Below are positions 1 to 64,000 of a stretch of DNA of 64,000 bases, piece by piece. The notes below the pieces were generated by a model. The model saw only the letters and a list, made by a program, of their open reading frames with translations. It was not told the DNA's origin and searched no databases. The stretch comes from Selaginella moellendorffii (Eukaryota; Plantae; Lycopodiophyta). The DNA lies in NCBI RefSeq assembly GCF_000143415.4, contig NW_003314263.1:2978041-3042040 (forward strand), read 5' to 3'. Each line of letters begins with the position of its first letter. Position 1 is the stretch's first letter. A program made the position numbers and the translations under genes.

Positions 1-978
1 GCACCTGGACATGAATGTTGCAAAACTTTCAGTCGCTGCTCGTCAGAAATGTGACCACCAACATATTCTCCGTAGCTCTGTACGTTAAGAAAAATAAACC
101 GAGAAGACAATGAAAACACAGCATAGGCTTCGTTTACGCGACCACCATGAGAAAAACAAAGAACCAGAAATACCTGGAAAGCTGACACTATATCGTACGT
201 ATGCCCGTTCACGATTCCTGGCTGAACCAACACTTTCAGCAAGCACGAACAAAAGAAACCAAAAACAAAGAGAAAACTTACTTTGATAGTTCCTCCGTAA
301 ACCATAATACTTGGTCGATTCAGCCTTCCCATTGCAATGAGAGTTCCTGGCATCTAAAAGCACAAAGAAAGAATGAGAAAACAAAAAAGAAACAAGAAAG
401 ACAAAGGAGAGCATAGAGAAGTTTTCGAAAGAGCTTGCTCGATCACCTACATTCTTATCGCAGCCTGGAATGGAGACATTTGCATCGTACCACTGTCCAC
501 CCATGACGGTCTCGATGCTATCAGCTATCAAATCCCGCGACTGCAAGCTATAGCACATCCCCTCGGTGCCCATCGAGATGGCATCGCTCACTCCCACGGT
601 GTTGAAACGAAATCCCACCATGCCAGCCTCACGCACGCCCTCCTTGACAGCCTCGGAGAGCTTGAGCAAATGCATATTGCAAGTATTGCCCTCGTACCAC
701 ACCGAGGAGATCCCGACCTGCGCCTTGGACATGTCCTCGTCGCGCAGCCCCACGCCATAGAGCACGGCCTGCGACGCGCCCTGGGATTTGGGCTGCGTCA
801 CGCGGCTGCTGTAGCGATTCAACACGATCGCGTGCTCGCCGGCGCCCTGCTGCCGCGATGGAGCGGCGATTTCTGTGGGGGAGGAGCTCACCGATGCCCT
901 GGCGATGGAGGACGGCGCCGCATTCTTGCGAGGGATTGGCCGCGCCGGGCCGAGAGCGCTCCCCAGTAGCTGTGCCAT
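1..978 (-). CDS. DHAD: Dihydroxy-acid dehydratase (ilvD family), plastid-targeted; 5' part, runs off the window edge
   Basis: Exons 978-451, 353-282, 221-174 and 77-<1 with GT-AG introns splice in frame. Motifs [58 protein letters not shown]. Transit-peptide-like N-terminus. Confidence 0.93.
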
Positions 979-1539
979 TTTCTCCCCAGGATTTAGGGTT
1001 TTGGACCCTTTAGGGTTTATCTCTCGTAACCCTTTAAGAAATAATATATAGTTATAGTCATTAGTAATTAATTATACGTATAATAATTACAGTTATTATT
1101 AGTTAATTAAAATTATATTTAAATTTATATCATGACAACTGTGTATGAATGACATGATCGATCAAAACGTCCAGCTCCAGGTAATTCTTTCCTCCTACTT
1201 TCTTTTCAAAAGAAAAAGGTGGCGAACATTCCAAACTTTCTCCATGTCCTTCGTACTTGGGTACTGTATGGTCGGCAACTGCATTGACTAAGTTTTTCCA
1301 TATTGATATACGGCAGCGATGACGTGGTCTTCTGGAACGCGTCTAACAGACAAGACAAGCTTTTGAAAGCCGCGACGATCTATAACTCTAAAGCGATGAA
1401 TCCAAAAGAAACCTTTTGACCAAAGGGAGAAGTCTAGCAATCTAGCTCACACTGCAGGCTTCTTACACTGGAAAGTATACAGATAAATAGACAATCACGA
1501 CGTGTATAGGACGCTCTCTTTACTTCTCCTTGCTTTGCA
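979..1539. promoter_or_regulatory. Divergent DHAD/MYB intergenic promoter region with telo-boxes and a TGACGTGG element
   Basis: TTTAGGGTTT twice at about 992-1019; TGACGTGG at 1320-1327; lies between head-to-head ATGs 978 and 1540. Repeated at 8300-8851. Confidence 0.5.
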
Positions 1540-2234
1540 ATGAGGAGGCCTCCTCGCCGGAACAAAGAGGGACTCACGAAAGGCCCCTGGCAGCCCGAGG
1601 AAGACGAGAAGCTCGTCGCTTACATTCGGAAACACGGTCACGAGAATTGGAGAGCGCTACCGGAGAAAGCAGGTGAATCGATTTCTCACATCTTCGTCTC
1701 ATAGTTTCTCTTGGATCCTGCGAGCAGGACTTAATCGCTGCGGCAAGAGTTGCAGGCTGCGATGGACGAATTATCTCCGGCCGGATATAAAACGAGGCGG
1801 GATCACAGCCCAAGAAGAGGTTCTCATCATCTGGCTGCATTCAATCCTGGGAAACCGGTAAGAGTTTGTAGAGTTTTACCTCTAAGCTCTTGCGTTTCTC
1901 ACTTTTCAGGTGGTCCGTGATCGCATCGCACATTCCTGGACGAACTGACAACGAGATTAAAAACCACTGGAACACACACCTCAAGAAGCAATTGTTACAG
2001 ATGGGGATTGATCCATTGACTCACAGATCCTGTGGTTCTGTTCTTCCTGATGGCAGCTATTTCCACCTCGACGCTCGCTTCAATCCTGAGGATTTATCAG
2101 GTTACCAGGTGCGTCACCTTTCAGCAATGGATGGATCTTTCTCATCGTCCGAGAGAGGAGGTACTAAACGAATGTTGGAAACGATGGAATCCAGCGAGTT
2201 TTGGACGACCATTTTAAAGGCTGTTGGAATGTGA
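1540..2234 (+). CDS. R2R3-MYB transcription factor, intact copy 1 (195 aa)
   Basis: Exons 1540-1672 (133 nt), 1728-1857 (130 nt), 1910-2234, the canonical R2R3-MYB exon sizes. Motifs [54 protein letters not shown]. Confidence 0.95.
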
Positions 2235-2320
2235 CACTGTATTCTCGGAATGATCTGACCTTCTGGAGAAGAAATAAGAAGCGTCAGTAATCATACGAAT
2301 AAAACTCGCTTACCATCGTG

Positions 2321-3446
2321 CTACTTCCAGTTGAGAACAAATGCATACCCTCCAAGCTTTACCACTGTAATCTCTCCGGGCTAGATCTTGTAAGAAACGT
2401 CTCAAGCGGTTCTCAGCACGGATACATTTCGTTGATTGATGCTCCCACAGCGGATCCTTCATTGGAAGCTTGTCTCTCATGGAAATCCTTTCCTTGAGAC
2501 CTGAAACACGAAAGAAACGTATTTAGACTTTATCACAAAGACAAACTCACCTCTCTGTCAAACATCTCGTATGGCAAACAATGGATGTCATTCTGAATGT
2601 TCAAGTTTCCGGACATGAGGCCATCAAACCATCTGTTTTATAGATTTCTTTTCCAACTAACTCATTCTAACCATAGTTCTTCCTCTCTCTCAACAATAGT
2701 GGCAACTACTACAGTAAGTTGGATAAGCTCATGGTGCATTCTTCCATCTAAGAAAAATCATACCAGGCTTTCAAAAAGGTGATGCGTACCTCCTTGTCTC
2801 TAATTCCTCCAATCCTGTTGATAGCGGGGTCTTCGCGTTGCAGACTGTGCAAAATATACTCCACCAGCTACATTTACATAAGAACATCTATCATCCATCG
2901 CAAGAAAGAACGAGCTCTCACCCAAGTAGTCGTAGAGTCTTTGCTTTCCAACTAAAATTCCATCTTCTGGAAGAAGGAACAAAACGACCATTTTTTTAGA
3001 TAGATTGTGACGATCGAAGGGAGAAGAACTACCTGGAGCGTCTTTACAGAATCATGGCATTCGTCCGGTAAGCATCCCCATCTGCGAAACAAAGAACGAA
3101 AAAGAAAGGGAAAAACAGAAGAAAAAATGGAACGTCCGGTAAGCATCCCCATCTGCGAAACAAAGAACGAAAAAGAAAGGGAAAAACAGAAGAAAAAATG
3201 GAACCAAAGAAACAAAGAAACAAGGAAAAAAAATGGAAGGGAACAAAGACCAAGAAAAATCATCCGTTTTGGATGGCCATATCCAAAGACCCAATCATCC
3301 AGCGGCTTCTTTGGTGCCAATGGCGGCTTCACGGGAATCCCCGCCGGCTTCACGGGAATCTTCGGCCGCTTGAATCTCTCGAGCAGCGCGGCATACCTCC
3401 AATCCAATCCGTCAATGCGCTTCTCCAATCCAGTCGTGGATCGTCC
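2321..3446 (-). pseudogene. Decayed YjgA/DUF615-family gene copy
   Basis: Homologous to the intact gene at 21955-23214. Carries deletions, a 71-bp tandem duplication (3062/3133), a 21-bp duplication, an insertion in exon 5 and a lost start. Confidence 0.8.
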
Positions 3447-3475
3447 TCCCCCACCCTAGCGCGGGAAAATCACTT

Positions 3476-4150
3476 GGAGATGTCTTTCAATCCAGCTTCT
3501 CACTGCCGCCTGTAAGAGAGAATTTTCAGGATTGGAGAGTTCGATCACACGGTACAAACCAGCGATTGCTGCCAGGCGTCGAGAATGCGCTTCCGTGGTC
3601 GCCATAAAGATCTTATTAGGATTCTTCCAAGAATTCTCACGTGTGTTCGTCAATCCCGCGGCGTTGGAGGCCCCGATTCAGCACGCGACTGGCAAAGGCG
3701 AGAGAAGTCCTTTCCGAGTTTTCGATTTTGATGGGTATGATTCTGATGGGGCAGAGGAGGCCGAGAGCGATGAATTCTACGAGCTAACTCCGGAAGATTA
3801 TGCCCGATTGGTGTCCAAGAAAAGAGAAGGTCGGCAGGTTCGATCGTGTTGGTTTCTTCCATATGATCTTTCACTCAAAGTTTCCTTTTTTTGTTTTCCT
3901 TCCAGAGAGATTCTTGAAGACAGCAAAAATCCGTGACGCTGAGGCAGCAGCTCGTATTTCCAAGTTTGCTAAGGTAATGAAATTGTCACTCCATGGATCG
4001 TCCGACTTACATTCTTTTCTCCTCGCAGGCCACACTTCGTGTCCAGTTCCTGGATAGCATCATCGTTGAGGCCGATTTTAGTCCTCTAGATCTGGTTGTG
4101 GAGCTTGTTACAATGCTGGAAAAATTGCTACTAAAGCCAGAGATCTGTGT
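3476..4150 (+). pseudogene. PUX1: PUX1 (UBX-domain) copy, 5' end inverted and 3' truncated
   Basis: DEFYELTPEDY, FLKTAKIRDAEAAAR and ATLRVQF exons are present. The segment carrying the ATG (about 3476-3631) is in the opposite orientation. Confidence 0.85.
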
Positions 4151-4184
4151 AAGTTCTCCTTCCAAAACTCTTTTTTTTTTCTAG

Positions 4185-4690
4185 TTTGCAGATGGTCTTC
4201 TGGATCTCATTGTTCTCCGGGACTCAAGTTCATTGGCCTGCTTATGAGCATACAGTGGTGGAATGCAAGTATCTCATGTATGTCTCACTCGAAGCTTTGT
4301 TTGATCTTTGATGCATATATAAGTGCAAGTGTTCCCAGTGGAAGAGTGTTCCAAGGAGGATACATCGACGTTGATGGTGAGGTAATCGATCACGGAGGAA
4401 CTGTCAACGTGAGTTCGTTTTTGTTTTTTTTGTTTGTGCTAGCTGCAAATGCTACCAGCAACCAACATTATCGATATGTATGCCTGAATTATCAACAGGC
4501 ATGCATACGATCAGTGTACACAGATGTTTTTGGTTCTCCTGGTGCGAATTTGTTGTTTAACGTACTTCTGATGAGCAGCGACTGAAAATTTGCAGCATTC
4601 ATGTCCAGGTCCTGAGCTTGCGGTGGAATATACATGGCTGGCCAGTGCCAGTGAAGCCTAGGTCCTTCAGTCTCTGTCTCTTCTTGATAG
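4185..4690 (+). pseudogene. Chimeric sphingosine-kinase 3' exons fused to decayed DHAD exons
   Basis: FADGLLDLIVLRD and GYIDVDGEVI (SPHK C-terminus), followed by HGGTVN|gt and EQRLK..QHSCPG..CGGIY (DHAD exons 2-4). Confidence 0.75.
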
Positions 4691-4959
4691 ATCTTGTCCA
4701 TTCCAAAGCATTTGACAGAGTTGCTAATCTCTTGACATGCCATTGTCGTCGTAATGGGATTGGGTTTGATCTGCCAGTGATGATTCCCTACCATTGTGTT
4801 GCTTGCCTTCGCCCGGAGCTCACTCTTGTTGTCTTGGTCTTGACCTTTTGTGTTATTCCAAAGAAAGGATTTTAGAAAGCTGCGACATTCACTAGAAAAG
4901 TTTTTGTTGCCCAGAAACGTTTGCGTTTGTATTATCTGTTTTTGCACTGGCTAAACATG

Positions 4960-5934
4960 ACAATGACAATATGTTTTATTATCGATCTTTGAATTTCACA
5001 AGACAAATGCCATGCTTTACAAAACTTATCACAACAACCCAACTCTCGGGGACATTGTCGAAGTGCTTTGCAACTGTTGCTATTGCCGCCTCATCGTCTT
5101 TGCCGTCCTCACCATCCTTGCTGTCCTCACCATTGTCACTATTTTTGCCATCACCGCCCGACTTGCTAGAACTGCCAATGCCAACTGCCAAAGGTTCACC
5201 ACCAAACTCACCAAAACCGCCAGTGCTAGCCACCAACGGCTCACCACTAAACTCGCCGGAATTGCCAGCACTAACTGCCAAAACCGTCGTGTTACTGATT
5301 CCATGTGTCATAGCGTCTTAGGAAGAGCTTCGAAAAGTGATTTTTTGAATTTTTTTTAAAATACTCTTCGAACGTTTGAACGCTTACTTAGTTGATTCAG
5401 TCAGAGCGCAAGACCCTGAAAATGCTTTCGATCGCGAATGGAAAAAAATCAAGACTTATATAAACAAGAGGTATCAAAAAACAGTTAGGCCATACATTAC
5501 ATTTGAGGATTCCCACGAAGGCCTCAAATGTAATGTGCCACCATCGGGCTCTGGCTTAACCATTTTCTAATACTTCTTATTTATGTAAATTTTGACTTTC
5601 CCCCACTCGCAATCAAAAATGTATTCAGATCACACACTCCAACCAAATCAACTGAATAAGCGTTCAAATATTCAAAGAACATTTAAGAAGTTCAAGAAAT
5701 TACCTTTTGAAGTTTTTCCCAAAGACACTATAACATCTAGAATCGATGACATGATAGTTTTGGCAGCTAGTGCTAGCAGTTCCAACAAGTCTAGCAGTGA
5801 ATTGTTGACAGCTGGCATTAACGATTTTGATAAACCTGACAATAAACATTTGGCAACTAGCGTTAACAGTTCTGGCAAGTCTGAGCGATAATTGTGACAA
5901 TAGCAACAATGGTGAAAACGGCAAGGAGAACATT
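4960..5934. mobile_element. Fold-back / Mutator-like non-autonomous element with long imperfect inverted arms
   Basis: About 5050-5400 is inversely similar to about 5640-5930. Central 15-bp-stem hairpin ACATTACATTTGAGG...CCTCAAATGTAATGT (5494-5537). No TSD found. Confidence 0.6.
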
Positions 5935-5997
5935 TGTCTCCAAGGTGTCTCCAATATGGTCATCTTGGAAACAAATAGAGCTCGTTTGTGTGAGTAC

Positions 5998-8299
5998 CTG
6001 GGCTTCTGGACAAATGTGTCCAACGACAAAACCATGAGAACCTCCTGAAAGTCTCCCATCCGTGAGGAGAGCTACTTCCTGGAAAGAAAAGGAGTGAGAT
6101 TTTCATGGCAAAACATAGAAAACGAACTTTACACACCTTCCCCAAGCCAGCACCCATGATCGCACTTGTAGGAGTTAGCATCTCAGGCATTCCCGGACCA
6201 CCTTTGGGACCTTCTCCCCTGATAACAATCACGGAGCCCTGAGTATTTCACCAATCACCAGTGATTATCATATCTTGCTTTGGACAGAGAGAACAAAGTA
6301 TACCTTGAAGCTTTGAGGATTCTCAGACAGCGCTGAAAGCATAGCTTCTTCGCCTTCGAAAACCCAAGCAGGACCTGGCAAGCAAAAATCTCGTAATTAG
6401 TAAAAAGAACAAACAACAAAATGCATTTCCACCTGAAAAGTAAAGACCCTCTTTCCCGGTGATTTTTGCAACGGAGCCCTCGGGAGCAAGGTTTCCATAC
6501 AAGATCTGTATGTGGCCAGTCGACTTGATCGGCCGATCTAGAGGATGTATGACATCCTGTGAAATATTGTGTCAAGGAAACACCAGGCTAAATTTAAGTT
6601 ACCTGTCCCTCGCTCAGACGGATATATTTTCCGACAAGGTCTTGCCAGTCACTGGACGTACCAGAAAAGAGAGAGAAAAAAAGAAGAAAAACATTACTTT
6701 GCGCAAGATGACTCCATTTCTTGAAGTTACCAGTGATGCAGTCGCCATTGAGGTAGCCCTCCTCAAGCAGATACTTCAAAACGCCAGGCGTTCCACCGAT
6801 CTGTGACATCGCAATATATTGTGAGTCACCACAAAACTGGGAATTACAGACCTTATGCAAGTCCTCCATTACATACTTCCCGCTGGGTTTAAGATCAGCG
6901 ATAAACGGAACTTCGTCACTAACTTTCTGAAAGTCGTCCAAGGTCAGTGGTACGTTTACTGACCTGCGTAACTAGCGAAACTAGAAAGATCAGATTTTCA
7001 CTACCTCGCAATTGCGATCAGGTGTAGCACGGCATTTGTCGATCCTCCCAGCGCCATTACGACGACCATGGCATTGTGAAGCGACTCTTTCGTGATTATG
7101 TCTTTCGGTTTCAAGTCCATCTTCAGCAGCTCCAGCAAGTGTTTTCCCACCAGTCGGCATTCTTGTAGCTTCAGAGGGTCTTCAGCTGGAATGGAAGAAC
7201 TGCATTTACAAAAGAAAAAACAAATAAATAATATCGGAAAACACGTAAAAGACTAAGAGAGAGACCTGTAAGGAAGGGACATGCCTAAGGCTTCAATGGC
7301 GCTGGCCATGGTATTTGCCGTGTACATTCCACCACAAGATCCAGCACCTGGACATGAATGTTGCAAAACTTTCAGTCGCTGCTCGTCAGAAATGTGACCA
7401 CCAACATATTCTCCGTAGCTCTGTACGTTGAGAAAAACAAACCGAGAAGACAACGAAAACACAGCATAGGCTTCGTTTACGGGACCACCAAGAGGAAAAA
7501 AAAAAACCAGAAATACCTGGAAAGCTGACACTATATCGTACGTATGCCCGTTCACGATTCCTGGCTGAACCAACACTTTCAGCAAGCGCGAACAAAAGAA
7601 ACCAAAACGATAAGAGAAAGCTTACTTTGATAGTTCCTCCGTAAACCATAATACTTGGTCGATTCAGCCTTCCCATCGCAATGAGAGTTCCTGGCATCGA
7701 AAAGAACAAAAAAAGAATAACAGAAGGAAAAAAAAAGAGAGGAGAAGTTAGAGCTTAGCTCGATCACCTACATTCTTATCGCAGCCTGGAATGGAGACAT
7801 TTACATCGTACCACTGTCCACCCATGACGGTCTCGATGCTATCAGCTATCACATCCCGCGACTGCAAGCTATAGCACATCCCCTCGGTGCCCATCGATAT
7901 GGCATCGCTCACCCCCACGGTGTTGAATCGAAATCCCACCATCCCAGCCTCGCGCACGCCCTCCTTGACAGCCTCGAAGAGCTTGAGCAAATGCATATTG
8001 CAAGTGTTGCCCTCGTACCACACCGAGGAGATCCCGACCTGCGCCTTGGCCATGTCCTCGTCGCGCAGCCCCACGCCATAGAGCACGGCCTGCGACGCGC
8101 CCTGGGATTTGGGCTGCGTCACGCGGCTGCTGTAGCGATTCAACATGATCGCGTGCTCGCCGGCGCCCTGCTGCCGCGATGGAGCGGCGATCTCTGTGGG
8201 GGAGGAGCTCACCGATGCCCTGGCGATGGAGGACGGCGCCGCATTCTTGCGAGGGATTGGCCGCGCCGGGCCGAGAGCGCTCCCCAGTAGCTGTGCCAT
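5998..8299 (-). pseudogene. DHAD: DHAD copy 2: frameshifted and 3' truncated
   Basis: Nearly all exons up to GHICPEAQ are present. A 10-nt deletion relative to the copy near 17110-17170 gives an in-frame TGA at 6614-6616. TDGRLSGG replaces TDGRFSGG. The last exons are replaced by the fold-back element. Confidence 0.88.
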
Positions 8300-8851
8300 T
8301 TTCTCCCCAGGATTTAGGGTTTTGGACCCTTTAGGGTTTATCTCTCGTAACCCTTTAAGAAATAATATGTCATTAGTAATTAATTATACGTATAATAATT
8401 ACAGTTATTATTAGTTAATTAAAATTATATTTAAATTTATATCATGACAACTGTGTATGAATGACATGATCGATCAAAACGTCCAGCTCCAGGTAATTCT
8501 TTCCTCCTACTTTCTTTTCAAAAGAAAAAGGTGGCGAACATTCCAAACTTTCTCCATGTCCTTCGTACTTGGGTACTGTATGGTCGGCAACTGCATTGAC
8601 TAAGTTTTTCCATATTGATATACGGCAGCGATGACGTGGTCTTCTGGAACGCGTCTAACAGACAAGACAAGCTTTTGAAAGCCGCGACGATCTATAACTC
8701 TAAAGCGATGAATCCAAAAGAAACCTTTTGACCAAAGGAGAAGTCTAGCAATCTAGCTCACACTCCAGGCTTCTTACATTGGAAAAGTGTGCAAATAAAT
8801 ACACAATCACAGCGTGTATAGAACGCTCTCTTTACTTCTCCTTGCTTTGCA

Positions 8852-9546
8852 ATGGGGAGGCCTCCTCGCCGGAACAAAGAGGGACTCACGAAAGGCCCCT
8901 GGCAGCCCGAGGAAGACGAGAAGCTCGTCGCTTACATTCGGAAACACGGTCACGAGAATTGGAGAGCGCTACCGGAGAAAGCAGGTGAATCGATTTCTCA
9001 CGTCTTCGTCTCATAGTTTCTCTTGGATCTTGCGAGCAGGACTTAATCGCTGCGGCAAGAGTTGCAGGCTGCGATGGACGAATTATCTCCGGCCGGATAT
9101 AAAACGAGGCGGGATCACAGCCCAAGAAGAGGTTCTCATCATCTGGCTGCATTCAATCCTGGGTAACCGGTAAGAGTTTGTAGAGTTTTACCTCTAAGTT
9201 CTTGCGTTTCTCACTTTTCAGGTGGTCCGTGATCGCATCGCACATTCCTGGACGAACTGACAACGAGATTAAAAACCACTGGAACACACACCTCAAGAAG
9301 CAATTGTTACAGATGGGGATTGATCCATTGACTCACAGATCCTGTGGTTCTGTTCTTCCTGATGGCAGCTATTTCCACCTCGACGCTCGCTTCAATCCTG
9401 AGGATTTATCAGGTTACCAGGTGCGTCACCTTTCAGCAATGGATGGATCTTTTTCATCGTCCGAGAGAGGAGGTACTAAACGAATGTTAGAAACGATGGA
9501 ATCCAGCGAGTTTTGGACGACCATTTTAAAAGCTGTTGGAATGTGA
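8852..9546 (+). CDS. R2R3-MYB transcription factor, intact copy 2
   Basis: Same exon structure as 1540-2234; begins MGRPP rather than MRRPP; no visible lesion. Confidence 0.95.
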
Positions 9547-9632
9547 CACTGTATTCTCGGAATGATCTGACCTTCTAAAGAAGAAATAAGAAGCGTCAGT
9601 AATCATACGAATAAAACTCGCTTACCATCGTG

Positions 9633-10788
9633 CTACTTCCAGTTGAGAACAAATGCATACACCGGTGTTTGCCTCCTCCAAGCTTTACCACTGTAATCTC
9701 TCCGGGCTAGATCTTGTAAGAAACGTCTCAAGCGGTTCTCGGCACGGATACATTTCGTTGATTGATGCTCCCACAGCGGATCCTTCATTGGAAGCTTGTC
9801 TCTCATGGAAATCCTTCCCTTGAGATTCTCTATAAGCCACCAGAGCTCCTGAAACACGAAAGAAACGTATTTAGACTTTATCACAAAGACAAACTCACCT
9901 CTCTGTCAAACATCTCGTATGGTAAACAATGGATGTCATTCTGAATGTTCAAGCTCATTCTAACCAAATTCAACTCCTACTACTACCTACTTGGTTCTCA
10001 TGTAAACTATATATAAAACCACTATCAAGATTATATAGTTCTTCCTCTCTCTCAACAATAGTGGCAACTACTACAGTAAGTTGGATAAGCTCATGGTGCA
10101 TTCTTCCATCTAAGAAAAATCATACCAGGCTTTCAAAAAGGTGATGCGTACCTCCTTGTCTCTAATTCCTCCAATCCTGTTGATAGCGGGGTCTTCGCGT
10201 TGCAGACTGTGCAAAATATACTCCACCAGCTACATTTACATAAGAACATCTATCATCCATCGCAAGAAAGAACGAGCTCTCACCCAAGTAGTCGTAGAGT
10301 CTTTGCTTTCCAACTAAAATTCCATCTTCTGGAAGAAGGAACAAAACGACCATTTTTTTAGATAGATTGTGACGATCGAAGGGAGAAAAACTACCTGGAG
10401 CGTCTTTACAGAATCATGGCATTCGTCCGGTAAGCATCCCCATCTGCGAAACAAAGAACGAAAAAGAAAGGGAAAAACAGAAGAAAAAATGGAACCAAAG
10501 AACCAGGAAAAAAACATGGAAGGGAACAAAGAACAAGAAAAATCAGTCGTTTTGGATAGCCATATGCAAAGACCAACCTCTTCTTGAGCAGCGATTTGCA
10601 TTTCCTAGTCGGCTCGAAATCCTCCTCAATGTCCCAATCATCCAGCGGCTTCTTTGGTGCCAATGGCGGCTTCACGGGAATCCCGGCCCCAATCTTCGGC
10701 CGCTTGAATCTCTCGAGCAGCGCGGCATACCTCCAATCCAATCCGTCAATGCGCTTCTCCAATCCACTCGTGGATCGTCCGCGATCAT
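9633..10788 (-). pseudogene. Decayed YjgA/DUF615-family copy
   Basis: Same exons as 21955-23214 with deletions and an AT-rich insertion at about 9950-10075. Confidence 0.8.
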
Positions 10789-10836
10789 AAACCCTAGAAA
10801 TAATTTTCCCCCCACCCTAGCGCGGGAAAATCACTT

Positions 10837-11480
10837 GGAGATGTCTTTCAATCCAGCTTCTCACTGCCGCCTGTAAGAGAGAATTTTCAGGATTGGAGAG
10901 TTCGATCACAAGGTACAAACCAGCGATTGCTGCCAGGCGCCGAGAATGCGCTTCCGTGATCGCCATAAAGACCTTATTAGGGTTCTTCCAAGAATTCTCA
11001 CGTGTGTTCGCCCCGATTCAGCACGCGACTGGCAAAGGCGAGAGAAGTCCTTTCCGAGTTTTCGATTCTGATGGGTATGATTCTGATGGGGCAGAGGAGG
11101 CCGAGAGCGATGAATTCTACGAGCTAACTCCGGAAGGTTATGCTCGATTGGTGTCCAAGAAAAGAGAAGGTCGGCAGGTTCGATCGTGTTGGTTTCTTCC
11201 ATATGATCTTTCACTCAAAGTTTCCTTTTTTTTGTTTTCCTTCCAGAGAGATTCTTGAAGACAGCAAAAAGCCGTGACGCTGAGGCAGCAGCTCGTAGAT
11301 CCAAGTTTTCTAAGGTAATGAAATTGTCACTCCATGGATCGTCCGACTTACATTCTTTTCTCCTCGCTCGTGTCCAGTTCCTGGATAGCATCATCGTTGA
11401 GGCCGATTTTCGTCCTCTAGATCTGGTTGTGGAGCTTGTTACAATGCTGGAAAAATTGCTACTAAAGCCAGAGATCTGTG
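10837..11480 (+). pseudogene. PUX1: PUX1 copy with inverted 5' end
   Basis: As 3476-4150, plus deletion of a splice acceptor near 11368. Confidence 0.85.
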
Positions 11481-11517
11481 TAAGTTCTCCTTCAAAAACT
11501 CTTTTTTTTTTGTTCTA

Positions 11518-12000
11518 GTTCGCAGATGGTCTTCTGGATCTCATTGCTCTCCGGGACTCAAGTTCATTGGCCTGCTTACGAGCATACAGCGGTGGAATGC
11601 AAGTATCCCATGTATGTCTCACTCGAAGCTTTGTTTGATCTTTGATGCATATATCGGTGCAAGTGTTCCTAGTGGAAGAGTGTTCCAAGGAGGATACATT
11701 GACGTTGATGGTGATGTAATCGATCATGAAGGAACTGTCAACGTGAGTTCATTTTCGTTTTTTTTGTTCATGCTAGCTGCAAATGCTATCAGCAACCAAC
11801 ATTATCAACATGTATGCCTGAATTATCAACAGGCATATGATCAGTGTACACAGATGTTTTTGGTTCTCCTGGTGCGAATTTGTTGTTTAACATACTTCTG
11901 ACGAGCAGCGACTGAAAATTTGCAGCATTCATGTCCAGGTCCTGAGCTTGCGGTGGAATATACATGGCTGGCCAGTGCCAGTGAAGCCTGGGTCCTTCAG
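11518..12000 (+). pseudogene. Sphingosine kinase::DHAD chimeric relic
   Basis: Paralog of 4185-4690. Confidence 0.75.
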
Positions 12001-12292
12001 TCTCTGTCTCTTCTCGATAGATCTTGTCCATTCCAAAGCACTTGACGGAGTTGCTAGTCTCTTGACATGCCATTGTCCTCGTAATGGGACTGGGTTTGAT
12101 CTGCCAGTGACGATTCCCTACCATTGTGTTGCTTGCCTTTGCCCAGAGCTCACTCTCATTGTCCTGGTCTTCACCTTTTGTGTTATTCGATTTTAGAAAG
12201 CTGCGACATTTCATTGGAAAAGTTTTTGTTGCCCAGAAATGTTTGGTAGTTTGGCAACGTCTGTGTTATCTGTTTTTGCACTGGCCAAGCAT

Positions 12293-13262
12293 CTAGACAT
12301 TCTTGAAATGCTTTGCAGCTGTTATTATTAACACCTCATTGTTCTTGCCGTTTTCACCATCCTTGTTGTTTTCGCTATTTTTGGCATCACCCCCCAATTT
12401 GCCAGAACCACTAACACTAACCGCCAAAGGCTCACTGCCAGACTTATTAAAACTGCTAATGCCAGTAGTTAATGGCTCACCGTTATACTTGCTGGAACTG
12501 TTAGCACCAACTACCAAAATTGTCATCCAGGCACCACAATGTCTTTGGGAAGAGCCTCAAAAGATGATTTTTTAAACTTCTTTTTAAATGATCTTCGAAT
12601 GTCTGAACACTTACTCAGTTGATTCAGCCGGAGCATGTAATCCCAAAAATACTGTTGATCGTGAATGGGGAAAAATCAAAATTAATATGAACAGAAGGTA
12701 CCGAAAGATGGTCGAGCTAAAGCCCTATAATGGCCTTATGCATTACATTCGAGGATTTCCACAAAGGCCTCAAATGTAATACACCACCATCAGGTTCTGG
12801 CTCAATTTATTTTCCGGTACCTCATATTCACGTAAATTTTGACTTTCCCTCACTCACAATCAAGAATATATTCGAGATCACACACTTTGACTAAATTGAC
12901 TGAATAAGTATTTAGACGTTCGAAGAGCATTTAAGAAGAAGTTTAAGAAATCACCTTTCAAAGATCTTCCCAAGGACGTTATGGCACATGAAATCGGTGA
13001 TATGACGATTTTAGCAGCTGGAGCTGGCGGTTCGGACGAGTGTAGCGATGAGCTATTAGCGGCTGGCACTGGCGATTTCAATGAATTTGGCGGTGAGCCT
13101 TTGGCAGCTGGTATTGGCAGTTCTGGCAAATCAAGCAGTGATGGCAAAGATAGCGATAATAATGAAGACAACAAGGATAGTGAGGATGGTGGGGATAATG
13201 AAGCAGCAATAACAATAGTTGCAAAGCACTTCGAGAATGTTCCTAAGGGCTAGAATTGTTAT
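12293..13262. mobile_element. Fold-back / Mutator-like element with about 340-370-bp imperfect inverted arms
   Basis: 12293-12630 is inversely similar to 12885-13255. Central hairpin ATTACATTCGAGG...CCTCAAATGTAAT at about 12742-12780. Same family as 4960-5934. Confidence 0.65.
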
Positions 13263-13380
13263 ATGATTAAAAACAAAACAATAAATCTAGAAAGCAAAAA
13301 ACAAAGAAATGGGAAACAAAGAACAAAGAGTAAAAAAAAAAAAACCTTGTTTACGGCAACAAAGTCGTCATTCTTCAGCT

Positions 13381-13450
13381 GCTCCAGGAATGCAACCAAC
13401 TCACATCCTTCCATTGCTCCAGGAATGCAACCAGCTCACATCCTCCCATT
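13381..13450. repeat. 35-bp tandem duplication inside an unidentified minus-strand exon-like fragment
   Basis: GCTCCAGGAATGCAACCA(A/G)CTCACATCCT(T/C)CCATT at 13381 and 13416. Confidence 0.85.
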
Positions 13451-13659
13451 GCCTAACATGGTCGCTAGTGGGAAAAAAGTGCTTTGCCTTAGAGAGGGCT
13501 GCATCAGGACATCACACACACAAACGAAATCATTGGAGCACAAAACCAATGGAGAAGATAGAATAGAATCTACAAGAGCTTCTACATGCTGCCCCATAAT
13601 AACACTCACTACCCTAGAAACAAGCAAAGAGACCGAGCGAACGGGGCGAAGTTGTTTAT

Positions 13660-13930
13660 AATTAATGCATGCCACCGCCACGCGGCGCGGCGTCGAGTGG
13701 TAGACGTTGCGGTGCGGCGTCGCATGGCCCGGTGCGGTGCGGTGCGGTGCGGCGCCGCGCCAAACTTGCGCATGATTACCGCCGCGCCAGGCGGCCACGC
13801 GGAGGGTTCGCTTACCCCCGCGTGGCGTGGTATGCCAGGCATGCTCGCGTGCCAAAATCCGCATCATTTCCGAGTAAAGAGTGGCCGGATTCGAACCAGC
13901 GATTTACCACCGCATTAAAACGTCTCTAGT
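13660..13930 (-). mobile_element. GC-rich element with a tRNA-like B-box, possible SINE
   Basis: The minus strand has TCGCTGGTTCGAATCCGGC (T-arm-like, about 13884-13902), then a very GC-rich body with (GCACC)n. No full cloverleaf and no TSD seen. Confidence 0.4.
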
Positions 13931-13939
13931 TCAAATCCA

Positions 13940-14075
13940 CAGCGTTCCACGAGTTGCCTTGACAGGCTGGCGCTGTCCACGTGCCGCTAGCTGGCGTATC
14001 CTAGCTCGTCCTCGGCCACGCCGAGATCAATCAGTCGCTTCTCAATGTCAAGAGCCCATGGCGATTGGATCCTCA
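13940..14075 (-). pseudogene. DHAD: Isolated DHAD penultimate-exon fragment
   Basis: Encodes [14 protein letters not shown]...WTAP...KATRGTL remnants; matches 16650-16790. Confidence 0.8.
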
Positions 14076-14821
14076 ACCTTGAAATCACTCAACATGAATT
14101 TCCAGCAGAAACATGACTGGAATCGAATGCCTCGGACCCCGTCGTTTTTCTGGTCGGTGCCAGTGAAAGTTTCGAGCACTTCGCTCGCATCACTTCCCCC
14201 AGTGTCTTCCAAACTCCCGCGAGAAATCCACACTGGCCTCTTCTCCTCCCCCTCCGTCTCGACCGATTCGTGATTCTTTTCCCCCGCTACACTGCCCCGG
14301 ACGTTTCCACCTCCATCTTCCATACTGTCTCGAGAAGCCAGCGCGTCCGGGTCGTCCAGAGCAGTGCTCTCGCTTTGATTCTACCCGAAATAGAAGAAAT
14401 GAGAATTCTCCAAGCTCGATCAATCGATCGATTGACGTACCTTGCTGTTCGCCCTGACGCAACTCGTTCCAGCACCGACCCAGCGCATCCAGAGCGATGG
14501 CGCCACAAGTCGCGAGCAGCAGCGCCCACAGAAAACCCTCTCGCATCCTAGCCCCGATCTCAGTTTCGCTCCACTCGATCCAATCCCGAATGCGCTCGCT
14601 TGTCGGTTGCCAGAGATAGCGAGGAATTTGACTGCCTGAACCAAACGAACAATGGAGCTAAGATCCATCTATAAAGCTCTAGAATCTATCCTCCAAGTTC
14701 TAGCTGAGAGCTTGAGAAAAGTTTGAGAAAATGCTAGCGAGGAAGAGATTGAAAGGAAGACTATCTGAGAGAGATATCACTCTATCGAGCAAGCTATCAA
14801 AGACGAAAGGAATCGAAACAT

Positions 14822-15055
14822 ACCATGCAATGAAGAAAATCTTGCTCTTTTGGCACGATCCTCTGTCACGAAATCGAAATCAAAGACAGCATACCGGCGA
14901 TAGCTCTCTGGCAAGCACGCTGCAAAATCATCGTAGCTCTCGGCAGCTTCTCCACCACGACCTCGTTGGTGGCATCATCGATCTTGAAGATCTGGAGCTC
15001 CAGGAATTTGTTCTTGCACTCGCCACTCACGGCCATTCCAAAGCCTGCATTTCCC
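14822..15055 (-). pseudogene. ADF: Actin-depolymerizing factor (ADF/cofilin) exon fragment
   Basis: GMAVSGECKNKFLELQ..IFKIDD..VVVEKL, then ESYDDFAACLPE..RYAVFDFDFVTED and QKSKIFFIAW, across small deletions and frameshifts. Confidence 0.85.
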
Positions 15056-15599
15056 CTCAAGAACGCGAAATCCAGTTAAGAATACCACGATATTTCGCGA
15101 GATCCACACCATACCAGGCCAGCGCTGAGCGATCGCCTCCACAAAAATGCTCAGACCAAGCTGCGATTTCTTATTCCGGGAAACCGGCCCCGGATTTCGA
15201 TGCGCTTCGCGAAAGCCCACGAAGCGATCGAATATTCGTACTCATTAAAGTGATCAAAACTTTTCCAGTTTACTTTAGACACTTTTATTTCACTGAGATT
15301 TGAACCCAGCACCTTTTCTTACTAAATGGGTGCTATAACCAAAAGAGCTATGAAGGTTATATTGAATGTTCGTAAAATTTCAAAAGCTTTCAATTAATTG
15401 CAGAAATCCATTTTTTCTTTCAAAGTGAATTGTCTAAAATTCATTATTAACATATATTTTATTAAAATAGACATGCATCAAACTGTCCAGAAGGTGTTAG
15501 TTAATTATTCATATAATTTAAACTGTCATTAAGTGAAGTATTGACTGATTTAATGACGGATTAAAGGAAATTTAAACTATACCTAATTGAAAGCTCTTG

Positions 15600-16260
15600 C
15601 TCTACGAATCCATTTCTTTCTGCACATGTAGCAAAACTCGCATCTGCAAGAAAGTTTTTTGACTCAGAGAAAAAGAAAACATTCACATAGTTGCATTTAA
15701 TGTGTTCGCATCCACTGTCACGCTCGATAATCCGTCCCATCTCTCATACTGGCGCCTCTTTGCCAGCGTTTTCAGCAACCACGCAGAGCTGAAACGTGTG
15801 GCACGACATGTGCACGTGCCATGACTGTAACACGTCATACAAGCCCCTGCCGACGCGGATGCCGAGCTGGAAGATGACGTGGACTCGGACACCTCCAGCT
15901 CATTATCTCGGAGCAGTCCTTGTACGGACAGTACACTTTATACTCCGTCCGGGATGCTCAAGTCCTTGACGCGCTTGGCCAGCATTTCCAAGGTCTTCTC
16001 GGACAGCAAACGCCCACACTCTTCGTCGCTGAAACTCACTGCGCAGTTCACCGCCGGGCACCGGATATTCACCTCACCCTGCGTCACTTTCACCGCGGCG
16101 TGCCGCTCCACGAACCGGTGGTCACACCCCGACAACGTGACCATCTCGCTGGGAAACCCGGCGCAGATGGTACACACCTCGGTGACGTACGAACGGCATA
16201 TTCTATCCCACGTGTTACGCATATTCCCCACCCTCCATGGTCCAGCTGGCGCAATCGACG
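15600..16260 (-). pseudogene. RBR (RING-IBR-RING) E3 ubiquitin ligase relic
   Basis: CTIC...GCDHRF...IRCPAVNC, VYCPYKDCS and RCEFCYMC motifs, interrupted by stops and frameshifts. Confidence 0.75.
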
Positions 16261-16544
16261 GCTCTCCAGCTCCGCCAGCCGCCGGTCGGCCTAGTGCAAG
16301 CGGCGACGTCGGAATCTACCGATTCCATCCTTGATTCCATGCCAAAAGCGAGCTGAGAAAAAAAACCTCACTTCCAAAAGGAGTTTCCGAGGAATCGAAA
16401 CAGCGACCTAAGGATGTCTGGAACACGTCTTCCAACTGAGCTAAAGTCGGAGTGCTGAACAAAAATACTGGAAAAACTTTACCGCCAAATACTGGAAAAA
16501 CTAAAACTTCTCTATAAAAACTTGGTCTCACAGAAAATTTCTGT

Positions 16545-17491
16545 TCATCGGTCCCTTCGGAGGCGGACTTCACATTCTTGATGTACTGCAAGGAAATCAA
16601 ATTCACCGTGAAACTTTTGACAGCTTTCTATTAGCTTTGTTCATACCTTGTATAGCGTTCCACGAGTTGCCTTGAGAGGTGGCGCTGTCCACGCTTTCTT
16701 TCGTGCCGCTAGCTCGTCCTCGGCCACGCCGAGATCAATCAGTCGCTTCTCATTATCATGACCATCTTCGACTAAGGCGATTGGACCCCCAACCTAGAAA
16801 TTAGATACCATCCATGATCCCACTTGTAGGTGTTAGCATCTCAGGCATTCCCGGACCACCCTCATAACAATCACGGAGCCCTGAGAATTTCACCGATCAC
16901 CAGTGACTTATATCTTGCTCTGGACTGAGAGAAAAAAAGCATACCTTGAAGCTTTGAGGATTCTCAGACAGCGCTGAAAGCATAGAGCCATCGGGAGCAA
17001 GGTTTCCATACAAGATCTGTATGTGGCCAGTCGACTTGATAGGCCGATCCAGTGGATGTATGACATCCTGTAAAATATTATGTCAAGGAAACACCAGGTT
17101 AAACTTTAAGTTACCTGTCCCTCGCTCAAGGGCGGGCAGATGGATATATTTTCCGACAAGGTCTTGCCAGTCATTGGACATACCAGAAAAGAGAGAGAGA
17201 GAGAGGGAAGAGAGAGAGAGAGAAAAAAAAAAAACGTTACTTTGCGCAAGATGACTCCATTTCTTGAAGTTACCAGCGATGCAGTCGCCATTGAGGTAGC
17301 GCTCCTCAAGCAGATACTTTAAAACGCCAGGCGTTCCACCGATCTGTGACATCGCAATATATTGTGAGTCACCACAAACTGGGAATTACAGACCTTATGC
17401 AAGTCCTCCACTCTGGGCTTAAGATCAGCGATAAACGGAACTCTGTTACTAAATTTCTGAAAGTCGTCCAAGGTCAGTGGCACGTTTACTG
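16545..17491 (-). pseudogene. DHAD: DHAD 3'-half fragment with deletions
   Basis: [57 protein letters not shown]...KATRGTLYK and YIKNVKSASEG. Confidence 0.9.
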
Positions 17492-17504
17492 AAAATTTCT
17501 CGTA

Positions 17505-18322
17505 GATGAATTCTACGAGCTAACTCCGGAAGATTATGCTCGATTGGTGTCCAAGAAAAGAGAAGGTCGGCAGGTTCGATCGTGCTGGTTCTTCCATGTG
17601 ATCTTGCACTCAAAGTTTCCTTTTATGTTTTTTCTTTTGCCTTCCAGAGAGATTCTTGAAGACAGCAAAAATCCGTGACGCTGAGGCAGCAGCTCGTAGA
17701 TCCAAGTTTGCTAAGGTACTGAAATTGTCACTCCATGGATCGTCCGACTTACATTCTTTTCTCCTCGCAGGCCACACTTCGTGTCCAGTTCCCGGATAGC
17801 ATAATCGTTGAGGCCGATTTTAGTCCTCTAGATCTGGTTGTGGAGCTTGTTACAATGCTGGAAACATTGCTGCTAAAACCAGAGATCCCGTTCCATCTGT
17901 GTAAGTTCTCCTCCCAAAACTCTTTTTTTGTTCTAGTTCATGCATTTTACACTTCGAAACACAGACACAACGCCTCCCAAGCAAATCCTCAAGGACTACA
18001 ATGTTACCATGTACGATGCTGGCTTAGTTCCAGGAGCTCTTGTTTATCTATCCTACAACAGTGGTAAGGGTCTCTTTGCACGAAGTTCCAGCGGTTCTAA
18101 GGGATCTCTTTTCCTCCAGATTTCCAAGGGCCATATCTTAAGGAGATCGTCCTCGCTTCACAGCATTCAGATGAAGAATCCAAAGACCAAGTTTTAGCTC
18201 CACCAGCGGGATCTCCTCCTCGAGTAGCGTCCCCGGAAGAAACACGACCAAGCTCTCGACAAACAGTTCCTGTTGGTAAAGGAAGCAAGCCCAGGCCCAA
18301 ATGGTTGAAGCTTGGAAAATGA
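17505..18322 (+). pseudogene. PUX1: 5'-truncated PUX1 copy (left arm of an inverted repeat)
   Basis: Starts mid-exon at DEFYELTP and runs to KPRPKWLKLGK-TGA; no start exons. Confidence 0.88.
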
Positions 18323-18589
18323 AAAGTTTTGGAAAGTAAAAAAATGGAAAGTTTCGGTGATTTCGTGGAGACACGGGGTTGAGTTGTAAATTGTGGAAAA
18401 TCAATAAAAATTATATCTTACATTCAAAGACCATGCTTCTAGTAAACCTTTGAAACTATTGCCCTTAGAAACTCGTCTGATTTAAATCTTACAATAATCC
18501 TTTATAAATGAAGATGTTATAGAACAACTACAAATAAATATTGAATGCCCGAGTTGTTCCGGTACATCCGGGATCTCAATGCAGCCTCT

Positions 18590-19170
18590 CAGCCTCTTCA
18601 CGGAGATCACGGACTTACCGAAACAACTCTGGCACAACGTTTTAAAGCTTTAGAGCGTTGTTTCCAGATCATGTATCTGTAACGTTTTGCTTGAAACAAG
18701 TCCAAGATACCGGAAAGAAACGAACCCTGCCCTCCGAAGCCTCCCTCCCTATTCCTCTTGCAGTGGGCATTTTGCCGGTTTTACTATCCTGAGTGAACTG
18801 GATAGTGGCAAGATCGTCAGTCAGGTCCTTGGCTTTCTTTCCCGCAATTCTTAGACTTTGGAAGTCACAACCTCAGACAGTGTTACCATTGTCTGGAAAG
18901 ACTAACCTTCATACGCGTAAATTGTGCATGTATAGCAGGATCCAGCAAAAGACGACGTGACTGAGACCAAACAAAGTTGTAACATCTGGAAGATACGACT
19001 ACCTGAAGCGTTGGAGGCCTCAACGAAACCTTCAAATCGTAAAGTGCAATCGCATTTTTAACAGAAAATAGAAACATTGAAGAGAGATGCCTTCATTTCT
19101 GCAATTTCTTGCTCCTTGTTTGACAATTGGATCAGCATGACAGCTTCCTTGCGCGCCTGGACTATGCACG
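18590..19170 (-). pseudogene. FIP37: FIP37/WTAP-like gene fragment
   Basis: QLSNKEQEIAEMK, LYDLKVSLRPPTLQ, SRRLLLDPAIHAQFTRMK and DDLATIQFTQDSKTGKM, matching the FIP37/WTAP coiled-coil core. Confidence 0.78.
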
Positions 19171-19268
19171 CTGTTCAGAAAACAAAAAGGAAAAGGAAAC
19201 TACACAACTCGCAACACCAAACTTGCAAATACCTAGGATCAGCAGAAGCCCTTTCCGTAAGGGTAGGT

Positions 19269-20288
19269 ATGGATATCTTGGTGCACATAGTTGAAGAGGA
19301 GGTTTTGACGCGCTTGCCAGCAGTTGTTTTGCACCGCCGCGTCAGGGCCGTGTGCAAACGGTGGAGGGATCTCATAGACTCACCAAGATTTGCAAAGTTC
19401 CATTCAGCACACCACTCTATAAAAAAGCAGAGTTGCCCCCCTCGCGTCTTGGGTATAACTCAAAATGGTAAGGAACTCTATAGCTGCAACCCGTTCGTCG
19501 CTGGATCTGACGCACAGAAGGATTGGGTCCGTCAGGATGTCTACGGTCACATCAGGGTTGTCAAGGCTTGTGGTGGATTGCTGTTTGGAAAGATGGGCCG
19601 TGACTATGTTGCTCTCAATCCGCTCACCCGAGCTCTCAAGGTGCTTCCCCCGCCGCCCCTGGAAGCAGCATATATATCCCCGAATATTCATTGTGCCCTG
19701 GTATTGGAACCGTCCATGCAGCGTTACTGGATTTGTATAGCGGGAGATATAGCAAAGCAATTGCATGTATATCACTCAAGATCGGGAGTGTGGGACACGG
19801 TGGATTACCTTCCTGGCTGGGGTAATCTCAAATATGGAGTTGGGATGGCTAACAGCAACGCTTATTTTTCTGCTGAACATGACTGTATGTGGGGGATTTT
19901 GAGCTTCAACATGGAAGAAATGAGATGGTTTGTTGAGTGGTCATCTTTCAAAGACAATTCCCCTATTCAAATGTGCTGGTCTATATACAAATGGATGGTA
20001 ACAACAGCAAATCAGTTTTTCATGGTGGCTATGGGAGAAGACCAGATGACGCTGATAAGGTTGGACTGTGCATCAAACGGACATGTTCAGGAGGCAGGCT
20101 GTGATTACAATGAGAAACGCTATCCTATCCCTCCAATCTGTTTTTACGAAGGCACCTTCATGATTGCGGACGAGGAAAAGCTTTATTTTCTGGATTATGA
20201 GAGTAAGACCTGGAGCACCATTCCAACTCAGAATCTTTCAGTTGTGAGTTATGTTTTTATGTTCACACCATCTTTGGTGCCTCCATGA
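19269..20288 (+). CDS. Intronless F-box protein (339 aa) with a beta-propeller-type C-terminal region
   Basis: EEVLTRLP...RAVCKRWRDLI F-box motif; ACGGLL, VALNPLTR.LKVLPPPP, VYHSRSGVW; ends FTPSLVPP. The ORF is uninterrupted. Confidence 0.88.
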   Translation: MDILVHIVEEEVLTRLPAVVLHRRVRAVCKRWRDLIDSPRFAKFHSAHHSIKKQSCPPRVLGITQNGKELYSCNPFVAGSDAQKDWVRQDVYGHIRVVKACGGLLFGKMGRDYVALNPLTRALKVLPPPPLEAAYISPNIHCALVLEPSMQRYWICIAGDIAKQLHVYHSRSGVWDTVDYLPGWGNLKYGVGMANSNAYFSAEHDCMWGILSFNMEEMRWFVEWSSFKDNSPIQMCWSIYKWMVTTANQFFMVAMGEDQMTLIRLDCASNGHVQEAGCDYNEKRYPIPPICFYEGTFMIADEEKLYFLDYESKTWSTIPTQNLSVVSYVFMFTPSLVPP

Positions 20289-20816
20289 TGCTATAAATCA
20301 AAGTGGCACTGTTACGGGCTCTGAAGCGAGTTCAGCTACAGATTCTACAGCTGCTGATCTCGTTCTGCAAGAACATGCCTAAACTTTGTTGCCGCTGTCC
20401 GTGAGAGTTGAGTTACACAGATACTTTTTTTTGTTCTTGATTCATCCGTTTGCTTTGCTCCACTTGATTCTGCAGTGTGTCCAATAAAAATGTTTCAAAA
20501 GCTTTGAAAATAAATCTTGCAGGTTGTACATTTGCTGCAACCTCTCAGCCTTGAGATCCCGGATGTACCGGAACAACTTGGGCATTCAATATTTATCTGT
20601 AGTTGTTCTATAACATCTTCATTTATAAAGGATTATTGTAAGATTTAAATCGGACGAGTTTCTAAGGGCAATAGTTTCAAAGGTTTACTAGAAGCATGGT
20701 CTTTGAATGTACATTCGTCAAGATATAATTTTTATTGATTTTCCACAATTTACAACTCAACCCCGTGTCTCCACGAAATCACCGAAACTTTCCATTTTTT
20801 TACTTTCCAAAACTTT

Positions 20817-21894
20817 TCATTTTCCAAGCTTCAACCATTTGGGCCTGGGCTTGCTTCCTTTACCAACAGGAACTGTTTGTTGAGAGCTTGGTCGTGTTTC
20901 TTCCGGGGACGCTACTCGAGGAGGAGATCCCGCTGGTGGAGCTAAAACTTGGTCTTTGGATTCTTCATCCGAATGCTGTGAAGCGAGGACGATCTCCTTG
21001 AGATATGGCCCTTGGAAATCTGGAGGAAAAGAGATCCCTTAGAACCGCTGGAACTAAGTGCAAAGATACCCTTACCATTGTTGTAGGATAGATAAACAAG
21101 AGCTCCTGGAACTAAGCCAGCATCGTACATGGTAACATTGTAGTCCTTGAGGATTTGCTTGGGAGGCGTTGTGTCTGTCTTTCAAAGTGTAAGCTTCATG
21201 AACTAGAACAAAAAAAGAGTTTTGGGAGGAGAACTTACACAGATGGAACGGGATCTCTGGCTTTAGCAGCAATTTTTCCAGCATTGTAACAAGCTCCACA
21301 ACCAGATCCAGAGGACTAAAATCGGCCTCAACGATGATGCTATCCGGGAACTGGACACGAAGTGTGGCCTGCGAGGGGAAAAGAATGTAAGTCGGGCGAT
21401 CCATGGAGTGACAATTTCAGTACCTTAGCAAACTTGGATCTACGAGCTGCTGCCTCAGCGTCACGGATTTTTGCTGTCTTCAAGAATCTCTCTGGAAGGC
21501 AAAAGAAAAAACGCAAAAAGGAAACTTTGAGTGAAAGATCATATGGAAGAACCAACACGATCGAACCTGCCGACCTTCTCTTTTCTTGGACACCAATCGG
21601 GCATAATCTTCCGGAGTTAGCTCGTAGAATTCATCGCTCTCGGCCTCCTCTGCCCCATCAGAATCATACCCATCAAAATCGAAAACTCGGAAAGGACTTC
21701 TCTCGCCTTTGCCAGTCGCGTGCTGAATCGGGGCCTCCAACGCCGCGGGATTGACGAACACACGGAGATCTCTTCCAATCAAGCTTCTCACTGCCGCCTG
21801 TAAGAGAGGATTTTCAGGATTGGAGAGTTCACCAAACGATACAAACCAGCGATTGCTGCCAGGCGCCGGGCGAAGAATGCGCTTCACTCGCCAT
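20817..21894 (-). CDS. PUX1: Plant UBX domain-containing protein 1, apparently intact
   Basis: Seven exons splice in frame: MASEAH...LIGRDLRVF...DEFYELTPEDY...LRVQFPD...PFHLYTTPPKQ...AGLVPGALVY...KWLKLGK. Intron 2 needs a GC donor or is retained in frame. Confidence 0.87.
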
Positions 21895-21981
21895 AAAACC
21901 TTATTAGGGTTCTTCCAAGAAAGGGCTATATATGGCAACGCTGACGTCACTGAAATGGGGGGAAAATTATTTCTAGGGTTC
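21895..21981. promoter_or_regulatory. Very short divergent PUX1/YjgA spacer with telo-box, TATA-like and TGACGTCA motifs
   Basis: TTAGGGTT at about 21904-21911, TATATA at about 21927, TGACGTCA at about 21942-21949. Confidence 0.55.
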
Positions 21982-23214
21982 ATGATCGCGTCGCGGGCGC
22001 TAGCTGGACGATCCACGATTGGATTGGAGAGGCGCATTGGAGTATTGGATTGGAGGTATGCCGCGCTTCTCCTTTTCAGCAGAGGATTCCAGGAGAGATC
22101 CAAGCGACCGAAGATTGGGGCAGGGATTCCCGTGAAGCCGCCATTGGCACCAAAGAAGCCGCTGGACGATTGGGACATCGAGAGTGATCCCGAGGGGGAT
22201 TTTGAGCCGACTAGGAAATGCAAATCGCTGCTCAAGAAGAGGGGACGTTGGTCTTTGCATATGGCCAAAATTCTTGCTACATTCTCCTCAACGAGCCTCA
22301 ACAATGCTATCAAGTGAGTGATTTTTCTTGCTCTTTGTTCCCTGCCATTTTTCTTTCCTTGTTTCTTTGGTTATTTGGTTCCGTTTTTTCTTCTCTTTTT
22401 ACCTTTCCTTTTTGTTCTTTGTTTCGAAGATGGGGATGCTTACCGGACGAATGCTATGATGCTGTTAAGACGCTACAGGTAGTTTTTCTCCCTTCGATCA
22501 TCACAATCTATCTAAAAAATGGTGTTTTTGGTCCTTTTTTCCAGAAGATGGAAGCCACTGGAGTTTTGGTTGGAAAGCGAAGGCTCTATAACTACTTGGG
22601 TGAGAGCTCATTCTTTCTTGCGATGGATGATAGATGTTCTTGTCTGAATGCAGCGGGTTTGCTTCACAATGCCAGCCCTTCTGTGGTGGAGTATGTTTTG
22701 CATAGTCTGCAACGCGAAGAGCCTGCCATCAAGAGAATTGGAGGAATTAGAGACAATGAGGTATGCATGAGGTCCTTTTGAAATCATTCTAAGCAAGAAT
22801 GATTTTTCATAGATGGAAGAGTATACCATGAGCTTGTCTGACAAATGGTTTGATGGCCTCATGTCCGGAAACTTGAACATCCACAATGACATCCATTGTT
22901 TACCATACGAGATGTTTGACAGAGAAGTGAGTTTGTCTTTGTGATAAACACTTAAATACGTTTCTTTCGTGTTTCAGGAGCTCCGGTGGCTTATAAAGAA
23001 CCTCAAGGGAAGGATTTACATGAGAGACAAGCTTCCAATGAAGGATCCGCTGTGGGAGCATCGATCAACGAAATGCGTCCGTGCTGAGAACCGCTTGAGA
23101 CGTTTCTTACAAGATCTAGCCCGGAGAGATTACAGTGGTAAAGCTTACGACAAGGCACAAAAGGAGGAGGCAAAAACCGGTGTATGCAGACCATTTGTTC
23201 TCAACTGGAAGTAG
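21955..23214 (+). CDS. YjgA/DarP (DUF615, UPF0307) family organellar ribosome-associated protein, intact, 6 exons (start 21955 or 21982)
   Basis: GT-AG exons splice in frame to about 300 aa. Motifs LATFS...LPDECYDAV...GKRRLYNYLAGLL and KWFDGL...FDREELRWLI resemble plant DUF615 proteins. Arg-rich targeting-like N-terminus. Confidence 0.75.
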
Positions 23215-23224
23215 CACGATGGTT

Positions 23225-23836
23225 AAAATGGTCGTCCAAAAACTCGCTGGATTCCATCGTTTCTAACATTCGTTTTCCTTGTAGAGGATTTATCTGGTTA
23301 CCTTTCAGCAATGGATGGATCATTCCCATCGTCCGAGAGAGGAGGTACTCCTCAGGATTGAAGCGAGCGTCAAGGTGGAAATAGCTGCCATCAGGAAGAA
23401 CAGAACCACAGGATCCCCATTTGCAACAATCGCTTCTTGAGGTGTGTGTTCCACTGGTTTTTAATCTCGTTGTCAGTTCGTCCAGGAATGTGCGATGCGA
23501 TCACGGACCACTTGAAAGTGAAACACGCAAGAACGTAGAGAACGCAAGAATTTAGAGGTAAAACTCTACAAACTGTTACCGGTTTCGCAGGATTGAATGC
23601 AGCCAGATGTTGGGAAGCTCGTCTTGGGCTGTGATCCCGCCTCGTTTTATATCCGGCCGGAGATAGTTTGTCCATCGCAGCCTGCACCGCAACGATTGAG
23701 TCCTGCTCGCAAGATCCAGGAGAAACAAGATGTGAGAAATCGATTCACCCGGTTTCTCCGGTAGCGATTCTCGTGACCGTGTTTCCGAATGTAAGCGAGT
23801 GAGTCCCTCTTTGCTCCGGCGAGGAGGCCTCCCCAT
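23225..23836 (-). pseudogene. Decayed R2R3-MYB copy
   Basis: [12 protein letters not shown] is deleted; frameshifts; lost acceptor; rearranged exon 3. Confidence 0.9.
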
Positions 23837-24042
23837 TGCAAAGCAAGGAGAAGTAAAGAGAGAGTTCTATAGACATTGTGATTGTCTATTTATTTGTATA
23901 CATTCCAGTGGAAGAAGCCTGGAGTGTGAGGTAGATTGCTAGACTTCTCCCTTTGGTCAAAAGGTTTCTTTTGGATTCATCGCTTTAGAGTTATAGATCG
24001 TCGCGGCTTTCAAAAGCTTTTCTCCGTTCCAGAAGACCACGT

Positions 24043-24250
24043 TGTAGTGGTGGAATAAAGCGGGCGTAAGCCCGGGCGAGGCTCACCCGGCTAGAAGTGG
24101 TCAAGCCTGTCAACTCTGTATCGATCCACAGTCGAATCGATCGCTCCGGTCCACTTCAAGATCCCCCCAATCCTGCCTGGCAAGAAGCGCCGGCTGATCT
24201 CCCCAACCACGTCAGTACTTACATGTCTTGCCTCTCTTTGCAGTACGACA
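24043..24250. mobile_element. 208-bp solo-LTR-like insertion (TG...CA) with ACGT target-site duplication
   Basis: acgt|TGTAGT...ACGACA|acgt. The empty site with a single ACGT is at 1322-1325 and 8634-8637. Confidence 0.8.
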
Positions 24251-24450
24251 ACGTCATGGCTGCCGTATATTTCTTAGTCAATACAGTTGCCAGCCATACA
24301 GTACCCAAGTACGAAGGACGTGCTAGAAAGATTGGACTCTTCGCCACCTTATTCTTTTGAAAGAAAGTAGGAACAAAGAATTACCTGGACATTTTGATCG
24401 TAATTAATCTTAAACTTACAGGGTCCAAAAGCCTAAATTCTGGTGAGAAA

Positions 24451-25170
24451 ATGGAGCGCGCCCTCGCAAGAATGCGGCGCCGGCGGTGTCGATCGTGCTG
24501 GTTTCTTCCATATGATCTTTCACTCAAAGTTTCCTTTTTTTTTCCTTTTGCCTTCCAGAGAGATTCTTGAAGGCAGTAAAAATCCGTGACGCTGAGGCAG
24601 CAGCTCGTAGATCCAAGTTTGCTCTGAAATTGTCACTCCATGGATCGTCCGACTTACATTCTTTTCTCCTCGCAGGCCACAGTTCGTAGATAGCATCATC
24701 ATTGAGGCCGATTTTAGTCCTCTAGATCTGGTTGTGGAGCTTGTTACAATGCTGGAAATTTGCTGCTAAAGCCAGAGATCCCGTTCCATCTGTGTAAGTC
24801 CTCCTCCCAAACAGCATGCAGCTTACACTTTGAAACACAGACACAACGCCTCCCAAGCAAATCGGACTACAATGTTACCATGTATGATGCTGGCTTAGAT
24901 CTTGTTTATCTATCCTACAACAATGGTAAGGTCTCTTTGCACGAAGTTCGGTTCTAAGGGATCTCTTTTCCTCCAGATTTCCAAGGGCCATATCTTAAGG
25001 AGATCGTCCTCGCTTCACAGCATTCGGATGAAGAATCCAAAGACCAAGTTTTAGCTCCACCAGTGGGATCTCCTCCTCGAGTAGTGTCCCCGGAGGAAAC
25101 ACGACCAAGCTCTCGACAAACAGTTCCTCTTGGTAAAGGGAGCAAGCCCAGACCCAAATGGAAAATGAAA
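24451..25170 (+). pseudogene. DHAD start remnant fused to a decayed PUX1 3' part
   Basis: DHAD 5'UTR/ATG and CCTCGCAAGAATGCGGCGCC joined near 24488 to PUX1 intron and exons with many small deletions. Confidence 0.8.
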
Positions 25171-25628
25171 AGTTTGGGCAGTGGTTTCGTGGAAATGAGT
25201 TGTAAATTGTGGAAAATCAATGAAAATTATAACTTGACGAATGTACATTCAAAGATCATGCTTCTAAACTTACAATAATCCTTTATAAGTGAAGATATTA
25301 TAGAACAACTACAAATAAATATCAAATGCCGGAGTTATTCCGGTACGTTCGGGATCTCAATGAAGAAGTTGAGAGGTTGTAGCAAATGTTACAGGCTGGG
25401 AGATTTTTTTTCAAAGCTTTGAAACTTTTTTATTGGACACACTGCAGAATCAAGTGGAGCAAAGCAAACAGATGAATCAAGAACGAAAAAAAGTATCTGT
25501 GTAACTTAACTCTCACGGACAGCGGCAGCAAAGTTCAGGCATGTTCTTGCGGAACGAGATCAGCAGCTGTAGAATCTGTAGCTGAACTCGCTTCAGAGCC
25601 CGTAACAGTGCCACTTTGATTTATAGCA

Positions 25629-26613
25629 TCATGGAGGCACCAAAGATGGTGTGAACATAAAAACATAACTCACAACTGAAAGATTCTGAGTTGGAATGCT
25701 GCTCCAGGTCTTACTCTCATAATCCAGAAAAAAACAGCTTTTCCTTGTCCGGAATCACGAAGGTGCCTTCGTAAAAACAGATCGGAAGCATAGGATAGCG
25801 TCCCTCATTGAAATCACAGCTTGCCTCCTGAACAAGTCCATTTGATGCACAGTCCAACCTCATCAGGCTCATCTGGTCTTTTAGCAAAGCCACCATGAAA
25901 AACTGAGTTGCTATTGTTACCATCCATTTGTATATAGACCAGCAAAATTGAATAGGAGAATTGTCTCTGAAAGATGACCACTCAACAAACCATCTCATTT
26001 CTTCCATGTTGAAGCTCAAAATCCCCCACATACAGTCATGTTTGGCAGAAAAATAAGCGTTGCTGTTAGCCATCCCAACTCCATATTTGAGATGATACCA
26101 GCCAGGAAGGTAATCCACCGTGTCCCACACTCCCGATCTTGAGTGATATACATGCAATTGCTTTGCTATATCTCCCGCTATACAAATCCAGTAACGCTAC
26201 GGTTCCAATACCAGGGCACAATGAATATTCGGGGATATATCCAGGGGCGGCACCTTGAGAGCTCGGGTGAGCGGATTGAGAGCAACATAGTCACGGCCCA
26301 TCTTTCCAAACAGCAATCCACCACAAGCCTTGACAACCCTGATGTGACCGTAGACATCCTGACGGACCCAATCCTTCTGTGCTTCAGATCCAGCAACGAA
26401 CGGGTTGCAGCTATAGAGTTTATCACCATTTTGAGTTATACCCAAGACACGAGGGGGGCAAATCTGCTTGTTTATAGAGTGGTGTGCTGAATGGAACTTT
26501 GCAAATCTTGGTGAGTCTATGAGATTGCACACGACCCTGATGCGGCAGTGCAAAACAACTGCTGGCAAGCGCTTCAACACCTCCTCTTCAACTATGTGCA
26601 CCAAGATGTCCAT
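25629..26613 (-). pseudogene. F-box paralog with frameshifting deletions
   Basis: Split ORFs 26197..26622 and 25717..26157 homologous to 19269-20288; KRWRD is lost. Confidence 0.88.
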
Positions 26614-26869
26614 ACCTACCATTAAAGAAAAGGCTTCTGCTGATCCTAGGTATTTTGCAGTTTAAAAAACGTTCACGTACAAAAAGCTGCATTCCGTCCT
26701 CCACGAAGCATAATCAGAGGACTCGCATCGTCTCTAACAGGCCTAGAAACAAATTGTCTTTCCACAACACCTGATCATCACTAAAGCTCTCTAGCGAGTC
26801 AGGTTTTACTGGAAGCGGTGCGTTGGTTCTGGTGAAACTGCCAACGAAAGCAGTGGAGAATCCATTCAA

Positions 26870-27830
26870 GTTATCCTGGCAAAGGAGGTCCAGCTTGCAG
26901 AGAAATCACTTCTATGACACAACAACCAAGAATCTACTTGAGACAACCAATAGCCGCTGTCCAGCAACGCCTCGAATTCCTCTCGAAACTTAAGCAGCTG
27001 CTCTCCGCGCATCCAGATGGAATTCGCGCTGCTTCCTGTTGCAACAATTTTAATCAAGGACTTACTAGTCCTTTATTGTTGTGTCATTCGTTTGCCTCCG
27101 TTTGCTCCATTTGAATCTGCAATATACGCACCTGTGTCCAAGAAAAACATGTCAAAAGCTTTATCTCCCAGCTTGTACCATTTGCTGCAGCCTCTCAGCC
27201 TCTTCATTGAGATACGGCCTTACCGAAACAACTCTGGCACAACATTTTAAACCTTTAAAACACTGACGAGATTTGTTGTAAGATGACAGCCGCGTTTCGA
27301 TTCAGAGCTCAACGACTTTTGAACAGCCACCATTGTTTCAGATCATGTATCTGTATCATGTATTTGCTTGAAACAAGTCCAAGATACCGGAAAGAAACGA
27401 ACCCTGCCCTTCCCTACTCCTCTTGCAGTGAGCATTTTGCCGTTTTTCCTATGCTGAGTGAACTGGACAGCGGCAAGATCGTCAGTCAGGTTCTTGGCTT
27501 TCTTTTCAGACTTTGGAAGGCACAACCTCACACAGTGTTATCATTGTCTGGAAAGACTAACCTTCATACGCGTAAATTTTGCATATATAGCAGGATCCAG
27601 CAAAAGACAACGTGACTGAGACCAAACAAAGTTGTAAGATCTGGAAGATACGACTACCTGGAGGCCTTAACGAAAGCTTCAAATCGTGAAAGAGGGTCTA
27701 AATTACAATCGCGTTTTTAACAGAAAACAGAAACATTGAAGAGAGATGCCTTCATCTCTGCAATTTCTTGCTCCTTGTTTGACAGTTGGATCAGCATGAC
27801 AGTTTCCTTGTGCCTGGAAGATGCGCGCTG
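26870..27830 (-). pseudogene. FIP37: FIP37/WTAP-like relic, longer copy
   Basis: HKETVMLIQLSNKEQEIAEMK, LLLDPAI, KAKNLTDDLAAVQFTQHRKNGKML and LLKFREEFEAL, with deletions. Confidence 0.75.
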
Positions 27831-28004
27831 TGAAAAGACAATCAGAAAACAAAGGAAAATACACAACTCTGCAACACCAAACTTGCAAACCTGGTCTTTC
27901 AAGGATGCTTAGAGAAATTATATATGGTCCAAGATCACCCGAGGATCTAATAAATTAGTAATAACAACATATAAAAACACAAACATATAAGATTATGTAA
28001 GCTG

Positions 28005-28340
28005 CAAGAGTTTTGGGAGGAGAACTTACATAGATGGAATGGGATCTTTGGCTTCAGCAGCAATTTTTACAGCATTGTCACAAGCTCCACAACCAAATCT
28101 AAAGGACTAAAATCGCAGGAACTGGACACGAAGTGTGGCCTGCGAGGAGAAAAGAATGTAAGTCGGACGATCCATGGAGTGACAATTTCAGTACCTTAGC
28201 AAACTTGGATCTACGAGCTGCTGCTTCAGCGTCACGGATTTTTGCTGTCTTCAAATCTCTCCCCATCAAAATTGAAAACTCGGAAAGGACTTCTCTCGCC
28301 TTTGCCAGTCGCGTGCTGAATCTGGGCCTCCGACGCCGCG
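28005..28340 (-). pseudogene. PUX1: PUX1 internal fragment
   Basis: IQHATGKG and LKTAKIRDAEAAARRSKFAK with internal deletions. Confidence 0.85.
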
Positions 28341-28434
28341 GGCTCCGACGTATGTCTCTTAAGATAAACCCTAAAGGTCCAAAATCCAAAATCCCTATTA
28401 AACCCAAAAGGGTCCAAAATCCAAAATTCTGAGC

Positions 28435-29340
28435 GCCAATCCCTCGCAAGAATGCGGACGCCAGGGCATCGGTGAGCTCCTCCCCCACGGAGATCGCCGC
28501 TCCATCGCGGCAGCAGGGCACCGGCGAGCACGCGATCGTGTTGAATCACTACAGCAGCCGCGTGACGCAGCCCAAATCCCAGCTCTATGGCGTGGGGCTG
28601 CGCGACGAGAACATGGCCAAGGCGCAGGTCGGGATCTTCTCGGTGTGATACGAGGGCAACACTTGCAATATGCATTTGCTCAAGCTCTTCGAGGCTGTCA
28701 AGGAGGGAGCGGCATGGTGGGATTTCGATTCAACACCGTGGGCATCTCGATGGGGACCCCGAGGGGATGTGCTTTAGCTTGCAGTCGCGGGATTTTATAG
28801 CTGACCGTCATGGGTGGACAGTGGTACGATGCAAATGTCTCCATTCCAGGCTGCGAGGTGATCGACTATGCTCCCCTTTCTCTTTGTTGTTTCTTTTTGG
28901 TCTTCTCATTCTTCCTTTGTGCTTTAGATGCCAGGAACTCTCATTGCAATGGGAAGGCTGAATCGACCAAGCATTATGGAACTATCAAAGTAAGTTTTCT
29001 CTATCTTTTTGGTTTCTTTTGTTCGCACTTGCTGAAACTGTTGGTTCAGCCAGGAATCCTGAACGGGCATGCGTACAATATAGTGTCAGCTTTCCAGGTA
29101 TTTCTGGTTCGTTTTGTTTCTCATGGTGGTCACGTAAATGAAGCTTATGCTGTGTTTTCATTGTCTTCTCGGTTTGTTTTTCTTAACGTACAGACAGCTA
29201 CTGAGAATATGTTGGTGGTCACATTTCTGACCAGCAGCGACTGAACGTTTTGCAACATTCATGTCCAGGCGCTGGAGCTTATGGTGGAATGTACACGGCA
29301 AGTACCATTGAAGCCTTAGGCATGTAACGCTGTCCAGGTG
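28435..29340 (+). pseudogene. DHAD: Decayed DHAD 5' copy (exons 1-4)
   Basis: Aligns to 978-1 with many small deletions, a TGG>TGA change near 28647 and no ATG. Confidence 0.9.
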
Positions 29341-29479
29341 AGCAGACCATGCTTGGGCATTCTCTGAGATATTCTGTGTACCTCTTCCATATACCCGTTT
29401 TAGGCATAGGCTGGGCATCCGGTTGAAGAGCGATGTGGAGTCTGGATGTTTCAATGTTTGACATTTGGCAGTATGATAA

Positions 29480-30170
29480 ATTCTTTGTTGTTTCATTCCC
29501 CTTGCTGGCATTACTAGCTTTGTCCTTGTCAGCATCCAGCATTGTCTGCCTATTTGATTCTAGTTTTGCCTTTGTCGCCATTGTCACCTTTGGTTGTTAT
29601 GCCACTAATTCCAACTTCACCCATGCCTTCATTGTCTTAGTTTTTGGGAAGAGTTTTGAGCAACAACTTTTTGAATATCTTCTTGCATGACTTATTTATA
29701 TTGAGTTATTTGTGCAGTTAAAGGTGAAATTGAAAATGATGTTTTGTGCAGTTAAAGGTGAAATTGAAAATGATGTTTTGCACAGTTAAAGGTGAAATTG
29801 AAAATGATGTTAAGCGCAAGTGGAACATAAAGTTTAATATTACTAAATAAGTTGTTCAAGAAAATATTTAAGAAATTATCGTTTAAAGCTTTTTTTTAAG
29901 GATGATGATGATAATGTGGTTGAAATTGGTGGTGTGCAAAGCAGTGGATACTGAGGATGATGTGGTAGGTGAGGTTGAGGATGATATGGTGGGTGAGGCA
30001 AAGAATGTTGACAAGGGTGATAAGGTAGTAGTAGCAGCTGCAAAAGTATTTTGAAAATATCCTTCAAAGTTGAGAGGACATTGTTTGTAATGGGTTTTGA
30101 TCAAAATGTCATATTTTGCTTTATAGTGAATTCAAAGATTTTTAATAAATTATATTTTCATTGTTATAGT
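29480..30170. mobile_element. Older diverged member of the fold-back family, with a 34-bp x3 tandem repeat at 29711-29811
   Basis: 29850-30170 is inversely similar to 4960-5400. TGTGCAGTTAAAGGTGAAATTGAAAATGATGTTT at 29711, 29745 and 29779. Confidence 0.5.
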
Positions 30171-30599
30171 TGGGTCCTAGCACTAGAAAGAATCACACAG
30201 ATACTACACTATAGAAAGGCTACCTCACGTTTTTGGGTGACAAGAACTTTTCCAGTGAATGTCGAGTGAATGTCGCAGCTTTTTGAAGTCCTTTACCTGA
30301 AATAGCACAAAAGACTGGAACATTGAGAATGAAGCAGACCTTTAGATAGCCAACTTTGTTGGCGAGCAACACAATGGTGGGGAATCATCATTGGCAGGGG
30401 ATCAAAGTTGCCACTACCCAGCGCCTTTACAAGGACAATGGCATGTCAAGTGACTCTCGTATCTTTCAGCTTCAAAAACTCTGTCAAGTGCTTTCCAGGC
30501 ACTCTTGAGGAATGGAAAGTGTGATTCCAAGTCTTTAAATGGAATGGAAAATATGCATGTACAAAAGAAGTAAGTTCTATCGAGAAGAGACAAAGACCT

Positions 30600-31600
30600 G
30601 TATAAAGGACCCAAGGCTTCTCTGGCACTGGCCAGCTGTGTATATTCCGCCACAAGCTCACACGAATGCTGCAAATTTTCAGTCGCTGCTCGTCAGAAGT
30701 ACGTTAAACAACACATTCTCGACAGAAAAAAGAACAAAAAATATGCCTGGTTGGTGGTAGCATTTGCAGCTACAAACAAAAAAATGATAACGATAAGAAA
30801 GAACTCACGTTGACAGTTCCTCCGTGATCGATTACCTCACCATCAACGTCGATGTATCCTCCTTGGAACACTCTTCCACCGGGAACGCTTGCACCTATAT
30901 ATGCATCAAAGATCAAACAAAGCTTCGAATGAGACATACGTGAGATACTTGCATTCCACCGCTGTATGCTCGTAAGCAGGCCAATGAACTTGAGTCCCAG
31001 AGAACAATGAGATCCAGAAGACCATCTGCAAACTGCTATGGACGTAAGAGAATGCGAAATCTTAAGTGTGACCTTGGACTCGGGGTTACCCCAAGGAACG
31101 TTTTGCCCTCCATCACTCTCCAGTTGACGAGGATACCAGTTAGGCGTAAGCCATGCGTAATTGCCTCTGCAAAAGGAGTGGCTCTATCTTGAAGCTAAAA
31201 CACACCTCGACAAAAACGCGAAAAGCTCCATCATACTGCGTGATATTCACTGAGTTGGCCATCTCTCTCGCATGAAGCTGGTGAAACAGAGAAAGTTTTA
31301 TGTCACGAGAAAACACCTTCTTTTGTGATCTCAATGCGAGCTGCTGGGAGTTAGTCTTCATTGATGAAAACGATCGATCTCTCCGGCCTCCCTAAAGAAA
31401 AACAAAGAAAAGTCCAGGAAAAGGAAATCACACTCAGCAAGAAGATCTACTTACATGATCGGCATCTCACAGTCCTCTTGCGCTGATTGCCTCCACAGCA
31501 CCCCTTCTCTGTGAATCCATGAATGTCGGTGCTGATCCCATGGCCGTCATTTCAACACCCCCGAGGAGCTGAAAGACCGAGCAGGAGCTGTGCAGCTTAC
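30600..31600 (-). pseudogene. Sphingosine kinase::DHAD chimeric relic (also about 34540-35500 and 39620-40590)
   Basis: QNVPWG, ADGLLDLIVL and GYIDVDG, then DHAD-derived HGGTVN and QHSC. Confidence 0.75.
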
Positions 31601-31862
31601 GTAGTTTGCTCGGAAGGACAAACTATCAATGCTTCACTTAATAGATCGGCAATAAATCGAATTTTCTCACCAGGATTTAGGGTTTTGGACCCTGTAGGTT
31701 TATGATTAATTACGATAAATACGTCCAGGTAATTCTTTGTTCCTACTTTCTTTCAAAAGAAAAAGGTGGCGAAGAGTCCAATCTCTCTAGCACGTCCTTC
31801 GTACTTGGGTACTGTATGGCTGGCAACTGTATTGACTAAGAAATATACGGCAGCCATGACGT

Positions 31863-32084
31863 TGTCGTACTGCAAAGTGAGGCAAGACATGTAAGCACTG
31901 ACGGATCAGCCGGCGCTTCTTGCCAGGCAGGATATTGGGGGGATAAAGGGGGGCCAGAGGGTGGATCTTGGAGTGGACCGGAGCGATCGATTCGACTGTG
32001 GATCGACACAGAGGTGACAGGCTTGACCACTTCTAGCCGGGTGAGCCTCGCCTGGGCTTACGCCCGCTTTATTCCACCACTACA
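31863..32084. mobile_element. 222-bp copy of the solo-LTR-like insertion with ACGT TSD
   Basis: acgt|TGTCGT...ACTACA|acgt; reverse-complement paralog of 24043-24250 at the same site of the MYB promoter. Confidence 0.8.
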
Positions 32085-32299
32085 ACGTGGTCTTCTGGAA
32101 CGCGTCTAAAAGAGAAAATCTTATGAAAGCCGCGACGATCTATAACTCTAAAGCGATGAATCCAAAAGAAACCTTTTGACAAAAGGGAGAAGTCTAGCAA
32201 TCTACCTCACACTCCAGGCTTCTTCCACTGGAATGTATACAAATAAATAGACAATCACAATGTCTATAGAACTCTCTCTTTACTTCTCCTTGCTTTGCA

Positions 32300-32740
32300 A
32301 TGGGGAGGCCTCCTCGCCGGAGCAAAGAGGGACTCACTCGCTTACATTCGGAAACACGGTCACGAGAATCGCTACCGGAGAAACCGGGTGAATCGATTTC
32401 TCACATCTTGTTTCTCCTAGATCTTGCGAGCAGGACTCAATCGTTGCGGTGCAGGCTGCGATGGACAAACTATCTCCGGCCGGATATAAAACGAGGCGGG
32501 ATCACAGCCCAAGAAGAGCTTCTCAACATCTAGCTGCATTCAATCCTGTGAAACCGGTAACAGTTTGTAGAGTTTTACCTCTAAATTCTGCGTTCTCTAA
32601 GTTCTTGCGTGTTTCACTTTCAGGTTGTCCGTGATCGCATCGCACATTCCTGGACGAACTGACAACGAGATTAAAAACCACTGGAACACACACCTCAAGA
32701 AGCAATTGTTGCAAATGGGGATCCTGTGGTTCTGTTCTTC
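32300..32740 (+). pseudogene. Decayed, 3'-truncated R2R3-MYB copy (partial duplicate at 37549-37824)
   Basis: Same deletions as 23225-23836, plus TGG>TAG at about 32531. Confidence 0.9.
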
Positions 32741-35700
32741 ACGTTTTCATATTACATTTATAAAGGATTACTGTAAGATTTAAATCAGACAAGTTTCTAA
32801 TATGGGCAATAGTTTCAGAAGTTTACTAGAAGCATGATCTTTGAATGTACATTCGTCAACATATCAACCCAACTACAAATAAAATACTGAATGCCCGAGT
32901 TGTTCTGGTACGTCCAGAATCTCAATGAAGAGGCTGAGAGGTTGCAGCGAATGTTACAAGCTGGGAGATTTCTTTTCAAAGCTTTTGACATTTTTTTATT
33001 GGACACAGGTCCGTATACTGCAGAATGAAGTGGAGCAAAAGGAACGCAAACGGATGAATCAAGAACGAAAAAAAGTATCTGTGTAGCATAACTCTCACGG
33101 ACAGTGGCAGCAAAGTTCAGGCATGTTCTTGCGGAACGAGATCAGCAGCTGTAGAATCTGTAGCTGAACTCGCTTCAGAGCCCGTAACAGTGCCACTTTG
33201 ATTTATAGCATCATGGAGGCACCAAAGATGGTGTGAACATAAAAACATGTGAAAGATTCTGAGTTGGAATGCTGCTCCAGGTCTTACTCTCATAATCCAG
33301 AAAATAAAGCTTTTCCTCCGGAATCATGAAGGTGCCTTCGTAAAAACAGATTGGAGGGATAGGATATTGTTCCTCATTTAGCTTGCTTTAGCTTGCAGTC
33401 GCGGGATTTTATAGCTGATAGCATCGAGACCGTCATGGGTGGACAGTGGTACGATGCAAATGTCTCCATTCCAGGCTGCGAGGTGATCGACTATGCTCCC
33501 CTTTCTCTTTGTTGTTTCTTTTTGGTCTTCTCATTCTTCCTTTGTGCTTTAGATGCCAGGAACTCTCATTGCAATGGGAAGGCTGAATCAACCAAGCATT
33601 ATGGAACTATCAAAGTAAGTTTTCTCTTTCTTTTTGGTTTCTTTTGTTCGCACTTGCTGAAACTGTTGATTCAGCCAGGAGTCCTGAACGGGCATGCGTA
33701 CGATATAGTGTCAGCTTTCCAGGTATTTCTGGTTCGTTTTGTTTCTCATGGTGGTCACGTATATTGAGTTATTTGTGCAGTTAAAGGTGAAATTGAAAAT
33801 GATGTTAAGTGCAAGTGGTCTAATGTAAATAAGTAATATTTAAGAAATTATTGTTTAAAGCTTTTTTTATGATGATAATGTGGTTGAAATTGGTGGTGTG
33901 CAAAGTAGTGCATACTGAGGATGATGTGGTGGGTGAGGCAAAGAATGTTGGCAAGGGTGATAAGGTAGTAGTAGCAGCTGCAAAAGTATTTTGAAAATAT
34001 CCTTCAGAGTTGAGAGGACATTGTTTGTAATGGGTTTTGATCAAAATGTTATATTTTGTCTTATAGTGAAATTCAAAGATTTTTAATAAATCATATTTTC
34101 ATTGTTATAGTTGGGTCCTAGCACTAGAAAGAATCACAAAGATGCTACACTATACAAAAGCTACCTCACGTTTTTGGGTGACAAGAACTTTTCCAGTGAA
34201 TGTCGAGCGAATGTCACAGCTTTTTGAAATCCTTTACCTGAAATAGCACAAAAGACTGGGACATTGAGAATGAAGCAGACCTTTAGATAGCCAACTTTGT
34301 TGGCGAGCAACACAATGGTGGGGAATCATCATTGGCAGGGGATCAAAGTTGCCACTACCCAGCGCCTTTACAAGGACAATGGCATGTCAAGTGACTCTCG
34401 TATCTTTCAGCTTCAAAAACTCTGTCAAAGTGCTTTCCAGGCACTCTTGAGGAATGGAAAGTGTGATTCCAGGTCTTTAGATGGAATGAAAATACGCATG
34501 TACAAAAGAAGGTAAGTTCTATCGAGAAGAGACAAAGACCTGTATAAAGGACCCAAGGCTTCTCTGGCACTGGCCAGCTGTGTATATTCGGCCACAAGCT
34601 CAGGACCTGGACACGAATGCTGCAAACTTTCAGTCGCTGCTCGTCAAAAGTACGTTAAACAACAAATTCTCGAAAGAAAAAAGAACCAAAAATATGCCTG
34701 GTTGCTGTAGCATTTGCAGCTACAAACAAAAAAATTGAAAACGATAAGAAAGAACTCACGTTGACAGTTCCTCCGTGATCGATTACGTCACCATCAACGT
34801 CGATGTATCCTGCTTGGAACACTCTTCCACTGGGAACACTTGCACCTATAAATGCATCAAAGATCAAACAAAGCTTCGAGTGAGAGATACGTGAGATACT
34901 TGCATTCCACCACTGTATGCTCGTAAGCAGGCCAATGAACTTGAGTCCCAGAGAACAATGAGATCCAGAAGACCATCTGCAAACTGCTATGGACGTAAGA
35001 GAATGCGAAATCTTAAGTGTGACCTTGGACTTGGGGTTACCCCAAGGAACGTTTTGCAGCAAAACCATCACGGATGCTCCCTCCATCACTCTCCAGTTGA
35101 CGAGGATACCAGTTAGGCGTAAGCCATGTGTAATTTCCTCTGCAAAAGGAGTGGAGCTCCATCATACTGCGTGGTATTCACTGAGTTGGCCATCTCTCTC
35201 GCATGAAGCTGGTGAAACAGAGAAAGTTTTATGTCACGAGAAAACACCTTCGTTTGTGACCTCAATGCGAGCTGCTGGGAGTTAGTCTTCATTGATGAAA
35301 ACGATCGATCTCTCCGGCCTCCCTAAAGAAAAACACAGAAAAGTCCAGGAAAAGGAAATCACACTCAGCAAGAAGATCTACTTACATGATCGGCATCTCA
35401 CAGTCCTCTTGCGCTGATTGCCTCCACAGCACCCCTTCTCTGTGAATCCATGAATGTCGGTGCTGATCCCATGGCCGTCATTTCAACACCCCCGAGGAGC
35501 TGAAAGACCGAGCAGGAGCTGCGCAACTTACGTAGTTTGCTCGGAAGGGCAAACTATAAATGCTTCACTTAACAGATCGGCAATAAATCGAAGTGATCTA
35601 TTATAAGGCGAGCAAACTTTGTGGCCTGCACATCGCGAACGAATTCAGTAACCAGAAAAATAAAGTTTCCACTACCTCGAGATTGCGATGTCTTTGTCGA

Positions 35701-38700
35701 TCCTCATTACAAGGACCATGGCATTCTGAAGCGACTCTTTCGTGCTCATAAGCTCCATCAAGGGCTTTCCAAGCAGCCGGTACTCATGTAACTTTAGAGG
35801 GTCTTCAGATGGAATGGAAGAACTACACTTAACAAAAGAAGGAAATCAGTTTCTATCCAAAATAGACAGAGACCTATAAGGAAGGGACGTGCAAGGCTTC
35901 ACTCGTGTACATTCCGCCACAAGCTTAGCACCTGGACATGAATGCTCCGCCGCTCGTAAGAGGTACATTATAAAAAAATCGCAGCGTGTTACGCGAATAA
36001 ACAGAACCAGAAATACCTGGAAAGCTGAACACTGATCGTATGTATCCCCACAACAGCATTTTCAGCTAGTACGAAAAATAAATGAAAGCGAAAAAAAAAA
36101 AACTCACGTTGAATCTTATAGAGAGATGCCTGGAATTGAGACATTTGCATCGTAACACTGCTCCCAGCTATCAAATCCTCGTCACAACCCCGCCACTGAC
36201 ATCGATGTATCCTACTTGGAACAGTCTTCCACCGGGAGCGCTTTCACCTATGCATGAAAAGTTTTACGCTCTTCCTGTAAGCTTTTTGAGCGACTTACTT
36301 TGACATACGTGAGATACTTCCCTTGCTGTATGCTTGTAAGCAGGGCGATGAGCTTGCAGTCCTGGATAGAAATTCGTCTGCAAACCGCTATGAAAAGACA
36401 ACGAGATCTTAGAGTGTGTACCTTGGACTCGGAGAAGCCTTCACTAGCCCAAGGAACTTTAAACATCACGAATGCTCCCTCCATCACTCTCCAGTCGCTT
36501 CTCAGCGACGAGGATACCGGTCCCGAGTAGCTGGTCGCAGCGCGTTTCCTTCTCTCGCTGTCACACTCGACTTTCATGCCATCGAGCTTGCCGTAGTAAG
36601 GTGCTCCAGGCGCTGGACCGTAGGTGAAAACACCGTTGTACCGCCAGAAGCGTAAGATACGTATCAAGCTCTGCAACAAGAGTGGAGTTCACATGTTATT
36701 TTAGCTCTTTCTTGAAGACCACTTATGTAAAATCGAAATACATCGATACCTTTCGGATTTAATGTCGACATCTGCGACAAATCCTGAAACGCAGCTAGCA
36801 GTCTTTTAGAATGTAAACATTCTATGTACCCCATGTCAGTAGAAAAACGCTGTTTTTTGGTCCTTCTACAACCGTGGCGACATCAACCGCTGGTTTGTGA
36901 CTTAACGCAAATAACTCCCTGAACGATATTCACGGATTTTGGCCATGTCTCTCGCAAGCTGGATTTGAGTCACTGAAATAAAATAAACTACAGACGAGAA
37001 GAAAACAAAACAAGTGAAAGTGAAACCTTTTTTTCGTGACCTCAATGCGATGTCCTGGGAGTAGTGGCAAAACACCCTGAAAAAAAAATTCCAGGAAAAT
37101 ACAGCTTGTTCTAGGAAAAGATCTACGACTCCATTCTATAAAAAGTTTCGCCCTAATCTAAAGTATCTCTGGTATATATTCTTCGCATCTCTTCATTAAC
37201 TTCATGCATGGGTTTTTCAGCTTCATTGCTGAGAAATCGATACCATGCGAGCCTCGCGGATGAAACTCACATAAATCCAGTGGCATTGAAGCTGATGGCA
37301 ACACTCCACAATCCAGCCACTGTAAAAACATATAAAAGGATTAATCTTCCTGTCGACTATCTTATTGGCAACTTCTAGCTTTCAAGAAAACCTATACCGA
37401 GGAACCGAAATGTTTATCTATAGCATAAAATCCTCTTTTGCCGTGCGTCCGTACGATTTTTTTGGCAAGCTCACATCTGAGCCGTACAATTCGTGGCGAC
37501 GGTGCAGATGTAAGCAATTGTGAACCGTTTGCTGAAAGTATAGTTTGCACAAACTATCTCCGGCCGGATATAAAACGAGGCGGGATCACAGCCCAAGAAG
37601 AGCTTCTCAACATCTAGCTGCATTCAATCCTGTGAAACCGGTAACAGTTTGTAGAGTTTTACCTCTAAATTCTGCGTTCTCTAAGTTCTTGCGTGTTTCA
37701 CTTTCAGGTTGTCCGTGATCGCATCGCACATTCCTGGACGAACTGACAACGAGATTAAAAACCACTGGAACACACACCTCAAGAAGCAATTGTTGCAAAT
37801 GGGGATCCTGTGGTTCTGTTCTTCACGTTTTCATATTACATTTATAAAGGATTACTGTAAGATTTAAATCAGACAAGTTTCTAATATGGGCAATAGTTTC
37901 AGAAGTTTACTAGAAGCATGATCTTTGAATGTACATTCGTCAACATATCAACCCAACTACAAATAAAATACTGAATGCCCGAGTTGTTCTGGTACGTCCA
38001 GAATCTCAATGAAGAGGCTGAGAGGTTGCAGCGAATGTTACAAGCTGGGAGATTTCTTTTCAAAGCTTTTGACATTTTTTTATTGGACACAGGTCCGTAT
38101 ACTGCAGAATGAAGTGGAGCAAAAGGAACGCAAACGGATGAATCAAGAACGAAAAAAAGTATCTGTGTAGCATAACTCTCACGGACAGTGGCAGCAAAGT
38201 TCAGGCATGTTCTTGCGGAACGAGATCAGCAGCTGTAGAATCTGTAGCTGAACTCGCTTCAGAGCCCGTAACAGTGCCACTTTGATTTATAGCATCATGG
38301 AGGCACCAAAGATGGTGTGAACATAAAAACATGTGAAAGATTCTGAGTTGGAATGCTGCTCCAGGTCTTACTCTCATAATCCAGAAAATAAAGCTTTTCC
38401 TCCGGAATCATGAAGGTGCCTTCGTAAAAACAGATTGGAGGGATAGGATATTGTTCCTCATTTAGCTTGCTTTAGCTTGCAGTCGCGGGATTTTATAGCT
38501 GATAGCATCGAGACCGTCATGGGTGGACAGTGGTACGATGCAAATGTCTCCATTCCAGGCTGCGAGGTGATCGACTATGCTCCCCTTTCTCTTTGTTGTT
38601 TCTTTTTGGTCTTCTCATTCTTCCTTTGTGCTTTAGATGCCAGGAACTCTCATTGCAATGGGAAGGCTGAATCAACCAAGCATTATGGAACTATCAAAGT

Positions 38701-41700
38701 AAGTTTTCTCTTTCTTTTTGGTTTCTTTTGTTCGCACTTGCTGAAACTGTTGATTCAGCCAGGAGTCCTGAACGGGCATGCGTACGATATAGTGTCAGCT
38801 TTCCAGGTATTTCTGGTTCGTTTTGTTTCTCATGGTGGTCACGTATATTGAGTTATTTGTGCAGTTAAAGGTGAAATTGAAAATGATGTTAAGTGCAAGT
38901 GGTCTAATGTAAATAAGTAATATTTAAGAAATTATTGTTTAAAGCTTTTTTTATGATGATAATGTGGTTGAAATTGGTGGTGTGCAAAGTAGTGCATACT
39001 GAGGATGATGTGGTGGGTGAGGCAAAGAATGTTGGCAAGGGTGATAAGGTAGTAGTAGCAGCTGCAAAAGTATTTTGAAAATATCCTTCAGAGTTGAGAG
39101 GACATTGTTTGTAATGGGTTTTGATCAAAATGTTATATTTTGTCTTATAGTGAAATTCAAAGATTTTTAATAAATCATATTTTCATTGTTATAGTTGGGT
39201 CCTAGCACTAGAAAGAATCACAAAGATGCTACACTATACAAAAGCTACCTCACGTTTTTGGGTGACAAGAACTTTTCCAGTGAATGTCGAGCGAATGTCA
39301 CAGCTTTTTGAAATCCTTTACCTGAAATAGCACAAAAGACTGGGACATTGAGAATGAAGCAGACCTTTAGATAGCCAACTTTGTTGGCGAGCAACACAAT
39401 GGTGGGGAATCATCATTGGCAGGGGATCAAAGTTGCCACTACCCAGCGCCTTTACAAGGACAATGGCATGTCAAGTGACTCTCGTATCTTTCAGCTTCAA
39501 AAACTCTGTCAAAGTGCTTTCCAGGCACTCTTGAGGAATGGAAAGTGTGATTCCAGGTCTTTAGATGGAATGAAAATACGCATGTACAAAAGAAGGTAAG
39601 TTCTATCGAGAAGAGACAAAGACCTGTATAAAGGACCCAAGGCTTCTCTGGCACTGGCCAGCTGTGTATATTCGGCCACAAGCTCAGGACCTGGACACGA
39701 ATGCTGCAAACTTTCAGTCGCTGCTCGTCAAAAGTACGTTAAACAACAAATTCTCGAAAGAAAAAAGAACCAAAAATATGCCTGGTTGCTGTAGCATTTG
39801 CAGCTACAAACAAAAAAATTGAAAACGATAAGAAAGAACTCACGTTGACAGTTCCTCCGTGATCGATTACGTCACCATCAACGTCGATGTATCCTGCTTG
39901 GAACACTCTTCCACTGGGAACACTTGCACCTATAAATGCATCAAAGATCAAACAAAGCTTCGAGTGAGAGATACGTGAGATACTTGCATTCCACCACTGT
40001 ATGCTCGTAAGCAGGCCAATGAACTTGAGTCCCAGAGAACAATGAGATCCAGAAGACCATCTGCAAACTGCTATGGACGTAAGAGAATGCGAAATCTTAA
40101 GTGTGACCTTGGACTTGGGGTTACCCCAAGGAACGTTTTGCAGCAAAACCATCACGGATGCTCCCTCCATCACTCTCCAGTTGACGAGGATACCAGTTAG
40201 GCGTAAGCCATGTGTAATTTCCTCTGCAAAAGGAGTGGAGCTCCATCATACTGCGTGGTATTCACTGAGTTGGCCATCTCTCTCGCATGAAGCTGGTGAA
40301 ACAGAGAAAGTTTTATGTCACGAGAAAACACCTTCGTTTGTGACCTCAATGCGAGCTGCTGGGAGTTAGTCTTCATTGATGAAAACGATCGATCTCTCCG
40401 GCCTCCCTAAAGAAAAACACAGAAAAGTCCAGGAAAAGGAAATCACACTCAGCAAGAAGATCTACTTACATGATCGGCATCTCACAGTCCTCTTGCGCTG
40501 ATTGCCTCCACAGCACCCCTTCTCTGTGAATCCATGAATGTCGGTGCTGATCCCATGGCCGTCATTTCAACACCCCCGAGGAGCTGAAAGACCGAGCAGG
40601 AGCTGCGCAACTTACGTAGTTTGCTCGGAAGGGCAAACTATAAATGCTTCACTTAACAGATCGGCAATAAATCGAAGTGATCTATTATAAGGCGAGCAAA
40701 CTTTGTGGCCTGCACATCGCGAACGAATTCAGTAACCAGAAAAATAAAGTTTCCACTACCTCGAGATTGCGATGTCTTTGTCGATCCTCATTACAAGGAC
40801 CATGGCATTCTGAAGCGACTCTTTCGTGCTCATAAGCTCCATCAAGGGCTTTCCAAGCAGCCGGTACTCATGTAACTTTAGAGGGTCTTCAGATGGAATG
40901 GAAGAACTACACTTAACAAAAGAAGGAAATCAGTTTCTATCCAAAATAGACAGAGACCTATAAGGAAGGGACGTGCAAGGCTTCACTCGTGTACATTCCG
41001 CCACAAGCTTAGCACCTGGACATGAATGCTCCGCCGCTCGTAAGAGGTACATTATAAAAAAATCGCAGCGTGTTACGCGAATAAACAGAACCAGAAATAC
41101 CTGGAAAGCTGAACACTGATCGTATGTATCCCCACAACAGCATTTTCAGCTAGTACGAAAAATAAATGAAAGCGAAAAAAAAAAAACTCACGTTGAATCT
41201 TATAGAGAGATGCCTGGAATTGAGACATTTGCATCGTAACACTGCTCCCAGCTATCAAATCCTCGTCACAACCCCGCCACTGACATCGATGTATCCTACT
41301 TGGAACAGTCTTCCACCGGGAGCGCTTTCACCTATGCATGAAAAGTTTTACGCTCTTCCTGTAAGCTTTTTGAGCGACTTACTTTGACATACGTGAGATA
41401 CTTCCCTTGCTGTATGCTTGTAAGCAGGGCGATGAGCTTGCAGTCCTGGATAGAAATTCGTCTGCAAACCGCTATGAAAAGACAACGAGATCTTAGAGTG
41501 TGTACCTTGGACTCGGAGAAGCCTTCACTAGCCCAAGGAACTTTAAACATCACGAATGCTCCCTCCATCACTCTCCAGTCGCTTCTCAGCGACGAGGATA
41601 CCGGTCCCGAGTAGCTGGTCGCAGCGCGTTTCCTTCTCTCGCTGTCACACTCGACTTTCATGCCATCGAGCTTGCCGTAGTAAGGTGCTCCAGGCGCTGG

Positions 41701-42584
41701 ACCGTAGGTGAAAACACCGTTGTACCGCCAGAAGCGTAAGATACGTATCAAGCTCTGCAACAAGAGTGGAGTTCACATGTTATTTTAGCTCTTTCTTGAA
41801 GACCACTTATGTAAAATCGAAATACATCGATACCTTTCGGATTTAATGTCGACATCTGCGACAAATCCTGAAACGCAGCTAGCAGTCTTTTAGAATGTAA
41901 ACATTCTATGTACCCCATGTCAGTAGAAAAACGCTGTTTTTTGGTCCTTCTACAACCGTGGCGACATCAACCGCTGGTTTGTGACTTAACGCAAATAACT
42001 CCCTGAACGATATTCACGGATTTTGGCCATGTCTCTCGCAAGCTGGATTTGAGTCACTGAAATAAAATAAACTACAGACGAGAAGAAAACAAAACAAGTG
42101 AAAGTGAAACCTTTTTTTCGTGACCTCAATGCGATGTCCTGGGAGTAGTGGCAAAACACCCTGAAAAAAAAATTCCAGGAAAATACAGCTTGTTCTAGGA
42201 AAAGAAAGTATCTCTGGTATATATTCTTCGCATCTCTTCATTAACTTCATGCATGGGTTTTTCAGCTTCATTGCTGAGAAATCGATACCATGCGAGCCTC
42301 GCGGATGAAACTCACATAAATCCAGTGGCATTGAAGCTGATGGCAACACTCCACAATCCAGCCACTGTAAAAACATATAAAAGGATTAATCTTCCTGTCG
42401 ACTATCTTATTGGCAACTTCTAGCTTTCAAGAAAACCTATACCGAGGAACCGAAATGTTTATCTATAGCATAAAATCCTCTTTTGCCGTGCGTCCGTACG
42501 ATTTTTTTGGCAAGCTCACATCTGAGCCGTACAATTCGTGGCGACGGTGCAGATGTAAGCAATTGTGAACCGTTTGCTGAAAGT
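32465..42584. repeat. Near-identical tandem duplication, 32465-37539 and 37549-42584
   Basis: ORF track repeats with offset 5084. A 39-bp indel (37121-37159) changes the offset to 5045. 9-bp filler at 37540-37548. Confidence 0.96.
33010..33760. pseudogene. F-box 3' fragment (minus) joined to a DHAD exon 1-3 fragment (plus); duplicated at about 38094-38844
   Basis: PPICFYEGTF...FTPSLVPP on minus; [23 protein letters not shown] on plus. Confidence 0.85.
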
Positions 42585-42810
42585 CCCATGGAGATAGTTT
42601 TGTTTTTGAATCCTCACAACCTTGTTCATTCATTCTAGGGTTTCGGGAGGGCGGGGAGCGCGCGTCGCCGCTCGCGTGGATCTTGGTAAGCGCCTCGAAT
42701 CTCTCTCGCTCCCTCAATCGATCTAGCAGGCATTGTGAGATTGTTCGTAGCTCCCTGACCTGATCAGTTTGTGTTCTTGGAGCTCTGCTCCAAGAAAAGC
42801 TCCTGGACAA
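40740..42810 (-). pseudogene. SPHK: Sphingosine (long-chain base) kinase pseudogene fused at its 3' end to very decayed DHAD exons; duplicate at about 35650-37539
   Basis: SVFLLTW|GFVADVDIKSE, LRFWRYNGVFTYGPAPG, WRVMEGAFVMFKVPW and GYIDV, followed by DHAD-derived GATTTGATAGCTG, CGATGCAAATGTCTC and CATGTCCAGGTGC. Confidence 0.78.
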
Positions 42811-44203
42811 TCCTTCTATTCTTTCAACGCAGTGTATTTGTCTGGCTAACTGATCTTAAAACACCGTTTTTCTTGTCCTAAGAAATGCCTTTTGGTTTGG
42901 TACTTTAGCCTGGCTTTAAGATTGATGAGCTCCTTCTAAGCATTCGATCTTTCTGTGCCTCGAGGCATCCGACCTCCTCGAGATCACACAGACTTGGCAG
43001 CTTTTCTTTCCATGCTTGTTTTTCGTTTGCTTTGTAGTTCATTTGTCTGGCTAACTAAATTCCTTTGCTACTTTTCTAGAATCATCGAGCCGGAACGAGG
43101 TGCTCTTGAACTTCTTTCGAAGTCCTTATAAGTTTTAACGCTACTGCTTTCATGAACTTCTCCCGACTGATCGCTCGCTGTTTCTTTTTCCACAAGGCAG
43201 CGTACCTGGTCCTTCCAGGATCGATCAAACTTCCACGAGATCTGGCAACGCGCACCGCCAAGCAGCGTTTTTGACTTGTATGGAGCTATCAGATGTCAAC
43301 CCGCGTATCTAAACCGCTCAAACCGGGGCTACAAACTTGCGACTTACGGGGCCGTTGTGGACCACTCCAAAGCTTACTCAGCTTCGCGAAGAATCTGGAA
43401 ATCTGGTTGAGAGCAGATAACTCGGCGGCTTATATGATTCGATGCGATCTGATACGTTGAATCCTTCTTTCAAGTCGGCCGATGCTGATCAAGTCAACCG
43501 AGTAAATCTCCAAAACCGTGTGGCGCACAGGTCAGTGGGACGTCTTTCTTCTCCGTACTTAACTGTGGTTTCTAGTCAGTTCCAAGCTTCTAACTGGTCG
43601 ATTTTTTCTTGTTTGCTGATACTGCTACGAGCCAGGGACAATAAAGGAAGATGTGATCCAGTTGACCAGTTATAGATCAAAGCTCTCGGAAACATGGGCC
43701 ACCGTTCTCACGTGGGCAGCCCGCCTTGGTCACCAATAACAGTGCCTTGTGGTGGCGAGCCGGGCCCTTGAGTTGCATAGATTCGCGAGCGAAAACGAAC
43801 TGTATGGTATCCCATTCTCGACAGCGGACGGCGCGTGGAGCGAAGCGGGGGTCCGTTGTGAAGTATCTATCGAGCTCACGTGAAAATTATCCAGAGCTGC
43901 TTCCTTTCATTATGTATATAGTCGGGGAGCTATAATGGAGCAAGCTACGAGACAACAAAACAAGCAGAGAGGTATGCTTGAGAATTGATGTGAGTTTGGA
44001 ATTTTCGGGTGTGGTGACACTGGATATTGACTTTGAAATGTTTTCCCCATTCGATTTTATAGGAAAGGAGATGGCGAAGGAGATGCAGGCCCTAGGAGCT
44101 GCTATTTCTCGTCTTCTTCTTTGTTTTTTTCTTTACAACGGGAGGAGGTACGTTATGTGTCTCTTATCGGGTGGAATGGAAACATCAGGGGATCTGAGCT
44201 CTA

Positions 44204-45630
44204 CTATCGAGCGTACGGGTTCTTGTGGGCCTCTACAACAGCGACGCAGTCGACCCTGAGAGCGATCCGGATCTGCGAAAATCCTGCTGCTCTTAACAGA
44301 TCTCGGAACTCGCGTTCAGATCTTTCCTTGCCAAGGAAATGCGCCATCATGACCAAGTCGTAACTTAGAGCCACCCGAGCTCGCTGGCTGTGATCCCCCG
44401 GGTCAGGTGCGAGGAACTCCACCATTATGATCTTGCCTCCGTTCTTGAGCGACTTGTAGCAGTTGTTCAACACTTTGATGCAGGAATCGTCGCTCCAGTT
44501 GTGCATTATGTGCTGCGGCATTAAAAGCACCAGGCAAGTTAGACACTCTTTATCAACTGACGGACTTGGATAGATAATGCAAAAGCTTTTATGCAGGTCT
44601 TGTCGAGTTACCTTTAAGTACATCCCGTCTCCGCCTGGGATTTGCTCGAACATATTTCCTCCAACGTGCTTCATTCCTGAAGAGGATTGAAAGATAAGAG
44701 CCATCAGCAACGTGATATACTTCTCAAAGCCAAAGCGAGCAAGGCACACGAAGGCAACAGGAAAACAAACAGGAAAGCAAACAGGAAGAAAGCAGAAGAA
44801 GGGAAAGACTAGTACTGACCATCGTACTCCGGAGCACCAGCAACAACGTGAGGAAGGTCGAAGTTAATCCCGTGAATGTGGGGATACTTGGTGAGTATCA
44901 TTGCGAGGCTGGATCCAGTGCCACCCCCGACATCCACCAGCGTCTTGGTATCCTTGAAGCCGTGGTAATTGTTCACGATGGCTTCCATGTAGATCTCCGA
45001 CATGTCGGACATGGCAGTGTTGAAGAGGTTGCTCTCCTGGGGGTTGGCTTCCAGGAACTCAAACAGGTTGCGGTCGTGAGCCTTTGCAAACGGGACATCG
45101 TCCCCGAGCACGGCATCGTGGAGGTGATGCAGCGACTGGAACAGCTGCTTGTCGTGCCTCACCAGCAGCAACGTCGACAGTGAAGCCCCGCCAGCGTTCC
45201 GCAGCAAGTACTTGCAAATCGGGGTGAGGCCGTAGACTTGCTCCGGCTCGCCCGACTCGTCGTCCACCTTCTTGGCCTCGAAGATGTCGCAGCTGGCCAG
45301 GAAGCGGAGGATGCGGTCCAGGTGATTGACGTTAACGCTCTTCTTGTTCTTGTTGGAGCTGACTCGCTTGGAGATCTGTCGTGCAGACAGCATGGTGCCT
45401 TGCTCCGCGTCAGCCATGATCTGAGGCACGTCCAGGAGAGTTATGGCCTTTAAAGCCATTGGGACAGTGCTGAGCGACATGAGCTCCAGGAAATTGAGAC
45501 GCTCTCTGTCGTCTGACAGCACCTTCTCCTTCCTCCCGGTACCGTTGGCGCGATCTATGCACTGGAGCACCTCAAAGTGGTTGTGACTGCGGATGTGTTC
45601 GTCAGCAACGCTCTGCTCAATCTCAAGCAT
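44204..45630 (-). CDS. Caffeic acid O-methyltransferase-like type I SAM-dependent OMT
   Basis: Exons 45630-44820, 44676-44612 (65 nt) and 44512-44204. Motifs LVDVGGGTG, GINFDLPHVV, HVGGNMFEQIP, HNWSDD, GKERSEREF. Confidence 0.93.
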
Positions 45631-46191
45631 CTTCGATCGCTCTCTTTCTCTCTCGGTAAGTATTTGCAAGCTTTTTTTCTATTCTTTTTTTCTTTTTTTT
45701 GTTCTCTCGGCCTTACTGATTGCGCGACTGCAGGGAAGCGATTCCTCCGAAACAGAGTGATGGCTTTTTAAGCTGCTTCAGGACAAACCACACGAGCGAG
45801 AAGTGGAAAAACAAAGAATTTACGAGCTGAGAGAGATGCTTTGGAGCCGCCCGACAAGATGGAACGAATGCGCAACGAAGCACGAACAAGGAATGCGAGA
45901 CAGGTAAACGAATGGCCACTAGGCTTGCTTGCTAGCACAGCCAGTGCCGTGTTTCGAGAAGAAAGATTGTGCTTGACTTGGTTTTCGTTGAACTGTAGAT
46001 TCCGGCTGGTGTTTCGCGCAATGATGCAAAGCAAACGCCACCGAGGAAGACAAAACAAAGACAAAGAGGAGAGATTTGGGCCCAAGCAAGCAGCAGCAGT
46101 GCCGGCGAGAAGATTGACGAGCGAACAAAAGGTGAGCTACTTTTCTCGCTCGCTTCGCTTCGCTTCTCTCGCTCTCTCGCACCCTCCCTTT

Positions 46192-46225
<34 letters not shown>

Positions 46226-46544
46226 CACTGTGTATTTTTGGAATGGCACTGTGTATGTACTTCCTCAGGGTCTTCTTATATACAGAACAGGAGGGCTTTG
46301 GGACGTGCGTAAGCCCTACAAGTCCCGACGGAAAAGAATGGAAGGATGGAAAAAAACTAGAAATATTAACTGTGGAGGGGGACATGCTTCCATCTCTCAA
46401 CCACCACCTTTCATGATCTTGGCAATGCCCGAATGTATTGACTTGCTCAAACTGGGGGGGCCAATATGGCCGGGGGTGTCGGTCGGATTGTGTTGCGAAT
46501 TTAACGCTAAACCCGTGGGAAGTATGGTGTGAAGAGACCGCTTA

Positions 46545-46642
46545 ACCATAGGGCGAGCTGGTTGATATCATATAATATGATATGGATTTGCAGACACCAT
46601 AGGGCGAGCTGGTTGATATCATATAATATGATATGGATTTGC
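46545..46642. repeat. Direct repeat with 51-bp period, each unit holding an ATATCATA-TAA-TATGATAT hairpin
   Basis: ACCATAGGGCGAGCTGGTTGATATCATATAATATGATATGGATTTGC at 46545 and 46596. Confidence 0.9.
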
Positions 46643-46848
46643 GGAATGATTTGGTTGTCACCATCGGGCAATTTGCATTTGGTTCCTCCTCCCATATCTG
46701 TAGACGCGGGGAGGTTTCAATCGCTTTGGCGAGCGATTGCTACCCGGGAGTGAAGGGGGTGCTGGCGATGTGAGCACAATTTACAGCTCTCATGTGGCCT
46801 GGCATGGGGGACGAGAGACAGTTTTTAGACTCGTCATATTTTGCTTTT

Positions 46849-46879
46849 TCTTCTTCTTCTTCTTCTTCTTCTTCTTCTT
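46849..46879. repeat. (CTT)n microsatellite
   Basis: About ten CTT units. Confidence 0.9.
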
Positions 46880-48053
46880 TCGTCTTCTCCTCAGTTCGAT
46901 ATAGTGCGTATACATTCGTGTCAGACTCGAACTTTGCAAGCTGTTCTAAATTTGTAATCTTTTTTTTCTAGCTTTCCTTTTTTTTTTTTCTTTCCTTTTT
47001 TGCTTTTTTTACGGAGGAACACATTACTGTCTTCTGAGTTGTTCGTACATGCTGCCAATCTTGTCAGAGGCCGCGAGGTGCAAAACCACGTAAGTCGGAC
47101 TAAACATTCTCTTTTCCTTTCTTTATATTTTCTTATTTCCCAATATCCGCGCAAATCAATAATTATATATATTAATATGTCTTTTGTAAAGTTGGAGAAC
47201 ACGAAATGAGACTGAACGTTTGACTGAGAGCATCTGGTTCCCAATTAATAAATAAGGAAGAGTCATATTCTATAAGCAAGAACAAGAAAGAAACATTCCC
47301 GCCGCTGTAACTTGCATCGGAAAACCATATGAACCGGATAACATTATCAATTCTCGAGAAACAAAAAACAGAAAGATCTTCCATGGGCATGGTCCATTTC
47401 GCGTGCTTTGCTTGTGTAAAGGCTACGTCTGGTCTAGTATACCCCATTTTGGGATTAGACTTGTGTAGGCCAAACACCCATCCGATGTCCAAAAAACGAT
47501 ACGGTGCTGCAACCAGGTGCATTCAATTGGAGCACACTCTGTCTGATTTCTCGGGGAGAACATCTTGGCAACGACACGACAGGATCACATGGAATTAAGG
47601 CCTCCGCGACAGAAGGCTTACAAAAGCAACAGACGAGGAGCGAAAACAAAGTTGGTCTTCAGATATTTGGCGAGAAAAAACTTTCGGATCCGACACTGTT
47701 CACAAACCACGATACCTGGATTCTCAGCCAGCGCCCATAAACATTGCTTGTCTCGGAAGCAGCGAAAACAAACAAGAAAGCGCAAAAGACCAAGAGATTG
47801 TACATGCGTTCTTCAATTGCCTTGCTCGGGAGATCGGGACCATCCACGTGGACGGTCAGAAACAGCACATGAGGAGCCCTAATTCGCTCGCAGCTGCCTA
47901 GGGCTTTATTCGCAAGGGGCGGGGTTTGGTCCATCCGGAAAGGTATGATGCCCGTCGTTTTTGCTAGAGAGAGCCCACTCTGCATCTGGGCGCCACGAGA
48001 TTCTGGATCTACATCTAGCAGCGGTAAAAAAAAATTTGGGCTTTGTTTTGCAG

Positions 48054-48170
48054 ATGATTGATGATCAGGATCTGGGCTTCTTTGCAAACTTCCTGGGAAT
48101 ATGCATTTTTGTGCTGGTGGTGGCATATCACTATGTAGTGGCAGACCCCAAGTATGAGATTACCACATAG
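48054..48170 (+). CDS. OST4: Oligosaccharyltransferase subunit 4 (38 aa)
   Basis: [38 protein letters not shown] matches the plant OST4 consensus. The ATG directly follows a TTTTGCAG acceptor. Confidence 0.93.
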
Positions 48171-49170
48171 GTAGTTGAAATCCAGTTGAATTCAGCAAAG
48201 GTGATGCTGCTGCTCCTGTTTTTTTAATAAAGAGAGGGGATGGGGTCAACTGATCTTCCCTGATTTTTCCTTGTTTTTCTGGAGGCTGTTCAGCAAGTCA
48301 GAGGGGTGCTGCAGCTTTTGTAACAAGTGCAGGGGAACATCACCAACAAGTTGTGGGGTTTCTGCTGGTGGGTGTTGTGGAAAGGAAAGGTGCGATTCAA
48401 CTGCTATTGTGCAAATTCTGCAAATGGTGGCTGGGCATACCCATGAATGCAACAAAATCATTCTTTTTTCTCCTCCTTTTTTCTGGTTGTTGTTGGCCTT
48501 TGTCTTCCACCCCCTCCAAATCATTTGAGGCATCATAATCATAAAAAAAATGAAAAACCTCTCTCACACACAGATTTGGAGTTACAGGACTTTTATAGCT
48601 ACATTTGTCCACATGTTTTTTCTGGTTTGTTTCTTTTTTTTAAATATCCTGGCGCAACCGAAACATTGCTCTAAATTGCCACATGCTGCACAAAAACACA
48701 AACCAAAGAAACTGAAAAAAAAATTTAAAATTTACGAAGGATGGAGGAATTGGTCCCAACCTCCTCTTCTATGCAAATGCGCTGCCATGGCACTTGCAAT
48801 TGCAATTCAAGCACTTGCTCCCTGCAAAAAGGCGCGCTTCTCTCATGTGATTTCTTCAATAGCTCTGGAATATTCCCTGGCACGAGAATATTCGTAAGGT
48901 TTTGGCGGCGACGAAGTATTTTTTGGCGGGAGTTTTGAAACCACGGCAAAGACCTAAAGATAGCGTGCTGGGACAGCCGTCCACGTCGAGCGGCTGCGAT
49001 GCCTCCACGTTACAGATCGTGAAACGGCCATAACATCTGTGCCGTTGAAATAAAGCCCTATCTTGCCATTCCCGCTTCTCTGTCGGTTCTTCTCCCCTCT
49101 TGGCGGCGTCTTTGCAAACGCCCTTCCTCGAGGGAGTTCTTGGTGTTTCGGCGCCCGATCTGTGAGCTAG

Positions 49171-50895
<1,725 letters not shown>

Positions 50896-51351
50896 AAAGC
50901 TAGCTATGGAGTTCTTGAAGTTCTTCGTTTCAAGTGTTCTTACTAAAGTGGTTTGGTTCTACGCTCTTTTCTCACGAGTGGTTTCACAGTAGAAGTTTGC
51001 AATTCTATGATCTATTCTCTTGGAATTTGATAGAGCATCGTTTGACTTCCAAGAACATTAGACAATGGTGTACGGTATGTCGCGTTCTTACCGTTCGTAC
51101 AGGAGAATATAGCCGGGTTGAAATGTCGGTGCGTCGTGTGCCACGTGGCGGGCCGTAATTGGTCGGCGGCGGCTTTCGAGAGCGAGGCGCGACGCATCCA
51201 ATGCAAAAGGGCCCCCGCGTCAGTCAAAAGTAGAGGAGAATTTTAGGGTTCTTGCGCTTGGCAGCGCTGCGCTGAGGGTTTAGATTGGAGCGCGCGCGCG
51301 CCTGGGCCCGGGGATGATCTACTCTCTGGTGGCTCAGCTACTCGCGGCGGC

Positions 51352-51632
51352 ATGAATCGTCATCTGCTGTTCGTCACCAGCGTTGTCGGATTCTCGCTCG
51401 TGGGATTCTACGTCGCGGAGCTCGTGGAGCAGCGGTACAAGGTATGGATGGATTGGCGGGCGCTTCTTGCCTGCGAATGTAGGTAGATCCAGCATGGCTG
51501 ATTTCTTGTTTCTACGTTCTTGGCTTGCAGCGATCGAAATATCAAGAAGCGCTGGATCATCTTGCGGAGCTCAAGGCCCTGGAGAGCGCGTCTATGCTCG
51601 AGACTGCCAGTGAGCGCAAGAGGAGCGATTGA
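51352..51632 (+). CDS. Candidate spliced 63-aa micro-protein / uORF with an N-terminal hydrophobic helix
   Basis: Exon 51352-51441, intron AAG|GTATGG...TTGCAG (51442-51530), exon 51531-51632: MNRHLLFVTSVVGFSLVGFYVAELVEQRYKRSKYQEALDHLAELKALESASMLETASERKRSD. Confidence 0.6.
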
Positions 51633-51662
51633 TTGTCGCGGTAGCGTAGTGTCAAATGAAGG

Positions 51663-53131
51663 ATGCTGCTTCACTTTCGAGATCCATCAAAGCTCAAGAC
51701 AAAGAGAGTAGGTGTTCTTGATTTACTGCTCGTAAAGCTTGTTTGCTGTGTTTCTAGGTGGTGTTTGAGGCTACGTACTATGCCCGCGACTCTGGAACCT
51801 TGGAACAGCTCAAGGATCTCAGCACTAAAAGGAAAGCGATTGAAGAATCCATCAATGGAAGTAGCAATCTCACCGCCGCAATTGCGAGAGAGATGGCTGG
51901 CGGCGTTACATCTCCCATCTTGCAGGTATGTGCCTTTCGAGGATTCTTTGCTGAGAATCACTTTGTTTTTCTCTAGGACCTACAAAAGCTGGAGAAGTAT
52001 CTTCCTCTGCTTGAGAATCTAGTGGCAAACGTGCTACAGCAGCAGAATTTGCAGATCCTGCAGTGGACAAGTGACTTGAAACTTCGGTGGACGAGTGCTT
52101 TGTGTGGTCCTTCCGGCCATGGCTTGGGAGGGCCGAAGTACTGCCGGATTGACGATCTACGTTTCGAGCTAGCAATGATGCTCTCTCTTTATGCGGCGTT
52201 GTTAAGAGAAAGAGCCATGGAGTTGCTTGCGACCGGTAAGATTTCCTTGTTGATAGCCTGATTGATTTTGACTGTCGTTTTGCCAGACTTAGTCGAGTCC
52301 GCAATGCTTTTCCGTAGAGCGTCCGGTGTGTATCATCACTTGTCCCAGGATTTGCTTCCAGGATTGCAGCCGTTACTATCATTGGACAAATCTCCCGAGC
52401 TTACTTCGTCAATGACAACGGCGATGAGTCTTGTTTGTTTGGCTGAGGCGCAGGTACGAAGCAATTATTCTCACCTTCTTTGATGTAACCAGCTTTTCCA
52501 GGCCGTCACCGTTCGCAAAGCCGAGCAAAACATGACGAGCGGGAGCCTCGTCGCGAAACTCCACTATGGCGTCGTGATGTTTCTCGAGGAAGCCATCAAT
52601 CTATTGCAAGCTAGCTCCACTGACTGGATTGACGTCTCAGACAAGCTAAAGGTGCGTTTTTCTTTCCTTTTTCTAGTTTCACTGAGAAATGCTAACGGAG
52701 ATAGATTCATTCTAGAGGTTCGTGACTGCTTCCAGTGTTCTCCACGAGGCGAGATGCCGGCGACTCATCGCGGAAGAGTTTAAGAAGATCGAGCGGTTGG
52801 GCATGGCCGCGGGGATTCTCCGTCTGGTGTCGAGGAAAGCACACCTTGCCAAGCCTCCAGGTTTGGATTGGATCACTTTTGGATCAATCAATCTCATGAA
52901 AGCGAATTACTTTTCCTTGTTCCAGGGGATGGTACGTCCAAGCTGGTGTTCAAGGCAGAGATCACAGCACTGAACGAGATGCTGCGAAAATGCGAGCACG
53001 AAAACGATTTCATCTGGCGAGAGAAACTCCCACAGCCCGACGAGATTCCACTCATGGAAGGGAAGAAAATTGTGTCGGCGATTCCATACAAGGCATCGGG
53101 TCTGTGGCGAGAGCTTATCTTCGTGGTGTGA
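51663..53131 (+). CDS. BRO1-domain ESCRT regulator (BRAF/At5g14020-like), multi-exon
   Basis: MLLHFRDPSKLKTKR|VVFE..ARDSGTLEQLKDLS, DLQKLEKYLPLLENL, LRWTSAL, LRFELAM, CLAEAQ, AKLHYGV, HENDFIW..GKKIVSAIPY; GT-AG introns. Confidence 0.88.
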
Positions 53132-53277
53132 TGGAAGAAGGCTTTTTTTTTTTTCTCGAGGAGACAATTTTGGAATAAAACTAGAATATGCGGTCGGATC
53201 TTTATAAGCATATACTTAAGGATATCCGAAGGGATGTTCATTGTTGCCCTAAAGTGGCATCGTCGTGTTGGATCGTG

Positions 53278-54008
53278 ATGAAAGCTTTGGAGCGCTTGCG
53301 GAGTATCGCGTTGGGTCCTCGATCAGCTCCAGCACCCAAGAGTGAGTACGCGCTACTTCTCTGATCGATCTCGCTCCTATTTGCGCGATTTTTCTCGAAG
53401 ATTTCTCGTAATCTGGAGCGAGCGAGAGAGGAGAGAGATAGGGAGAGATAGAGGGCCCTTGCATTGATTTAGTACTTGTGCTTTGCTCCAGGCAAGTGGG
53501 CTGAGCCACGGCGAGAGGAAGTGGTGGTGCCAAGGCAATCGCTTCTCCTCAAATTGCGAGGCTTTGTGGGCGTCTTCCTCGTGATCAATGTCTGCATTGG
53601 TGGTACGTAAAAATCTCCCTGGTTCTTCTTCATTCTTGTTGACTCTTCTCGTGAATCGAGAGGCAGCAAAGATGAAGAACAAAAAAAGAGTTTGATGACT
53701 TACACTTGGTTTTTTTTTTGTTCTTCGTTGGCCCAGGCTATTTAATTGCGAAGACTACACCAAAATCGAGCAAGAAGCAGCGTGCGCAGAAAAAGGACGC
53801 CGCAGAGTCGCCGCCGGCGGCCCAAGCTCCTCCCGCGCGAGTTCCTCACAGGAAAGTCACGGCCAACGAGCAGCGCCAGCTTTTCCAGTGGATGCTCGAC
53901 GAGAAGAGGAAGATCAAGCCCGCGAATTCCATCGAAAAGGCCCGGATCGACGACGATAAAAAGGTCTTGAAGCAGTTTCTTCGATCTACGAATCTACCGC
54001 AGATATAG
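53278..54008 (+). CDS. Conserved plant single-pass membrane protein (At1g55160-like), 3 exons
   Basis: Spliced product MKALERL...FVGVFLVINVCIGGYLI...EQRQLFQWMLDEKRKIKP...KKVLKQFLR. Confidence 0.75.
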
Positions 54009-54615
54009 AACATTTTTATTTGTTCTTCTGGAGACAGTTTTGGTAGTCGCGATTTATGCGTTTTTCATTCGGCGAACGTTTTTAGTGTAGTCGATATTTG
54101 ATTGAATCATTCGATCCAATGTTTGTGGAACTGGTTCTTAAATTTAAAATTTAAATTTAAATTTATAACAGCTTTAAGTCAAAAGCAACAAAATTCGTTA
54201 TTATTATTATTATTATTATTATTATTGATGATGATGATAATAATATTAGGAGAGAAAAGAATGTCAAATTGATGTTATACAGTCCCAAGGAAAACCAAGA
54301 AGAAGAAGAAAGAGAAATAATTTTACTTTGGTGAGATCCCATACCTGTGGGCTCACTCTTATATGCTAAGTTAGAAGAAAGAGAACAAGTAGAAGATCTT
54401 GGAAAGTTTTTTGTTGTCTTCTCTCTCTGTGATCTCTCTCACCTTGATAGGTCTCAAAGATGAGATTTTGCCCCTCCAAGAACTTGGGAAAGGAAAGAAC
54501 TCACTCCTCCAGCAGCAGCAAAAAAAACCCTGGAAATTCCCTCCCGAAGGAACTTGGACAACAAACAAAGCAGGAAAAAAAGGAGAAAAAGAAGGAAAAA
54601 AAAAAGAGAGATTCA

Positions 54616-55564
54616 TCAAAATGGTGGCCTATTCCCAGCTGCTGCCCAGGCCAAGACTTCAGGTGGCAACTGCCCCAGTGAATTCTGTGCCAGGTTTAAC
54701 AAGGCCATCTCCTGCTGGCTCGCCCCACCTGAGCCTCCCCCAGGCCCACCGGGCGACACATTCACCAGGTGATGGTTCCCTTGGACGCCCGGATTCTCGC
54801 CACCTGTCTCGAGGCTCTCATCCAATGGCAGCCGATCGTACGTCGCCCCTACAAATGACGCGGCGATAACTAGTACCGGGCTAGCCGCCATGAGCACCCC
54901 GACCACGCTGCCCCCTAAGACCTGCCCCTGTTGCGCCCCGGCCAGTGCCACCGTCAGCCCCGCGACCGCGACCGGGGCTGGCGGCGGTAAAAAGGCACCG
55001 GATATGCTAAGAATCTCGAATCTACCGTGAAAGGTGACAGTGGATCCCGGCGCCGCCAGCTGCCGCAGCGTCACGTTGGCCACGGTACCGCTACCGCCCA
55101 GTACGCAAAGTCCGCGAGCCCGGCGTCGCGCGAATGCCGCCAGCGTCTCGCCCACGTCACAGCCGCCGGCGATCTCCAGGACGTGGGGGCGCATCGCGTT
55201 GCCCGAGTCGCGCGTAATGATGATGGGCGGCTTGGGCTTGTTCTTGGAGCCCGGCGGTCGTCCGCGCGGTTTGCGTACTACCACCTCGCCGCCACCAACG
55301 CCGCCTGCGCCGCCGCCGCCGCCGCCGCCACCGCCGCTGTGGCTGTGATCTTTGAGCAGCAGCGAGGAGGACGAAGAGCCGGCCTGGAGGAGCGCGGCGT
55401 TGTTGTTGTTGTTGTTAATTCCTTTGGAGTTGCTGTTGTTGTTGTTGATCCGTCCTCCGCCCACGACTCCGCCACCGCCTTTGCTGCCCCCGCTGCTGTT
55501 GTTCGAGTGATTCTCGTCGTCGTCGTTCGAGTGGCCGCCGCCGCCGAGGTGATGGTGTTGGTGA

Positions 55565-55597
<33 letters not shown>

Positions 55598-55659
55598 TGT
55601 TGCTGCTGCTGGTGGAGGAGCTGGAGCTGGTGCTGGAAAGATCCTGGAATTCCAGCCAT
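54616..55659 (-). CDS. AHL: Clade-A AT-hook motif nuclear localized protein (AT-hook + PPC domain), intronless
   Basis: [34 protein letters not shown]; poly-Q/H/N/G N-terminus. Confidence 0.95.
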
Positions 55660-58600
55660 GGAAACTTTCTGCTTCGCGGAAGATCACCTCAACGCTTGAG
55701 CTGCTGTGCGATGCTTACTTGATCCAAGAAGCTTATGCTTTGTGAGTCTTCTTCTCAAGCTCCATAGCCGCGCATTTGGATCCTAAGATCGCTCCACCAC
55801 ACTGTGGCAAGGAAGGAAACCCACTAGACTGTACAGAAGATGCGGCCCTCGGTAGCACTGGAGGCTCGGTGACGTTCTTGTGCTTGGATCCAATCCAGTT
55901 CTTGAGAGAGCTCTATCTAGAGAGGAGAAAGAGAGGACGTAGAGGGGAGAGAGAAGTGTGATGTCCAGTCGGGACAAAAACCAAACCTTGGAAAGATTCT
56001 TCCTCCTGTCACTGGCCTTCATTCAAGAAGAGAGCCCACCGCTCGATCTTTTGGGGATAAGCTCGAGGACGCGACGACCATTGCGTTGTGAATCAAAAAC
56101 CCTCCTTTTTCTCGCTTTTGTGCTGGTTTCTCTCTCCTTGCGAGCAAGATCAAATGATGGTCTCCTGGATTTGATGGTACACTTGGCGCGCCGGGATGGG
56201 GAAGATCAAACTTTTGGTATTGTTCGAGCTTCCACTGGAAAGCTAGCAAAGGATGTATGGATTGGATCAAAGAAGAAGAAGAGAAATCTAGCAATGCCGG
56301 AGAGGGGGAGTTTAGTAAAACGAAGCGAGCGGAGCGAGACAAGAAAAAACGATCCGGTGTGATTAAAAAGAAGAGCGCGTGTGTGTTCGTGGGGGCGATT
56401 CAGCAGCTATGATCATTTGACAAGTCGACCCTCTGATTGGATGATTGAATGGAGGGGGAATTGACTGCTTCGTCGTCACGGCGAGACAACCCAAGCACTC
56501 AAAGCTGCTACTGCCGCTGCTCTCCTGAGCTCCTGTTACTGCTCAGGAGCTGAATTATCAGAAGGAAATCCTTGTACAAAAGTCTTGTTAAAGTACCTTG
56601 TGGCCAGGTAGAGAAAGAAAGAAAGCAAAAAAAAGGAAAAATGAGGAAAAAAAAGAGAGATAAACGTTTAAGTGCACACCCAAAACAGGCTTCTGCTGCT
56701 GCTGCTGCTGCTGCTCCTGCTGCTCCTGCAACTTAGCCAAAATCAGCCTCCTCTTTCTCTTCGATTTGTGGAGAATACAATGAGCAAAGATGAGAGCAAA
56801 CAGGCTTTCGTTTGTGAGAGAGAGAAGAAAAAAATAAGAGTAAACAAAGTGGTGTGCACAGCAGATGAGGAGGGAAGTGAGGTGGTGGGCTCTTGAAATA
56901 TATATAATATTTTTCTAAACAGGAAAAATGGTTTTCCTTGAAACTTTTTTTCTCTTTTTCCTTTTTCTTTTCTCCTCTAATGGAAACATGGTTTCAATGG
57001 TGATGGTGAGAGGCTTGTGGGGATTTGTGAAATTTTGGTGACCCAGAATTGTGGTGGGTGGAGCAGAGGCTTTGGGATGAATGAGAGTTGTGTGTGTGTT
57101 TGGAATGGATGGGATTTGGGATGAAGAGATGGTTAGCTGACCAGTCTGACCCAAGAATGTGGGGGTTTTGACCGGTCCTTGACCATCTTTGACCGGCCAC
57201 TTTTTGCTGGATTTGAAAGGACTGGTGGCAGCAACCAACGAACAAACCTTCTCAAATCCAACACATTGAATGTACGAAGCGATGGAAAGAATTGGTGGCT
57301 TGTAAGCTTTCAGAGAGATACTGTGGCCCATGGCACAGCCAGTGGGATGGATACTATCAAATTGCTAAAGCATTATTATTTTGAATAATTTTGAACTTTT
57401 TTATATGAATAGTTGTTTTCCAAATTATCAGAGAAGCGACAATAATGGTTGGCAGATCCCAAGGCCTCCACTGCGACCACGTCGCCCTCGCGATCCGACG
57501 GCTATCATTGCTCGTATATGACGACAAGTTGGCGTAGTCGTACCTTGGGGTAAAAGGTGAAAGTAAATGTACAAAGTTAGATTGGCCGGGGTTAGAATCT
57601 GGTCGGCCGCAGCCCGACAAGCGTGCGTTAAATCGACGATTTCGAGAGGTCGCCTTGGTATTTTACTGACGGCCTCGAAGTTAGTGCGCGTAGAATACAG
57701 GTATATTCTTGTTTCTAAAATACAAACAGCCGACCGTACTTTTCTGGTGATCCAAGTTCTCAGATGTTTCTGCGAGCCAGGATCAAGCCATAGATTTATT
57801 AAACGTTGCTCTACATCCAATTTTTTGTGGTGAGAAGAGACAAAAATCGTGGAAGTTGTTTGATTGATTGAAAGCGTAGCATCAAACCCAAGAAAATGGA
57901 GTGAAGTGGAGCAAGAATACGAAGATAACTTAGATCTAAAAATCTAGTCTAGACTTTTGGCAAAGAAATATTCAAAGTGGTTTCTTTAACCCACTCTTAT
58001 AAGGTCAAAAAAATTCTAGCAATGAGTAATAATCCAGGATAAAACATTAGAAGGTGGAGAAAGACAATGTTTCCTAGTATGAAGTTCCAATGATAACTTG
58101 CTTGAATCAGCTTCAAACATTTCACAAGGTTCTCTATACTCTCGAAAAAGAACAATTTAGAAGAAAAAAAACTAGTCAACTTGTAATGTATCTCTAGATT
58201 GCGTTTGCTCGCAACTCAAAACTGGAACTTACGAAGGAATATGGGGCCATGGGGCATTAACAAAGCCGAGCACATACAAAACTATAATCCATCCCAGCTA
58301 GAATCTATCGCTCATTTTGGCTTGGCCCAAGAACAAAAGTCCTGGACAAAGAACTCGTTCAAAACCTGAAAAAAAATTTGGATTCTTCTTTTCTTCCTTA
58401 GAAAAACATAAACCAAGCTCCTTTATAGAGCTTGCAAGTATGCATTCCGCTTGGCCCGAAAGTACTTGGTTTCGTGTCACAAATCACTAATGCAAAGATG
58501 CCGAGCATCCGACCCAAGTGTTAGCATTGAGCTGTCGATCATTCTGTCGAGAACATGTGGGGCATAGCGTGATGGATTAGCTCAACTTGGTTCTCACTTT

Positions 58601-59454
58601 AAACATTGATTATACTATCTTATAATAATTAATATTGAATTTTAAAGTGATTTAACAATATAATACCACGTAATAACAGTGAATGCGATCCTTTGGACAC
58701 CAGGCAAGAATTATTAATCGTGGCTCTCCTAAAGAGCGAAGGGGAGCGATCGCTTTCGAGTGATGCATAGACCCTGCGTGGTGTTTCTGGAGATGGTGGT
58801 GTTGATCTTGGGACGATTCGAGTGGCACCGACTCGTATAGTGGCATGATGTACGAAGCAAACACTAAATTAATGCGATGCTCGGTGCTTATTTTCTTGTC
58901 CAGGCTAGAAAACACCACCATTTTACTTAGAATAGCGTTTTCTAATGGAACCGGCCACAAAGTCAATCACATGTTTTCTGGAATCAATTGTTAACAACGC
59001 GGCCGAGCAAATCCATCCAGGTCAGTATGGAGTCGGGGATTAAAAAATGGCGACAAACAACGGAGAGAGAAAGAACATGGGATTAAAAAATGGTGCATTA
59101 TTATTACTAATATTATTATCTAAACTATTTAAAGCTATATTATCATCATTAAGAAATGGCAAGCGCACGGCATGGACAATGGAGCAACGATGTTGATTCC
59201 ATATTGTAACACTGGCATTGAGGCATTTGCTCTACACTTAATAATTGTTCCACATGGTTGGTCTCAAGCCCCACATGGTTCTCAAATTCCAAACCATGTA
59301 CCTCCATTTATTTTATTGCAGATAGATCATAGGCCATAAAAATATGTATATTTGTAACATCAGGGCCTATCATACATTGTATCGTGGTGTGAGCCCCCTT
59401 GAATCAAGGAGACGGTGTGTTACAACCAAAGGCGCGACGGTCAGGCTTCCTTAT

Positions 59455-59538
59455 GCCACGTAGGACGCATCCGACGGCTGCGATGCGTTGCGACTTGGCG
59501 GTTTGAAAGAATGACACGTGTCGAATATGGCCACGTGG
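59455..59538 (+). promoter_or_regulatory. Cluster of three G-box/ACGT elements
   Basis: GCCACGTA (59455), GACACGTGTC (59513) and GCCACGTGG (59530) just upstream of ATG 59544. Confidence 0.55.
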
Positions 59539-59543
59539 AGGAT

Positions 59544-60511
59544 ATGGCCGCGAGGGTTTTCTGTTGCCCTTGTTCTTCCTCTCCATTTTGCGCCGGCAAT
59601 GCAGGGCGGCGCCGGGCTTCCTCGCGGCGGATTCGAGCGCTGGGGGAGATTGGCGATGGCGGCGAGGATGGAATCCTGCGAGGAGGTATGTCGGAGGAGC
59701 TCGACAAGCTTTTCGGCGATGAGGAATCCAAGGCGCTGCTCCGGGATTTGTCCGCGGCTGCTCGGCGCCTGGATGCCGCCAAGCGCGAGATGGAGGATCT
59801 GGCCGGCAATGTGGCGAGGGAGGAGGATGATCCCGAGCTCCAAGCCCAAGAGCGTCTTGTAGGTTCTATAATCTCTCTTCCAGTGATGGATTCTTTGGAT
59901 TGTGGATGTTCCAGGTGGAGCAGTGCGAAGAAGACGTGATCTCCGCCCAGGCCGAGCTGAAAGCCGCGGAGATTGCTCTCATCGTTGCTCGCGCCGGTGG
60001 ATCCAAGTGGGAAACTTCGGACGTGGACGAGGACGTGGAGAGGATGGAATCGGGACGAGCAGCTCTCGTCTCGGCAGTGGCTGGAACTCTTGCGAGCTTG
60101 CCGCTGGCTTTGATCGGTCGAGAGGTGACAGGATTGGTTATCAGCGAAGCTCTGGTTCTCGTCACTTGTGCGGTGTTTGGAGTCACGTATCGCTACATCG
60201 TTCGAAGAGACCTTGGAAACATCCAGCTCAAGAGCGGAGCCGCGGCAGGATTTGCTCTCGTTCGAGGTAAAAGTTTGGTCTTTTTCTTCTTCTTTCAAGT
60301 GTTCGATCTAAAACGATGGCTTGTTAGTGTAGTTCTTGGACAACTCGAGAGTACGCAAGTTTTACCCGGTTCTTGGACGGCTTTGGAGTACCAAGCCGTA
60401 GCTCTTTTCGTCGGGCAAAGCGTGGTGATGTTCTTGGCTGCTGCCCTGGCTTTGGATCTGTGCATGAAGTTGGAAGTCATCCAACCTTTTCCATCGCGAA
60501 AAAGCGTCTAA
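59544..60511 (+). CDS. Probable plastid membrane protein (At4g24090-like), 3 exons
   Basis: Transit-like N-terminus, coiled coil, then ERMESGRAALVSAVAGTLASLP and FGVTYRYIVRRDLGNIQLKSGAAAGFALVR. Confidence 0.8.
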
Positions 60512-60615
60512 GTGTTTCGCAATTCCTGTAAAATGAATAGTAACTCTATCAAAGAACTTGATTGGTTTTTAGAATACTTACACGCTTTAGACTTGAGAAA
60601 GCTTTCGGCGTTTGT

Positions 60616-62697
<2,082 letters not shown>

Positions 62698-64000
62698 TTC
62701 CCGCCAAATAATATAGTCAAAATTATGCTTTATAATTTTTTTTTAAACACCTCCATGATTATTTTATGGATTAATCTTGTATGACATTCTTTTTTTACTG
62801 CCATGTGGGCAAGAAGTTGGTATTGAGGGATTGATAAAGAATTTAAACGTTGATCTCTTAGTGAGAAAAGAATATTTGACAGGACTAGTTAGCAGATTAT
62901 AAACATTTTCCAGATAACGTTACCTTTTCCAGATTAATCTGGAAAATACAAGAGGGAACTAAAGCAATTTTTACTAAGATATAGTTATCGTCACATAACA
63001 TTTTATGAAGAAAGAACTTTAGGGATAAGGGAAATCTAAGCTTTCAAAGTACAAGGAGGGTTCTAATGAAGTAGATCATTATAATCACTATATCATAGAA
63101 AAACTAGCTTGATGATGCAACATGATAATATAAAATTTACCTTTACATAATTCATTAGTGATTGAGTGATTAGAAATGCTTGTGTCATTCTCTCATCAGT
63201 GTTGACTTATTAAGACACCTTATATGACAGTTTGCTAATGATAACATTTTGGTGGGATGGTGCTAAATAGTACACTTCCAGAAGTGGGATAAAAGAATAT
63301 ACAATAGGATGAGGGGCAGATATGCATGCATAAGCAAATATAGAGGGGGAAGTTGTTATTATTGATCCAAATGTTTGGTGATTGAACATTTTGCAATACC
63401 TAATCAAAGTTTATATCTAGAGAAGTCTATTTTTTCTCAATGAGATATTTATTCAAAAAGTTTTGTAATATTTAATCATAAACTAATTTTAAGTAAAAAT
63501 TGATGGAAAACTTGTTCTTTATAATAGTTTTGATATTACACTCTAGTCTACTAATACATTTTGTTTACCAGAACCAAATTGTGTTGCTCCTTATCTTCGT
63601 ATTCATAATAATTGTAATGCTAGAAATGATAATATATGTTTGGGAATCTAAACCTCATTACTAATAATTTAGAGTTTATAATAATTTCTTAAATAAATAT
63701 GAATATATATATATATATAGCATCAAAATTAAATAAAAACTCCTGAGAACCTAATTATTTTTCCTACTAAAAGTTTATTCTTATATATTTTAAAACTATA
63801 AAAAGCTGTGATACCTTTATGGAAGGGTAATTTCCCTCACATATAGTGTGATTAAGTTTTTCTTCTTCTTTTTATTGGAATTTCAAAATGTGATAAGAGA
63901 TATCCAAGTTTCATAATAAATATAAACCTCTCAACTTTTTAAAGGAAGTAATCCTCTTAAATAATTATATAAAGGCCTTTGAGTAAACACTAATTTATAT

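Follow-up and report, generated by a model that had tools for sequence, protein, structure and literature searches.

The window analysed here, a stretch of 64,000 nt from the lycophyte Selaginella moellendorffii, carries a spliced open reading frame of 63 codons (ORF 1) upstream of a gene of the Bro1 family (ORF 2) on the same strand. With a probability of roughly 60%, both are expressed from a single bicistronic mRNA like that of CDC26-TTM3 or those of green algae. This mRNA would yield a microprotein from ORF 1 and the Bro1 protein from ORF 2, the latter by leaky scanning or reinitiation. Judged by its coding features, ORF 1 is an unannotated two-exon gene for a predicted membrane microprotein, and the locus is probably an old two-proteins-on-one-message unit of land plants.

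Layout of the locus and its two reading frames

The features of the locus are as follows (positions are those of the window).

51218..51313, + strand: leader and core promoter zone with telo-box-like motifs and a site-II TGGGCC (RNA contig 5' ends; motifs read by eye)
51314..51355, + strand: 13-codon mini-uORF, its stop overlapping the microprotein start as ATGA (translation; inside contigs of runs X1, X2 and X4)
51352..51441, + strand: microprotein exon 1, 30 aa, predicted transmembrane helix ending in GFYVAELVEQRYK (translation, HMM, hhalign)
51442..51530, + strand: ORF 1 intron, phase 0, GT..AG, 89 nt (spliced out in RNA contigs of 4/4 runs)
51531..51632, + strand: microprotein exon 2, 33-aa charged, predicted helical tail and stop codon (translation)
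51633..51662, + strand: inter-ORF spacer, 30 nt; its ATG at 51656 is out of frame and in weak context (C at -3)
51663..53131, + strand: Bro1 gene, ROWY/BRAF family, seven coding exons, 379 aa (RNA contigs, frame checked per exon)
51663-51707, 51758-51925, 51977-52235, 52287-52453, 52502-52651, 52716-52860, 52926-53131, + strand: Bro1 coding exons
53132..53196, + strand: 3' UTR (RNA contig ends at 53153-53196)

A previous reading of the letters alone (the sequence-only reading) had proposed a spliced 63-residue ORF with a hydrophobic N-terminal helix and a charged tail, and both its frame and its composition were borne out. The segments 51352-51441 and 51531-51632 join in phase 0, exon 1 coding for 30 residues (MNRH..QRYK) and exon 2 for 33 plus the stop codon. 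Residues 5-22 form the predicted hydrophobic helix (mean Kyte-Doolittle 2.12), and 13 of the 33 tail residues are charged. The same reading had pointed to a 30-nt gap, an out-of-frame ATG within it, a 13-codon ORF running into the start of ORF 1, and promoter motifs 5' of both ORFs, all of which are present: the ORF 1 stop codon occupies 51630-51632 and the Bro1 ATG lies at 51663, whereas the telo-box-like motifs (TTAGGGTT at 51243-51250 and AGGGTTTA at 51275-51282) and TGGGCC (51303-51308) precede either frame. The mini-uORF is without counterpart in Sphagnum or Papaver and is, for this reason, probably incidental. An Rfam scan of 50900-53300 returned no match, and the predicted fold of the spacer equalled that of shuffled sequences (z -0.02), that is, no unusual RNA structure was found in it.

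ORF 2 is, as far as can be told from its sequence, a single-Bro1-domain protein of the ROWY/BRAF family, with the domain filling the 379 residues. It is 49.7% identical (E 1e-113) to a Sphagnum Bro1 protein (P0005), and PF03097 is present in this and two further related Bro1 proteins (P0035 and P0056); three single Bro1 exons of the window gave no Pfam match. The earlier description of the downstream gene as BRO1/BRAF-like therefore stands at the level of the family. Its product resembles Arabidopsis BRAF/ROWY1, ROWY2 and ROWY3 in its length (∼380 aa for these), its single Bro1 domain and in having orthologs with PF03097, but it need not be BRAF itself: its N-terminus, MLLHFRD, lacks the Cys3 acylation site, and it can be placed in the family, not with a particular ROWY paralog. 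S-acylation of Cys3 is required in Arabidopsis BRAF (ROWY1), according to two reports (PMC6141507, PMC11374797). A term search of both found no upstream microprotein ORF, and the literature searched held no paper tying Bro1, BRAF or ROWY to a uORF or a bicistron.

RNA contigs across both frames

RNA evidence came from assembled contigs of four runs (X1-X4) from four studies, examined over a stretch that starts after the tubulin stop codon. In all four, the ORF 1 intron and all six Bro1 introns were removed, which confirms that the predicted intron at 51442-51530 is used. One contig of X4 (record 8; 51241-53153) crosses ORF 1, the spacer and the Bro1 gene, and one of X1 (record 1; 51218-52235) crosses ORF 1 and the spacer and extends into the Bro1 gene. 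In both runs, the assembly graph is unbranched and of one depth from the leader into the Bro1 gene, and 5' pieces and main contigs are of similar depth. Contig 5' ends were found at 51218, 51241, 51269 and 51315. As RNA coverage between 51088 and 51181 is zero, the transcription unit probably begins 5' of either ORF, in the vicinity of the telo-box and site-II motifs. It would thus be a single unit from about 51218-51241 to about 53153-53196, giving a spliced mRNA with two separate reading frames.

The assemblies of the other two runs are less continuous. In X2 and X3, contigs break at the ORF 1 intron (51441/51529). In X3, the depth at the ORF 1 junction (12.4) is below that of the Bro1 contig (21.6), so other forms may enter exon 2; in X2, surplus depth in the ORF 1 intron bin suggests that some RNA copies retain this intron. 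No contig ends or loose ends between 51632 and 53153 appear in the assembly tables shown. The proposal of one transcript for both ORFs is hence upheld insofar as spliced contigs from four studies join ORF 1 to the Bro1 gene; being assemblies, such contigs across two genes neither prove one molecule nor exclude an internal start.

The small membrane protein and its gene neighbourhood

Relatives of the 63-residue peptide, for which the sequence-only reading had suggested a search, were found in land plants, linked to it by a weak profile match and by a shared block, intron and gene order. Searches with the microprotein sequences of the window and of Sphagnum were run exon by exon. With exon 1 of the window (44-aa stop-free reference), a word search of a large protein collection yielded no protein sharing words, and the ESM Atlas yielded no match to this exon alone; a Pfam search with both microprotein exons gave nothing useful. 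A family search with a cut-off of E<=1 retrieved 324 proteins with lengths of 60-80 aa; the best 120 listed were angiosperm proteins or unnamed Logan/JGI entries. The full-length members listed are mostly 61-80 aa long and annotated as 'uncharacterized protein LOC...' or 'transmembrane protein' (alignment A1), and 22 angiosperm sequences share 15 invariant positions. Pfam assigned these 22 members to no family (sub-threshold noise only; VTT_dom, LapA_dom). In a PDB profile search, only the C-terminus of mitochondrial ATP synthase subunit f was matched, and weakly so (E ∼0.1); this is a lead only. The ESM Atlas returned the family's own unnamed streptophyte clusters first, followed by leads below the 0.9 mark (DUF4516, 0.89; PIGBOS1, 0.83). 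The motif LGFYVMH occurred in no paper, nor was a paper on the family found.

Like its relatives (60-80 aa, with an N-terminal hydrophobic helix and a charged helical tail), the window ORF carries at the end of its helix the block GFY(V/A)-x4-E-x2-(Y/H)-(K/Q), here GFYVAELVEQRYK, directly followed by a phase-0 intron, the splicing of which is seen in RNA. Across the six-frame translation of the whole 64 kb, GFYV is found at this site only. In the window as well as in Sphagnum, Papaver, Populus, Magnolia, Spirodela, Coptis and Zea, the block GFYV-x4-E-x2-Y-K precedes a phase-0 intron, and the donor follows directly after GFYV plus nine residues (13 codons) in 8/8 loci, as GT in six and as GC in Spirodela and Zea. 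Alignment A2, which comprises the window, Sphagnum, Papaver and 11 angiosperms, shows no variation at G, F, Y and E. The N-terminal motif W-(G/A)-Y-x-R-I-x-x-G-T-I-L-G-G, in contrast, is absent from the window ORF, which has NRHLLFVTSVVGFS instead; the Sphagnum protein has kept W, R and G-T-L-V-G-G. Because this motif is missing, the window ORF is filed as a putative divergent positional ortholog, not as a typical member.

Sequence similarity by itself is weak. With the family HMM, exon 1 was the best match in the window (13.5 bits, E 0.025; next best, 6.1 bits), and an HMM of exon 1 only matched it at E 0.051. Aligned by hhalign to the angiosperm family, exon 1 gave P 4.3e-5 and a probability of 69% over 22 columns ending at the exon end. 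Exon 2 showed no profile similarity to the family tail (P 0.43), and constraint on the window peptide may accordingly be relaxed. It is motif, intron position and gene order together by which the family relation is shown.

A syntenic small ORF 5' of Bro1 orthologs, as had been suggested, was indeed found in two other plants. In Sphagnum jensenii, a called two-exon gene of 65 aa lies 228 nt upstream of the Bro1 ortholog on the same strand, and the angiosperm HMM matches its exon 1 with 44.6 bits. In Papaver armeniacum, the small gene lies 101 nt upstream of the Bro1 gene, again on the same strand. For the Papaver protein P0202 (85 aa), 25 Logan contigs are on record, with a maximum length of 2146 nt. 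In Populus, Magnolia, Spirodela, Coptis and Zea, it stands alone, with no Bro1 gene within 5 kb, and a 1037-nt transcript contig from Populus contains the small ORF only. The Bro1 locus of Dioscorea has no small ORF within 3 kb upstream, and an unnamed Logan transcript for a Bro1 protein has none in its 440-nt leader. On another Logan contig, the microprotein neighbours a PP2C gene on the opposite strand, not a Bro1 gene. The comparison of neighbourhoods covered Bro1 proteins with a contig on record, which leaves aside those of Ginkgo and Mesotaenium. The option of a conserved-peptide uORF, also raised by the sequence-only reading, is disfavoured: the family consists of free-standing genes in five angiosperms and is monocistronic in Populus. 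As its relatives stand alone, ORF 1 fits a protein-coding gene better than a conserved-peptide uORF acting in cis.

Could the frame and its resemblance to the family be a coincidence within a spliced 5' UTR? The statistics are modest (HMM E 0.025-0.05 window-wide; hhalign probability 69%), and an open frame of 63 codons is not rare at this GC content. However, the sole GFYV of the 64 kb would then have fallen by chance into the right leader and strand, inside a hydrophobic helix and 13 codons before a phase-0 donor that is used, and the gene order would have arisen likewise in two other plant lineages, which makes coincidence highly implausible. A shared transcript on which ORF 1 now acts mainly as a long regulatory uORF, lowering Bro1 translation and feeding nonsense-mediated decay (NMD), its peptide having little or no function, is better compatible with the data. 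It would account for the loss of an otherwise nearly invariant N-terminal motif, for a tail dissimilar in profile to that of the family and for the unsuccessful word search; moreover, the ORF 1 stop lies 75 nt 5' of an exon junction, and uORFs of >50 codons trigger NMD in Arabidopsis (PMC11291117). Yet ORF 1 has preserved its length, its frame across two exons, its helix and its GFYV-x4-E-x2-YK block, and the relatives elsewhere are stand-alone genes for a strongly conserved protein, so that this explanation, too, appears unlikely.

The third alternative concerns transcription. Two tightly packed genes could be expressed separately, with Bro1 mRNAs starting within the small gene (intron or exon 2) and small-gene mRNAs ending in or after the Bro1 gene, to be merged by the assembler. 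The inability of a contig that spans two genes to demonstrate one transcript, the broken contigs of X2 and X3, the unequal depths in X3 and the monocistronic transcript in Populus are all in line with such an arrangement. On the other hand, 30 nt cannot hold a terminator plus a promoter, the graphs of X1 and X4 are continuous at one depth, loose ends are missing downstream of ORF 1 in the tables shown, and the pair has been kept at 101-228 nt in Papaver and Sphagnum. Separate expression is thus considered quite unlikely.

Proposed translation of the message and comparison with known systems

On a bicistronic mRNA, scanning ribosomes would meet ORF 1 first and produce a microprotein whose membrane helix runs from near the N-terminus to GFYV and is followed by the charged helical tail. 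The Bro1 ORF would then be reached by leaky scanning past the ORF 1 AUG or, alternatively, by reinitiation after the short ORF 1. Position -3 is a G at the ORF 1 AUG, which lacks a G at +4, a pyrimidine at each of the two AUGs that follow, and an A at the Bro1 AUG. AUGs are not depleted in ORF 1 and the spacer (3 observed versus 3.55 expected). The spacer, at 30 nt, is short for efficient reinitiation, which counts against the bicistronic reading. As the ORF 1 stop precedes the next exon junction by 75 nt, the mRNA could also be a target of NMD, as in CDC26-TTM3. That both frames lie on one RNA molecule and are translated, how initiation at ORF 2 occurs and any function that the microprotein may have are inferred.

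It is conceivable, if distinctly improbable, that the pair was already a bicistron in ancestral land plants and that mosses, lycophytes and some eudicots have retained it for >400 million years because the two proteins work jointly. In that case, the membrane microprotein might anchor or tune a ROWY/BRAF-type ESCRT regulator at endosomal or plasma membranes. When a complex of the Papaver Bro1 protein and the microprotein tail from the same plant was predicted, the result gave no support, which is not evidence either way. Were joint action true, the locus would join CDC26-TTM3 as the second deeply conserved operon-like unit of plants and be the first whose products are functionally linked.

Irrespective of this, the hidden ORF 1 could confound any function ascribed to the Bro1 gene alone, and a 5' insertion or edit at the locus would affect both ORFs. 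The locus also points to a strongly conserved microprotein family without a Pfam entry, and the recurrent linkage of this family to a ROWY/BRAF-type ESCRT regulator (moss, lycophyte, poppy) is a directly testable hypothesis.

Among known systems, plant conserved-peptide uORFs resemble ORF 1 in their position in the leader and in encoding a peptide recognisable across taxa. ORF 1 differs from them in being spliced, in its length (63 codons, longer than most uORFs) and in having relatives that, in Populus and further angiosperms, are annotated as free-standing genes and give rise to separate mRNAs. Green algae offer well-documented examples of conserved bicistronic nuclear mRNAs, which are translated by leaky scanning (PMC7896298, PMC11291117). 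The Selaginella locus shares with them the short spacer, a small ORF 1 (in algae often for an organelle or membrane microprotein), AUG contexts compatible with leaky scanning and a spacer devoid of IRES-like structure. Unlike them, it belongs to a vascular land plant and has a 13-codon uORF before ORF 1, an internal AUG and AUGs that are not depleted.

The only deeply conserved land-plant case found in the literature on such mRNAs is CDC26-TTM3, a bicistronic transcript of plants and green algae for which NMD has been described (PMC11291117). The products at the Selaginella locus are of a different kind, a putative membrane microprotein and a Bro1-domain protein, and the pair is separated in most angiosperms sampled. 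In its proposed architecture, the locus recalls CDC26-TTM3: an ORF 1 of 60-65 residues precedes a larger, unrelated ORF 2, its stop lies 5' of exon junctions, which makes the message a candidate NMD target, and the two genes have kept their order across deep splits of the plant tree.

The spliced small ORF and its transcript

The sequence-only reading had described a 63-codon, two-exon membrane microprotein ORF (ORF 1) directly upstream of a Bro1 gene (ORF 2). The features of the locus are listed below, with the bases flanking each AUG in brackets.

Features of the ORF 1-Bro1 locus
51243-51250 and 51275-51282, upstream of ORF 1: telo-box-like motifs, read by eye
51303-51308, upstream of ORF 1: TGGGCC, read by eye
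51314-51355, +: 13-codon mini-uORF, overlapping the ORF 1 start as ATGA (AUG 51314; -3: G)
51352-51441, +: ORF 1 exon 1, 30 residues, MNRHLLFVTSVVGFSLVGFYVAELVEQRYK (AUG 51352; -3: G; +4: A)
51442-51530, +: ORF 1 intron, GT..AG, phase 0
51531-51632, +: ORF 1 exon 2, 33 residues and stop
51594: in-frame AUG inside ORF 1 (-3: T)
51656, +: out-of-frame ATG between the ORF 1 stop and the Bro1 ATG (-3: C)
51663-53131, +: ORF 2, starting 30 nt past the ORF 1 stop (AUG 51663; -3: A)

Translation reproduced the ORF as described (two exons, phase-0 GT..AG intron, 63 codons), and its hydrophobic N-terminal helix (residues 5-22, mean Kyte-Doolittle 2.12) and charged tail (13 of 33 residues) were borne out. 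The 30-nt gap, the ATGA overlap, the ATG at 51656, and the telo-box (∼51243) and TGGGCC upstream of both ORFs are all present; the observation of ORF 1 is confirmed. The ORF 2 gene model is frame-consistent (7 coding exons, 379 aa; introns at the locus measure 48-89 nt), and its product is within the single-Bro1 ROWY/BRAF family, in which BRAF carries a Cys3 acylation site (PMC6141507, PMC11374797). As the ORF 2 protein begins MLLHF and lacks this site, the earlier label "BRAF-like" is valid at the family level only.

The stretch, or part of it, is contained in 20 sequencing runs. One organism label is shared by 19 of them, and the 18 with a named study come from 8 studies in all. Matching runs contained roughly half of the sampled words, as spliced RNA would give. 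Assembled contigs of four runs from four studies (X1-X4) were aligned over 50900-53700. All four lacked the six Bro1 introns, which identifies the contigs as RNA, and in all four the ORF 1 intron was skipped at GT..AG, so the proposed use of this intron held. A single 1495-nt contig (X4, record 8) extends from 51241 to 53153 through ORF 1, the spacer and the Bro1 ORF, and another (X1, record 1) from 51218 to 52235 through ORF 1 and the spacer into the Bro1 ORF; 3' ends lie at 53153-53196. No RNA coverage was observed at 51088-51181 in the four runs, and the unit is therefore distinct from the alpha-tubulin gene ending at 50895. Contigs of X2 and X3 were broken at the ORF 1 intron. Surplus depth within this intron suggests that some copies keep it in X2; in X3, the Bro1 contig had a depth of 21.6, against 12.4 at the ORF 1 junction. 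Spliced contigs cross both ORFs, as one transcript would have it, but being assemblies they cannot prove a single molecule. The interpretation given in the sequence-only reading is for the most part right, with the single RNA molecule and the translation of both ORFs as its unproven points.

The last coding exon of alpha-tubulin occupies 50254-50895, and X1 depth extending to about 51000 is probably its 3' UTR. Within Bro1 intron 3 (52235-52289), X1 alone among the runs contained a GT..AC junction with two extra letters (AT); this is likely to reflect a minor splice variant or else an artefact of assembly. The next downstream gene (53188-53700) is expressed and joins a donor at 53341/53342 to two alternative acceptors (first exon bases 53473 and 53492; X2, X4). 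Elsewhere, 28803-40527 holds three tandem copies of a ∼4-5 kb unit, 97-100% identical, with start-to-start spacings of 3931-4625 and then 5084 nt.

A microprotein family of land plants

A word search of the protein collection with exon 1 gave no match, and relatives were therefore sought via the neighbouring Bro1 gene. Bro1 exon 3 retrieved 62 representatives, of which the closest full-length one is from Sphagnum jensenii (P0005). At that locus (L001), a called 65-aa two-exon gene lies 228 nt upstream of the Bro1 gene on the same strand; it encodes a hydrophobic helix ending in GFYVMHKAELQYQ, followed by a phase-0 intron and a charged tail. The same small gene lies 101 nt upstream of the Bro1 gene in Papaver armeniacum (L003), so a syntenic small ORF upstream of the Bro1 ortholog is present in both plants. 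The Papaver exon and, in a second step, an alignment of 22 sequences (A1) served as queries and yielded 324 proteins at E<=1; the best 120 of these come from angiosperms or are unnamed Logan/JGI entries, the full-length ones mostly of 61-80 aa. No Pfam family was found in the 22 sequences of A1, and annotations read "uncharacterized", "transmembrane protein" or, mistakenly, "ATP-dependent helicase/nuclease subunit A". The locus thereby brings to light a microprotein family without previous study.

The helicase/nuclease name stands on several angiosperm entries of 60-70 aa (P0090, P0105, P0106, P0108, P0111, P0122, P0128, P0146, P0171, P0177); a microprotein with a single helix cannot be such an enzyme, and the name appears to be an annotation error that has spread between entries. 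In both monocots checked, the conserved intron opens with GC, not GT (Spirodela, L008 5117-5118; Zea, L010 5111-5112). An 85-aa spliced Papaver form with an upstream in-frame start (P0202, Logan) occurs on 25 transcript contigs, the longest of which (2146 nt) could hold the Bro1 ORF too. Another Logan transcript contig begins with an apparent leftover sequencing-adapter stretch (L012 1-23). Telo-box-like TAGGGTTT motifs closely precede the Sphagnum microprotein ORF (L001 2204-2270) and occur within the Papaver microprotein intron (L003 2707-2716); the window leader also has such motifs.

On sequence alone, the case for kinship of ORF 1 to this family is modest. An angiosperm HMM ranked its exon 1 first in the window (13.5 bits, E 0.025 over 7570 six-frame pieces; runner-up 6.1 bits), an exon-1 HMM that took in Sphagnum and Papaver gave E 0.051, and hhalign gave P 4.3e-5 over 22 columns; exon 2 showed no similarity to the family tail profile. 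Context makes a strong case: across all six frames of the entire window, GFYV appears a single time, in ORF 1, and is followed by nine residues and then the splice donor there as in Sphagnum, Papaver, Populus, Magnolia, Spirodela, Coptis and Zea; exon 1 aligns without gaps as far as the intron boundary, and its G, F, Y and E do not vary; and ORF 1 lies directly upstream of a Bro1 ortholog, as does the small gene in Sphagnum and Papaver. Common descent is put at about 85%. The W-x-Y-x-R-I-x-x-G-T-I-L-G-G motif, nearly invariant in the family, is missing from the ORF 1 peptide, and ORF 1 is therefore termed a divergent positional ortholog.

As to function, the C-terminus of mitochondrial ATP synthase subunit f matched the family weakly (E about 0.1), and the Atlas neighbours DUF4516 and PIGBOS1, both under the 0.9 mark, are weak leads. 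Complex prediction for the Papaver microprotein and Bro1 pair gave no support, which counts neither for nor against.

Linkage to Bro1 and the possible route of translation

The small gene and Bro1 are adjacent, in the same order and on the same strand, 30-228 nt apart, in the window, Sphagnum and Papaver. This gene order in moss, lycophyte and eudicot points to an old linkage, lost in many angiosperm copies: no small ORF was found within 3 kb upstream of the Dioscorea Bro1 gene, nor any Bro1 match within 5 kb of the small gene in Populus, Magnolia, Spirodela, Coptis and Zea, and a 1037-nt Populus transcript contig (L006) carries the small ORF alone. Free-standing genes imply that the protein can work alone, which counts against a uORF peptide acting purely in cis; a conserved-peptide uORF was the other proposal of the sequence-only reading. 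Both Populus, a eudicot, and Spirodela, a monocot, have a CASP-like gene ∼3.4-3.7 kb before the free-standing gene, which suggests a second, angiosperm-wide gene neighbourhood of the family.

CASP-like gene
L004 223-1331, Populus
L005 194-1412, Populus
L008 441-1632, Spirodela

The AUG contexts of the spliced leader would fit leaky scanning to the Bro1 ORF, but AUGs in ORF 1 and the spacer are not depleted (3 observed vs 3.55 expected). Reinitiation after 63 codons over 30 nt would be an inefficient route, and the ordinary fold of the inter-ORF spacer (z -0.02) and the lack of an Rfam match in it give no hint of an IRES.

The locus is a probable addition to the bicistronic loci known from plants and algae, and it brings with it a deep gene linkage of microprotein and Bro1. 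Leaky scanning, with which its AUG contexts would agree, has been demonstrated for green-algal bicistrons (PMC11291117). NMD was reported for CDC26-TTM3 (PMC11291117); with 75 nt between the stop of ORF 1 and the next exon junction downstream, NMD could likewise act on the ORF 1-Bro1 mRNA.
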